A stretch of DNA of 64,000 nt, from NCBI RefSeq assembly GCF_052425735.1, contig NC_135761.1, positions 17,236,001 to 17,300,000 on the forward strand. The letters run 5' to 3'. Below the pieces are notes generated by a model. The model made no database searches, had not been told where the DNA came from, and worked only from the letters and a program-made list of their open reading frames with translations. The stretch is from Oculina patagonica. Lineage: Eukaryota. Both the position numbers and the translations under genes were made by a program. This document shows positions 1 to 64,000 of the stretch, piece after piece (the stretch's first letter is position 1; each line of letters opens with the position of its first letter).

Positions 1-1749
1 TTTTTCTTGCCGGATTTGGTAAATTTGGTACTGTCGGTAACTCGACTGCTCGTAGCAGACAAAAACAACAGACTAATTTATAAGGAATCAAACCGTTTCA
101 GATTTACAGATACAAAGTTTTAAAACAGTTGACATCATCTGTTGATGACAATTGGCTTTCACTTAGTATGCATGAAATGTTATCATGCTTATTTAAACTC
201 GTGAAAGAAGAATTAGTTTATTTAAAATTTGAATTAGTATATTTGAAATTTGAGATCTGTGTTTTGTTGATTTTAAGTGTCCGTATATGGATTGGTTAGT
301 AAGTCAGTATGTAAGTAAATAAAACGTTAACTGGGCTGATGGAGAGAGTGATTCGTGACATAAAACTTGTCAGTTTGTGGGTGTTTGAAAAATTGCGTGT
401 CAGATCGAAGATGAAGGGTTTTCATGGTTAGCTGCACAGCGCTGTTTATCTCATCTGCTTTATGAATGCATTAATATTCTTGTCGGGTTGATTTTAGTTG
501 AAATATTCAAATTGCATTCATCTTTTTACATTTTAAATTTGCTGTTAGAAATAAAGACAAGATCACAAAAAATTATTTTAATGTGGTTGGCGTTGAAGAG
601 TAAAAGGAAACGTTATAAACAATAGTAACAGGCTTCAAGGATAACACGCGAAAAATGAAAAGATGGGAGTTAAGACGTCTAGTCAGTTACATAATCAAAC
701 AAAAATGATTTGGAACGTTCTAGTTTATTTCGTGTTTTGATTTTTCAGTTTTGGTATACACGATAACATAATATGGTCTTCGTTAAATTTGAATAATGAA
801 AATCCTGTTGTGTCGAAAACTGATCAAATCAAACGTGATATGATTCACGTTTGCGAAAGCTAGTTTGGCCTCCCTGCTGTTTTTAAGGTTTTTTGCAGAC
901 AAAGTCGTAATTTCTAGAGTGCGTTCGTAGACGTCGTTTGCTTCAAATACTGAATTAAATTTTTATCATGGGTCTGCGTGATCGATGAGAAAAAGTAAAT
1001 ATTTCGAATAACTTAGGATTACTAATTAATATGGAAATTTGTGATATTGAATGCGTTTCTTATATTTGTACCCTAGGCCTGCGAAAACAAATTAACCTCT
1101 TCTTGGGAGTTTTGGTTAAAATTGTGAAAGGTTATTAATGTTTTTCATCGGCCAAATTATTTTTTCTTAATTACAGCTTTCGTGGCAAACAAAAAGGCGT
1201 ATTCTCTGAAATTACCGCCGTGTTCGTTCTAATTAAGGTAGTATTTATAAATTATTTTAGATTGTCTAAGAGCTCATCTTGTTTTTACAATATATCGGCT
1301 GGTCTGATGTCTTCCACTGCGTGTGAAATATGATTTCCTGAGCATTACAGGAGTAATTAATTATAAATTACTTTTACTGCGTAAGGTAATTCATTTTTCG
1401 TTTAATTGTTTTTGCATTGGTCTGAGAAGTTTTGAAACTGTAGCTAGGCGATTAAAAGAAACATTATGGTATAGGCCAAGGCATATAGCGGTGTTTGCAA
1501 GCGGTTGCTATGGTTATTCGGACGTGATTGACACAATTTAAGGGCAAATGAACCACCATCACTTAGCATCCTAAAGCGTTCGTGAGTGGAAACGAAAAAT
1601 TTCCCTGCTCAAAACCGTTGGTATATTTAACCCCCAACAACCATAGCGGTTTGCAGATTTTATTTTCTGGCTTTCCTTACGTCAAATTTCCCTTGGATGA
1701 TTTTTTTTGGAAGGTATATTTAAAGAAAGACAACAGAGTAGCAAAAACA

Positions 1750-4700
1750 ATGGTCAAAACTAATTTCATCGCGACGTTGATGATCCTTCAAGGATTTCTC
1801 TTCCTATATGGTAAGCGAAACTTAATTTTTTTTAGAAATTTGTGTTTATTAAGTTGTTTGTTTCTGGTATATATCTATCGGTAAATTTGACGTTAAAACT
1901 AAGAAAAAATAAGTTTAAGATAAACATTGGCAAGTAAGAGCCTTCGGCGAAAGAAGGATTGGAGAAAATGTTAATCGAGGTCGTTTCACTGAATATACAT
2001 GCAGGCTGTAAGCAGCTGGTAAAAGCAAATTTTTTTTTTCAAGTTTCCTATTTTTCATTTTTATTTCAAGTTCGCGCACGATACTCACTGTGACATTCTT
2101 TCTAAAGACACGTATGGGTTTGGTTTTAATTTCTTTGTTTTGCAGTTTTGTTCTTTATAAATGGCCGACGCGCTATGATATCCCGCTAACTCAGCATTTT
2201 AAACAGGAGTTATTAATATTGTGTTTGTAATATCGTCTCAAAACACTTCGCGTGTCTGTTTAACACTAGAAGTGTATTGGATTGATCGGATCATTTCAAC
2301 ACACGTGCACGATTTAATCCAGCAATACCGTTATCCAAAATCCTGTTTCAAGTAACAACTTGCTAAGGTTACGAACTATGGTTAAATTTGATAATGACCT
2401 TGTAGACATTTATTTCATTGGGTCATCGGTGGCACCAAAGTGGTAAATTTATGATCGATCGACTATAAAACTGTTGCTTGGATGTGAGTTCTATAATTCT
2501 GCAGTCAAGAAACGATCGGAAATATAGTTTTGGGTCACGCATATCCTTACCGATTAATTTATGCTTCTATATCACGAAAATATAAATAGCCTTATTTCTG
2601 CATAAAGTCATGTTTATGAAATATCAAACAATATCTAGTCTGCTAAATCTGATCAACTTTATCCCTCATAAAATAAAACATCGTGTTCTTTCGCCGAGGT
2701 AGAAACATTGTTTCCATGACAACTGCGGCAAGTCGTGGTGTTTATGTCTGTTTACACGAGGTAACCAAGGAAAAATTAACAAATCGTGACCACTTCGATG
2801 CGCTTCTTCGGTTCACAAAAGAATCAATACGTTATTCATTCACGTACAAACGAAACAGCCCATGATGAGAGGGCGCTCTCGGCCACTTCAAACAGGCAGC
2901 GTTTCTATTTCATTTCGATGTCAGTCTTTAAATATATCATCGCTGGATTTAAATATATAACAAGATTCTCGAATTTGATTGGTCAACCGGCTGATCGGGT
3001 ATACATGAAGAACGATAGTTGCGCAACTGCATGGGTTTCCTTTCTCGTGGATCACGAAAAGAAACTTGACTAAATGTTTTTACAACGGGGAATGGGGCTT
3101 AAAATATCGTTCTTCTTTTCTCAAAATTAATTCAGTAATCTGCAGTCATATTCGTAACAAGTAAGTGTTTCGAACTCCCGCTAAATTGGCGTCCCTTTTA
3201 TTTTTCATTAATATGATCAGACCGAGTTGGACTCTGCAGCTGGCCTATTTCTGTTATGCTTAAAGGGACTGTCAGATACTCGCTATGAAACTCAATGTTT
3301 GCAAGGAAATTACTTCTATGGATCCAAATAACAAAACAATACATGTAGCTTCATTACAACCAAATTTGTCTCCCGGGCGTTAGAATTTAAAATTACAAGC
3401 AAACAAGATTAACTTTGAAAACTGTAACCCAACCATATTTATAAAACCCATATCGCAATCCGTTTCAATCTTCGTCAATTTTGGCAATCCGTATCTTCCT
3501 TTGTATTTGCTATGTTATTGAAATGTTCCTTCATTGTTATTTTTATATTTCAACGAATTTGATGGTCATTTCCCATACCTAAATTGAGCTAAAAATCTGT
3601 GACACAGTCCCTATAATATTGTACATGTGTAGTTGATCATCTTGTAAACAGAGAATGGAGAACAAGGCATGGATGTTTGAATAGGAGAGATTTCAAAACT
3701 GGCCTACTCGAGAAGAAAACTGATTAATTTTCTACCCTCCATATGCATAACATGCCATATTCAGTGATGTTTTTAAAAATACTGCAATTAAACAAAGTTG
3801 TCATCTTCAAAATCATCGATTTTTTGCATTTCTTATTCCAGTTTATTATTTCTTCTTATGCATTACACTAGATTGTGTCAAAGATAAGCAGATCAGTAGT
3901 TCGCAATCGTTTGGACGTACAGTCTGTTCATATTCCTCGTCTTTCATAAATCAAACAATCAATAAATATGGATCTGGATAAATTTTAATCAACAGAATGT
4001 GTCTTGAAACCCGAGACAAGGCACAACCATCATGTCAACGACGTTCGACGTGCGGGAAACGAAAAAATTGATTCGGGATTTCGAGAATTCGGGGAAAAAT
4101 TATTGCACTGTTCAGCTGAGGAAGGAAAAACAACTTTTCGTTCGAGTTAAAGGGATGTTAACGGGATTTTAACGGGATGTTCGAGAAATTCGGGATTCCA
4201 CTTTGTCTGCTTGAGACCACGCTGTTTCTATTGTCGCACTCTTTAGCGTGGAGCAGTTAACGAATGAATAAAGACCAGTGACTTGAGACCATTAACATTT
4301 TTCTTCCAAAACATGTATGAGCCATGGTGATTGGTCTGTTCCCTCATGAAACAATTAACTATAAATTCCGTGTGGTTTAGCAACTGAAAAATGACACAGC
4401 TCTCGTGTTGCACCTTCATTTATATAAAAATCAAATTACACGAGTTACTTAAGAAAAAAGAAAGAGTTTTTCGGTGCAATCAGGTTTTGCTAGCCTGCGT
4501 TGCAGACGAACAAAACTCCGGTTATATAACCGGGGTTTTGTTCGTCTGCAACGCAGGCTAGGTTTTGCACGCTCTCTGTATATTTTTTGCGTGTACGTGT
4601 TTTTGTACGCAGGTTATGTCTTTGCAGTTAATTAAAACTTTTCAGCTCACCAGTGAATACTTACTTATGCATATCCTACATGCGTCTGATAGCTTGCCTT

Positions 4701-7700
4701 TGAACGTAGTTTATTGTGCGGAAATAGAGGATTGTAGATTAAGTCGGTAAACAGAACTCAGTTCTGATCAATTAGTTGATTCTTCATGACACGCCTGCAG
4801 CAGACATGGAACGGAAATCGAATTTTTCCCCAATGGTCGTACAAATATTACACATTGCACAAAATAAACATGCCATTATAGANNNNNNNNNNNNNNNNNN
4901 NNNNNNNNNNNNNNNNNNNNNNNNNNNNNNNNNNNNNNNNNNNNNNNNNNNNNNNNNNNNNNNNNNNNNNNNNNNNNNNNNNNNNNNNNNNNNNNNNNNN
5001 NNNNNNNNNNNNNNNNATATTGGAATCGCTATTTCTTCGTTTCCTGACTGTATTTTTTCTATTTTTAGTTCAACCATGGTATTTCCCATACTCTTGCTCT
5101 TACGACAATGGTAACTACAACGTGTCTTGGACGTTTAATGAAACCTCAGACAGGTTATATTTTAAAGTGGAAGTAAACACTACTGGCTGGGTAGGCTTTG
5201 GTCTTGCCAATGAAGCCCCAACCAACATGACAGATTACGATGTTGCTGTTGGAGGAGTGTATGATAATGGGTCATGCTACTTGCAGGTAACACGTTTATG
5301 TGACAAATGTATCGGTTTCAGTTTCAGGGAGTCCTTAAACTATTAAGTACACACAAATATATGCAAAGTTTATTTGTCACCTTCACTTTTTTATCTTACA
5401 AACTTTTATCGTATAACCTTTCCTGGAGGACAAATGGTAAATTTTCTAGATAATTTGGTTTTTCAGGAAAGAGTTCTTTATACCCGAAGCAAGTCTAGAT
5501 CATGGCTGGGATTTCATTTATTAGAATGTATGGGTAGTCGTTCCCCCTTCCAACTTGATTTTAACACTCGGGCGTACATGCAAGGTCACACCCCAACGAC
5601 CGTACCGGGGTGAGGGTTGTCCCGCTGTTACAAGACACTAAACTTCCGAGTATGACGTCGTTGAATCCGCCATATTGGATCCACCATTATCTGACTCTTT
5701 TCACTCTTTTCTCATGACGTCAAACAAAACATGAATAGATACAAAATTATTTTAAAACAATAATGCTAAATCGGATAAATATCATAAGAAAGAAGAGATT
5801 TGTACTGAAAATGCGGAATTTTGGTAAACGTGCACGATTCATAAACGATTCTGAGTGGTTTTTTCCTTGTGTAAGTTAATTTATTTTAAGCTGCAAAAAT
5901 TCTTTTATCTTTTTCGACAAAATAAAATAGTTGTTGTTGTTGTGCAAGTCAAATGCAAAGGTAACATATCAAGAACCGTTTACAAAACAACTTTAACATC
6001 AAAAAGTCACCGAGGAATTAAAAACAGCTACTGAATGTCTTTACATCCCAAAGTAAAGTCAATTTTAAAAGTGTCAAAAAAACTCATAGGGGTTAGCATC
6101 CACAACCTTCCCCCAACTTTTATGTCCAAGGGTCAAGAATTTTGTGCGGCAGAACGGTAAGTATAGTATCAATTTTAATTTTCGTACCACCAAATTCATG
6201 TTCCCCGGAAATCGAACTCGTACCTCTTCCTCTCAATATGTTAAGTTTACTTTTTTGTCCTAAACTATTATTGGAATTAAATGAAGGACAACAAATTAGC
6301 TAACTATATTTTTGCCCTTTTCCATTTCTCTTTTTCTTGTTGTTTAGTTTTTGATATAATCATTGTAAATTTTGGAATGGAATAAATAAAAATAATGAAA
6401 AAAAATGAAAATGAAATCGAACTCGATAGCCTAATTTCAAATTTCAATTACTTTATTAGGATTATCTGACAATTGGTTGGAGGCAGCCACAGTTGGATCT
6501 TCAGCAGGACTGGAAATTGATCAATTGCAGTGAGGACAACGGTGTAACAACCTTATTTTTTTGTCGAGCAAAAAACACCAGTGACGAAAATGATACTGTG
6601 GTTGAGGTAACAATATAACCCTTCAAAATTTAACGTTATTCAGTTACCGTAAAAGCTTTATTAAGGGGGCTTGTTTCTTTTTAGGAGCTTTTGAGGTGGT
6701 ATGGGGCTTAATAGAGAGAGGGACCTATTAGAGACGGAGGAGGGGGGGGGGGGGCTTATAGCAAATCGTATATAAGTTGTTGGGGTACATATCAAAGAAA
6801 TAAAGCGACCTGTTTCATGTTTTAGTGATGTTCGATAACACATATTTACAAACATTATAGCAACTATAACAAGTAAATGTGGTAGAATGATTCTCTTAAA
6901 AGCTTCAAATTGTCTTGTTTCCTTGTTCATGAAGTTTCATGATTTATGATCTAGGAAGGGAAGGTGGGCGTCATAGAGATCTTGGCTTATAAAGACTGAA
7001 CATCGGGGGAGGGGATGGCTTTAGAGAGTGGGGGCTTCAAACGAGGAAGGCTTAGTAGAGCTTTTACATGAATGCTGTTTACTGTCAATCATAACAGAAG
7101 ACTACTATTTCGTTATTTTTGGTGACAGCTTGGTAAAATTCGCTCGCACATATCGGTGCTTTTTCGTCTTCTGCTCGCCAGCAGCTGAGACTATTAGGCA
7201 AATATTTTCCTTGGACGATGAAGGAAAGTCCATGGAAAATTCTCTCACTTTAATTCGTTCCTTCATTCCTTTAACTTGTTCTTCAATTCTCTTCTTTCAG
7301 GTTGTCAAAAGCTCGCCAATAACATCATTCTGCTTTCTTTACCAATTAGCGTCCTTACTCAATAGAACACAATGCGATAATTTTTGTGCGATAGTTTGGG
7401 ACATACAATTCATTGTTTATCTCTTGAAATTTTTCGTTGTCTTTTTTCTCGCTCTGATTACGGTATTGACGATGCTGACACTGTTTTTGCTACAGTTTCT
7501 ATCAGAAAATAAAGAAGCCATTTTGAGAATAATCGATAACTGAGCTGCTGTGTTATAAAAAGTAATGATCTAAGTCAGGGATAGGTGAACAATGAATACA
7601 TTGTATCAATTATGTTGTGCATTGGTTCCACAGGAAGGGAAGTCGATTTATATAATATGGGCCTATCATGATACAACTGATGTTACAGATATGTCGTTCC

Positions 7701-10700
7701 CCAAGCACACAGCTCGTGGTTATGACAACAAAACACTCTGTCCAGGTAAGATAGAAAAACCTTTATTAAATAGTACTTTACATTTAACATGGTCGGTAAA
7801 TTGGTGGTTGTGCAACTGTACATTATCACCCACTTTGTTTCAAATAATCGTCTTTAGCGCACTTCCAAATATGGAAAACTTCGTATATTGCAAGATATCT
7901 GTCATGTACAGATGATAGATAACAAGTAATTACTGGTAATCTATGGCATTGTGTCAGTTTGCTGACTAGTAAATATTTTACAAGTTATTTAGAGGGGAAC
8001 GTTTCTTGCACTATTAAACATGTCTAACTTAGTAATTTACCTTTGACTTTAGCTGAGACATCTACGTCGACTATAATTTCTCCCAGTCCAACGACCAGTA
8101 GTGTAAGCAGTCCAACAACCAGTAGTGTAAGCAGTTCAACGACCAGTAGTGTAAGCAGTCCAACGACCAGTAGTGTAAGCAGTCCAACGACCAGTAGTGT
8201 AAGCAGTCCAACAACCAGTAGTGTAAGCAGTCCAACAACCAGTAGTGTAAGCAGTCCAACAACCAGTAGTGTAAGCAGTTCAACGACCAGTAGTGTAGGA
8301 GGTGGGGTTTCTGCTACAACAACAGCAGCAGGTGGAGGAGGAGGAGGAGCATCTGTTACAACAACAGCAGCAGGCGGAGGAGGAGGTGGGGCATCTGTCA
8401 CAACAACAGCAGCAGGCGGAGGAGGAGGAGGTGGGGCATCTGTTACAACCACAGCAGCAGGCGGAGGAGGAGGAGGTGGGGCATCTGTTACAACCACAGC
8501 AGCAGGCGGAGGAGGAGGAGGTGGGGCATCTGTTACAACCACAGCAGCAGGCGGAGGAGGAGGAGCATCTGTTACAACAACAGCAGCAGGTGGAGGAGGA
8601 GGAGGTGGGGCATCTGTCACAACAACAGCAGCAGGCGGAGGAGGAGGAGGTGGTGGAATGTCTACTACAACTACCCAAACAACAGCCTCTTCAAGTAGCG
8701 TTGTTGTGAACAAAAAACCAGGTTGGTCTTTTTATTGAAAGGGTTTACATACAGTTGTAAAAGAAGAGTAGGCTTTTTTCAGTGGCAAGAAACTCATGAG
8801 TACTTGACGTAGGATAGGATTTGCTTGTCATACAATGATGAACTGTTAAACTTCCCTCCCTTTATTGGTACTTGGGATGATTAAAATAGCGCTGGTGTAC
8901 ATAAAAGGCTGGATTATCTCAACCAATAAGAGTAGAAAGGTTTCCTTATTGACCACTCAGTTTCTGAACCAAAACTAATAATGATATGCCTTGCCTCCAT
9001 TCTTGAATGATTCATTGTACTTTTTGTTGCCATGGTGGCTCTCGATCATTTTGACTGGTTTTAATTTGACGACCGCCATTAAATTTTAAACTGCTAGGCC
9101 ATCACGTGACCCACTTGTCACAACATTATAAGCTATAACTTAAAAATGCCAGAAATAGAAAGTTTCAGGCCCCTGGCATTAAAAAAATTGATTTTAGAAT
9201 GGTTTAAATTTTTGAAAAATTAAGGACATTTGTATGGAAAAAGTTGATGGAGGACAAACACATGCCCTCCAGCAACATTTTCCAAAAGCCAATCTTTATA
9301 TTTTCCAAATATTCAAACCGTTGTATAACCTTACTTTTTAGTACCAGAAGCCTCATCTTGGTCAAATTGCTATTTCTGACACGCTCTTTCTTTTTCTGGC
9401 ATTATCTAAAGGGACTATGTCACGGATTTTAACAGATTTTTGAACAGCCAAAATTTATATCTACCTTGATTTGATAAAAGGTGTCTTCCGAATTTTGACA
9501 CAACATTATAGTTCTCAAGCATATTTCGGCAAAGAGCGTTGAATGAGGGCTAGTTTTAGCTCGAGGTGATGTTAATTACTCTGATTTATGTCTTTTCGAA
9601 CCAAGAAGACTACATTTACGGCATTTTGTTCAGATCATGAATTCTACAATTTAATTAACTTGTTTACAACATGAAATACACCAACTGAAAACAAGCTTAA
9701 AAAGTGCTAGAGCGAGAGCTTAACTGAAGCTTTCTAAATGCATGCATAGTCTAAAATGAACTATCAAGAGGCGTTTTGCATCGACGTTCGCTTCATTTTC
9801 AAGGAAATCGAGATTAAAATAGCTAAATAATTCATGACTCAGCGAGACGATTCGTTCATATTTTATGTCACTTCACGGCCGGAAACCACGGCATATCGAA
9901 TTGCTCCTCGCTAACAAATCACATAACGCCCTCATCGCTAGCTTACACAAACGGCAAAAAATCATCAAATGAAGATAATTCTACTCACATAAGGGTTTGA
10001 ATTGATTTCCCCTCTACCATAAGTCGCGCTCCTTGTAATCTTCTTATCTTATTCTTAATACCCCGGATGTTGAAAAACTCGTTAACAAGGGAAGCAATAG
10101 CTCCGCACATTACAACACATTATTTCTAATTCTCCAGCCAAGGAAGAGTTCAAGCCAAATATCGCCATGATCGCCTTCAAATAAGCCCTAAAGTCTAGTT
10201 ACGAGTCCTAGTTGATGTGGCTGAAGACCTTTTCTGTCTAAAGCAAGCACAACGTTATCTGTACCTAGCAAAACGTACCGAGTCAAGAGTTCAACCCGTA
10301 AAGCTTTGTTCTAAGGTACAATAACAGCCGACGCAAAACTTGCAAATCGTTAGACTTTCACCTTCATAGGACTTAATGATGTCCTCAAGCAAACTTCCTT
10401 TAGACAGCAGAATGGAAAGCTAGATCACAACTGTTCTACGAGTACTCCGCGCCCCCGACTAGAATTCAAATGATAGAGAGGGGTTGGAGTTAGCTGGGCT
10501 AAACTAACCACAAGTAAATCTAGGGGGGAGGGGGGGGGGGGGCGAGAGACGGAGGAAGGGAAAAAAGTTAAATTGAAATCACTACATTAAACAGAGCAAC
10601 ATTTCATTGAAAGAAATCCGAACAATTCCCCATCCCCCCCTCTCCCCCCCCCCCAAAAAAAAAAAAAATGAAACCCCATACATTCCTTAACAGCCCGATT

Positions 10701-13700
10701 GCCACCTTTTTAAGCGATGGCGAAACATCGCTTTTATGCCATCGCACGATCGGTTCGTTTTGTCTGTTTGTTATAAAACAAGTTAGATATTTGTGTCGTT
10801 GGAAACTTAAAAATAATGGTCCATTTTTATTAAAAATTGCTATTTTAGAGCACTAAAACTGTTCAAAAGCGCATTTGACTGCGGATGGCTCGGATGGAAA
10901 TGGATTGAAATTTGAAAACGTTAGCCAACGTTTTCAAGTTGTTTCCGCGCGCCTTCAAAAAAAATCGATATTTATACACCATTTTAATAAGTCGAGACAC
11001 CATTTTGATTATTTAACTTTCCGCGAATGACGTTGTTAATGAAATATTCATCTGCGCCTCGACGTATTAAAATAAAGTATCTGCCATTGTAATAAGCCGA
11101 GGTGTCATTTTGAATATTTTATTAATGACGTCATTCGCGGAAAAATAAAATGTTAAAATGGTGTATAGGCAAAGTTGGATTTCGAATCCAATATAAAGGT
11201 TATATCTTCAGTTAAATGTTCAAAGATAATGTTTTTCATGGGTAAAGTTGCCTACAACTTATTTCAGAACAGTTTAGACTAAAAACCTGCGAATGCCCGT
11301 GACATAGTCCCTTTAAGTTATAGCCCATAATAAAAAAAATTGCAAAAAAAGTTTGGTCACGTGACCCCAACTGCAAAGGGACTATTGTTCCTATAAACGA
11401 ACAAGTAGTACAAGAGCTTGGATTTTGGCTGGACGTTCACAAAAAGAAATAGCTTAGAAAAAAAATTGAGGAAGAAGCAGTTTGCAAGCCAGTGCAATAT
11501 TGTAACCCCTTCACAGGTGTAGTTTGTATTTTGTGGACCAGACGTTGTCCAATAAGACAACATAATTCTAGCAAGAGCAAAAGATATTTGTTTTGTTTTG
11601 ATCTGACTTTCGAATGATGTTCTCTTTTCTTTATCAGGTCCAACGGTTACTTTAACCCTAAAGGTCACAATTGCTTGCAGTGGCAATGTGCAGACCTTAA
11701 ATGTCAGCTTGCAGATTGATGTAAGTAAATATAAAACACTTAACATGTCCAAATCAAAGGGAAGGAGGGTTCTCGCTGCACTGAGGGGTAGGATTTGAGT
11801 CTTTTTGGTATCAAAATGGGGTAAGGATTTTTTTAAGCCTTTTTCACAGGTCTGCAATATAGAGTATATAAATTTTGGGGTCAGTTCTGAGATAAGGAGT
11901 AGAGATAAAAAATCACTTATTTTGGTCTAAAATGAAGAAAAGGTTTCACGAAAGAAGGTCACACACTGTGTGACCCTCTTCCTTGAGTTTTTTTCTCTTC
12001 CTCGGGTTGGAAACCCAACAGATCTGTAAGGGAAGTACTCTCACCTTCAGGGCATAACGACACCATTACCATTCCGATTCATTAATCTATCATTTAGAAC
12101 GTTAACTCATGTTTTTACCATTAACGATATCATTTTACATTCTTGTTGCAAATCATAATGAAAAATACATACATGATGATCATTACAATCGCGGTAATTA
12201 AGAAAGAGATGAGCTGTGAATATCGAACAAGAGTTAATTGCGTTAAATGTACGTACGTGCACCCAACTGAAACTGTAACTGTCACAAATTATTAACTTTT
12301 ATTTTAGCTTTATAGCTAAAATAAATAGCTAAAATAAATAATATCATGCTATATTTCTACATATTTTAGCTTTAACACGTATTTTTTTTTCTCTTTTTCA
12401 GATCTTAGGGATTTATGTTAAAGCAGGATTTTCGGTAAAGTTTGTAAAAACCAAGAGCATTAGCTGCAATTCTCCCCTCAATATGGCATTAGATATGTCT
12501 TTTTACAGCCCGATTCCGGAAGGAAAAACCATTCAAGGGGTGTTCGAGGAAGCACTCAAGAACGGATCAATTCGCAATTTAACAACGAGCAACACAGAAG
12601 CCACCTTTACGTTTATTGGTAAGTAACGTATTTGTAGTAGTGGTTATAGTTGCGGATGGCTCACTTACATCACTAAAGGAGTGATGTTCCCTTGAGTGTC
12701 GAAAACATCTAAGTGATGGCGAAAACCACGCGCCACGTTTTCAATCTATCAGAAGTAAAACCAAAACCAAGCGTGACTCCCTCGCACACGTTTACACGCG
12801 CTTCGTGCCGGCTACCGGTATCTGATTCAAGTTTTTATTGGTTCACTTGTTTGTTTTTGGCCAGTGTGTTTTCTTCGGTTTTGGTTTTGCGACAGTTATT
12901 TGAAAATGCTCCCCAACATTGGCAGTATTTCGGCCAAACACATATTGTTTGTGCAAGTTGGTTTAAGCCATAATTGGAAAAATAGATCCCCCGGATAATC
13001 TCTTACGTGACTACGTGCAATCGGAATAAACGTCTTAAAAAAGTCTATTTATTACGTAAAACACTTGCTGTGGTGGAAATCACTCGTACTTTAAACTACA
13101 AACTTGACTTAACACTTGTTGCTTGCTTGTTTGTACGGGCAATAATTGAAACATAATATACATCTTATTAACCAGCCTCGGCCGCGGGCTGTTATGGGAA
13201 AATATCGGCCCTTCTTGGAGGGTAGCAAAGGTTTTATGGGTGACACGTGAAAAGGGCAAAAATTAGTCTGTCTTTGGCTTGTTTTCTTTCAGTACGGCTG
13301 AGCAAGCTTGGTTAAAAAGAAATACATTACACGATTTTATGATTAAAAAAGAGCTGCTAATTTAAAGATCTAAAAAGCTCTGTCTACCAACGCCAATTGT
13401 AGTGCCAATATTGAACCATGATTGGCTCTTTTAGTAATAAGTCCTTTCAGCTGTCTTAATCCTGCAATGAAAAACTACAGGGACCCAATAAACACAAGCA
13501 AACAAAGGAAAAAAACGAGTATACACCTCAGATAGATGTTTCCTGCATTTATGTTTTATCATGCTTTATCATGTTTAGGAGCCACTGTAAAATACAAGCC
13601 AAAAGCTGGGCAATGCAAACAGGTCTGCTGTGATGGAGCAGGTGGGGAAATGATTGTAGTCCCAGAATGCACTCCGGCGGATAAATGTGAAGGAATTTTG

Positions 13701-15037
13701 CTTAAAGAGAAGAAAGAGGACGGACATTGCCCTAAGGATTCGATAGGCACTTGCACCGTGGAGTGCGACGACGATGGTAAATTTTGTGAATTGGTTTGTA
13801 AACTTTGCAATAGGGAGATCGTTCTTGATAGCATAATCTGCATCTGGTATTTAGAAATTCGCCTTAACACACATTATCATAACTAGAAAAAAGGGAAGCC
13901 TCGAGCCAAGTGGCCCATACTGCCGGAGCTTATCCCGGTTTCTGTAGCATTAAGCGGCTAGGAATATTTCTACTCCCCCCTGAATGGGATGCTAGTCCAT
14001 CGCAGGGTACTCCCCCCCCTCCCCAGCATTATGTCGCCGGTACCCATTTATACACCTAGGTGGAGAGAGCGATGAGAGTAAAGTGTCCTGCCCAAGAACA
14101 CAACACAATGACCCCGGCCAGGCCTCGAACCCGGACCGCTCGATCCGGATTCCGGCGCACTAACCATTAGGCCACCGCGCCTCCCATATCATAACTAGAA
14201 AGATTTTGCAAAATTTAATTTTAATGTCAAATGTGAAAGGAATCAGGTCAAAACCTGTTTCAATTCTTTGCTTTTGTTAACCCCAGCTACAGAAATGTCT
14301 GTGACTGTGGCACGTCTCGCTACACAGCTTTACAACTGTTTTTCAATAGGAAATATCTCGTTTAAGGGGCTATGTCACCATAGGTAAATTCGTCTGTGTA
14401 ACGTATAAAATTGCCTTCTAATTGAAGTAAATCACAGATCAGAATAATAGTTTATCAAAGTAGAAAAACGCCAACGAGAGAAATGAACAAAGAAAAACTT
14501 GGAGAACTGGCTGCAATTGAGAAAGACTGAGATGGATTGTAATTGACAAACAGTTAAAAATAATGAGGCTTAATTTTTCACGTGCCATCTGTGACATTGT
14601 CCCTTAAATATTTCACGTTTCTCTCATATTTGTTAAGAAAATACAGATATTTATGTATTTTACAAAGAAAATATAAAACGGCCGGTCGTTTCTTTTAACG
14701 TAGCCTTATGCAAACACTCGGGAATTATTTTACGCTTGAGACAAATAAAAAAAGGCGAGCGACGGGAAATAAGCAAAAATGCAATCGTCTGGTATAACCT
14801 GCGCAAACGCTCTTAGTTTGCGATTAAATGTTTGAGGTATGAACAATCAAACAAAGTCGTGGCCAGTTATGCACACAGAATGCAGTTTTTTTTATTCTTA
14901 AATAAATGATTTTTTTGTTGGTGTTACGGCGATAATTAATTGAGTTGCTTCTTTTGTATTCAGATTCCGGAGGTATTCACAACTCGCCAAACTTCGCTGC
15001 AGTTGTTCTGCTGGCCATTGCAACGTTTGTCAAGTGA
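1750..15037 (+). CDS. Gene A: secreted, probably GPI-anchored DOMON + mucin-like stalk + SEA-like + Cys-rich surface protein (9 coding exons, about 592 aa)
   Basis: GT-AG exons with compatible phases: 1750-1810 (signal peptide MVKTNFIATLMILQGFLFLY), 5069-5286, 6460-6606, 7634-7745 (DOMON: YNVSW, GWVGFG, M-x-x-x-D, LDLQQDW, TTLFFCR, IIWAY, H-x-x-RG), 8053-8721 (stalk), 11638-11720 and 12402-12618 (SEA-like), 13579-13776 (8 Cys), 14964-15037 (DSGG-spacer-hydrophobic tail). Total 1779 nt, divisible by 3, no internal stop. Exons 3-9 have counterparts in the inverted copy. Confidence 0.85.
4491..4560. mobile_element. 70-bp near-perfect palindromic MITE (TAG...CTA), 8-bp TSD GGTTTTGC
   Basis: Hairpin with one mismatch; TSD at 4483-4490 and 4561-4568. 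Confidence 0.85.
4883..5016. other. Assembly gap in intron 1 of gene A
   Basis: Run of N. Confidence 0.99.
5069..7745 (+). CDS. DOMON domain exons of gene A (DOMON_DOH-like; candidate heme ligands Met and His present)
   Basis: Translated motifs NYNVSWTFN...LYFKVEVNTTGWVGFGLANEAPTNMTDYDVAVGGV / DYLTIG..QPQLDLQQDWKLI....DNGVTTLFFCRAKNTSDEND / IYIIWAYH...FPKHTARG. Confidence 0.88.
8053..8721 (+). repeat. Coding tandem repeats of the gene A stalk: about 9 x 24-bp (SPTTSSVS), then about 8 x 39-45-bp (ASVTTTAAG5-8)
   Basis: Directly visible arrays, bounded by the acceptor TTTAG at 8052 and donor GTTGGT at 8722. Confidence 0.93.
9410..11312. mobile_element. Kolobok-like TTAA-flanked non-autonomous element (TIR AGGGACTATGTCACGG)
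   Basis: Inverted termini visible; the right-hand copy (about 53346-53912) lacks about 1.3 kb of internal sequence. Related short elements at about 3260-3616, 14362-14607, 23901-24274 and 24608-24980. Confidence 0.75.
13890..14186 (-). mobile_element. tRNA-derived SINE with 15-bp TSD TATCATAACTAGAAA
   Basis: Pol III A box (TGGCCTAATGG) and B box (GGTTCGAGGCC) on the minus strand; TSD at 13875-13889 and 14187-14201; absent at about 50805 in the right copy. Confidence 0.88.
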
Positions 15038-18000
15038 GTAGCAAACTAAAAAAAAAATAATGCCAATTTTGCAACGGCTGTCCTTGAGCTTAAACCCAGT
15101 AGACGGGTGTCATCCAGGGAATGGACATGGTGAGAGGGGGGTAGTGGAAAATGGTAGTGGGAGGGGAAGTGGTATACCAACATGCCTTTTTTTAGATCAA
15201 AGGGGTCTATGAGCCACTCGTGAATGCGTTACCTAATTTGCATAATGTTTACAACACATCGATGGAAGGACGGAAGGATGGAAGGCTAAACTTCCCCACT
15301 ATACTCGTTCATGCATTCACGAGTAAAAACTACCCAATATACCCAGAACACCCAAAAATGCTTCCCAAAAAAGTTACTAACTCATTGCCTATTCATAGTT
15401 AATTTATTGCCTGCATGGTACCATGTTCGTCATCTTTGATTCGCAATCTTGCCAAAATTAACTGAGATTGTGAATGTAACTGCAAGAAAGAGGATAAATC
15501 AAAATGTCCCAAAACATGGCTACCATGAAAAAGTTCTATCGCTAAAAAATGTTCAGTGATAGATTTTAGCAAAATTCGCTTAATACACTGCGTATTCAAT
15601 GACCGTCCGCTCGCGATCGGCCAAAACCTGTGCATAGTTAAACCGGTTTACTTAGCCGAAAATACTTGTAAAATTGTTTGATTAATCGCCGGATCGCTAG
15701 CCCAGAGGAAGAATCACTTGGCTGTTGGTCGGAAGGTTTCCAAATGAATTATGATAGGAATCGGCGCGAGCTGCAACGATGAATTATTTTAATTTATGAT
15801 AAGTACTCTCAAATAACGTTTCTGTGTTATCTGTTTCCTCCACAGAACGATATTCTATTAAAGGAACAAGTAAAGAAACAAACCACAGCTTTGCAGGAGA
15901 AGGCGGAAACAAATGTACATTTTTAACACCACATGCATCTCACGATAAAGTTGCTTCACACAAAAACTCTTTCTTTGATTATTTCCCTTTGAGACCTGGA
16001 AGCGAAGAACAACTCTGACATCACCAAAGGGATGTGGAGGATTGTTTTATAACTCGACAAGTTTTTCACCCTGAATTGCTGTTAGCTTTTAATTCTAGGC
16101 AATGCAGTTAAATTTAGGTCATAGAGATTTAGATCATAGATTTTTCTTAGTTTTTAAACAAACATACATACACGTGATAAATTGGGGGCTAAAAAAATAC
16201 AACTCGCCATCTTTTACAGTGAAAAATGGAGGTAACATCAGGGACGTAACCAGACTTTTGCATAGACGAGGCAAGATCTTGCCTGGAGGTTCTGGGAGCA
16301 TGCTCTCCACAACATTTGAAGAACTAGTAGCTCTGAATCTATTTCTTAAACATTTTTCATAAGGCATTTCTGAAAAAAAAAATCACTCTTGTTTAACTGG
16401 GGATTATTTTCCCAACTAAACACATTTTGTTTTTAATTTTGGGTAAAAATTAAGACGAGGCAAGTGCCCCGTCTTGCCTCTTGGTAGTTACGGCCCTGAA
16501 CATAACGTCTTTACCGTAAAGAGAACAGTATCTTTTTTTGCGGAGTGGTCGGTCATGTACAAGGTAAAAAAGTTTTGATTATTTTCCAGTCAGAAATTCA
16601 TGCATATCGAGTTCTACGGCATAACAATGTATTATATATCGTACTCAATAAAACCAAACGCATGTTGCCATAATTTAGCGACAATAGAACAATCGATAAT
16701 GACAAGTTAATGTAAATTAGGGAGTTGATTTTATCTAAGTAAAACGTGTGTGAATCTTTTCATAGCAAATTCATTTGTGGGTCTCGATGGGGTTGCAAAA
16801 CGTGACGTTTCGGGGACACGGTGGAACCGCGTTGGCTAAAAACGGTCCAAAATAGCACTGATTTAGTCAGTTAATGAACAATTAACTGACAACTGGCAAC
16901 GTAGTAAAGTAAACTCGCATCACTAATTGTTTGACCCATTTAGTGGAAATATCGCATTTCAATACGCGATGTAAACAGATTAGTATATATGAAATAGTTT
17001 AGTCTATATTGCATTAACCCACCCTGCACAATATTTTGTATAACATAACAAGCTTTTAATTAAATAAAAAAGTGTGTGTGTAAATAAACGAGGAACATTG
17101 CAGTTTTGGTTTTTTTCTTGTATTGCAATTGGGGCTGTGAAAGAGAAAACTGTTACCACACCAAAGTTTGACTCCGAGCAGCCAGTATCCGATCTGGAAT
17201 GAACTGACCGCTCTGAAAAGACTTCGTACAAATCGAGTGGAAATAGGGTTGGGGAGGGGGGCAAACAGGTTAACGGATCGAGGGATTTGGCTAAGAAAAT
17301 ACACCTGGGGTATCTTATCGAACAAAATCGAACCAGTCCAACTCAATCGAACAACAATCGTTTTATTGGGTTCGGTTAACGAACAGCATCGAACATCTAA
17401 TTGCTGTGATTTCGAACTGACGCACCTAATCGAACTTAATTTGATTCGATTTTGTTCGAAAACAGGAGTTTGATAATCGAGCATTCGATTAAGTACGATT
17501 GTCGACCGTTCGGTAATCAAACGTTTGATTGTGTTTGTCAACGCTTTACATGATGCAGTTACGTTACCTGCGAATCGGAAATAAGCAATGATAGAAAACT
17601 TCTTGAAAAATCGGCATAAAAAAAACATAGACAATCCATTGCAATGAAACAAAGGCACAGAAAATTTTGAAGTAATGCAGATATGGATTTGAACAAAAAT
17701 AGAGGCAGGTCAACGGATTGAGCCAAATATATATCACACATCGGTGGACTTGGGTACCTTTATTCACCTCCTTTATTAGTTAGCAGAGCCACGAGTTTTG
17801 GTTTTTACTGTTTTTTGGCTTAATTATAATTGTCGCTCGCGCGAAGGATCCTGAAGAGCACGGGGCAGCAACTGCGTATTGCTTTTGGGCGGGGCTTTTG
17901 GGGAGTAACCTTGGAAAAAGTAGGGCCGGTCGACATACGGTTTCTCTTAACCAAATATACTCTTTTCTAGTCAATTCATCTTTCGAACTCGGAGATTCTT

Positions 18001-19444
18001 CAGACATGCAAGGCTCATCAATACTAGTCCCTCTGCAAATGTTTGTGTCAACTTGAGCACATAGCAAGAAGTTAGGGGGAGGGGGTGGATGGCACTAGCC
18101 CTCAAACCTTTATTATCAGACCACAGCACAAAATTGAAACAAGAGGAGTAAATAATTTGAAATTGTAGCTTGGCCAGAAACTTTACTTAGGCCCAACACA
18201 GTCATTAGGCTACAATTACTTCATCTAATGTGATCCAGTGTGGTAGGAGTGCTTGTCACGTGACTTACCCAGGCCCAAAATGCCACCCTAAGCCTAAATC
18301 AAACCCTAACCCCAACAACTCATCCCTAATCTTAACCCATAAGCCTTTAACCTGCAACTCTAATCCAGACACTATTATGGGTTAAGCATAACCCTAGCTT
18401 TTACTCCGTGGTGTCGTAAGTCCTGGTCACGTGACCCCTATTGTTCTGTTTAAAAGAGTAGAATTCTGACAAGCTTTTTGAGAGACAGAAGACTAGGCTG
18501 ATACTGCATTACTTCAAAAAAATTGTTTGACACGCTCTACTTAAAAGCACCTCCTCCCAAAAACAACAGCGCACTTGACTTTGAAAATACGGCGGATCGC
18601 AGATCAGCTGAATTATTCCGGTCTCTGCTTGTCTTGAGGTTCGGATCGTGGATCGTAAACAAAGTATGGATCGTGACGTTTTATCTGCCTTGGTCGGTTT
18701 GTTTTTGGACAAACTACAATCTTTGACATGGGACCTGCCTCCCCTCCAATCTTACATGCAAAAATTCCTCAGAAAATACAGCCCCCGCGCCCCTCCCTGA
18801 TGCTAGCTCCTGACGTTACCAGAAAATGCTCAGAGACCTAGGGCGAGCACACTATCCCGCTCAAGTAGAACCCCAAAGATTTTTGAAACACAAATCTCCA
18901 TCCACTTGTGTATAAGCCCTCCCCGAAAATAAGCCCACCTGAGGAACGTCGAGTAAATATTAGCTCAGGACTTAATTTCGGAATTTAGCGGTAATTGCCC
19001 TCCCCATGGTCATAAGTTTCTTCAATTAAACGAATTTGAACAACACCAATTTTTTTTGTTTCATGAATAAAGTTTATTACGCTGAGTTGTTAAAAAGAAA
19101 TCCAACATTACAATATCCGCAAAAACGCAGTTATATGCACACACAAATTGATAAAAGATAATGAAATACAAAACTGCACTTGTCTACTGGAAAAAAATAA
19201 CTTGAAATAGGGTATGAAAATTATCATTGAGTATATCAGGGTTTTTATTAAAATAATTAGGAAGCACCATTTATACGTTGTCCGTTACCATGCTTACTCC
19301 AATTGTATGACACCATCCTCTAGTATACAATTACACACCAAACCCACAGTCCTCCATTTTGCTTCGACGAAGCACTAATGCTCTCGAAACGCAGTTTTTA
19401 AAATTACCTTTATCAACTTCTAGTTGTTAATCAAACTACATGTA

Positions 19445-19965
19445 AATGAAGAGAAGATCCTCACAGTTATGAACACAACTTAAGCAGTTGCGAAAAGAAA
19501 GCCTGAAAAAATCAGGCTTTCCGGGACTCGAATCCTGACCTCGCTCCGATGCAGCGCTCTAATCGATTGAGCTAACAAGCCAACTGGGAGCTGGTCATTA
19601 AATTGATTCGTAATATATCGCGGGGAAGATGAAGATAAAATTATGAATATATGAAATCATATATATGAACTGCGGATGATGAATAAATGAAGAGAAGATC
19701 CTCGCAGTCATGAACACAACTTAAGCAGTTTCGAAAATTAAGCGTGAAAAATCAGGCTTGCCGGGACTCGGTCCCTGACCTCTGCACTACCGGTGCAGCG
19801 CTCTAATCGATTGAGCTAACAAGCCAACTGGGAGCTCGTCATTAAATTGGTTAGAGCGCTGCACCGGTATCGCAGAGGTCAGGGTTCGAGTCCCGGCAAG
19901 CCTGATTTTTTTTTCAGGCTTTCTTTTCGCAACTGCTTAAGTTGTGCTCGTAACTGCGAGGATGA
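19445..19965. repeat. Cluster of tRNA-like SINE/repeat units (two tandem plus one inverted); counterpart at 44690-45180
   Basis: TAGCTCAATCGATTAGAGCG...GGTTCGAGTCCC boxes embedded in repeat flanks. Confidence 0.8.
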
Positions 19966-21526
19966 TTACTTTAGTAATTTATTGACCTGTACATATCGAG
20001 ACACATGCCAAATGGCCATCGAACTAATTGCTTATTTCCGATCAACTGAGTTGGAAAACTGAGAGGAACACACACCACACTCAAACTGGGATTATGGCTG
20101 AAAATAGTTGTCAAGTTTCACGTGAACAAAAACACACTCGTCCATCGTGAAATACAAATCACTTAAACACCCATTGGACTACAAGGAGATGGAATGAGAA
20201 GCTTGGGTTCCCCTTTAACGCCAACCTGAAAATGATACCACTTATACACATTTCCTACCTAGGCAGATAGGCACGCGTTTGACATTCGCGCGATCACTTC
20301 TGGGCACAGAACGTAATCCCACACGTTAAGATTAGCCATCAATCCTTGAAATGATTGTGAGCTTTGAAAGCCACCAGCGAGTGAATCTTGGTCTTGACCC
20401 AGGATCAGCGATCCTCCAGAGCGTATCACGTGACCCACTTTGAAGTTTGTGTCAGCCAGGACCCCGTCTTTGTAAAATTTCAACGAGCCAGCGGTGTTCT
20501 CCCAGGATGTACAAATATGGTGCCATTTGTCGTCATTGGCTGATATGCCTAGATCCCTGTTACAAAAAAAGAAAGACAATAGGCCTTATGCATGATAACG
20601 TCATATGCTCAAAATTCACCACCAAGCCTCGTTTACGGGACTTATTTTCAACCTTCGGCTACCTTTATGCAGTTTTCGCGTGGGTATTCTTTTCATCTTT
20701 GCTTCTTAGGGGATTCGTTCATGATAAAATTTACAAAATCGCACTTCGAAAGCGAGGCTTGGTGGTGAAACTTGCCAGTCTGACGTAAACATGCAAAAGG
20801 GCTATTATGCTATTCTTATGGCTGAAAGAATAAGCTAAATTTGTGTGCACGAGGGATATGTTCGTTCGGCCTTGTCCGTCGCAGGATCCCAGAAGCATTT
20901 TTAGGTCGCCCTAATAGTTAGCTTGTACATTTATTCCCCTTGGTGGAGAGAGGCACTGCACGTGAGAGAAAAGCGACTTGTCCAAGAACCTAAAGGCCGT
21001 GGCAAACGACAACATATTGTTGCGGACACAAAATTTGGGTCCGATACGCAAAAAAATGTTTCTCTTTTTTTTTCTCTTTTTTCGGAATTTTTTTTTTGTC
21101 CCAACAAATGTTTCCGCGTTTGCTCACCCAAGAAACATCATGAGCAACAATGTGTCCTTGTTTGGCACGGCCTTTGCGCAACTACCCCCTCAGGCAGCCA
21201 GGGCTTGCCAAGCAAGATAGCGGGAACAAAAATGAGGCAAAGCCTGCTCACAATATTCATATGCGTGCGGAAAAGGATTACAAAATGAAATGTACGCAGT
21301 TTTAGCAACCACTCGACGTGTTCTGTTGAAAAGCTGCGAATCTTATTGGTCGTTCCACTGTTTTCAATTTAACAAATACGAGCCCGAATTTTCTATGAGC
21401 GAATGTACGGTAGTCAACGAGGCGCAGCAGAGTTGATTATCGCTCATAGTAAACGAAAGCCAGTAGTCTTATTGTTTCAGTACTACCTCTAAACTGATTG
21501 CAGTCCAAAACCTACATTTTTATGTA

Positions 21527-22827
21527 CTGTGGAACCCCGATATAACGATATGCCAAGAGAGCAGTAAAATTATATCGTTTTAATATACAATCTTCGTTCA
21601 CTGTCCAAAATCCACGCGCGCAATTGGTTAAAATAGATCACGTGATTTTGCTTTACCTGTCGTCAGCAAACTCAGACAGTGCAGTATTGACAATAATGCA
21701 CGAAAATCGTGCATTATTGAAGGTGTCTTCAGCTTCAAAGCTTGTAGAAGTGGAAGAAAAGTATATTCCTCAAATTATCAACGATCCAATACCAAACAAA
21801 ATCGAAGAGGATAACAACTTGAAGCGCTTTCATGTTCAAAGGTAAACTGCAGCTCAATAAATACATTTTTGTGTGCGATTGACTTGCTTGTAGTTGCTTG
21901 ATTGTGAAAGCCATCGACTTGCATTGAACAAGCTTCTCGCTGACTGTATTTATGAACGACCACAGGTGATGAACGATTTTATGAACCATTTTAAGTTTTA
22001 TTTCTGTACGGCTAATTTGTGATTTTTATATTATTGATGTAATTCCGTGTAATTATGTACTACTACACTTCTTATTTTTAAACATTAAGTTTGTTGTTTG
22101 AAGTTCGTTAAGTCGATGATCGCTTGCAGTTCGATGCAGTGTACTCAGATTGTATATTAAAAGGGTTAGAGTCTGTTCGTTCGTGTTTTGTTGACAAATA
22201 CACGCACTTGCTGGCCTCACAATGAACTCAAAATTTTCAATACTGCACTCGGCTACGCCTCGTGCAGTATTGAAAATTTCTCGTTCATTGTGCGGCCAGC
22301 GCGTGCGTGTATTTGTCAACAAAACACTCACAACAGTCTCTAACCCATAAATATTGAAGAATCGTTATATCAAAACTTCCGATATAACGATATGGCCGTA
22401 AAATAACCGAAAATATCGTTATATCGGAGTAAACCTAACAAGTACTTTTTACTGCATATAAAAGGAGGATAAAGAGAATAATTTTGATAAAGAGGCTTAG
22501 AACACAGTATCAATTCATTTATCATCGTACTGAAAGCTGTCTACAGAAGCGTTAGAGATCAGTCAATAACTGTAATGTTATTGCATTAAATTCGATGTTT
22601 TGCAAATAAATTGTGACTGTTTACTGATAATGTCGTTATATCGGGAGAAATTTTAGGTTCGGTCCGCTAAATTCTCGTTGTTGTACCGGGAACATCGTTA
22701 TATCGAAGATCGTTATATCGGAGTTCCGTCCCATACATTTTACTGTAACTTTTGCCGGGACATAGAATATTCATCGTTATATCGGGAATATCGTTATATC
22801 GAGGATCGTTATATCGGGGTTCCACTG
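21527..22827. mobile_element. Tc1/pogo-like non-autonomous element (TA-flanked) with nested inserts
   Basis: TIR C(A/T)GTGGAACCCCGATATAACGA at both ends; repeated CGTTATATCG motifs. Confidence 0.75.
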
Positions 22828-23402
22828 TACTTTTAAGCCAAACATCAAGAAAAACTGTCACTTTTAAACTATAAAAAGAAACGCGCGCGCGATCGTGTTC
22901 GTTTTTCTATCAGCAAACGCAAAACAAAGGAAAACCAATCAAATCCGCGGTTTTCCAATAGACCACGGTTGAGTTCCTACTAAACGCTGATGGTCTTGAA
23001 AGGAAAAATGATTTGTGATTTTTGGCTTAAAAATAAATAAAATTGTAAGAATGTCTGCTAAAACTCTCCCTCATTTTCTATGAGCGATAGCCAACTGGGC
23101 TGCGCCTCACAGTTGACTATTATTATCTTTTTTTTTTGCTCAAAGAAAACTCGGGCTCGTAGTCTATATGGAAAATTGGTAGAACTCTAGACAAGTAGTA
23201 TTCTAATGTAAACGCTGCAATCTTGTTGGCTGACAGAAATTTGTATAACTTTGGTTTATATAATTTAGTGGTTTTTTGTATAAAAGAAACATTACAGAAT
23301 TACAGAACATTTTATTAAAAGAATACAATCTACAGTAACACTGTAAAACTGTAAACAGGTTAAAATCACTTACTTGCGAGCGAGCATTCAGCGTTGACGT
23401 TG

Positions 23403-23654
23403 AGGGGTATCAAAATAATTAATGGTCTTTGCGAGCATGCGAGCACAGCGTTTTTCTTTGCGAGCACGAGCATTGACAAAAATTAGCCTTGCGAGCAACG
23501 AGCGCTTTTTAAAAACCTACCTTCACTAAAAACCGAGCATGCGAGCACTTGTAAAATATTGCAAGCACGAGCAAACGAGCACCCACTAAAATTTTGCGAG
23601 CATTTGCGAGCATTGCGAGCACTGCGACATTTTGAGGGACCATTCATGACCCCT
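23403..23654. mobile_element. 252-bp MITE with AGGGGT termini, many GCGAGCA motifs and 6-bp TSD ACGTTG
   Basis: TSD at 23397-23402 and 23655-23660; excision restores a signal-peptide exon. Confidence 0.85.
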
Positions 23655-24572
23655 ACGTTGCTGAAGACAAGACCGAGACAAATACAGACCAATAAAGAAA
23701 ACATGATCCACTCCTCATAACCTGAAAAAATAAACCGGTTATAAATATTGCTGAGATTAAGAAGACAAGGTGTAACTTTTATGGTCAGCCTACTAATAGA
23801 TACACCTTACTACATGGGCATCGACAAAACAGTACTTTCTTGCATTCCTCCGAGACAAATAAATGTTATCTAAGTCACAGCGAATTGTAATCAGTCTTAA
23901 TTAAAGGGATACTGTCCCCAGTTTCACCTCAAAAAAACTCAAGAGCCTAAAGACATGGAAACTACGAATACTGGTCCAATTTTGTTAAAAAATCACAATG
24001 TAAGTGTACTGAAGCGATAAACAAGTGATATTATTGTGATGCCATCAGGAACTTTAGATCTCAACTTGAAAAAATCAGGCTGATTTTTTAAGTTTTGTCC
24101 TTGTGGACTGGAAAAACACCTAAAAATTATTATGGCTCCCTTCTTCCTTCAGCAACAATTTACTTTATATCTCCATCTTGGTGTATTATATTAGGTGCAT
24201 TTCATGTACGAAAAGACCTATTCGCCAATTTTCCAAAAAGTATTAAAATTTGCGTGACACTAGTGTCCCTTTAAGATGACTGATCGAAACCCCTAATAGG
24301 TACAAATTACAGCCAGATTTATTTTAACACTTGGTGAGTACCTAGATTTCTAATGATTCAAAGATTGATTTATAATGATAACGTAGTGCAATTGATGATT
24401 ATTTAACGACATGAAGACGACATGGCCTAGCTGCACATTCACAGCGAATTACAAACTTATTGCTAACCCGAGGTGGCCTCCCCCATAAGCCTTGTGGTTT
24501 GTTGGAGGTCTCCTCGCGCTATCTTTTTAAGTTATTTTAATTTGTATGTTTAATTCTGAAGTGGCAAATAAT

Positions 24573-24605
<33 letters not shown>

Positions 24606-25199
24606 CATGAAAGGGGCAGTATCACGAGAATCACTTCGAAAAGTCAAAGTCAAAAGAAATATTTCTATTAATGGCAACTCTAAAATAATGGTCTAGCTTT
24701 GTTAAAATGGCTATAACAGTCCACTAAAGTAACAAAAGATGTAATATCATGAGTTATATAGGCATGATATTTCAAACAGACGTTTTCAAAATCTGTCCAT
24801 GTGTCATGGACAAATCGTTAAAAACTAAATACATTTTGCCCTCCTTTGAAATATACACGTAATATCTTCACCTTGGTGTTCTAGGCGAATCTTTTCAATG
24901 AGTGAAGCTATATTGAGGCATAATTTTAGCTCCTTTACCGCGAAAATGCATCAAGTGAAATCGCCATGATACTGCCCCATTCTGATTCACATCAGATCGA
25001 CCAAATTCGCTCGGGTTTTTTTCTCATCAAACATGTTAAAGTCATATTAATTAAAAATTATAGTATTCATTTATTTTTATGACTCTAGAGTAAAAACTAT
25101 TTTTTTTTTTCGTTATCATAAAGACCAATCGATATTTTTAGAGCTTGTCTGACTATAGAGTTTTCATCATTTTGGTGTAGGTAATTTAAATAACTTATT

Positions 25200-27360
25200 A
25201 CCTTCCTATTTATATCGATAATTAGAGGGAATTTAACAAGTTTAGCTCTGCATGCAATATTGGATGCCTTCTTATTTAATTCTTAGCATCGTTTATAATT
25301 GTGGAAAGGTCCCACGACTTAAAGACTGATTTCACAAAGGCACCCCAAACTTCACTGTTGTAGGTTAAGATAGGTAAGATCTTTGAGTCAAAACTTTACA
25401 TGTTATTAAAGGTTTCAGTTTATTGAAATCCATATGCCGTCTTACACTAAAGAAAGCATGAAGAGATTTTTGTCGTAGGTGTTCAAGTGAGAGTGTAAAA
25501 TTTCCTGAAGATGAGATGCGAGTACCTAAATAGGTATAGTCTTGATCAGAACGATGTCTATTTTTTCATTGCCTACGTGAAAACTAAATCATATCGTTTT
25601 GTACGTTGTTGAAAAATCATTATTTTGGTTTTCTTAGGATTTATGTTTAGCATCCAAGAGTTGCAATATGAAGATAGCTTGTTAAGACAATTTTGCCATC
25701 CTAGTTTTGATCGTGATAAAATAATTAGTCGTCTGCATAAAAACGGGAGTTGAGTTTGGTGCCATTGGCAGTATTTTACGGATCGGATAGAACATTGTTA
25801 AAAGAAAAAGCTAAATCGTTGACGTATAGGTTACAGAGCAAAGGACTTAAAATACAGTCTTGGCGTACACCCGGCTTGCTTACCAGAAAGGGCACGTTCT
25901 GTTATATCCAATTCTTATAGAGGAGATAGAGTTCGAGTATAAGCTTTTAATTAAATTATAAAAATTTCCTCGGACATTAATTTGTAACAGCTTGTCAGAT
26001 AGAAGTCCATCGTGCCATACCGAATCAAATGCTTTTCTAAAGTCGACAAAAAACGCATATACTTTCGTTTGATGATAATTGACACACTTATCTATTAATG
26101 TTCGTAGCGTAAAAACATTTTTTTTTTTATTTTATTTTATTTTATTGATAGTCAACACTTTACAAAATTAGAGGATAAGATTTAACCTACACTTATGTGC
26201 AATAGAATATAACTGTACAATTTAGTTTCTCAAGGTTTTTTTTTTTTTTTTTTTTTTTTTACACCGTATATTAAAACATACAAAATTATAGGTACAACAG
26301 GAGTAATTACTTTACCTTACCTAACTTATTACTTAACTTTACTTATTCTAGACGTTTTCTCAAATGCTTTCCATTTTTTGTTGAACACGTTAATCTGATT
26401 TGTCTTAAAAGCGATATATTTTTCAGTTTCGTATTTCATTTCTAAAATTTGTTTGAAGTGATCAAAGTTGGGTTTAATTCCTTTTCGTTTACAGGTCCAA
26501 AGATACGTTTTTCCTAAAATTATTATATAGTTTACCAAGTCCATTCCTCCCTTCTTCAGAATTCCAATAATAACATCACGTAACAAGAGTCATCCGCAAA
26601 GACTTTGAAAAAGTGCATTCAAACAAAAAGTGATTGATAGTTTCTCGACTCACTTGACAAAAAGTACAGTTAGGATTTGTTACGTAGCCTATTTTAAACA
26701 GGCGGTCATTTGAAAAGAGAATAGAATTTAACACCTTGTATTGAAAGGAGCGTACATAAGGTTCGCTTGCTACCCTCAAAGGTAGAAGGTATGCCCATGA
26801 AATTTGATCTTCTCTCAAATCAAATTCTACACCGAGTTTATCCCATTTGCTAGGTTTTTCATATTTGAGTTTTATTAATTGACAATAGTAATTTCGACAT
26901 TTATAATTTTCTATATCAATAACTTCCTTAGAGCTAGGCACATTGCCACGTAGGTTCAGTGGGACAGATTGTCTTAGACCAGTCCAAACTAAAAAATTTG
27001 TATTTGATAAACCTTGTATTTTCATGGTACTGAAAGACTCAGTGTTTGTCTTATCAAAAAGCAGGTCCTTTGTAAAAACAACACCATTATTAAAGTAATG
27101 CCTATAAAAAATAGTCCTGCCCTCAATCAAAATTTCTTTATTATTCCATAAAATATATTTGTAACCTCTGTCAGGGTCTGCGCTTTCTCTTAATTCAGAC
27201 CACCATGATAAAAGTTCAAGGTAAAAGGTTGATGAAAGAAAAAACATGGTCTGCTGTTCGATTATTTGCTAAAACCCAATTTAAGATTTATGAGGTTTCT
27301 CAAGTGACTGGACGTGTTCAAGTAGTATTTGGTTGATAATTGAACAAAATAATTTTCCAA
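25200..27360 (-). mobile_element. Degenerate non-LTR retrotransposon RT (RTE-X-like), host of the Tx1 insertion
   Basis: Minus strand RTADHVF (about 27260-27240) resumes as TLRTLIDK...FVDFRKAFDSVWHDGL...GVRQDCILSP...NDL...ADD (26115-25720), with stops and frameshifts. Confidence 0.75.
26119..27239 (-). mobile_element. 5'-truncated L1/Tx1-clade LINE with poly(A) tail
   Basis: ILWNNKEILI, FQYKVLNSIL, zinc knuckle CTFC....ETINHFLFEC; frameshift near 26590; T-runs at 26119-26145; short flanking repeat AAAAACAT. Confidence 0.85.
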
Positions 27361-29105
27361 GACAGTCAGTCAGTTACTTAGTTACTTAGGCAGTCATTTA
27401 ATTTACCAGTTACTCAAACACTTAGCCAGTTAAACTATTCTGTGTATTTTTGCGCTTTTTTAGTATGACCCTATGTATTATGAAAAAAAAAAAACAGTTA
27501 TCATACCAAGAGGGTCTGAATGGGGGCACCTCGATAACACTAAACACTTTTTGGGTCTGTAACAGTAAAAAAATTCACTGCAGCAGTAAATTTTATCCAG
27601 AAAGAAACAAAAACGGCTCCAAAAGGCCAATACTATTTTGTTTAATAGCATAATTATCAAGAAGTTTTCGATCATTTCGGAAGATTTTCGAAGACTTCAG
27701 AAGATATCCGAAGAATATTGAAGATTTCCGAAGACTACCAAAGATATATTTTCGACAAGAAATCCGAAAAATTTCTCTTAGATCATGAGTGTTTTTATTA
27801 ACGCTTTTCGAAGAGAAGATAAGAATTTGCAATGCAAAAATACTAATACTGCCAAACACTTAACAGTATTTTCTCTGGAAACAGTAAACATTAAAACATT
27901 AGTCAATCTAACAGTAAACACTAAACATTATGGGCAAATAACACTAAACACTAAACCCCATTTAGACCCTGCTTTAAGATTGTTATACAATAGCTCTTCC
28001 CCTTACCTGCGTAACTATCTGTATGTAAGTACTGACGTACACCTGTTCCTAAAGCAATCACTAGTCGACTATTATTAGCTTGAGTCCTGACCCCAACCTG
28101 AGCACCTTCTGCCGACTTGTGTGAACCAGTAATGTCTACAAACCGTTGGGTGCTTTAGTTTTAAGGAATTTTTTGACAAACAGGAAGTCTTAATAACTTG
28201 CGATTTTCATTTGAAATAACCAACAGAAAATAGAGGCGTTCACAAACGAGCTTTTAACGTTGAAAAAGCAAACCACTTAAAAAAGGAAAACGGATTTCCG
28301 GCTCTTGCTGACGTAGATCTTTTATTTTCGATACAAAACAAACTAAAAATAATCATCGATTGATTGCTTTTTGAAATCGTGATAGCTCAGATAGCTCTTA
28401 TGCAAATCATAGTGTCACTAAAGTTATTAGCAATAAACACGTGATGAAGCAGAACATTATCAGATCACGGTTAAATTAAAAATCACAACAACTATAGTAT
28501 TGTATACTGCCTGGCTATCGTACATTTTTCCCATGCAGATCTTTTTCTTATAAGAGATTTATACCAATCAATACTTAAAGACCAATATTAAACCTTGAAC
28601 GAACCTTTCTGGTAAACAGGACGTTGATACACTTTGCTTGTTTTACAACTGGCGGAAAGCGGGTTCATTGCATTAGAACAAAGAAACTTGGAAGGAAGTC
28701 ATACCGCAGGTGCACTGGAAGGAATAGCAGAAAACACGAGCCTTTAACTTTTCCTCTGTAGAATAACACCTCGCTCAAGAGCAAACCATGGCTTACACTA
28801 CTGACACTAGAGCTTCTAGTTAGTCATTTGATTATTCCCCTCATTCCATTTGCAACTGTACTAATCACAGTTTTTGAACTAAGAAATCCGGTTTGCCTGA
28901 ACTGATGGTTTACAACACAAAATTGCATTTTAATAGTTACGTCCCTGACTATCGGCGTGCTTTGCTGCGACGCAAACACAGTTATTATCGTCAGAGTGAG
29001 ATTCAAGCTATCATGTTAACACACCCTTCACTTTCATATAAAATAAATAATATCATCTAAGTGTCATGATCGTATTTTAGCGCTTTCGTGCAAATTGAAG
29101 GTAGG

Positions 29106-29249
29106 TTAAAGCCTGGTTCTCATATGATCGTCCCGATCATCTCTCGCTTCTGTCGCTTCAAAAAGTTTGCTTGCTCCAATCACCTCAGACTTTGTAAACG
29201 ACAGAAGCGACAGAGACGATCGGGGCGATCATATGAGAACCAGCCTTAA
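29106..29249. mobile_element. Hairpin MITE (Harbinger-like); mirror copy at 40801-40943
   Basis: TIR CTGGTTCTCATATGATCG.CCCGATC. Confidence 0.7.
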
Positions 29250-29419
29250 GTCTGCGTTCGACCCTAGTTCAGCCATCAGACCAGAGCCCATCCCGGTTCC
29301 CGTAACCTGAAGCGACTAGGAGTATTTCTACTCCCCACACCCCTTCCCTGGATGGACTGATGGTCCATCACAGGTTTATAATTAATTCGCTAGTACGTAT
29401 TTATTCACGTGTATTGAGA

Positions 29420-30430
29420 GATAACCAACTGCACGAAATCATCTCTGCTGTTAACGATGATCTTAAAGAAATTTCAAGTTGGTGCTGTAGAAATTCCCTG
29501 CTCATCAATCCTGATAAAACAAAACTTCTGTTTGTGGGAGTCCCACAACTCATGAGGACTTTACCTGCCACTCTACCATCCGCGACATTATTAGGAACAG
29601 AAATCAAGCCAGTAACTGTTGCAAAGGATTTAGGAGTGTATATTGACTCCCATCTGAATTATAATGAACATATCACTAAAACCGTTTCAGACTGCATTCA
29701 TAAACTAACTAGAGTTAACAGGATAAAGCACCTTTTGGACCAGAAAACCCTGATCTTTCTCATAAATGCCTTTGTATTTAGCAAGTTGTTCTATTGTTCG
29801 ACGGTTTGGAGTAACACAACCAAAGCGAATGTGGGAAAACTCCAGTCAGTTCAAAACTATGCTTGTAGGATCGTAGCTGGCTTAAGAAAGGACGATCACA
29901 TTTCAGGGACCCTGAAATCCCTTCAATGGCTTAGTGTAAAAGATAAATTGCTTTTTAACGACCTAGTAATGGTAAGGAAATGTTTAAATAATGCCACTCC
30001 AAGCTATCTTCGTTTTCAGCGACGTTCAATAACACACACACGTAACACCAGGCAGAAAAACGATCTTGAGCTGCCGAAGTGTAGACTAAAGACAGGGCAG
30101 AGATCTTTTGCCTACCGTGGAGCGAAGCTCTTTAATAACTTGCCTAAGAACATTAGAGAGACAAATGACCTGAACCTTTTTAAAAAGAGAATTTTTAAAC
30201 ATATTTTAAATTTGTAAATGCCCCTTTAACTGTAATGTATATAATTTTAATTGCAAATTTTTTATTTCAACTATACCCCTTTTTTTTCTGATTTTTTTTT
30301 TTTTTTTCTTTTTTCTTCTTTATTGTAAATATTTTTATCTTTTATCTTTTTAATTTCTGTATGGCGGAAGAGCCCCCAAGGGGGAGCTATGCAATAAAGT
30401 ATGTATGTATGTATGTATGTATGTATGTAT
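29420..30430 (+). mobile_element. 5'-truncated L2-type LINE (3' part of ORF2)
   Basis: LLINPDKTK, KDLGVYID, YCSTVWS, LQSVQNYACRIV, DHIS, GQRSFAYRGAKLFN; AATAAA followed by a (TATG)n tail at about 30398-30430. Confidence 0.92.
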
Positions 30431-32982
30431 TTATACACCTGTGCTTATTGAGGACACTATACTCACAGAAGACATAACATGGGAAAAGTGGTTGTTTTGC
30501 TTCTACGAGGTTGCATTCTGATAAATAGAAACTATAACTACAACTAGATACAGTTACTAATAACGGTCAACAGTGCGTAGCATGAAAATTCCGTATTGAT
30601 AGTTTGTGGGACTAACACGATCTAGTTTAGTTCGTATATATTTTACTAAAATCTAAAGCGGTATTAGTCGAAGACTCAGTTTAGGCAGATCGTTGCTTTT
30701 CTTTGTAATTTGAACGGAATTTGGTCCAAAACTTGTTTATGTGACCTCAAAAACGTACACTAGGCTTTAATTTTAACAAAATCGTTAGTAGAACCAGTAG
30801 AACGTAAAATAAACGCTGTGCAACACAACAATCTACAGTCCAAAAAGTGTATTCCATTGTGCACCTGTGTCATAACTTTAGTAAATAATAAAAAAGACGT
30901 GTTTGTAAGTCACTTCAGCTGTGAATCTCTTACAAACCGACAGAATAGCTTCTCGTTTTAATATCTGATGCTTCTGTATGTTGCGAAGTCAGTTTCAATA
31001 CCGGAAATAAAGGTTCCGCTTCGGAATCCATGCATGTAACCAGTTTCCGTCCCTAATAATTACACCCCGAGGAAATCGTTGATCACGCCATGGCAAATTT
31101 TACGAATTTGATTACTACATAGCTGTACGACTTAACATTTCATGTTAAAACTACAATAGCACATAAGTCCTGAACTTTGTTCATTTTTTTGTTAGTAAAG
31201 CAACTAGCTGTAGAACGACTTCCCGTGTAGGCAAAATAACATGTTTCTTTGTTGGCATGCAATGAGCCCTGTTTCCGCCGGTAACAACTTAAACTAGCTA
31301 TGTCTCACGACATTTTAATGCTTTAAGATACTTTTCTAATGTATCTACTTTCAAATTGAAGGAAAACTCGAAAAACTATGGTTTCTTGAGGTAGAAAACA
31401 CTAAGAAGTAACAACAAAATGAAGATAAATGTGGATGGTTTCGACTGACGTAGCTCCTTACACAGGTTTCATCCGGTTTTGTGTTTAAGCAAACCTATGA
31501 TCTAAAAAGAGCAAAAAAAATCTGTAGTTGTTGTATTTGACTTTTCTAAAGGCAGATTAACTTTCTTTTGAACCAAAACCGTGATTTGTGGTTAAATATC
31601 ATTTTGCCTTTTTATAATTATTTGTGTAAGCAGACAGGGAGTGGCTTTAAGTACGTTAGTGCCGATTGTCTTACTTTAGTGACACTTCACGCAAAACACT
31701 GTGTACTTGAAATGAAGCTTTTCGTTTTCTGTTGTGACATGAAAGTGCTGGGGTCAACTTACTTCTACATTTGAAGCGGAAAAATTTTACATCCGTTGTG
31801 TACAATGGAACAAATGATTCGTTTCGCCCAGATCAGAAGTCCAAATAGTTAGCGTGTTTTTTATTGTTTAGCTCCAACAAACATCAGAGAGTTAAGACTT
31901 CCTGTAAACTAAACATACCTGACTGCTACTGTCACTGTTTCGTTTACTCGTAATTGACCAAGTAATTCGGTCGATCTTAAGCAAGTAAGCACTTACATTT
32001 ACTGGTACGAGCTGGAAAAACAGGTGTTCATTTATAGGACAGTGACGGTAGGTAAGTTATTATGCTGTTAAAATTACTGAAAAATTGTTTCTCTTAGATG
32101 GACACCGTCGGGACCGGCTCCAACTGTCCGTCTTAGAGAGGTGACCGTCCTACAGGGAGATTAGTTACAGTAAAATAAATGAAAAAAGGCAAGGAGGGGA
32201 CCAACATGAGATTTCCGTCTTGTGGAGATGCCCGTTAAGAAACAGTTGACTTATATAAACCTATGAATGCATTGTTACGACCGTATACACCTGTTGAAAC
32301 AATAAATATATCTAACAGCTCTCTTGCGTGTCAAACAAATAACTGGAACATGAAACGGACGTTCTATAACACCCCTAGACTTGCTCCAAGTCGACCTCGT
32401 ATAAATTATAGCGAGCGATAAGATAGCAAAACCTCGTATGATATGATAGTGAACACACCAAGTACACTCGAGAAACCAAACAGAAAAACTGAACACCTCA
32501 TTTTACACAAGCTGAATTTTAAGCTCTTACTTGAGGTTTTATTATTTAAATATCAGTAAGCAACTTTTTCTGCGTATTCCAAACGAACATACATTTATCG
32601 TTGTCGTGTTACATCTTACGACTCTAAAAAAGCTCATACCGCTCAGGTATTCTTCCTAAGACTCCACTATGCTGGACAAACGTAACTCAAACATACAGCT
32701 TCACTGAACAAATTGCACCATTTCTAAATGTTGCTAAGTTGTTTGCGGCCCTGAATCAAAGGAAAAGCGAGGTAGGTCATGTTAGTTTAGTGTTCATAGT
32801 GGCATGTGAATTTGTGGAAAGCTAGAGCAACTATTTGCGAAAGTCCTTTACTGCGTTTAAGAAAGGTTTCTTGCTGTACCGCAAGTCAATTCAGCCGTCT
32901 TCATTACATTCCGAGCACACAAGTCTAGTCTTTAATACTTATCCATTTTGTGATTACATCTGTTTACAGGGAAAAGGATTGA

Positions 32983-35900
32983 ATGATGTTGGTTTTATTC
33001 GCCTATATTGGCCTTTTCGCTGCAAGGGTCTACGCTAATGAATGCCCACTAACAGGTATCAGTGCTTTGTACTCCAGTATGATCTTCTGACTCTTCCCCA
33101 TGCGCATGTGTAGATGGCTTGCATTACAAACTATATATGAGGAATTTACTCTTCTACGGTCTTGCTTGGGGGCAAACAGGGCAAAAGGTACAGTAAATGT
33201 ATGGGAAAGTGAAGAATCTAATGTCGAATAATTCACGGAAAATTCTAATTCCGAAATAACTTTTAATTACAAACTCAAGATTTCGGGTAAAAGATTTTAT
33301 TGATCAAATTTAGAGAATGTATTCTCGCAGGAAAGCCGCAAATATAATTTTCCCATTTTTACATACATTTGTCTGAAATCCGAGTCGTCGTTTGCGCGGA
33401 AAATTATAAACATATTTGTATGAAAAACTAAAAAATGTCATGTCTCGCTCCCCGCTTCCTTCAAATTCGATCAGTACCTTGTAATTAATAGGAAATGCAG
33501 AATGCAAATTTTTAGTCCTGATACATGTATAATTGGGCATCGAACTCCTCGCTTTTCCCATATACATTTAATGAAAAATTTGCCTGTGTGCGCCCCAAAT
33601 GCAACCAAGATCGATGGCGGCAAAAATCGTTGAAGGGTCTATTGGTCGTAGTGCTTTGGTTACATATTCTTGATAATGTCATGACATAGCGTTCTATATT
33701 CCACTGTTCCACAGACTATGCCCTCGAGTTCCCAAACAAGGATGTAACAGATTACGTGCACATCTGGGGGATGCCCAATTTGACAGAGTTCACCGTGTGT
33801 TTCTGGATGAAGTCGAGTGATAATGATCATGGTACACCATTCAGCTACGCTGTACTAGATCAATCGAATGAACTTCTGATCATAGGCTACGACAGCTTTA
33901 ACGTCAGGATTGGAAACACTTTAAGGTAAGTTCCACCAATTGGAGTGGTTTTCTAATGACTTAATCAGCAAGCGTCTTCTCGCAAATTCTTGTTTGAGAA
34001 ATAAGGTGCAAGCCCCAAAGCAACCTTAACTTGTTTGTTTATGGATGAAATCGAATAATTCCAGTGAGAGTACACCATTTAATTATGCTGTACCAGAACA
34101 ACACAAAACAAGGCAGTATGTTCATTATGACAAAAATAATGAGAGCAAAAACAATCGAACAAATCAAATTACCTTCATTTGCAAGGCCAGCTTTGAACTG
34201 CAAGCCATTGTAAGAGCGATTTTCCAATATTGACATTCGATGGTTCCTGAACACTTTCAGAGCTTATTGCTCCAGCACCTCCCTTACGGACCAACAGTAG
34301 CTCCTATCATTTGATAGCCAAGTCAGACTTATTATTTCGCTTATGCTTGCAACGGTTTGGGTCAGCCGAGAATACTTCCATGTCTTCGTTTCGTTTTCTA
34401 AATAGTAAAACTCGGTTTTTGAAAACAATATATAGTTAACTGATTACGTGATTTAAATTGAAGGCTATTTTGTTGGCCAGAAAATCAGTTTAACAACTTG
34501 TTCTTTTTAAAATTTAATTTCATTTTTTCATGGTTAGCTGTAATCGTTAGCTTAATCAGACTACAGCCAGGAAAGACAAATGCTAGGACCAGAAAAAGCT
34601 ATTGGCCTTGTTGTTTAAAGACTAGGCATATCACTCTCAAGAGATCGTGCCAAGAATTAAAAAAAAAAAACACTCCGCAGAGATGAAAAAAGGAAATGGT
34701 CATAGAAACAGGTTACATCTTCGTGTATTGACTCCAAATTTAGCTACGGCTGTGATAATTTTGTGACAATGCTTTTAAAAATAATTGAGAGTTCTTTTGG
34801 ACTGACAGGGAAACACCTGTCCTAGTTCTATTACCTAACCTTGCCTGCTGGAGTAAACAGTAATGCCACATCACTTTTCTTTCATAAGACAGAGAACTGT
34901 CCGTATCAGCTAATGACGGATATTGGCATCACATTTGCGCATCCTGGGAAAACACCGCTGGATCTTTGAGCTTCTACAAAGATGGTGTCTTGTCTGCAAA
35001 CCATACAAACTTCAAGACAGGATACATGATAAGATCTGGAGGATCGCTGGTGCTGGGTCAAGACCAAGATTCACTTGCTGGTGGCTTTCAAAGGTCACAG
35101 TCATTTCAGGGATTGATGACTAATCTTAATGTGTGGGATTACGTTCTTTGCCAAAATGACATCGCACGGATTTCCAAAGCATGTCTGCATGAGGAACCAG
35201 GTACCGTGTACTTCTCTTCTTCTTCTTCTTCTTCTTCTTCTTCTTCTTCTTCTTCTTCTTCTTCTTCTTCTTCTTCTTCTTCTTCTTTTTTACCCTAGGT
35301 CTTCTCAGTGAGAATAGGGCCATTCATTTGCTTCTTCCATTCCAGTCTGTCTCTTGCAACGTTGACTACTTCTGCGGCGCCCAGGTGGCAAAACCCATCT
35401 TCTGTCTTTCTCCCTCCACAGGTACCGTGTACAAGTGGACAGATTTGAAGCACGGTGTTAAAGGCAAGCCCCGAGTTCTTGTTCCATCACCTTGTGTTTC
35501 ACAAGGTTAGTAGTTCCTGTTCTACGATTGCATGAGTATCAGCCCCAAATTAAACAAACAGCGCATGTAGGCCATTAAACAGGGTCAGCAAGGGGGGAAG
35601 TGGTATACCAATATACCTTCCCGGGGGGGGGTACTCCCTATAATGGCCTATACGGGGAGGCTCCGCCCGAAAGGGGTACCTTTTTCAGGCTTCAGGTATA
35701 TAAAAGGGTAGGGATTTCACGCGTTTAAGTATATGAAAGGGTATGGAAATATGTCATTTGGCTATTTAAAAGGGCCTTTAATTAATATATTTTAAACATA
35801 CGCAATTCATGGCTGTATTATTTTAATTTATTAAGCGCTACATAAAAATGACAAGAAAACGTCCTATTTTAAGTCCATGCCATGTCTCTTAGGTATATGA

Positions 35901-38900
35901 AAGGGGTACCTTTTTTCAGTTAAAGGTATACGAAAGGGGTACAATTCGTATCGTGTGGTGCCGATACTATGCTTTGTATAATAGATTAATTCTATGGAAT
36001 AAGAGTGTGTATCTGCTCCAGTGAAACTAATAAGAAATACTTTTATATGCGCTTCTTTGTCTGTTTCAATATCGTGAAAATGCATGGGGTTTGTGCCTTT
36101 TCAAGTTAAATTAAAGATTCCACACATTATCGCTAGTCGAAGGATCGAATGCTGTGTTTCAGAAACTTGTTTACTTCAGCTAGCTAACCTTATCTTTGCG
36201 ACTTCAGATAATACCACCATAACGCCAAATTCAAAGGCCACCTTCATCTCGAGTTTAGTCAGTTTATCAGAAAGTGATGCAGTGGATGCTTGTTCTGTGG
36301 ATACTTGTTCTGGTAACGATGAGAGTTCCCTTATGTCAGGTACGTCGCAGCTATGTGTGAAATGCAAGAAAATAACAAAGATGGTGAGTCTCTCATGGCT
36401 CAGTAGGTTAGAGCACCCATCCGGTATCTGGGAGGCTATGGGTTCGATTCCCGTCGGGGATCGGACTCGGATTTTTTCTTTGTCCCATGCTCGTGTCATT
36501 GTTGAACAATTCGTCTTCATTGTTAAATGTTTTTAGAAATCTAATTTAAATTCTTGCTTTACGTATACGGTTTTACAGTGAACATTTCTTCCAAAGGCTC
36601 CTGAAAAAGCGAAGAAAACATGAACTTAGAAAGTCAATAGATCCTTCATTTCCTATTTCTATCCTATTGACAATGTTGAGCGACTTTGGTCAGCTTATAA
36701 TTACCACAGCCGGAGGAGGATGGGGAGGGACACAAGACACGCAAGTGCTGCAAGAATATATATGTTATGACATTTTTAGATGAAAGATGCTAGCCTAAGA
36801 AAACGTTACAGACAGGTGACCATCTTGACCACTTACATTAGGCTGGGCTTTACTGTGTAACTATGCATGAATCGCCGTGTCCACATGGATATGGTTGGTA
36901 TGCATTGGGAATGTTTCCTTGTGTCACATTGTAGACCTCTGCTCTGCTTTTCGATGGACGGTGGAAGGGAGGGAGTTAGTCTACTGCTTGTTTCTCACCT
37001 CATTCGAATTCTCTCTTTCATTCCACACTCCTCTTACAGACTATGCACTCGAGTTCCCGAACAAGGATGTGGCAGATTACGTGCACATCTGGGGGATGCC
37101 CAATTTGACAGAGTTCACCGTGTGTTTCTGGATGAAGTCAAGTGACCCTGGTCACGGTACACCATTAAGCTACGCTGTACCAGATCAATCGAATGAACTT
37201 CTGATCATAGGCTACGACAGCTTTAACGTCAGGATCGGAAACACTTTAAGGTAAGTTCCACCAATTGGAGTGGTTTTCTAATTACTTAATCAGCAAGCAA
37301 CCCCCGAGCTCAATAATTAATTCACAAAAAATAGTCAAATGTAACTACGTGTATTATTTATGATCAAGTCAAAGTTTTTCTTTTTTTAGGTATAAAGAGA
37401 TACCCCCAAAAGCAAACTTAATTGTTCTAACACTACGATTCGACTAGTCATGTTTCAGGTTTCAGGCATTTCTTTTTCTGGTTGTTCCCTCGCATTAAAT
37501 AATGCATGAAGACTAGACACAACACAATTTGTAGTGGAATTATCTTAATTATTAACTATAAAACTTAGTTACAGAGATGTCGTGGGTTAGGACGAGCGCT
37601 TTTCATCGAATTGTTCCCGCTCACAGTCACACCTCTTTTCCCTATTCTTATTTACTACACTGCAGCCTTTGGAATAAATAGGCAAATGCACTGATATCAC
37701 TTCTCCTTTGATACAACAGAGAACTGTCAGTGTCTGCTAATGACAACAAATGGCATCACATCTGTTTAACATGGGAAAATACTGGTGGTTCGTTGAAATT
37801 CTACAAAGATAGCGTCCTGTCTGCAAATTACACTGATTTCAAGACAGGATACACGATAAGATCTGGAGGATCGCTGGTTTTAGGTCAAGACCAAGATTCA
37901 CTCGCTGGTGGCTTTCAAAGCGAACAGTCATTTCAGGGATTGATAACTAATCTTAATGTGTGGGATTACGTTCTCTGCCCAGCTGCAATCTCGCGAATGT
38001 CCAAAGCCTGTCTGTCCCAGGAGCCCGGTATCGTATACAAGTGGTCAGATTTGAAGCATGCCCGTAAAGGCAAGCCCCGAGTTCTTATCCCATCTCCTTG
38101 TGATCCACTTGGTAAGTCACTTGTTCGCCGTAATGGCCATGCTGCATCCCCCAACCAAATTTGATAATCTAAGGGCGACCATAACCTTCCTCACTCAGAA
38201 TGAGAAGCTAGTTTTAAAGGCCTAAGTTCTAAGCGAACGATTACTGCGTCGGAACGAAACATCAGATCCAGAAATCTAAGTTCGAGGCTTTAAGGGTACT
38301 TGCGTTGTGTTATGCTCCTGAGAAAACACGTCAATCTTACAGTCTCTCTCGACGTTTGTGCTCGATAAGTTAGTAGCAGCAAATTGGTGGGACAAGCTAG
38401 CATATTTCAAGAAGACACTACAAAAAATATAAACGTATCTGTTTCATGATTTCTACGATTTCAGACGAGACGACTACAGCTACCACCACTGTCATTTCAA
38501 CTAGTACAACGGCTACAATACAAAGCCAGTCAGAAACTCCCACGTCTTTGGTAGACGCGCCAACAACTTCTGCAATAGGTTCAACGGCATCTACTGTTAC
38601 AAGTATAACGGCACCAAGTACTACAACAGATGCAGCTAGAGCAACAACTACAGCAGATGCAGTAGGAGCAACTACCACAGTAGATGCAGAAGGATCCGGG
38701 GAAACTACCACAGCAGTTGCAGAAGGATCCGCAGCAACTACCACAGCCGATGCAGGAGGAGCGACTACCAGAGTGGATGCAGGAGGAGCGACTACCACAG
38801 CAGATGCAGGAGGAGCAACTACCACAGCAGATGCAGTAGGAGCGACTACCACAGCAGATGCAGGAGGAGCAACTACCACAGCAGATGCAGTAGGAGCGAC

Positions 38901-39761
38901 TACCACAGCAGATGCAGGAGGAGCGACTACCACATCAGATGCAGGAGGAGCAACTACCACAGCAGATGCAGTAGGAGAGACTACCACAGCAGATGCAGGA
39001 GGAGCGACTACCACAGCAGATGAAGTAGGAGCGACTACCGCAGCAGATGCAGGAGGAGCGACTACCACAGCAGATGCAGTAGGAGCGACTACCACAGTAG
39101 ATGCAGGAGGAGCGACTACCACAGCAGATGCAGGAGGAGCAACTACCACAGCAGATGCAGGAGGAGCGACTACCACAGCAGATGCAGGAGAAGCGACTAC
39201 CACAGCAGATGCAGGAGGAGCAATTACCACAGCAAATGCAGGAGGAGCGACTACCACAGCAGATACAGCAGAATCAACTACCACTGCAGACGCAGCAGGA
39301 GCAACTACTACGACTGTCGCTGAGAGAACGACAATTACACCATCCACCATCGCTGTTTCGAAAGGTTCAGCACAGAGCTCTCAAGCTACTTCTTCCTTGA
39401 CAGTAAAGATAACCACAACCACAACACGTATTGGGAACGCAGACAGCTCAACAAAGGCTGATCCCTCTTCTACTAAAGTATCATCAACTAAAAACACCAT
39501 AATACCCACCGGCTTAGGTAAGAAACGTATTATCGTTTTTAACGTTTTTTAAAAAACCATTCTAGACTAGAAAATACATCCTGCGAGTTGGACGGTTTAG
39601 TGTGTAGTATTTATAGATGTTTCTATTAAAATTACCTTCTAATGTTTTTTTCAGGTCCAGAGGTAATCATAACCTTGAATGTTGAGAAAGCTTGTGTTTC
39701 TAACACGTTTGTACCATCTTCGCCGCAATACAAGACTTTGGAAACAGGGCTCTCAAACAAT
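32983..39761 (+). CDS. Gene P: signal peptide + two pentraxin domains + Thr/Ala mucin-like stalk + start of SEA-like domain; 3' end lost in the gap
   Basis: Exons 32983-33055 (MMLVLFAYIGLFAARVYANECPLT), 33715-33925, 34893-35200 + 35422-35505, 36208-36339 (linker), 37040-37250, 37720-38111, 38465-39517, 39655-39761. 2571 nt in frame if 35201-35421 is spliced. Pentraxin motifs FTVCFW, FSYA, NELL, WHHIC.[ST]WE, LVLGQDQDSLAGGF, SFQG, NVWDYVL. Confidence 0.82.
35212..35418 (-). mobile_element. 3' end of an RTE-clade LINE with (AAG)n tail, inserted antisense in a pentraxin exon; 14-bp flanking duplication
   Basis: CAGGTACCGTGTAC at 35198-35211 and 35419-35432. Minus strand reads EGERQKMGFATW..EVVNVARDRLEWKK (with a frameshift), resembling RTE C-termini. 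Confidence 0.85.
38620..39310 (+). repeat. Coding 27-bp tandem repeat (ATTTADAGG), about 25 units; stalk of gene P
   Basis: Visible array inside exon 38465-39517. Confidence 0.93.
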
Positions 39762-40127
39762 GTAAGTGAATGGTACATACTATTTAGAGTTTTCTATTGT
39801 TTCAATAGTTCTACATCAAGGAGATGATGGCATCAACAGAAAAGTCATGTACCATATGTACGGCCATAAAATTTGATGTTGGTTTCTATTTTTTAGTAGC
39901 CAACATGCCAATGCATGTACAGGTCAAGATAGTCGGATTGTTTTTCGCCCAAAAGCTTTTGTAAGTTCCTTTAGTAAATTTATTGGCCTACATCAGTTAT
40001 TCGATGTTCATCGAGCTTTAATAATGTTGACCCAAGGGTATTATAATGCCTCACAAATGCAGTTGTTTCATAACTAAAAACAGCTCTTTTAAGGTAATGC
40101 AGCGACCGCTATCTATACGTAGCTATT

Positions 40128-40627
40128 NNNNNNNNNNNNNNNNNNNNNNNNNNNNNNNNNNNNNNNNNNNNNNNNNNNNNNNNNNNNNNNNNNNNNNNNN
40201 NNNNNNNNNNNNNNNNNNNNNNNNNNNNNNNNNNNNNNNNNNNNNNNNNNNNNNNNNNNNNNNNNNNNNNNNNNNNNNNNNNNNNNNNNNNNNNNNNNNN
40301 NNNNNNNNNNNNNNNNNNNNNNNNNNNNNNNNNNNNNNNNNNNNNNNNNNNNNNNNNNNNNNNNNNNNNNNNNNNNNNNNNNNNNNNNNNNNNNNNNNNN
40401 NNNNNNNNNNNNNNNNNNNNNNNNNNNNNNNNNNNNNNNNNNNNNNNNNNNNNNNNNNNNNNNNNNNNNNNNNNNNNNNNNNNNNNNNNNNNNNNNNNNN
40501 NNNNNNNNNNNNNNNNNNNNNNNNNNNNNNNNNNNNNNNNNNNNNNNNNNNNNNNNNNNNNNNNNNNNNNNNNNNNNNNNNNNNNNNNNNNNNNNNNNNN
40601 NNNNNNNNNNNNNNNNNNNNNNNNNNN
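40128..40627. other. Scaffolding gap (500 N)
   Basis: Run of N of round length. Confidence 0.99.
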
Positions 40628-42157
40628 TCTCTCAATACACGTGAATAAATACGTACTGGCGAATTAAACCTGTGATGGACCATCAGTCCATCGATCATCC
40701 AGGGAAGGGGTGTGGGGAGTAGAAATACTCCTAGTCGCTTCAGGTTACGGGAACCGGGATGAGCTCTGGTCTGATGGCTGAACTAGGGTCGAACGCAGAC
40801 TTAAGGCTGGTTCTCATATGATCGCCCCGATCGTCTCTGTCGCTTCTGTCGTTTACAAAGTCTGAGGTGATTGGAGCAAGCAAACTTTTTGAAGCGACAG
40901 AAACGAGAGACGATCGGGACGATCATATGAGAACCAGGCTTTAACCTACCTTCAATTTGCACGAAAGCGCTAAAATACGATCATGACACTTAGATGATAT
41001 TATTTATTTTATATGAAAGTGAAGGGTGTGTTAACATGATAGCTTGAATCTCACTCTGACGATAATAACTGTGTTTGTGTCGCAGCAAAGCACGCCGATA
41101 GTGACGTAACTATTAAAATGCAATTTTGTGTTGTAAACCATCAGTTCAGGCAAACCGGATTTCTTAGTTCAAAAACTGTGATTAGTACAGTTGCAAATGT
41201 GAATGATAACATGACTAACTAGTAGCTCTAATATTAGTAGTGTAAACTACGTTTTGCGCTTGAGCGAGGTGTTATTCTACAGAGGAGAAGTTAAACCTCG
41301 TGTTTTCTGTTGATTCCTTCCAGTGCACCTGCGGTATGACTTCCTTCCAAGTTTCTTTGTTCTAATGCAGTGGACGCTCTAGATCTCCGCCAGTTGTAAA
41401 ATAAGCAAAGTGTATCAACGTCCTGTTTACCAGAAAGGTTCGTTCAAGGTTTAATATTGGTCTTCATGTATTGATTGGTAATTCTAATGAGAAAGAGATT
41501 TGCAAGGGAGAAATGTACGGTAGTAAGGCAGTATACAATACTATAGTTGTTGTGATTTTTAATTTAACCGTGATCTAATAATGTTCTGCTTCATCACGTG
41601 TTTATTGCTAATAACTTTAGTGACACCGGCGAGATTTGCATAAAGAGCTATCTGAGCTATCACGATTTCAAAAAGCAATCAATCGATGATTATTTTTAGT
41701 TTGTTTTGTATCGAAAAGAAAAGATCTACGTCAGCAAGAGCCGGAAATCCGTTTTCCTTTTTTTAAGTGGTTTGTTTTTTAGCGGTAAAAGCTCGTTTGT
41801 GAACGCCTCTATTTTCTGTTGGTTATTTCAAGTGAAAATCAGAAGTTATTAAGACTTCCTGTTTGTCAAATAATTCCTCAAAACTAGGGCACCTAACGGT
41901 TGGTAGACATTACGGTTTCACACAAGACCGCAGGTTGGGGTCAGGACTCAAGCTAATAATAATCGGCAAAAGGAACAGGTGTACGTCAGTACTTACACAC
42001 AGACAGTTAAAAGGGTTTAAGACGGAATCCACTAGGAAGTCGAGTAATATTTATTAAAGTTGGACAAAAATCAATTTCCAGAATAATTTAAATCCTATTG
42101 CGTTATTTCCTACCCTTAATAAAAGGTGAAGATGTAAGTAATTATCCGTGATAACAC

Positions 42158-42590
42158 CAACAACAATTTCTTATCAGAGTCTGAGAAAATGAATTTCAAA
42201 GTTCACAAGGTATGGGAAAAATCTCACGTGTAGCCATTTTGTAAATTCGTCTTAAGCGATTCAGTGGAATTCAGCGGAACTTCCAAATGTGTTTTCGATG
42301 TGTGGTGTTGTTAGAAAAGATTTCTTTTGATAAGATATTTGAAGCAGTAACAAAAAAGTTTGCAATAAGGTGGAAATAATTCTGGTACAACAATTTCTTA
42401 TCAGAGTCTGAGAAAATGATATTTAAAGTTCACAAGCTATGGGCAAAAGCTTACATCTTTTAAGAGATTCATTGGAATTCAGCGGAACTTCAAAATGTGT
42501 TTTCGATGTGTGGTGTTGTTAGGAAAGATTTCTTTCGATAAGATATTTGAAGCAGTAACACAAAAGCTTGCAATTAGGTGTAAATAGTCT
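42158..42590 (+). repeat. Two diverged direct repeats of about 230 bp
   Basis: CAACAATTTCTTATCAGAGTCTGAGAAAATG...GATAAGATATTTGAAGCAGTAAC occurs twice. Confidence 0.85.
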
Positions 42591-42764
42591 TGGTACATAA
42601 TTTTGTCCAATAACTACTCGAAGTCCTGGCGGATTTCCTCTTAAAATGTTTTCAAACTCGGAGCGCAAATAAAATTTAAAAGCGTGAAATATTTCGTCTG
42701 ATATCATCCAGACTTCATCAGTCACTGAGGTGGTGTTTTTTAAGATGAATGTTAAGAAGACATT

Positions 42765-43170
42765 TCAAAGCCTCGGGGGAGTTAAAATTCTGTCATAAAT
42801 TGGAGCTAATTCAAAACCATTGTCTCTATTTAACAAATGTTTTCTGAGTTTTATCTCAATGGCCTCTTTTACCCGGCGTTTAAAGGTGTTGATTTCGGTG
42901 GCTAACACTTTTGTCTTGCTTGTGTCTACCGAGTGGCCCTCCAGTCGACAATGCTCATGAATGGCTGACGAGTTCCTCGACTGATGTTCTTTCATTCTGG
43001 TTTCCAGTAAACGGGACGTTTCGCCAACGTACTCCTTGTTGCACTGTTCACATTGAACCTGGTACACAGTTCCGCATTTCTTTAGATTGGACGTTTTGTC
43101 CTTGACATGTACCAATTGCGACCTCAGGGAATTTACGGGTTTATGAATAAGTGTGACCTCGTGTGACTTA
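42765..43170 (-). mobile_element. Penelope-like element fragment (GIY-YIG endonuclease)
   Basis: GTVYQVQCEQCNKEYVGETSR.L.TRMKEH...SAIHEH...R.VKEAIEI.....LNRDNG. Confidence 0.88.
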
Positions 43171-43174
43171 AGTA

Positions 43175-43960
43175 ATGTTTAATAAACAAGCAGGAGTGCT
43201 TTATCAAGTTTAAAACACGAGGCGCAGCCGAGTGTTTTAGACTTGATGAAGCACGATCTGCGAGTTTATTGAACGGCTTCAAAGACATTCCTAAATAAGC
43301 GTGTCCCAATAGAGTTCATATCATCGATGCCTCTGTGGCGTTGGAAATTAGCATACGAAAAAAATATTACGTAGAAAATAAGTATGCAAGAAAATCAAAT
43401 CTCACACGTGTTTTGAACTGAACGAAGAGGACATGGCGTCCACTTCCAGGGCTTTTCGGAAGCCTAAAAATGCCCAGGAAGAGAGGAAATTATCAGAAAG
43501 TGCTACCCCAAAGTCAACACAGGCAGCGACAAAGTGGTCCTTGAAAATTTTTCGAGAATGGCAGAATGGTAGGAAAAACAGAAGTCCATCAATCGAGCCT
43601 TGCGCCTTCAGAACTGACAACTCTAAAGTGCAATGCTTGGACACTGACATAACCAGTACGACGGCTGAGTCATTGAACTTTTGGCAGATTAAATTTGCCG
43701 AAGAAGTGTGCAAAGAGAATGGTGAAAGGTACAGAATTTTTCTGGATCTGTATTTAACAACTGTACTATTCATTTTGTACAAAAGTAAATGTACTGCGTG
43801 TGTTAAGAACATTAAATATTCACCACCATTTGTTGTTTCAGTTGATGTATTGTTATTAATATTCATAAATCACGTGCAGTGACTTTATATCTGATAAAAC
43901 ACCGCATACTAATAAGGAAGAGGTTTTATCAATATAAAGTCGATCCACGTGACGTATTAT
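43175..43960 (+). mobile_element. Crypton-like element fragment (N-terminal coding remnant 43433-43730)
   Basis: ATPKSTQAATKWSLKIFREW...LNFWQIKFAEEVCKENGERY resembles DUF3504/Crypton N-termini; upstream hairpin centred on CGAGGCGCAGCCGAG. Confidence 0.6.
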
Positions 43961-44203
43961 CGACCAGTTGATAGGTTGATGGGCTTATGAATTATTAATG
44001 AGTTTTTGAATCGCTCTTTAAAGGCGTTCAGAAATTCCTTTGATGTATGGCGCTGAAGCGTAGATTTTCTACTTGTTTTCGGGCTCTTTCGTTCCAGACT
44101 TGAAAAGCGGTATTGTTTGCATCCAATCTGGGTAGTTGTTTACTTTCAAAGCTTGTTTCACGTGTTGGGCTTCTCTTGTTTTGTCCTCGTCCTCGGTGAC
44201 CAA

Positions 44204-44415
44204 GGTGGCTTTCAAACCTCACAATCATTTCAAGGATTGATGGTTAATCTTAACGTGCGGGATTACGTTCTGTGCCCAGAAGTGATCGCGCGAATGTCAA
44301 ACGCGTGCCTATCTGCCTGGGTAGGAAATGTGTATAAGTGGTATCATTTTCAGGTTGGCGTTAAAGGGTAACCCAAGCTTCTTATTCCATCTCCTTGTAG
44401 TCCAATGGGTGTTTA
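44204..44415 (+). pseudogene. 3' remnant of the same pentraxin pseudogene exon in the right-hand copy
   Basis: GGFQTSQSFQGLMVNLNVRDYVLCPEV...SAWVGNVYKWYHFQVGVKG*; reverse complement of about 20165-20377; 5' part absent; stop TAA at 44369-44371. Confidence 0.82.
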
Positions 44416-45995
44416 AGTGATTTGTATTTCACGATGGACGAGTGTGTTTTTGTTCACGTGACACTTGACAACTATTTTCAGTCATAATCCCAGTTTGAGT
44501 GTGGTGTGTTTCTCTCAGTTTTCCAACTCAGTTGATCGGAAATAAGCAATTAGTTCGATGGCCATTTGGCATGTGTCTCGATATGTACAGGTCAATAAAT
44601 TACCAATGTAATTTGTTTCTAAAGAAACTGTTGCGCAGCGTGGGCGGGCAACTAAAACATGTAGTTTGAAGTTATGAATAAATGAAATCATATATATGAA
44701 CTACGGATGAAGACTAAACGAAGAGTACATCCTCGCAGTCACGAACACAACTTAAGCAGTTGCGAAAAGAAAGCCTGAAAAAAATATCAGGCTTGCCGGG
44801 ACTCGAACCCTGACCTCTGCGATACCGGTGCAGCGCTCTAACCAACTTAATGTCGAGCTCCCAGTTTGTTTGTTAGCTCAATCGATTAGAGCGCTGCACC
44901 GGTAGTGCAGAGGTCAGGGAGGATCTTCTCTTCATTTATTCATCATCCGCAGTTCATATATATGATTTCATATATTCATAATTTTATCTTCATCTTCCCC
45001 GCGATATATTACGAATCAATTTAATGACCAGCTCCCAGTTGGCTTGTTAGCTCAATCGATTAGAGCGCTGCATCGGTATCAAAGAGGTCAGGGTTCGAGT
45101 CCCGGAAAGCCTGATTTTTTCAGGCTTTCTTTTTGAAACTGCTTAAGTTGTGTTCATAACTGTGAGGATCTTCTCTTCATTTACATGTAGTTTGATTAAC
45201 AACTAGAAGTTGATAAAGGTAATTTTAAAAACTGCTGTTTCGAGAGCATTAGTTCTTCGTCGGAGCAAAATGGAGGACTGTGGGTTTGGTGTGTAATTGT
45301 ATACAAGAGGATGGTGTCATACAATTGGAGTAAGCATGGTAACGGACAACGTATAAATGGTGCTTCCTAATTATTTTAATAAAAACCCTGATATACTCAA
45401 TGATAATTTTCATACCCTATTTCAAGTTATTTTTTCCAGTAGACAAGTGCAATTTTGTATTTCATTATCTTTTAACAATTTGTGTGTGCATATAACTGCG
45501 TTTTTGCGGATCATGATTGTAATGTTGGATTTCTTTGTAACAATTCTGCGAAATAAACTTTATTCACGCAACAAAAATATTGGTATTGATCAAATTCGTT
45601 TAGAATTTTGAAGAAACGTACGACTAGGGGAAGGGCATTTACCGCTTAATCCCGAAATTAATCCCTGGGCTGATATTTACTCGACGTTCCTTTCAGGTGG
45701 GCTTATTTTCGGGGAGGGCTTGTATACAAGGGGATGGAGATTTGTGTTACAAAAATCGTTGGGGGTTTACTTGAGCGGGATGGTGTGCCCGCCCTAGGTC
45801 TCTGAGCATTCTCTGGTAACGTCAGGAGCTAACATCAGGGATGGGCGCAGGGGTTGCATTTTCTGAGGAATTCTTGCATGTAAGATTGGGGTGGGGGGGG
45901 GGGGGGGGTGGGTCCTATGTCAAAGATTGTAGTTTGTCCAAAAAAAAAAACGACCAAGGCAGATAAAACGATTCATACTTCGTTTAAGATCCACG

Positions 45996-46412
45996 CCCAG
46001 GGGGATGGGGGTACTCCGGCTTGTAAATGACGGGGATGATCGAATGGAGGCAAATCTCAGGGCCCAAAAAAATCCCTAAGTCTTCTGACATTACCCAAAA
46101 AAATCCCTGAACCAAAAATAACCCCCCAAAAAATCCCTTGTCAAATTACCTTTAAATTGCCAGGAGGTGCAATAACATAACACAAAGAACGCTCGTTTTC
46201 TTTATTCATCATACCATAAATACGCCAAGGCCGCGCCAAGGCACTTAAGTTCGTTTTTAATACCCACAAAAATCCCCTATCTAAATCAAGACCCCCCCAA
46301 AAAAATACTTGCCAAATTTTCCAACCCAAAAAAATCCCGGAATCGAAAATTTCAAACCCAAAAAAATCCTTCGATCATCCCCGTCATTAACAAGCCGGAG
46401 TACCCCCCTGGG
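45996..46412. mobile_element. 417-bp MITE, CCCAGG...GTACTCC termini, 8-bp TSD GATCCACG
   Basis: TSD at 45988-45995 and 46413-46420; empty site at about 18647 in the left copy. Confidence 0.9.
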
Positions 46413-49400
46413 GATCCACGATCCGAACCTCAAGACAGGCAGAGACCGGAATAATTCAGCTGATCTGCGATCCGCCGTATTTTCAAAGCCAAGTCCGCTG
46501 TTGTTTTAAGTAGAGCGTGTCAAACAATTTTTTTGAAGTAATGCAGTATCAGCCTAGTTTTCTGTCTCTCAAAAAGCTTGTCAGAATTCTACTCTTTAAG
46601 AGAAACCGTATGTCGACCGGCCCTACTTTTTTTAAGGTTACTCCCCAAAAGCCCCACCCAGAAGCAATACGCAGTTGTTTCCCCGTGCTCTTCAGGATCC
46701 TTCGCGCGAGCAACAATTATAATTAAGCCAAAAAACAGTAAAAAACAAAACTCGTGGCTTTTCTAACTAATAAAGGAGGTGAATAAAGGTACCCAAGTCC
46801 ACCAATTTGTGATATATATTTGGCCCAATCCGTTGACCTGCCTCTATTTTTGTTCAAATCCATATCTGCATTACTTCAAAATTTTCTGTGCCTTTGTTTC
46901 ACTGCAATGGATTGTCTATGTTTTTTATGCCGATTTTTCAAGAAGTTTTCTATCATTGCTTATTTCTGATTCGCAGGTAACGTAACTGCATCATGTAAAG
47001 CGTCGACAAACACAATCAAACATTCGATTTCCGAACGGTCGACAATCGTACTTAATTAATCGAACGTTCGATTATCAAACTCCTGCTTTCGAACAAAATC
47101 GAACCAAATTAAGTTCGATAAGGTACGTCTGTTCGAACTCACAGCAATTAGATGTTCGATGTTGTTCGTTAAATGAACCCAATCAAACGATTGGTGTTCG
47201 ATTGAGTTGGACTGGTTCGATTTTGTTCGATAAGATACCCCTGGCGTATTTTCTTAGCCAAATCCCTCGATCCGTTTACCTGTTTGCCCCCCTCCCCCTC
47301 CCCCAACCCTATTTCCACTCGATTTGTACGTTCATTCCAGATCGGATACTGGTTGCTCGGAGTCAAACTTTGGTGTGGTAACAGTTCTCATCTGTCAGCC
47401 CCAATTGTAATACAAGAAAAAAAACCAAAACTGCAATTTTCCTCGTTTATTTGCACACACTTTTTTTTATTTAATGAAAGCTTGTTATGTTATACAGAAT
47501 ATTGTGCAGGGTGGGTTAATGCAATATAGACTAAACTATTTCATATATACTAATCTGTTTACATCGCGTATTGAAATGCGATATTTCCACTAAATGGGTC
47601 AAACAATTAGTGATGCGAGTTTACTGTACGTTGCCAGTTGTCAGTTAATTGTTCATTAACTGACTAAATCAGTGCTATTTTGGACCGTTTTTAGCCAACG
47701 CGGTTCCACCGTGTCCCCGAAACGTCACGTTTTGCAACCCCATCGAGACCCACAAATGAATTTGCTATGAAAAGATTCACACACGTTTTACTTAGATAAA
47801 ATCAACTCCCTAATTTACATTAACTGGTCATTATCGATTGTTTTATTGTCGCTAAATTATGGCAAAATGCGTTTGGTTTTATTGAGTACGATATATAATA
47901 CATTGTTATGCCGTAGAACTCGATATGCATGAATTTCTGACTGGAAAATAATCAAAACTTTTTTACCTTGTACATGACCGACCACTCCGCAAAAAAGAAA
48001 CTGTTCTCTTTACGGAAAAGATGTTCAGGGCCGTAACTAGCAAGAGGTAAGACGAGGCACTTGCCTCGTCTTAATTTTTACCCAAAATTAAAAACAAAAT
48101 ATGTTTAGTTGGGAAAATATTCCCCAATTAAACAAGATTGATTTTTTTTCCAGAAATGCCTTATGAAAAATGTTTAAGAAATAGATTCAGAGCTACTAGC
48201 TCTTCAAATGTTCTGGAGAGCATGCTCCCAGAACCTCCAGGCAAGATCTTGCCTCGTCTATGCAAAAGTCTGGTTACGTCCCTGATGTTACCTCCATTTT
48301 TCACTGTAAAAGATGGCGAGTTGTATTTTTTAGCCCCCAATTTATCACGTGTATGTATGTTTGTTTAAAAACTAAGAAAAATCTATGATCTAAATCTCTA
48401 TGACCTAAATTAAACTGCATTGCCTAGAATTAAAAGCAAACAGGAATTCAGGGTGAAAAACTTGTCGAGTTATAAAACAATCCTATTCAGTCTATCGGCC
48501 ACATGCCTTTGGCGATGTCAGAGTTGTTTTTCGCTGCCAGGTCTCAAAGGGAAATAATCAAAGAAAGAGTTTTTGTGTGAAGCAACTTTTCTCGTGAGAT
48601 GCATGTGGTGTAAAAACTGTACATTTGTTTCCGCCTTCTCCTGCAAGGCTGTGGTTTGTTTCTTTACTTGTTCCTTTAATAGAATATCGTTCTGTGGAGA
48701 AAACAGATAAGACAGAAACGTTATTTAAGAGTACTTATCATAAATTAAAATAATTCATCGTTGCAGCTCGCGCCGATTCCTACCATAATTCATTTGGAAA
48801 CCTTCCGACCAACTGCCAAGTGATTCTTCCTCTGGTATGATCAAGTATTTTCGGCTAAGTAAACCGGTTTAACTATGCACAGGTTTTGGCCGATCGCGAG
48901 CGGACGGTCACTGAATACGCAATGTATTAAGCGAATTTTGCTAAAATCTATCACTGAACATTTTTTAACGATAGAAATTTTTCATGGTAGCCATGTTTTG
49001 GGACATTTTGATTTATCCTCTTTCTTGCAGTTACATTCACAATCTTAGTTAATTTTGGCAAGATTGCGAATCAAAGATGACGAACATAGTACTATGCAGG
49101 CAATAAATTAACTATGAATAGGCAATGAGTTAGTAACTTTTTTGGGAAGCATTTTTGGGTGTCCTGGGTATATTGGGTAGTTTTTACTCGTGAATGCATG
49201 AACGAGTATAGTGGGGAAGTTTAGCCTTCCATCCTTCCGTCCTTCCATCGATGTCCTTCCATCGAGTGGCTCATAGACCCCTTTGATCTAAAAAAAGGCA
49301 TGTTGGTATACCACTTCCCCTCCCACTACCATTTTCCACTACCCCCCTCTCACCATGTCCCTTTTCTGGATGACACCCGTCTACTGGGTTTAAGCTCAAT

Positions 49401-50063
49401 AACAGCTGTTGCAAAATTGGCATTATTTTTTTAAGCGATGACGTCAGGAAATCGCTTATTGCCATCGCATGACCGACCCGATCTTTTTGTCTTTTTGTCT
49501 GTTTCGGTCGAACAGAAATCAAGTTTAACTTGATAACAAGAAATCGCCGTATAGAACACAAAAGCAAAATACTCCCGTGCAGTTAGAATGGAACACTACA
49601 ATGTATAAACGAAAGAGACTAATTACATATGATGGGATCTATTAGAATTAGTAGACAGAAATTTCTAACTCTCATAATAATAATAATAAGGGCCGCCGTG
49701 GGCAAGAGACCGTTTGACCTTTCTCGCAGCTTAAAAGCTAGCTCCCGCGTATCGTATGTCGTTTATCGGAAGTCACACACTACAATATAACGCAATCCAC
49801 TGTTGTTCAATTGAGCAAATCTACGAAGAAAATGTATTATTAACTTTGCATCCTTGGCCTGCCTACTGTTAATTCTGTATTTTTTTTGAATTCCATCATA
49901 TCCTAACTATGCTATTTAGACAATCACCAACATTGCTTCTTAGGTTTAAAAAATGTACACTGCAATTGGATAACAGTCTTTATCCCGCCCTCAATTATGT
50001 TAGACCCTTTGTGAAACGTCATCGCTTCTGCATGCACTGCATGCCGTTTATTTAGTTTGCTAC

Positions 50064-53000
50064 TCACTTGACAAACGTTGCAATGGCCAGCAGAACAACT
50101 GCAGCGAAGTTTGGCGAGTTGTGAATACCTCCGGAATCTGAATACAAAAAAAGCAACTCAATTAATTATCGCCATTACACCAACAAGAAATCATTTTTTT
50201 AAGAATAAAAAAAACTGCATTCTGTGTGCATTTTTGCTTATTTCCCCTCGCTCGCCTTTTTTTATTTGTCTCCAGCGTAAAATAATTCCCGAGTGTTTGC
50301 CTAAGGCTACGTTAAAAGAAACGACCGGCCGTTTTATATTTTCTTTGTAAAATACATAAATATCTATACTTTCTTACCAAATATGAGAGAAACGTGAAAT
50401 ATTTAAGGGACAATGTCAGAGATGACACGTGAAAAATTAAGCCTCATTATTTTTAACTGTTTGTCAATTACAATCCATCTCAGTCTTTCTCAATTGCAGC
50501 CAGTTCTCCAAGTTTTTCTTTGTTTATTTCTCTCGTTGGCGTTTTTCTACTTTGATAAACTATTATTCTGATCTGTGATTTACTTCAATTAAGAGGAAAT
50601 TTGGCACAGACGAATTTACCTATGGTGACATAGCCCCTTAAACGAGATATTTCCTATTGAAAAACAGTTGTAAAGCTGTGTAGCGAGACGTGCCACAGTC
50701 ACAGACATTTCTGTAGCTGGGGTTGCAAAAAGCAAAGAATTGAAACAGGTTTTAACCTGATTCCTTTCACATTGGACATTAAAAGTAAATTTTGCAAAAT
50801 CTTTCTAGTTATGATAATGTGTTTTTAACGCGAATTTCTAAATACCAGCTGCAGATTATGCTATCAAGGACGATCTCCCTTTTGCAAAGTATGCAAATAA
50901 ATTCACAAAATTTACCATCGTCGTCGCACTCCACGGTGCAAGTGCCTTTGGGATCCCCAGGGCAATGTCCGTCCTCTTTCTTCTCTTTAAGCAAAATTCC
51001 TTCACATTTATCCACCGGAGTGCATTCTGGGACTACAATCATTTCCCCACCTGCTCCATCACAGCAGACTTGTTGGCATTGCCCAGCTTTCGGCTTGTAT
51101 TTTATAGTGGCTCCTAAACATGAAAAAGTATGATAAAACATAAATGCATGAATCATTTATCTCAGGTGTATATTCGTTTTTTTTTTTCTTTGTTTGCTTG
51201 TGTTTTTTGGGTCCCTGTAGTTTTTCATTGCACGATTAAGACATCTGAAAGGGCTTATTACTAAAAGAGCCAATCATGGTTCAATATTGGCACTACAATT
51301 GGTGTTGGTAGACAGAGATTAAGAGCTTTAAATTAACAGCTCTTTTTTAATCATAAAATCGTGTAATGTATTTCTTTTTAATTTTTAACCAAGCTTACTC
51401 AGCCGTATTGAAAGAAAACAAGCCAAAGACGGACTAATTTTTGCCCTTTTCACGTGTCACCCATAAAACCTTTGCTACCCTTGAAGAAGGGCCGATATTT
51501 TCCCATAACAGCCCGCGGCCGTGGCTGGTTAATAAGATACATATTATGGTTCATTTATTGCCCGTACAAACAAGCAAGCAACAAGTGTTTTACAAAAGCG
51601 GCAAGTGTTTTACAAAATAATAAGGCTATTTAAGACTTTTATTTCGATTGCACGTAGTCACGTAAGAGATTATCCGGGGGATCTATTTTTCCAATTATGG
51701 CTTAAACCAACTTGCACAAGCAATATGTGTTTGGCCGAAATACTGCCAATGTTGGAGAGCATTTTGAAATAACTGTCGCAAAACCAAACCCGAAGAAAAC
51801 ACACTGGCCAAAAACAAACAAGTGAACCAATAAAAACTTGAATCAGATACAGGTAGCCGGCACGAAGCGCGTGTAAACGTGTGCGAGGGAGTCACGCTTG
51901 GTTTTGGTTTTACTTCTGATAGATTGAAAACGTGGCGCGCGGTTTTTAAACCAATCACTTAGATGTTTTCGACACTCAAGTGAACATCACTCCTTTAGTG
52001 ATGTAAGTGAGCCATCCGCAACTATAACCACTACTAACCATGGCCACTGCAAATAAGTTACTTACCAATAAACGTAAAGGTGGCTTCTGTGTTGCTCGTT
52101 GTTAAATTGCGAATTGATCCGTTCTTGAGTGCTTCCTCGAACACCCCTTGAATGGTTTTTCCTTCCGGAATCGGGCTGTAAAAAGACATATCTAATGCCA
52201 TATTGAGGGGAGAATTGCAGCTAATGCTCTTGGTTTTTACAAACTTTACCGAAAATCCTGCTTTAACATAAATTCCTAAGATCTGAAAAAGAGAAAAAAA
52301 AATTACGTGTTAAAGCTAAAATATGTAGAAATATAGCATGATATTATTTATTTTAGCTATTTATTTTAGCTATAAAGCTAAAATAAATGCTAATAATTTG
52401 TGACAGTTACAGTTTCAGTTGGGTGCACGTACGTACATTTAACGCAATTAACTCTTGTTCGATATTCACAGCTCATCTCTCTTTTCTTAATTAGCACGAT
52501 TGTAATGATCATCATGTATGTATTTTTCATTATGATTTGCAACAAGAATGTAAGATGATATCGTTAATGGTAAAAACATGAGTTAACGGTCTAAATGATA
52601 GATTAATAAATCGGAATGGTAATGGTGTTGATATGCCCTGAAGGTGAGAGTACTTCCCTTACAGATCTGTTGGGTTGCCAACCCAAGGAAGAGAAAGAAA
52701 CTCAAGGAAGAGGGTCACACAGTGTGTGACCTTCTTTCGTGAAACCTTTTCTTCATTTTAGACCAAAATAAGTGATTTTTTATCTCTACTCCTTATCTCA
52801 GAACTGACCAAAAAAAATTTATACTCTATATTTCAGACCTGTAAAAAAGGCTTAAAAAATCTTTACCCCATTTTGATACCAAAAAGACTCAAATGCTACC
52901 CCTCAGTGCAGCGAGAACCCTCCTTCCCTTTGATTTGGACATGTTAAGTGTTTTATAGTTACTTACATCAATCTGCAGGCTGACATTTAAGGTCTGCACA

Positions 53001-56000
53001 TTGCCACTGCAAGCAGTTGTGACCTTTAGGGTTAAAGCAACCGTTGGACCTGATAAAGAAAAGAGAACATCATTCGAAAGTCAGATCAAAACAAAACAAA
53101 TATCTTTTGCTCTTGCTAGAATTAGGTTGTCTTATTGGACAACCTGTGAAGGGGTTACAATATTGCACTGGTTTGCAAACTGCTTCTTCCTCCATTTTTT
53201 TTTTCTAAGCTATTACTTTTTGTGAACGTCCAGCCAAAATCCAAGCTCTTGTACTACTTGTTCGTTTATAGGAACAATAGTCCCATTTGCAGTTGGGGTC
53301 ACGTGACCAAACTTTTTGCTAATTTTTATATTATGGGCTATAACTTAAAGGGTATGTGTTTTTAGTCTAAACTGTTCTGAAATAAGTTGTAGGCAACTTT
53401 ACCCATGAAAAACATTATCTTTAAACATTTAACTGAAGATATAACCTTTATATTGGGTTCGAAATCAAACTTTGCCTATACACCATTTTAATATTTTAAT
53501 ATTTTATTTTTCCGCGATTGACGTCATTAATAAAACATTTAAAATGACACCTCGGCTTATTACAATGGCTGATACTTCATTTTAATAAGTCGAGGCGTAG
53601 ATGAATATTTCATTAACAACGTCTTTCGCGGAAAGTTAAATAATCAAAATGGTGTCTCGACTTATTAAAATGGTGTATAAATATCGATTTTTTTTGAAGG
53701 CGCGCGGAAACAACTTGAAAACGTTGGCTAACATTTTCAAATTTCAATCCAATTCCATCCGAGCCATCCGCAGTCAAATGCGCTTTTGAACAGTTTTAGT
53801 GCTCTAAAATAGCAATTTTTATTAAAAATGGACTATTATTTTTAAGTTTCCTACGACACAAATATAAATTTTGGCTGTTCAAAAATCTGTTAAAATCCGT
53901 GACATAGTCCCTTTAAATAATGCCAGAAAAAGAAAGAGCGTGTCAAAAATAGCAATTTGGCCAAGAATGAGGCTTCTGGTACTAAAAAGTAAGGTTATAC
54001 AACAGTTTGAATTTTTGGAAAATATAAAGATTGGCTTTTGGAAAATGTTGCTGGAGGGTACGTTTTTGTCCTCCATCAACTTTTTCCATACAGATCTCCT
54101 TAATTTTTCAAAAATTTAAACCATTCTAAAATCACATTCTTTAATGTCAGGGGCCTGAAACTTTCTATTTCTGGCATTTTTAAGTTATAGCCCATAATGT
54201 TGTGACAAGTGGGTCACGTGATGGCCTAGCAGTTTAAAATTTAATGGCGGTCGTCAAATTAAAACCACTGAGTCAAAATGATCGAGAGCCACCATGGCAA
54301 CAAAAAGTACAATGAATCATTCAAGAATGGAAGCAAGGCATATCATTATTAGTTTTGGTTCAGAAACTGAGTGGTCGATAAGGAAACCTTTCTACTCTTA
54401 TTGGTTCAGATAATCCATCCTTTTATGTACATCAGTGCTATTTTAATCATCCCAAGTACCAATAAAGGGAGGGAATTTTAACAGTTCATCATTGTTTGAC
54501 AAGCAAATCTTATCCTACGTTCAGTACTCATGAGTTTCTTGTCACTGGAAAAAGCCTACTCTTCTTTTACAACTGTATGTAAACCCTTTCAGTATAAAAA
54601 ACTCACCTGGTGTTTTGTTTACAACAACGCTACTTGAAGTGGCTGTTGTTTGGGTAGTTGTAGTAGACATTCCACCACCTCCTCCTCCGCCGCCTGATGC
54701 TGTTGTTGTGACAGATGCCCCTCCTCCTCCTCCTCCTCCTCCGCTTGCTGATGGAGTGACAGATGCCCCACCTCCTCCTCCTCCGCCTGGTGAGGATGTG
54801 ACAGATGCTCCACTTCCTCCTACAGCTGATGAAGGATTAATAATAATAATAGTAGTAGACGCTCCTCCTGCAGCTGACGAAGTAGTCATTCCTTCTGCAG
54901 CTGATGAAGTAGTCATTCCTCCTGCAGCTGATGAAGTAGTCATTCCTCCTGCATTTGATGAAGTAGTCATTCCTCCTGCAGCTGATGAAGTAGTCATTAC
55001 TCCTGCAGCTGATGAAGTAGTCATTCCTCCAGCAGCTGATGAAGTAGTCATTCCTCCTGCAACTGATGAAGTAGTCATTCCTCCCGCAGCCGATGAAGTA
55101 GTCATTCCTCCCGCAGCTGATGAAGTAGTCATTCCTCCCGCAGTTGATGAAGTAGTCATTCCTCCTGCAGCTGATGAAGTAAACGTCATTCCTCCTGCAG
55201 CTGATGAAGTAGTCATTCCTCCTGCAGCTGATGAAGTAGTCATTCCTCCTGCAGCTGATGAAGTAGTCGATCCTCCTAAGATAAGATAAGATAAGATAAG
55301 ATAAGAACTTTAATAGTCAGCTATTTACTATTTACAATAAAAAAACCCACTTAACTCTAATATTTACAAACAAAATTAAAATTACATTAATTAATGATTA
55401 AAAATTTAAAAGAAGATGGTTCCTAAGGTTATTTGTTTTAAAAGAGTTCAGAGATTCAGCGTTTTTGATTTTAATGTCTAGGCAGTTCCAGAGATTTACG
55501 GCTCTGTAGGTGAATGTTCTTTGGCCTGCTGCGGTCCTGAACAGCGGAATATGCAAGCTTTGGTGTTGCCGGGTTTCTCGTCCATGAACATCAGATCTTT
55601 TACAAAACTTGTTGCTTAAATAACTGTGTGCTAAATTATTTAGACATTTGTACATTAATACTGTGAGTGATAGACTTAGCTTGTTTATCACAATTAAATA
55701 CCGCGGCGGAAATTCCACGCCACGCCTAGGCAGTAAAATGACGGCGAGTCCCATGCCTCTATTCATTTCCAATTCCTAAGCGATCAGCGAGCAAACAGCA
55801 TAAGTAGCGTGTTAGCGAATCAATTTTTTTTTGCAATGACGAGCTTTGACTTCAAACAGTGGTGCCAAACTTCTGGTCTAAAGGAGGGCACAATAGAACA
55901 GCTGGAGAAAAACGACCTTGATAGCCAGGAGGCTTTAAAGCTGGTTAATAAGGACGATGTTGCGACGCTGGATTTAACCCTTGGGCAAAGGAAACTCCTG

Positions 56001-59000
56001 TTGCAAGCCGTGGCACTACTGGATAGCAAAGGGAAAAGCGACGAGTCTAAGAAGACGAAATCGAGCGAGACCGGCCCCGTGACTACCAAGTCATTGGCAA
56101 ACGACTCCGGCCTGGAGGAATTGCTAAAGAAGATCGGAGGCATATCACTAGATGACCCGTTAGTTACTCTTGGAGCCACGGAGCAGCCATTCTCTGAGCC
56201 ACTGGAAAGAGTGGACAACAATCCCCAAGTGTTCCTTGGAACCCAGCAACCAGCGCAAGGCAAGAAAGGAGGTGAGGAAAAACCTTTTTTAATTCCCGAT
56301 TTTGTGAGCACTGGATCTTACGATGGCTCCATTGAAGACGAGCAAGAAATTGGTGGGTCCACTGGTGCTCGCATTGTACTACGTGCTCCCAGAAGCAAAC
56401 CAAAATTAGAAAACATTTCATTGTCAATGTGGGTTGCCGCAAACGCGAGAATTATGCACCAGCTAACAAACACCGGAAAACTTTCAGGCACGTCGCAAAT
56501 TGCAGATTACCTTTCATATACAGTGAAAGTAGCGGAACTGCTAGAGTCCCACACCCTTGCCTCTGTTGTCATCTACGACAACGAATATCGCAAACTTCAG
56601 CACCAGTACGGGTTTCGCTGGGGCAGCGACTCGCAGCATCTCCATACGCGTTTTCTCATTAAACGTCGTGCAGTAAATCAGATTAATCAAAATCTGGCCA
56701 GGCCCAACGCCAACCCACGCTACAATTCCGACCGCCAACCGCATCTTGTCAAGCCTATCTGCCGCCAATTTAACTCTCTGACCGGCTGCAATTGACCCCA
56801 ATGCCGCTTTCAACACGTATGCCTCGTGGCAAATTGTTCACAGCCCCACCCTCAACACGAACATCCACCCACGATGTCCGCTCAACGCACATGACTCGGC
56901 TCCAGTTCCTTTTTACACCCATCTCCGCTGACCAATAACATTAACGCCTGGACAGAAAATTTGACAAATGATATTGACCGCGACTATCTGTTAACAAGAC
57001 TTACGGAAGGCTTTCGTATTGTATCGCGTGACTCTGAATTGCGACCAGCAGATGTGGCAAATTACAAATCGGCAACTGGGCAAGAGGTTCGCGACAAGGT
57101 TGAAGAAGCGATACGCGAAGAAATGCAACACGGCAATTACATTGTTACAACTGCAAAACCTACTATAGTGAGTGCGCTAGGAGCAATACCAAAACCTGAC
57201 AGTGACAATATCCGTCTTATCCACGACTGCAGCAGACCGCAACACAGCAACGTTAATTCGTACTCTGACACGAAACAGCACTACTCGTACGTGACAGTCG
57301 ACAAAGCGGTATCACTTATCAAGAGTAACGCATATCTCGCAAAAATCGACCTCAAAAGTGCTTATCGACACGTGCCAATTCATCCGTCCAACTACACCGC
57401 AACAGGACTCGCATGGCATTTCCGTGGTGATAGCACGCTCACTTATCTATATGACTGCAAACTTCCATTTGGAGCCGCAAAAAGTCCGGAAATTTTTCAT
57501 AGATTAACACAAGCAATCACGCGCATGATGGAACGGCGGGGATTTACGGTACTCGCTTATCTTGATGATTTTCTTATTATTTCTGACACCGCGCAAGAAT
57601 GTAAACAAGCGTATCAAGAACTGATTAAACTCTTAGGCGAACTCGGGTTTCAAATCAACTGGAACAAGGCGGTAGGCCCTTGTCAGCGATTGACATTTCT
57701 AGGCATTGAAATTGACACCGTGCGTAGGCAACTAACATTGCCCGAACGCATACTCTGCGAGCTGCGATTGTTACTTAGCGAAACAACTGCGAAGCGATCT
57801 ATCACAAAACGAGAGTTGCAGTCTCTCGTAGGCAAGCTTAATTTTGCCGCACGCGTTGTGTTCGGCGGAAGGACATTCTTACGGCGTATGATTGACACTG
57901 TTAACCACATGCGTCGCCCACATCATCACGCCCGGATTAAGTCACAAATGAGAGCCGATCTGGAATGGTGGACAGAGTTTTTAAGCGTCTTTAATGGCAA
58001 AACCTTTTTCGTAGACTCAGAGCCAGTTTCCACGGAAGAGTTCTCAACCGACGCCTGCCCGATTGGCGGAGGCGGATTTTTTCGAGGAGACTGGTTCTAC
58101 GTCAATTGGGCCATAGACTATCCCAGTATGGCGAACATTCATATCAATTTGCAAGAAACATTTACGGTTCTCGTGGCCCTCGAGCGGTGGAAAGATGATC
58201 TTCGCGATAAGTGGATTACTGTGCGAACTGATAACACAACAACATTAAGCGCGATCAACAAGGGCACTTCTGGTAACCAGCTCGCAATGCAATGGCTGCG
58301 CAAAATTTTCTGGCTATCAGCTACGTACAACTTTCGTGTCACGGCACGATACATTCCCACAGCGTCTAACACTATAGCCGATGCCATTTCCCGTTTACAT
58401 GACCCTACGCACTGTGAGGTCTTTGTAAAGAAACTTGTTAACCTCCCCCTAGCGATACGACCACAAGTCACGCCACATCTGTCACATAATGCCTTTGTCG
58501 CATTACCTTCACTGGTGCAGTACAGGCTCAGGAACAGCAACTTGATGTCGAGTTGAGGAAATACCGCGGGCAGGCTTTCGCACAGTCAACCACAGCTACC
58601 TATAAATCTCAACTTCGTGCCTATTTGCGTTTTTGTCTCTACTTTGGTTACACTCCGGTTCCATGCTCTTCTCATCATTTGCTTCGTTATGTCGTCTTCC
58701 TGGTCAGGACCCTCTCCGCCTCTAGCATTCCATGTTATTTAAATGTCGTGCGCATCGTACACCTACAAAGTGGATTCCCTAACCCTCTGCAAGAACCGTT
58801 CTTTAAATTTCAGAAAGACCTGCTTATGCGTGGCATCAAGCGCCTACATGGCAACGCTGTACGGCAAAAGCTTCCAATTACACCAGACCTTTTACGCAAA
58901 ATCCACGGGACACTTCACTAACTCTTTAGATGCGACATTTTGGGCTGCCTGCGTCATCGCCTTTTTCTCCTTCTTTCGGAAGTCTAATCTACTCATCGCG

Positions 59001-62000
59001 TCGGCGGGCTCATTCGACCCTCAGAAACACTTACGCATGTGCGATATTCGCGTCTGTAAATGGGGCCTCCTGCTCATTGTGCGCTGGTCTAAGACTATCC
59101 AGTATCGTAATCGCACCTTGCTGGTGCCCGTCCCAAGGATAGAACACTCCACTCTCTGCCCGCATGCAGCAGTTACACAAGCGTTTAAATTGTTAAGCCG
59201 GCATGATTCGGGCACGCTCCTAAATGGTCCTGCCTTCGTGTACATAACCGGGGAACAAGTGCGACCACTAACCTACGCTACATTTACTAATAAACTTAAA
59301 AAGTCGCTACAACAATGCGGTGTTGACAGCTCCATGTACTCTGGACACTCCTTTCGACGTGGAGGAGCCACCTTTGCGCTTAACTGTGGTGTTCCCGGCC
59401 ACTATATTAAGCTTCAAGGAGACTGGCTTTCTAATGCCTACGAACGTTATCTTGACACTTCGCTTCAGTACAAACTGATAGCTATAAACATAATGAGTAA
59501 GTCTATAACTCACTGAGCATTGCATACCAACTCTTTGGGGGTTTTGGGGGAATCGCGTTTGGTCTCTAGGCAATAGGCAATAAAGACCCAGTTACCCCCA
59601 ATGAGTTGGTGCGTATTTAGTGAGTGATAGACTTAGCTTGTTTATCACAATTAAATACCGCGGCGGAAATTCCACGCCACGCCTAGGCAGTAAAATGACG
59701 GCGAGTCCCATGCCTCTATTCATTTCCAATTCCTAAGCGATCAGCGAGCAAACAGCATAAGTAGCGTGTTAGCGAATCAATTTTTTTTTTCTTTATGTAT
59801 AAAATTTATTTCTCTCCCTGCTAAGGGGGGAATCGCGTTTGGTCTCTAGGCAATAAAGACCCAGTTACCCCCAATGAGTTGGTGTGTATTTAAAATCTCT
59901 AAAGGCTAGTAATTCTTTTAAAGGCAGCCAGTTTAGCTGACGGAGAAGTGGAGTCACGTGGTCGTACTTCCTTGAGTTGGTAACTGCAATTTTGCAACCA
60001 AGTCACGCTTACACTGATTGATGCACCCACGCTTACACTGATTGATGGACTCGATGACGTAGAAGTCTCAGCTAAAGTCATAGGTAAATTACTAGTTAGA
60101 CATGTTAAAATTTTAATAAACTTTTCCCCTCTAAATACCTTACAAAATATTTCCTAGTTAGCAAATCGACAAGATGCCATATATGGTGAGTAATTACGTG
60201 TTTTCTTTCATCGGTACATAACAGATATCCTGCATTATTATCCTGCGTTATCTGTCATCCGCACATAACAGATATCCTGCGATATACGTAGATTGTGAAG
60301 ATTCGTCCGAAATCTTGTAAAGCCGTCCATAATTACAGTTTTTCTTTCTGCAAAATGTGTTTTGTTGACAATTTGTTGAATAATAAAACAATTATCCTGC
60401 TCAATCTTGCGGAATATCGTCTGATTTTAGCCAACTCGGCCTACGGCCTCGTCGGCTAAGTATCAGGCGATATTCCGCGCGATTTCGCAGGATTATTGTT
60501 AACTATACGTAGTTTGCCATATTTGGAAGTGCGCTAAAGACGATTATTTGAAACAAAGTGGGTGATAATGTACAGTTGCACAACCACCAGTTCACCGACC
60601 ATGTTAAATGTAACTGAGTACTATCAAATAAAGGCTTTTCTATCTTACCTGGACAGAGTGTTTTGTTGTCAAAACCTCGAACTGTGTGCTGAGGGAACGA
60701 CATATCTGTAACATCAGTGGTATCATGATAGGCCCATATTATATAAATCGACTTCCCTTCCTGTGGAAACAATGCACAACATAATTGATACAATGTATTC
60801 ATTGTTCACCTATCCCTGACTTAGATCATTACTTTCTATAACACAGCAGCTCAGTTATCGATTATTCTCAAATTGACTTCTTTATTTTCTGATAGAAACT
60901 GGAGCAAAAAACAGTGTCAGCATCGTCAATACCGTAATCAGGAGATAAACAAAGAATTGTTTGTCCAAAACTATGGTACAAAAATATTCGCATTGTGTTC
61001 TAAACGCTAAATGGTAAGAAAACAGATGTAATTGGTGAGCTTCCGACAACCTGAAACAAGAGAATTGAAGGACAATTAAAGGAATGAAGGGATGAATTAA
61101 AGTGAGAGAATTTCCCATGGACTTTCCTTCATCGTCCAAGGAAGATATTTGTCTTAATAGTCTCAGCTGCTAGCGAGCAGAAGATAAAAAAGCACCGACA
61201 TCTGCGAGTGAAGTTAGTGCACCTTAAAAACCAGTACGGTTTTCAATTCCAGTTAACATATTTCAGTTCACTCTATCTAGCCCAATTTGACAGTGCTGCG
61301 ACAAACCCGAGCTCACGCCAAAGTTGAGAGATTTTTTTAAGAGATGAAAGTTTGTCTGTCGTGCCCCCAACTCATTCTTGATATTCTGAACCACGGCGCC
61401 CAAAAACAGCAATTAAAAAAGTCGAAACCATGGCGTTCAAGACATTTAACCAAGCTGTCACCAAAAACAACGAAATAGTAGACTGCAGTCATGATTGACA
61501 GTAAACATAATTTATGTAAAAGCCCCGGGGGGGGGGGGTACTCCAAAAAGTTTTGTACGGGGAGGCTCCGCCCCAAGTTCTAACCCCTTACCCTTTTATA
61601 TACCATTTTTGACAGAAATTGTACCCCTTTCGTATACCTTTAACTGAAAAAAGGTACCCCTTTCATATACCTAAGAGACATAACATGGCCTTAAAATAGG
61701 ACGTTTTCTTGTCATTTTTATGTAGCTCTTAAGGTCGCGGGGGACACCTTAGGCTCATCATTATGCATTTATTTAAAGCGTATGCACGAAGTACAACGAC
61801 TGACATCGACAACTTTACGAGATATTTATGACTGGATAAAAATATGGGCGCGTGCGCGTGATTTGTAAAAAAATCCTGTTTCTTTGATATTTTAACCAAT
61901 TTAAACAACACTTAGCGATATACGTTCATATAGATTGTAGGAAGTCTTTGAGCTTATTTTCATTTAAATTTGAATATTTCTGCAACTCAGAGTAATCACA

Positions 62001-63720
62001 AAAATATTCGGCATAAACAATCGTGTCCTATTAAAAAACGCATTGTTCTCGCCGTAAAAGCGTGGAATATAATTACCATAATTACATCTCTCCTTGGCAA
62101 AATGATCGTATTTAGGCCGGGACACCTTCGGAAATCTCAAAGTTTTGACTTTTCCGACAATTTTGTGGCAGACTACAGCACGGATACAAAACTTCATGAC
62201 TTGCCACTGCAGATTGGTAAACTATGAATACTGTAGTGTGTCATAACAGAAGCGGAATTTTAAAAGAGCGCTTTTAGAAAGAGGTAGAAGACATTAAATT
62301 CAAATTTGCGCACTTAAACCGCCGTAATTTGCTGGCAAACTTTAAATTTAAAAATCCGCTTCTGTTATGACACTCTAGAGGTATTGACTGATTAGTTTTT
62401 GACAAGATCCCAGTGTGCTGTTTTCTACTCGTTCCGCAAACTCTGCCACAAAATCATGTTTTTCCCAATTTGGCACTCACGAGGCTATAACATCGACGTT
62501 AAATGCAATCTACCAGATAAAAGACGACATTCACAATCTTTCATCAATTCTTTATGTCTCTGTAAAATTTGAGCTTAATCGCATCCATAACAGCTGAGAA
62601 ATAAGCGTTTTAAAAGATGCAGGTCAAGCAAAATTTCCCTTCATGAATTTATTCATGCTGTAGGTATCCCCCGCGACCTTAATAAATTAAAATAATACAG
62701 CCATAAATTGCGTCTGTTTGAAATATTTTAATTAAAGGCCCTTTTAAATAGCCAAATGACATATTTCCATACCCTTTCATATACTTAAACGCGTGAAATC
62801 CCTACCCTTTTATATACCTGAAGCCTGAAAAAGGTACCCCTTTCGGGCGGAGCCTCCCCGTATAGGCCATTATAGGGAGTACCCCCCCCGGGGTAAAAGC
62901 TCTACTAAGCCCCCTCTTTTGAAGCCCCCACTCTCTAAAGCCACCCCTCCCCCGATGTTCAGTCTTTATAAGCCAAGATCTCTATGACGCCCACCATCCT
63001 TTCCTAGATCATAAATCATCAAACTTTATGAACAAGAAAACAAGACAACTTTAAGCTTTAAAGGGCATTATTCTTCCACATTAACTTGTTATTATGAAAT
63101 GAATATATGAAACTCATATATATATATGAGTTTCATATATTCATTTCATATCTCCTCCATCCACGGGTATATTACGAACTCACAAGTGACCAGCTCCCAG
63201 TTGGCTTGATTGCTCAGAGGTCATGGATTCGATTCCCGTTCAAGCCTAATTTTTTTTTTCAGGCTTCCTTTTCTCGATCAACTGCCCAAGTTTAGTACAT
63301 TACTGCGATGATCTTTCATTTGCTTAACTTGTTATTGTTGCTATAATTTTTGTAAAAATGTGTTATCGAACATCAATAAAATATGAAACAGGCCACTTTA
63401 TTTCGTTGATGTGCACCCAAATAACTGATACGACCCTATCTATATTAAGCTCCCTACCCCCTCAAAAGCTCCTAAAAAGAAACAAGCCCCCCCCCCGGAG
63501 AGGAGGGAGCGGGCTTAAGGAAGCTTTTACGGTAACTAGATAATGTTGAATTTTGAAAGGTTAAAATTGTTACCTCAACCACAGTATCATTTTCGTCACT
63601 GGTGTTTTTTGCACGACAAAAAAATAAAGTTGTTACACCGTTGTCCTCACTGCAATTGATCAATATCCAGTCCTGCTGAAGATCCAACTGTGGCCGCTCC
63701 TGACCAATTGTCAGATAATC
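50064..63720 (-). CDS. Gene B: inverted second copy (paralog or allele) of gene A; 5' exons lie beyond the window and the stalk exon is interrupted by LINE + Ngaro
   Basis: Exons 63720-63574, 60760-60649, 60071-~60003 with 55275-54607 (split stalk), 53049-52967, 52282-52066, 51113-50916, 50137-50064. Non-stalk exon lengths equal those in gene A (147, 112, 83, 217, 198, 74), with no stops. Functional status depends on splicing around the insertion. Confidence 0.8.
54607..55275 (-). repeat. Coding tandem repeat of the gene B stalk: about 15 x 27-bp (GGMTTSSAA) plus Gly-rich units
   Basis: Visible array; its 3' end MSTTTTQTTA.SSSVVVNK.P matches gene A. Confidence 0.92.
55836..56894 (+). CDS. 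Ngaro gag-like ORF1 (N-terminal SAM-like region, C-terminal Cys/His zinc fingers; premature TGA at 56793-56795)
   Basis: YDNEYRKLQHQYGFRWG motif typical of DIRS/Ngaro ORF1; ICRQFN...GCN*PQCRFQHVC...C...H continues past the internal stop. Confidence 0.8.
56895..58556 (+). CDS. Ngaro reverse transcriptase / RNase H
   Basis: RLIHDCS, KIDLKSAYRHVP, LPFG, YLDDF, FLGI; RNase H motifs TDAC, HINLQE, TDN, N.IADAISR. Confidence 0.95.
   Translation, partial: LGSSSFLHPSPLTNNINAWTENLTNDIDRDYLLTRLTEGFRIVSRDSELRPADVANYKSATGQEVRDKVEEAIREEMQHGNYIVTTAKPTIVSALGAIPKPDSDNIRLIHDCSRPQHSNVNSYSDTKQHYSYVTVDKAVSLIKSNAYLAKIDLKSAYRHVPIHPSNYTATGLAWHFRGDSTLTYLYDCKLPFGAAKSPEIFHRLTQAITRMMERRGFTVLAYLDDFLIISDTAQECKQAYQELIKLLGELGFQINWNKAVGPCQRLTFLGIEIDTVRRQLTLPERILCELRLLLSETTAKRSITKRELQSLVGKLNFAARVVFGGRTFLRRMIDTVNHMRRPHHHARIKSQMRADLEWWTEFLSVFNGKTFFVDSEPVSTEEFSTDACPIGGGGFFRGDWFYVNWAIDYPSMANIHINLQETFTVLVALERWKDDLRDKWITVRTDNTTTLSAINKGTSGNQLAMQWLRKIFWLSATYNFRVTARYIPTASNTIADAISRLHDPTHCEVFVKKLVNLPLAIRPQVTPHLSHNAFVALPSLVQYRLRNSNLMSS
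58520..59516 (+). pseudogene. Ngaro tyrosine recombinase, frameshifted near 58915
   Basis: N-part AQSTTATY...YLRFC...KLPIT is in one frame; C-part FFRKSNL, SKT, LCP, GHSFRRGGA, GDW.S.AY.RY (R-K-HxxR-W-Y catalytic set) is in another. Confidence 0.92.
61733..62678. mobile_element. TTAA-targeting (Kolobok-like) non-autonomous element nested in the previous element
   Basis: 17-bp TIR GGTCGCGGGGGA(C/T)ACCT with TTAA on both sides; the family copy at about 35831 has a single TTAA. Confidence 0.88.
62234..62377. mobile_element. Small MITE-like hairpin with about 31-bp TIR, third nesting level
   Basis: TAGTGTGTCATAACAGAAGCGGA...TCCGCTTCTGTTATGACACTCTA; no clear TSD. Confidence 0.7.
63094..63323 (+). 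mobile_element. tRNA-like SINE/repeat insertion with 13-bp TSD TTAACTTGTTATT
   Basis: TSD at 63081-63093 and 63324-63336; absent from the left copy near 6870. Confidence 0.8.
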
Positions 63721-64000
63721 CTATTAAAGTAATTGAAATTTGAAATTAAGCTATCGAGTTCGATTTCATTTTTTTTTTCATTTCATTTATTTATTCTTTT
63801 CCAAAATTTACAATGATTATATAAAAACTAAACAACTAGAAAAAGAAAAACGAAAAAGGGCAAAAATATTTTAAGCTAATTTGTTGGCCTTGATTTAATT
63901 ACAATAAAAAAGTTTAGGATAAAAAGAAAATTAAACTTAACATATTGAGAGGAAGAGGTATGGGTTCGATTTCCGGGGTACACTAATTTGGTGGTACGAA

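What the first reader, a model, noticed from the sequence alone, without database searches (positions are those of the whole stretch)
35198..35432. Possible intron birth: a LINE insertion whose target-site duplication creates a precisely excisable intron
Seen: an antisense RTE-type 3' fragment sits in the first pentraxin domain, flanked by the duplication CAG|GTACCGTGTAC. The left copy supplies a donor (CAG|GT, 35201). The right copy supplies an acceptor AG (35421) right after a strong pyrimidine tract (TCTTCTGTCTTTCTCCCTCCACAG) contributed by the element's antisense strand. Splicing 35201-35421 (221 nt) restores the exon exactly: 308 + 84 = 392 nt, the length of the uninterrupted paralogous exon 37720-38111. 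Unspliced, the frame runs into poly-Ser and a stop at 35298. All downstream exons remain open. Known: duplication of an AG|GT proto-splice site by a TE is a proposed intron-gain route, best documented for DNA-transposon introners. Inference: a non-LTR retroelement did it here. Caveat: the donor GTACCG is weak.
Basis: partly seen in the sequence, partly recalled or inferred. Interest (0 to 1): 0.85.

Follow-up and report, generated by a model that had tools for sequence, protein, structure and literature searches.

The report
LINE insertion spliced as new intron
A 207-base fragment of a jumping gene (LINE) landed inside a coding exon of a coral pentraxin gene, and a spliced transcript lacks exactly those bases plus one repeat copy, so it probably now acts as a new intron; this is still unproven because the RNA and DNA come from different colonies.

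Summary
A perfect 14-nt direct repeat (CAGGTACCGTGTAC, 35198-35211 and 35419-35432) flanks 207 nt. These are TTCTC, a (TTC)23 tail, and the antisense, 5'-truncated 3' end of a multi-copy LINE. Removing 221 nt restores a 392-nt pentraxin exon that is colinear with paralog exon 37720-38111 and with an uninterrupted ortholog in another coral.

New evidence comes from run X9 (species label B). Its 473-nt contig joins exon A1 to A2 at the canonical upstream intron and lacks exactly the 221 nt. No contig of that run covers the introns, so it is mature RNA.

The insertion is present in DNA from three samples under two species labels and a coral metagenome:
- X2: identical to the window, depth 40 against 37 in the flank.
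- X4 (label B): a contig runs unbroken from the LINE end into the exon, depth 142 against 170.
- X1: holds the insertion by word share.

The copy is as diverged as other family members, so it is not a fresh private mutation.

The most likely reading (about 0.65) is a real, recently gained GT-AG intron. It follows the known model of a transposon inserting at an AGGT proto-splice site. The main rival is that the transcript came from an empty allele. RNA and DNA from one colony would settle it.

It is a new member of a known kind.

The parts
33715..33925 (+). Pentraxin domain A, exon A1 (211 nt, phase 1), donor AAG|GTAAGT
   Evidence: Pfam Pentaxin E=4e-7. The X9 contig joins 33923 to 34891, with a 2-nt AG ambiguity, which equals the GT-AG intron 33926-34892.
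34893..35200 (+). Exon A2, 5' part (308 nt) of the interrupted pentraxin exon
   Evidence: Open frame, Pfam Pentaxin E=1.6e-25. Covered by X9 contig record 25.
35198..35211 (+). Left copy of the 14-nt direct repeat CAGGTACCGTGTAC; carries the new donor CAG|GT (intron starts at 35201)
   Evidence: only two occurrences in the window.
35201..35421 (+). Candidate new GT-AG intron, 221 nt. The boundaries are equivalent anywhere within the 14-nt repeat; only this register gives GT..AG.
   Evidence: Absent from spliced RNA contig X9 record 25. Its removal restores the 392-nt exon.
35212..35285 (-). LINE 3' tail: (GAA)23 plus GAGAA on the element's sense strand, seen as TTCTC(TTC)23 on the plus strand
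   Evidence: run 35217-35285. Other copies of the family end in short (GAA)n tails.
35286..35418 (-). 5'-truncated 3' end of a LINE: the last ~20 codons of ORF2, the stop codon and a short 3' UTR, antisense to the gene. Homology may extend to 35421.
   Evidence: At least 40 genomic copies at 74-89% identity. Other copies extend 100-330 nt or more further 5', with variable truncation. Longer copies carry DUF6451 and a weak RVT_1 match.
35296..35298 (+). In-frame TAG reached if the 221 nt are retained
35391..35421 (+). Polypyrimidine tract and acceptor CCACAG| supplied by the antisense LINE end
   Evidence: 19 of 22 pyrimidines, against 14-18 at the four native acceptors.
35419..35432 (+). Right copy of the 14-nt repeat. 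Its first 3 nt (CAG) also match the LINE's own sequence (microhomology).
35422..35505 (+). Exon A2, 3' part (84 nt), donor AAG|GTTAGT
   Evidence: Covered by X9 contig record 25 (35419-35502).
37720..38111 (+). Uninterrupted paralogous exon B2 (392 nt) of the second pentraxin domain; the reference for the ancestral state

Best explanation
A LINE retrotransposed antisense into the second exon of the first pentraxin domain of a coral gene with two pentraxin domains and a mucin-like region. Integration was 5'-truncated after about 130 nt of element plus a (GAA)n tail. It duplicated 11-14 nt of target containing CAG|GT.

- The left target copy now serves as the 5' splice site (CAG|GTACCG).
- The antisense LINE end supplies a strong polypyrimidine tract and CCACAG| as the 3' splice site.
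- The spliceosome removes exactly 221 nt, which is the insert plus one repeat copy. The mRNA is therefore identical to the pre-insertion mRNA, and the insertion behaves as a newly gained U2-type intron rather than a null mutation.

Shown here: the insertion anatomy, its derived state, its presence in several DNA samples, and a mature transcript with the exact junction.

Inferred: that this transcript came from an insertion-bearing allele, the branch point, the splicing efficiency, and that the allele is at or near fixation.
For: 1. Anatomy. A 14/14 direct repeat sits at the exact ends of a LINE 3' fragment with its tail. The family has at least 40 copies, variable 5' truncation and (GAA)n tails. 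Longer copies carry reverse-transcriptase-associated domains.

2. Derived state. Paralog exons B2 and 20172-20555 are uninterrupted. So is the orthologous exon in another coral (L037:6001-6390, colinear across the site).

3. Transcript. X9 record 25 (473 nt) is laid as 33842-33923 | 34891-35197 | 35419-35502 with no extra letters. It is spliced at the canonical upstream intron and lacks exactly the 221 nt. X9 has zero depth across introns 34068-34735 and 36573-37073, so the run is RNA. Contigs are built from 31-letter words, so a 14-nt repeat cannot cause a false join.

4. The insertion is common.
   - X2: 0 differences from the window. Its contig 35297-35408 has depth 40.1 against 37.1 in the flank.
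   - X4 (label B, about 2% diverged): a contig runs unbroken from 35392, inside the LINE, to 35619. Depth is 142 against about 170 in the flanking exon. An empty allele would force a branch at 35419.
   - X1 (a different haplotype): holds 0.78 of the sampled words, more than the two exon parts alone can supply.
   - The transcript is from the same species label as X4 and shares its 35439 A>T variant.

5. Age. The copy is 7.9% from the majority of 11 other copies (range 4.8-13.5%) and 89% identical to its nearest copy. It is not a fresh private mutation, yet both exon parts are open and the repeat is still perfect.

6. Signals. The acceptor tract is the best in the gene. The donor matches CAG|GTA, six contiguous positions of the consensus.
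Against: - RNA (sample S5, study P5) and DNA (S1-S3) come from different colonies. The X9 haplotype (T-T-G at 35439/35445/35454) differs from all three DNA haplotypes, so an empty allele in that colony is not excluded.
- The read laying joint row at the repeat was dropped by the tool's repeat mask, and 53 joints were not shown. Absence of the empty junction in DNA runs therefore rests on contig continuity and depth, not on a direct listing.
- The donor is the weakest in the gene: 6 of 9 matches against 7-8, with C, C, G at +4 to +6.
- An AG at 35383 lies upstream of the tract and could compete.
- X9 has depth 1.07 in bin 35237-35403, of unknown origin. It could be family transcripts or a retained form.
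- There is only one RNA contig, at depth 3.6.
Confidence: 0.65

Rival explanations
1. Segregating null allele. The insertion simply breaks the exon (frameshift, stop at 35296-35298). The exact-junction transcript in X9 comes from an empty, ancestral allele carried by that colony, or from one recreated by deletion between the 14-nt repeats.
For: The spliced product is indistinguishable from an empty allele. RNA and DNA are from different colonies, and the X9 haplotype matches none of the DNA haplotypes. The donor is weak. Corals often carry deep shared polymorphism (general knowledge).
Against: The insertion is in 3 of 3 DNA samples under two species labels. Depth and contig continuity indicate it is homozygous in X2 and X4. 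No empty-site haplotig exists in the assembly. The copy is as diverged as the rest of its family, and a frameshifting null shared across about 2% of sequence divergence would need long persistence.
Confidence: 0.22
2. Library artefact. Reverse transcriptase or PCR jumped between the two 14-nt repeats on an unspliced, insert-retaining RNA and created a false precise deletion.
For: Direct repeats flanking a supposed intron are the classic signature of template switching (general knowledge). The junction cannot be told from GT-AG splicing because the splice sites lie inside the repeat.
Against: Such products are minor next to their template. In X9 the deleted form is the assembled, unbranched contig, and no retained form breaks it at 35211. 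The same molecule is correctly spliced at the upstream intron.
Confidence: 0.05
3. The interrupted copy is a dead gene or domain. The transcript comes from an unassembled near-identical duplicate that lacks the insertion.
For: Pentraxin exons are a large, tandemly duplicated family here, with more than 40 matches.
Against: The nearest other copy in the 529-Mb assembly is only 82% identical, while the contig differs from the window at 4 of 473 letters. Exon depth in X4 is not raised over the flanking intron, 170 against 169-187.
Confidence: 0.05

Closest known systems
Intron gain by transposon insertion into an AGGT proto-splice site (model b in Yenerall & Zhou 2012, PMC3443670)
   Same: The target AG|GT is present on both sides of the element. 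Donor and acceptor lie in or next to the duplicated copies. Splicing restores the coding sequence exactly.
   Different: The element here is a 5'-truncated LINE placed by target-primed reverse transcription, with a long (11-14 nt) duplication. The acceptor's pyrimidine tract, and possibly its AG, come from the element's antisense strand. That review listed only indirect evidence: 35 events in Oryza, Drosophila, Oikopleura and Zea.
Introners / introner-like elements, including the Polarella class whose two splice sites both come from an AGGH duplication (bioRxiv 10.1101/2020.10.14.339549), and the non-LTR-derived families, about 5% of classified families (PMC12130899)
   Same: A TE-derived intron with splice sites recruited from the target-site duplication. 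A retrotransposon origin is already on record.
   Different: Introners are families that generate many near-identical introns. This is one event by an ordinary, old LINE family whose nearest copy is 89% identical. Whether other copies form introns was not examined.
New Daphnia and Drosophila introns flanked by short direct repeats (PMC4202315, PMC2809761)
   Same: A recent gain in an animal, flanked by a short direct repeat, with weaker splice sites than old introns.
   Different: Those are attributed mostly to double-strand-break repair with filler DNA. Here the filler is an identifiable LINE end with its tail.
Maize Ds/dSpm insertion alleles spliced from pre-mRNA (recalled from memory, not checked here)
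   Same: A transposon in an exon is removed by the spliceosome.
   Different: Those use cryptic sites in the element and are usually imprecise. Here the predicted removal is exact.

Membership tests
U2-type GT-AG spliceosomal intron | GT at the 5' end and AG at the 3' end in a register that keeps the reading frame | tested here: met
   35201 GT ... AG 35421. Removal restores the open 392-nt exon.
U2-type GT-AG spliceosomal intron | Polypyrimidine tract and a usable branch point upstream of the acceptor | tested here: inconclusive
   The tract is met: 19 of 22 pyrimidines. The branch point is only guessed: TTGAC at 35362-35366, or A-rich 35389-35393. An AG at 35383 lies between the first candidate and the acceptor.
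U2-type GT-AG spliceosomal intron | Absent from mature mRNA transcribed from the allele that carries it | tested here: inconclusive
   A mature, upstream-spliced RNA contig lacks it exactly (X9 record 25). The genotype of that colony is unknown. DNA of other colonies carries the insertion.
Intron gain by TE insertion at an AGGT proto-splice site | The inserted sequence is an identifiable transposable element | tested here: met
   At least 40 copies, variable 5' truncation, (GAA)n tails, an ORF2 C-terminus, and DUF6451/RVT_1 in longer copies.
Intron gain by TE insertion at an AGGT proto-splice site | Target-site duplication containing AGGT on both sides | tested here: met
   A perfect 14-nt repeat CAGGTACCGTGTAC, found twice in 64 kb. 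Caveat: CAG may be a 3-nt microhomology with the element.
Intron gain by TE insertion at an AGGT proto-splice site | The ancestral exon was uninterrupted at this position | tested here: met
   Paralog exons are uninterrupted. The ortholog L037:6001-6390 in another coral is continuous across the site.
Introner (intron-generating TE family) | Many similar copies, each forming an intron in a different gene | not tested
   The family is multi-copy, but the gene context and splicing of the other copies were not examined. The copies are old, 74-89% identical.
Non-LTR retrotransposon, RTE clade | Reverse-transcriptase phylogeny and domain layout placing it in RTE | not tested
   Only a weak RVT_1 match (E=0.003, below the Pfam cut-off) and DUF6451 in partial copies. 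No full-length copy was recovered.

The most novel reading that the evidence does not exclude
A one-step, precise intron birth in a cnidarian, caused by an ordinary 5'-truncated LINE. The insertion is shared by two coral species labels, is probably fixed, and is efficiently spliced. The donor comes from the duplicated target, and the acceptor with its pyrimidine tract comes from the element's antisense 3' end. If so, antisense 3' ends of this LINE family are ready-made acceptors, and exonic LINE insertions at CAG|GT sites are a recurring source of new animal introns.
Probability: 0.5. Interest if true: 0.65.

Novelty: new member of a known kind. Interest (0 to 1): 0.55.

Why it matters
Recent intron gains in animals are rare, and their mutational origin can seldom be read from the sequence. 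Here both the causal element and the duplication are still intact. The pre-insertion state is documented by paralogs and an ortholog, and a transcript with the predicted junction exists. This locus could therefore be a directly testable animal example of the model of transposon insertion at a proto-splice site, for which a 2012 review listed only indirect evidence (PMC3443670). It also shows how an exonic LINE insertion can escape being a null mutation.

Tried and rejected
- Empty-site haplotig in the assembly: none. The only match at 90% or more to the left exon part is the locus itself.
- Annotated or assembled proteins of this species that would show how others modelled the exon: none. The best hits to the 102-aa piece are 80% identical paralogs or orthologs. 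The protein collections seem to lack this species.
- Junction sequence in JGI metagenome contigs: 0 matches. Protein-guided scan of the same collection: best 61% identity.
- Earlier notes of the scan: only the same finding plus unrelated ones.
- Conserved flanking exons between the window and L037 by tblastx: nothing beyond the pentraxin exons.
- Selection on the acceptor: the 41 nt next to it are unchanged, against 10 differences in the other 85 nt. Rejected as evidence, because this stretch is nearly invariant in all family copies.
- Word shares of runs X5 and X11-X16: they cannot separate spliced, empty and partly covered forms.
- Assembly artefact: rejected, since three independent DNA runs hold the insertion.
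- Intron loss in the paralogs instead of gain here: rejected by the element identity, the duplication and the outgroup.

Full report
**1. Is it there?**

Yes. Reading 34700-35700 and 37500-38300 and a script show the following.
- CAGGTACCGTGTAC occurs at 35198-35211 and again at 35419-35432. Identity ends immediately on both sides.
- The 14-mer is found nowhere else in the window on either strand.
- Between the copies lie TTCTC, (TTC)23 (35217-35285) and 133 nt (35286-35418).
- Removing 221 nt joins 308 nt to 84 nt. This gives a 392-nt open exon that is colinear with exon 37720-38111. The protein is 80% identical over 106 residues on the left and continues on the right.
- If the insert is retained, the frame runs through poly-Ser to TAG at 35296-35298.

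**2. What is the host gene?**

Open frames and Pfam give two tandem pentraxin domains, each split into two exons.
- Domain A: A1 at 33715-33925 and A2 at 34893-35505.
- Domain B: B1 at about 37040-37251 and B2 at 37720-38111.
- A 383-codon Thr/Ala-rich repeat exon follows (38401-39549).
- Each domain is 603 nt and bounded by phase-1 introns with consensus sites.

The genome is a 529-Mb coral assembly with 14 large contigs.

**3. What is the insert?**

- On the minus strand it reads the end of a LINE ORF2 (…ARDRLEWKKQMNGPILTEKT, then a stop), a short 3' UTR and a (GAA)n tail.
- The own-genome search finds at least 40 copies at 74-89% identity.
- Other copies extend 100-330 nt or more further 5', with different truncation points. 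Many end in short (GAA)n tails.
- Partial longer copies carry Pfam DUF6451 (E=8e-13) and a weak RVT_1 match.

It is therefore a 5'-truncated non-LTR retrotransposon insertion, antisense to the gene. The RTE clade was not tested.

One refinement comes from the family alignment. The element itself reads CTG at the truncation point, which is CAG on the plus strand at 35419-35421. The true duplication may therefore be 11 nt plus a 3-nt junction microhomology, and the acceptor AG may belong to the element. The outcome is the same: a 14-nt sequence-level repeat.

**4. Gain or loss?**

Gain.
- Paralog exons B2 and 20172-20555 (minus strand) are uninterrupted.
- The orthologous two-domain locus in a more distant coral (L037, about 77% exon identity) has a continuous exon across the site.

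**5. Is it removed from RNA?**

Read laying on 33400-38400 with four runs gave the key result.

Run X9 is from species label B, and its RNA status was only guessed. Its contig record 25 (473 nt, depth 3.6) is laid as 33842-33923, 34891-35197 and 35419-35502, contiguous in the record.
- The first joint is the canonical A1/A2 intron (GT at 33926, AG at 34892; a 2-nt AG ambiguity explains the coordinates).
- X9 has zero depth over the introns.
- Together these show that the contig is mature mRNA.
- The second joint removes exactly the 221 nt.
- Contigs are built from 31-letter words, so a 14-nt repeat cannot create this join.
- The contig is not broken at 35211, so no retained form competed in that assembly.

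**6. Who carries the insertion?**

| Run | Label and relation to the window | Evidence |
|---|---|---|
| X2 | Label A, 0 differences, probably the assembly's own genotype | Contig 35297-35408 with no mismatch, depth 40.1 against 37.1 in the flank. The nearest other copy is 89% identical, so this is the locus itself. |
| X4 | Label B, about 2% diverged in introns | Contig from 35392 to 35619, depth 142 against about 170. |
| X1 | Coral metagenome, three intronic SNPs | Holds 0.78 of 54 sampled words. The two exon parts can supply about 33 of them. Its left contig overruns 35204 by only 34 letters, as expected if it ends in the microsatellite. |

The start of the X4 contig at 35392 is the first 31-mer not shared with other LINE copies. 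An empty allele in that sample would force a branch at 35419. None is seen.

The insertion therefore occurs under two species labels and a metagenome, and appears homozygous in two samples. There is no empty-site haplotig in the assembly.

The copy is 7.9% from the majority of 11 other copies, within the family's range of 4.8-13.5%. No sequence from that comparison is reported here. The insertion is not a fresh private event, yet the exon parts are open and the repeat is perfect. Because part of that distance may be subfamily difference, I treat this only as suggestive of continued constraint.

**7. Splice signals**

- The new acceptor has 19 of 22 pyrimidines, against 14-18 at the four native acceptors, and ends in CCACAG|G.
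- The new donor CAG|GTACCG matches the consensus at -3 to +3 only: 6 of 9 positions, against 7-8 for the native donors.
- An upstream AG at 35383 could compete.
- The branch point is not established.

**8. Weighing**

If splicing did not work, the X9 transcript would need an empty allele in that colony, an RT jump between the repeats, or a hidden duplicate.
- The insertion was seen on all sampled chromosomes (at least five, by depth). From this I estimate roughly a one-in-four chance that a random colony carries an empty allele.
- The artefact and duplicate readings are each poorly supported: the deleted form is the assembled form, and the nearest paralog is 82% identical.

I put the real-intron reading at about 0.65, the segregating null at about 0.22, and the other two at about 0.05 each. 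X9 shares 35439 A>T with the insertion-bearing X4 haplotype but lacks X4's 35445 and 35454 variants, so phasing is not decisive.

**9. Comparison with what is known**

- The model 'a transposon inserts into AGGT, the duplication gives both splice sites, and the coding sequence is unchanged' is textbook. In 2012 it rested on indirect evidence only (PMC3443670).
- Introner work has since shown splice sites recruited from duplications, including a class that takes both from an AGGH duplication (bioRxiv 10.1101/2020.10.14.339549).
- Non-LTR retrotransposons account for about 5% of classified introner families (PMC12130899).
- Single introns of retrotransposon origin are mentioned in a review (PMC11282704).

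This is therefore a new member of a known kind. Its value is as an unusually legible, testable animal case.

**10. Limits**

- The joint row at the masked repeat was dropped by the tool, and many rows were not shown.
- There is only one RNA contig, at low depth.
- Species names are coded, so 'two species labels' may mean close species or a species complex.

Noticed in passing
window 35571-36071 and 36388-36572: The intron between exons A2 and B1 holds extremely high-copy repeats. Summed contig depth is 1e5-1e6 in DNA runs, against 40-250 for single-copy sequence, and thousands in RNA run X9. ARAGORN calls a tRNA-Thr-like structure at 36388-36462, so the second repeat is probably a tRNA-derived SINE.
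   Followed up: partly
window 34030-34101: A degenerate partial duplicate of pentraxin exon A1 (…LWMKSNNSSESTPFNYAVPEQ…) lies inside intron A1/A2. It also matches the A1/B1 exons of L037.
   Followed up: no
window 38401-39549: A 383-codon open frame of Thr/Ala-rich tandem repeats (mucin-like stalk) sits downstream of pentraxin domain B. Its splice acceptor was not determined. An assembly gap follows at 40128-40627.
   Followed up: no
window 44186-44407 and 20172-20555 (-): There is a degenerate pentraxin C-half fragment on the plus strand, and an intact pentraxin C-half exon of another gene on the minus strand. The wider family has dozens of tandem copies on contigs C2, C3 and C8.
   Followed up: no
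window 29306-30214: A 303-codon open frame resembles a LINE reverse-transcriptase C-terminal region, upstream of the pentraxin gene.
   Followed up: no
window 35370-35384: This LINE copy carries a 5-nt GCGCC insertion absent from all 11 other copies aligned. It creates the CCCAG|G that could act as a competing acceptor at 35383.
   Followed up: partly
window 34919-34923: In all four runs a second contig at 90% or more likeness carries a +1/-1 indel pair here, at higher depth in RNA (26 against 3.6). This suggests an expressed close relative of exon A2 that is locally similar. The assembly's nearest paralog is only 82% identical overall.
   Followed up: no
window 54607-60760: An earlier first-stage note (s1-286913) reports a second LINE insertion in an exon of another gene in this window, with a microsatellite-tail acceptor. 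If real, exonic LINE insertions rescued by splicing may recur here. Not examined.
   Followed up: no
runs X5, X11-X16: Seven 2017 runs of species label A have only 10-60 Mb of contigs, yet hold 0.22-0.54 of the locus words. They are probably transcriptomes guessed as DNA, and the best untapped evidence for expression in the assembly's own species.
   Followed up: no
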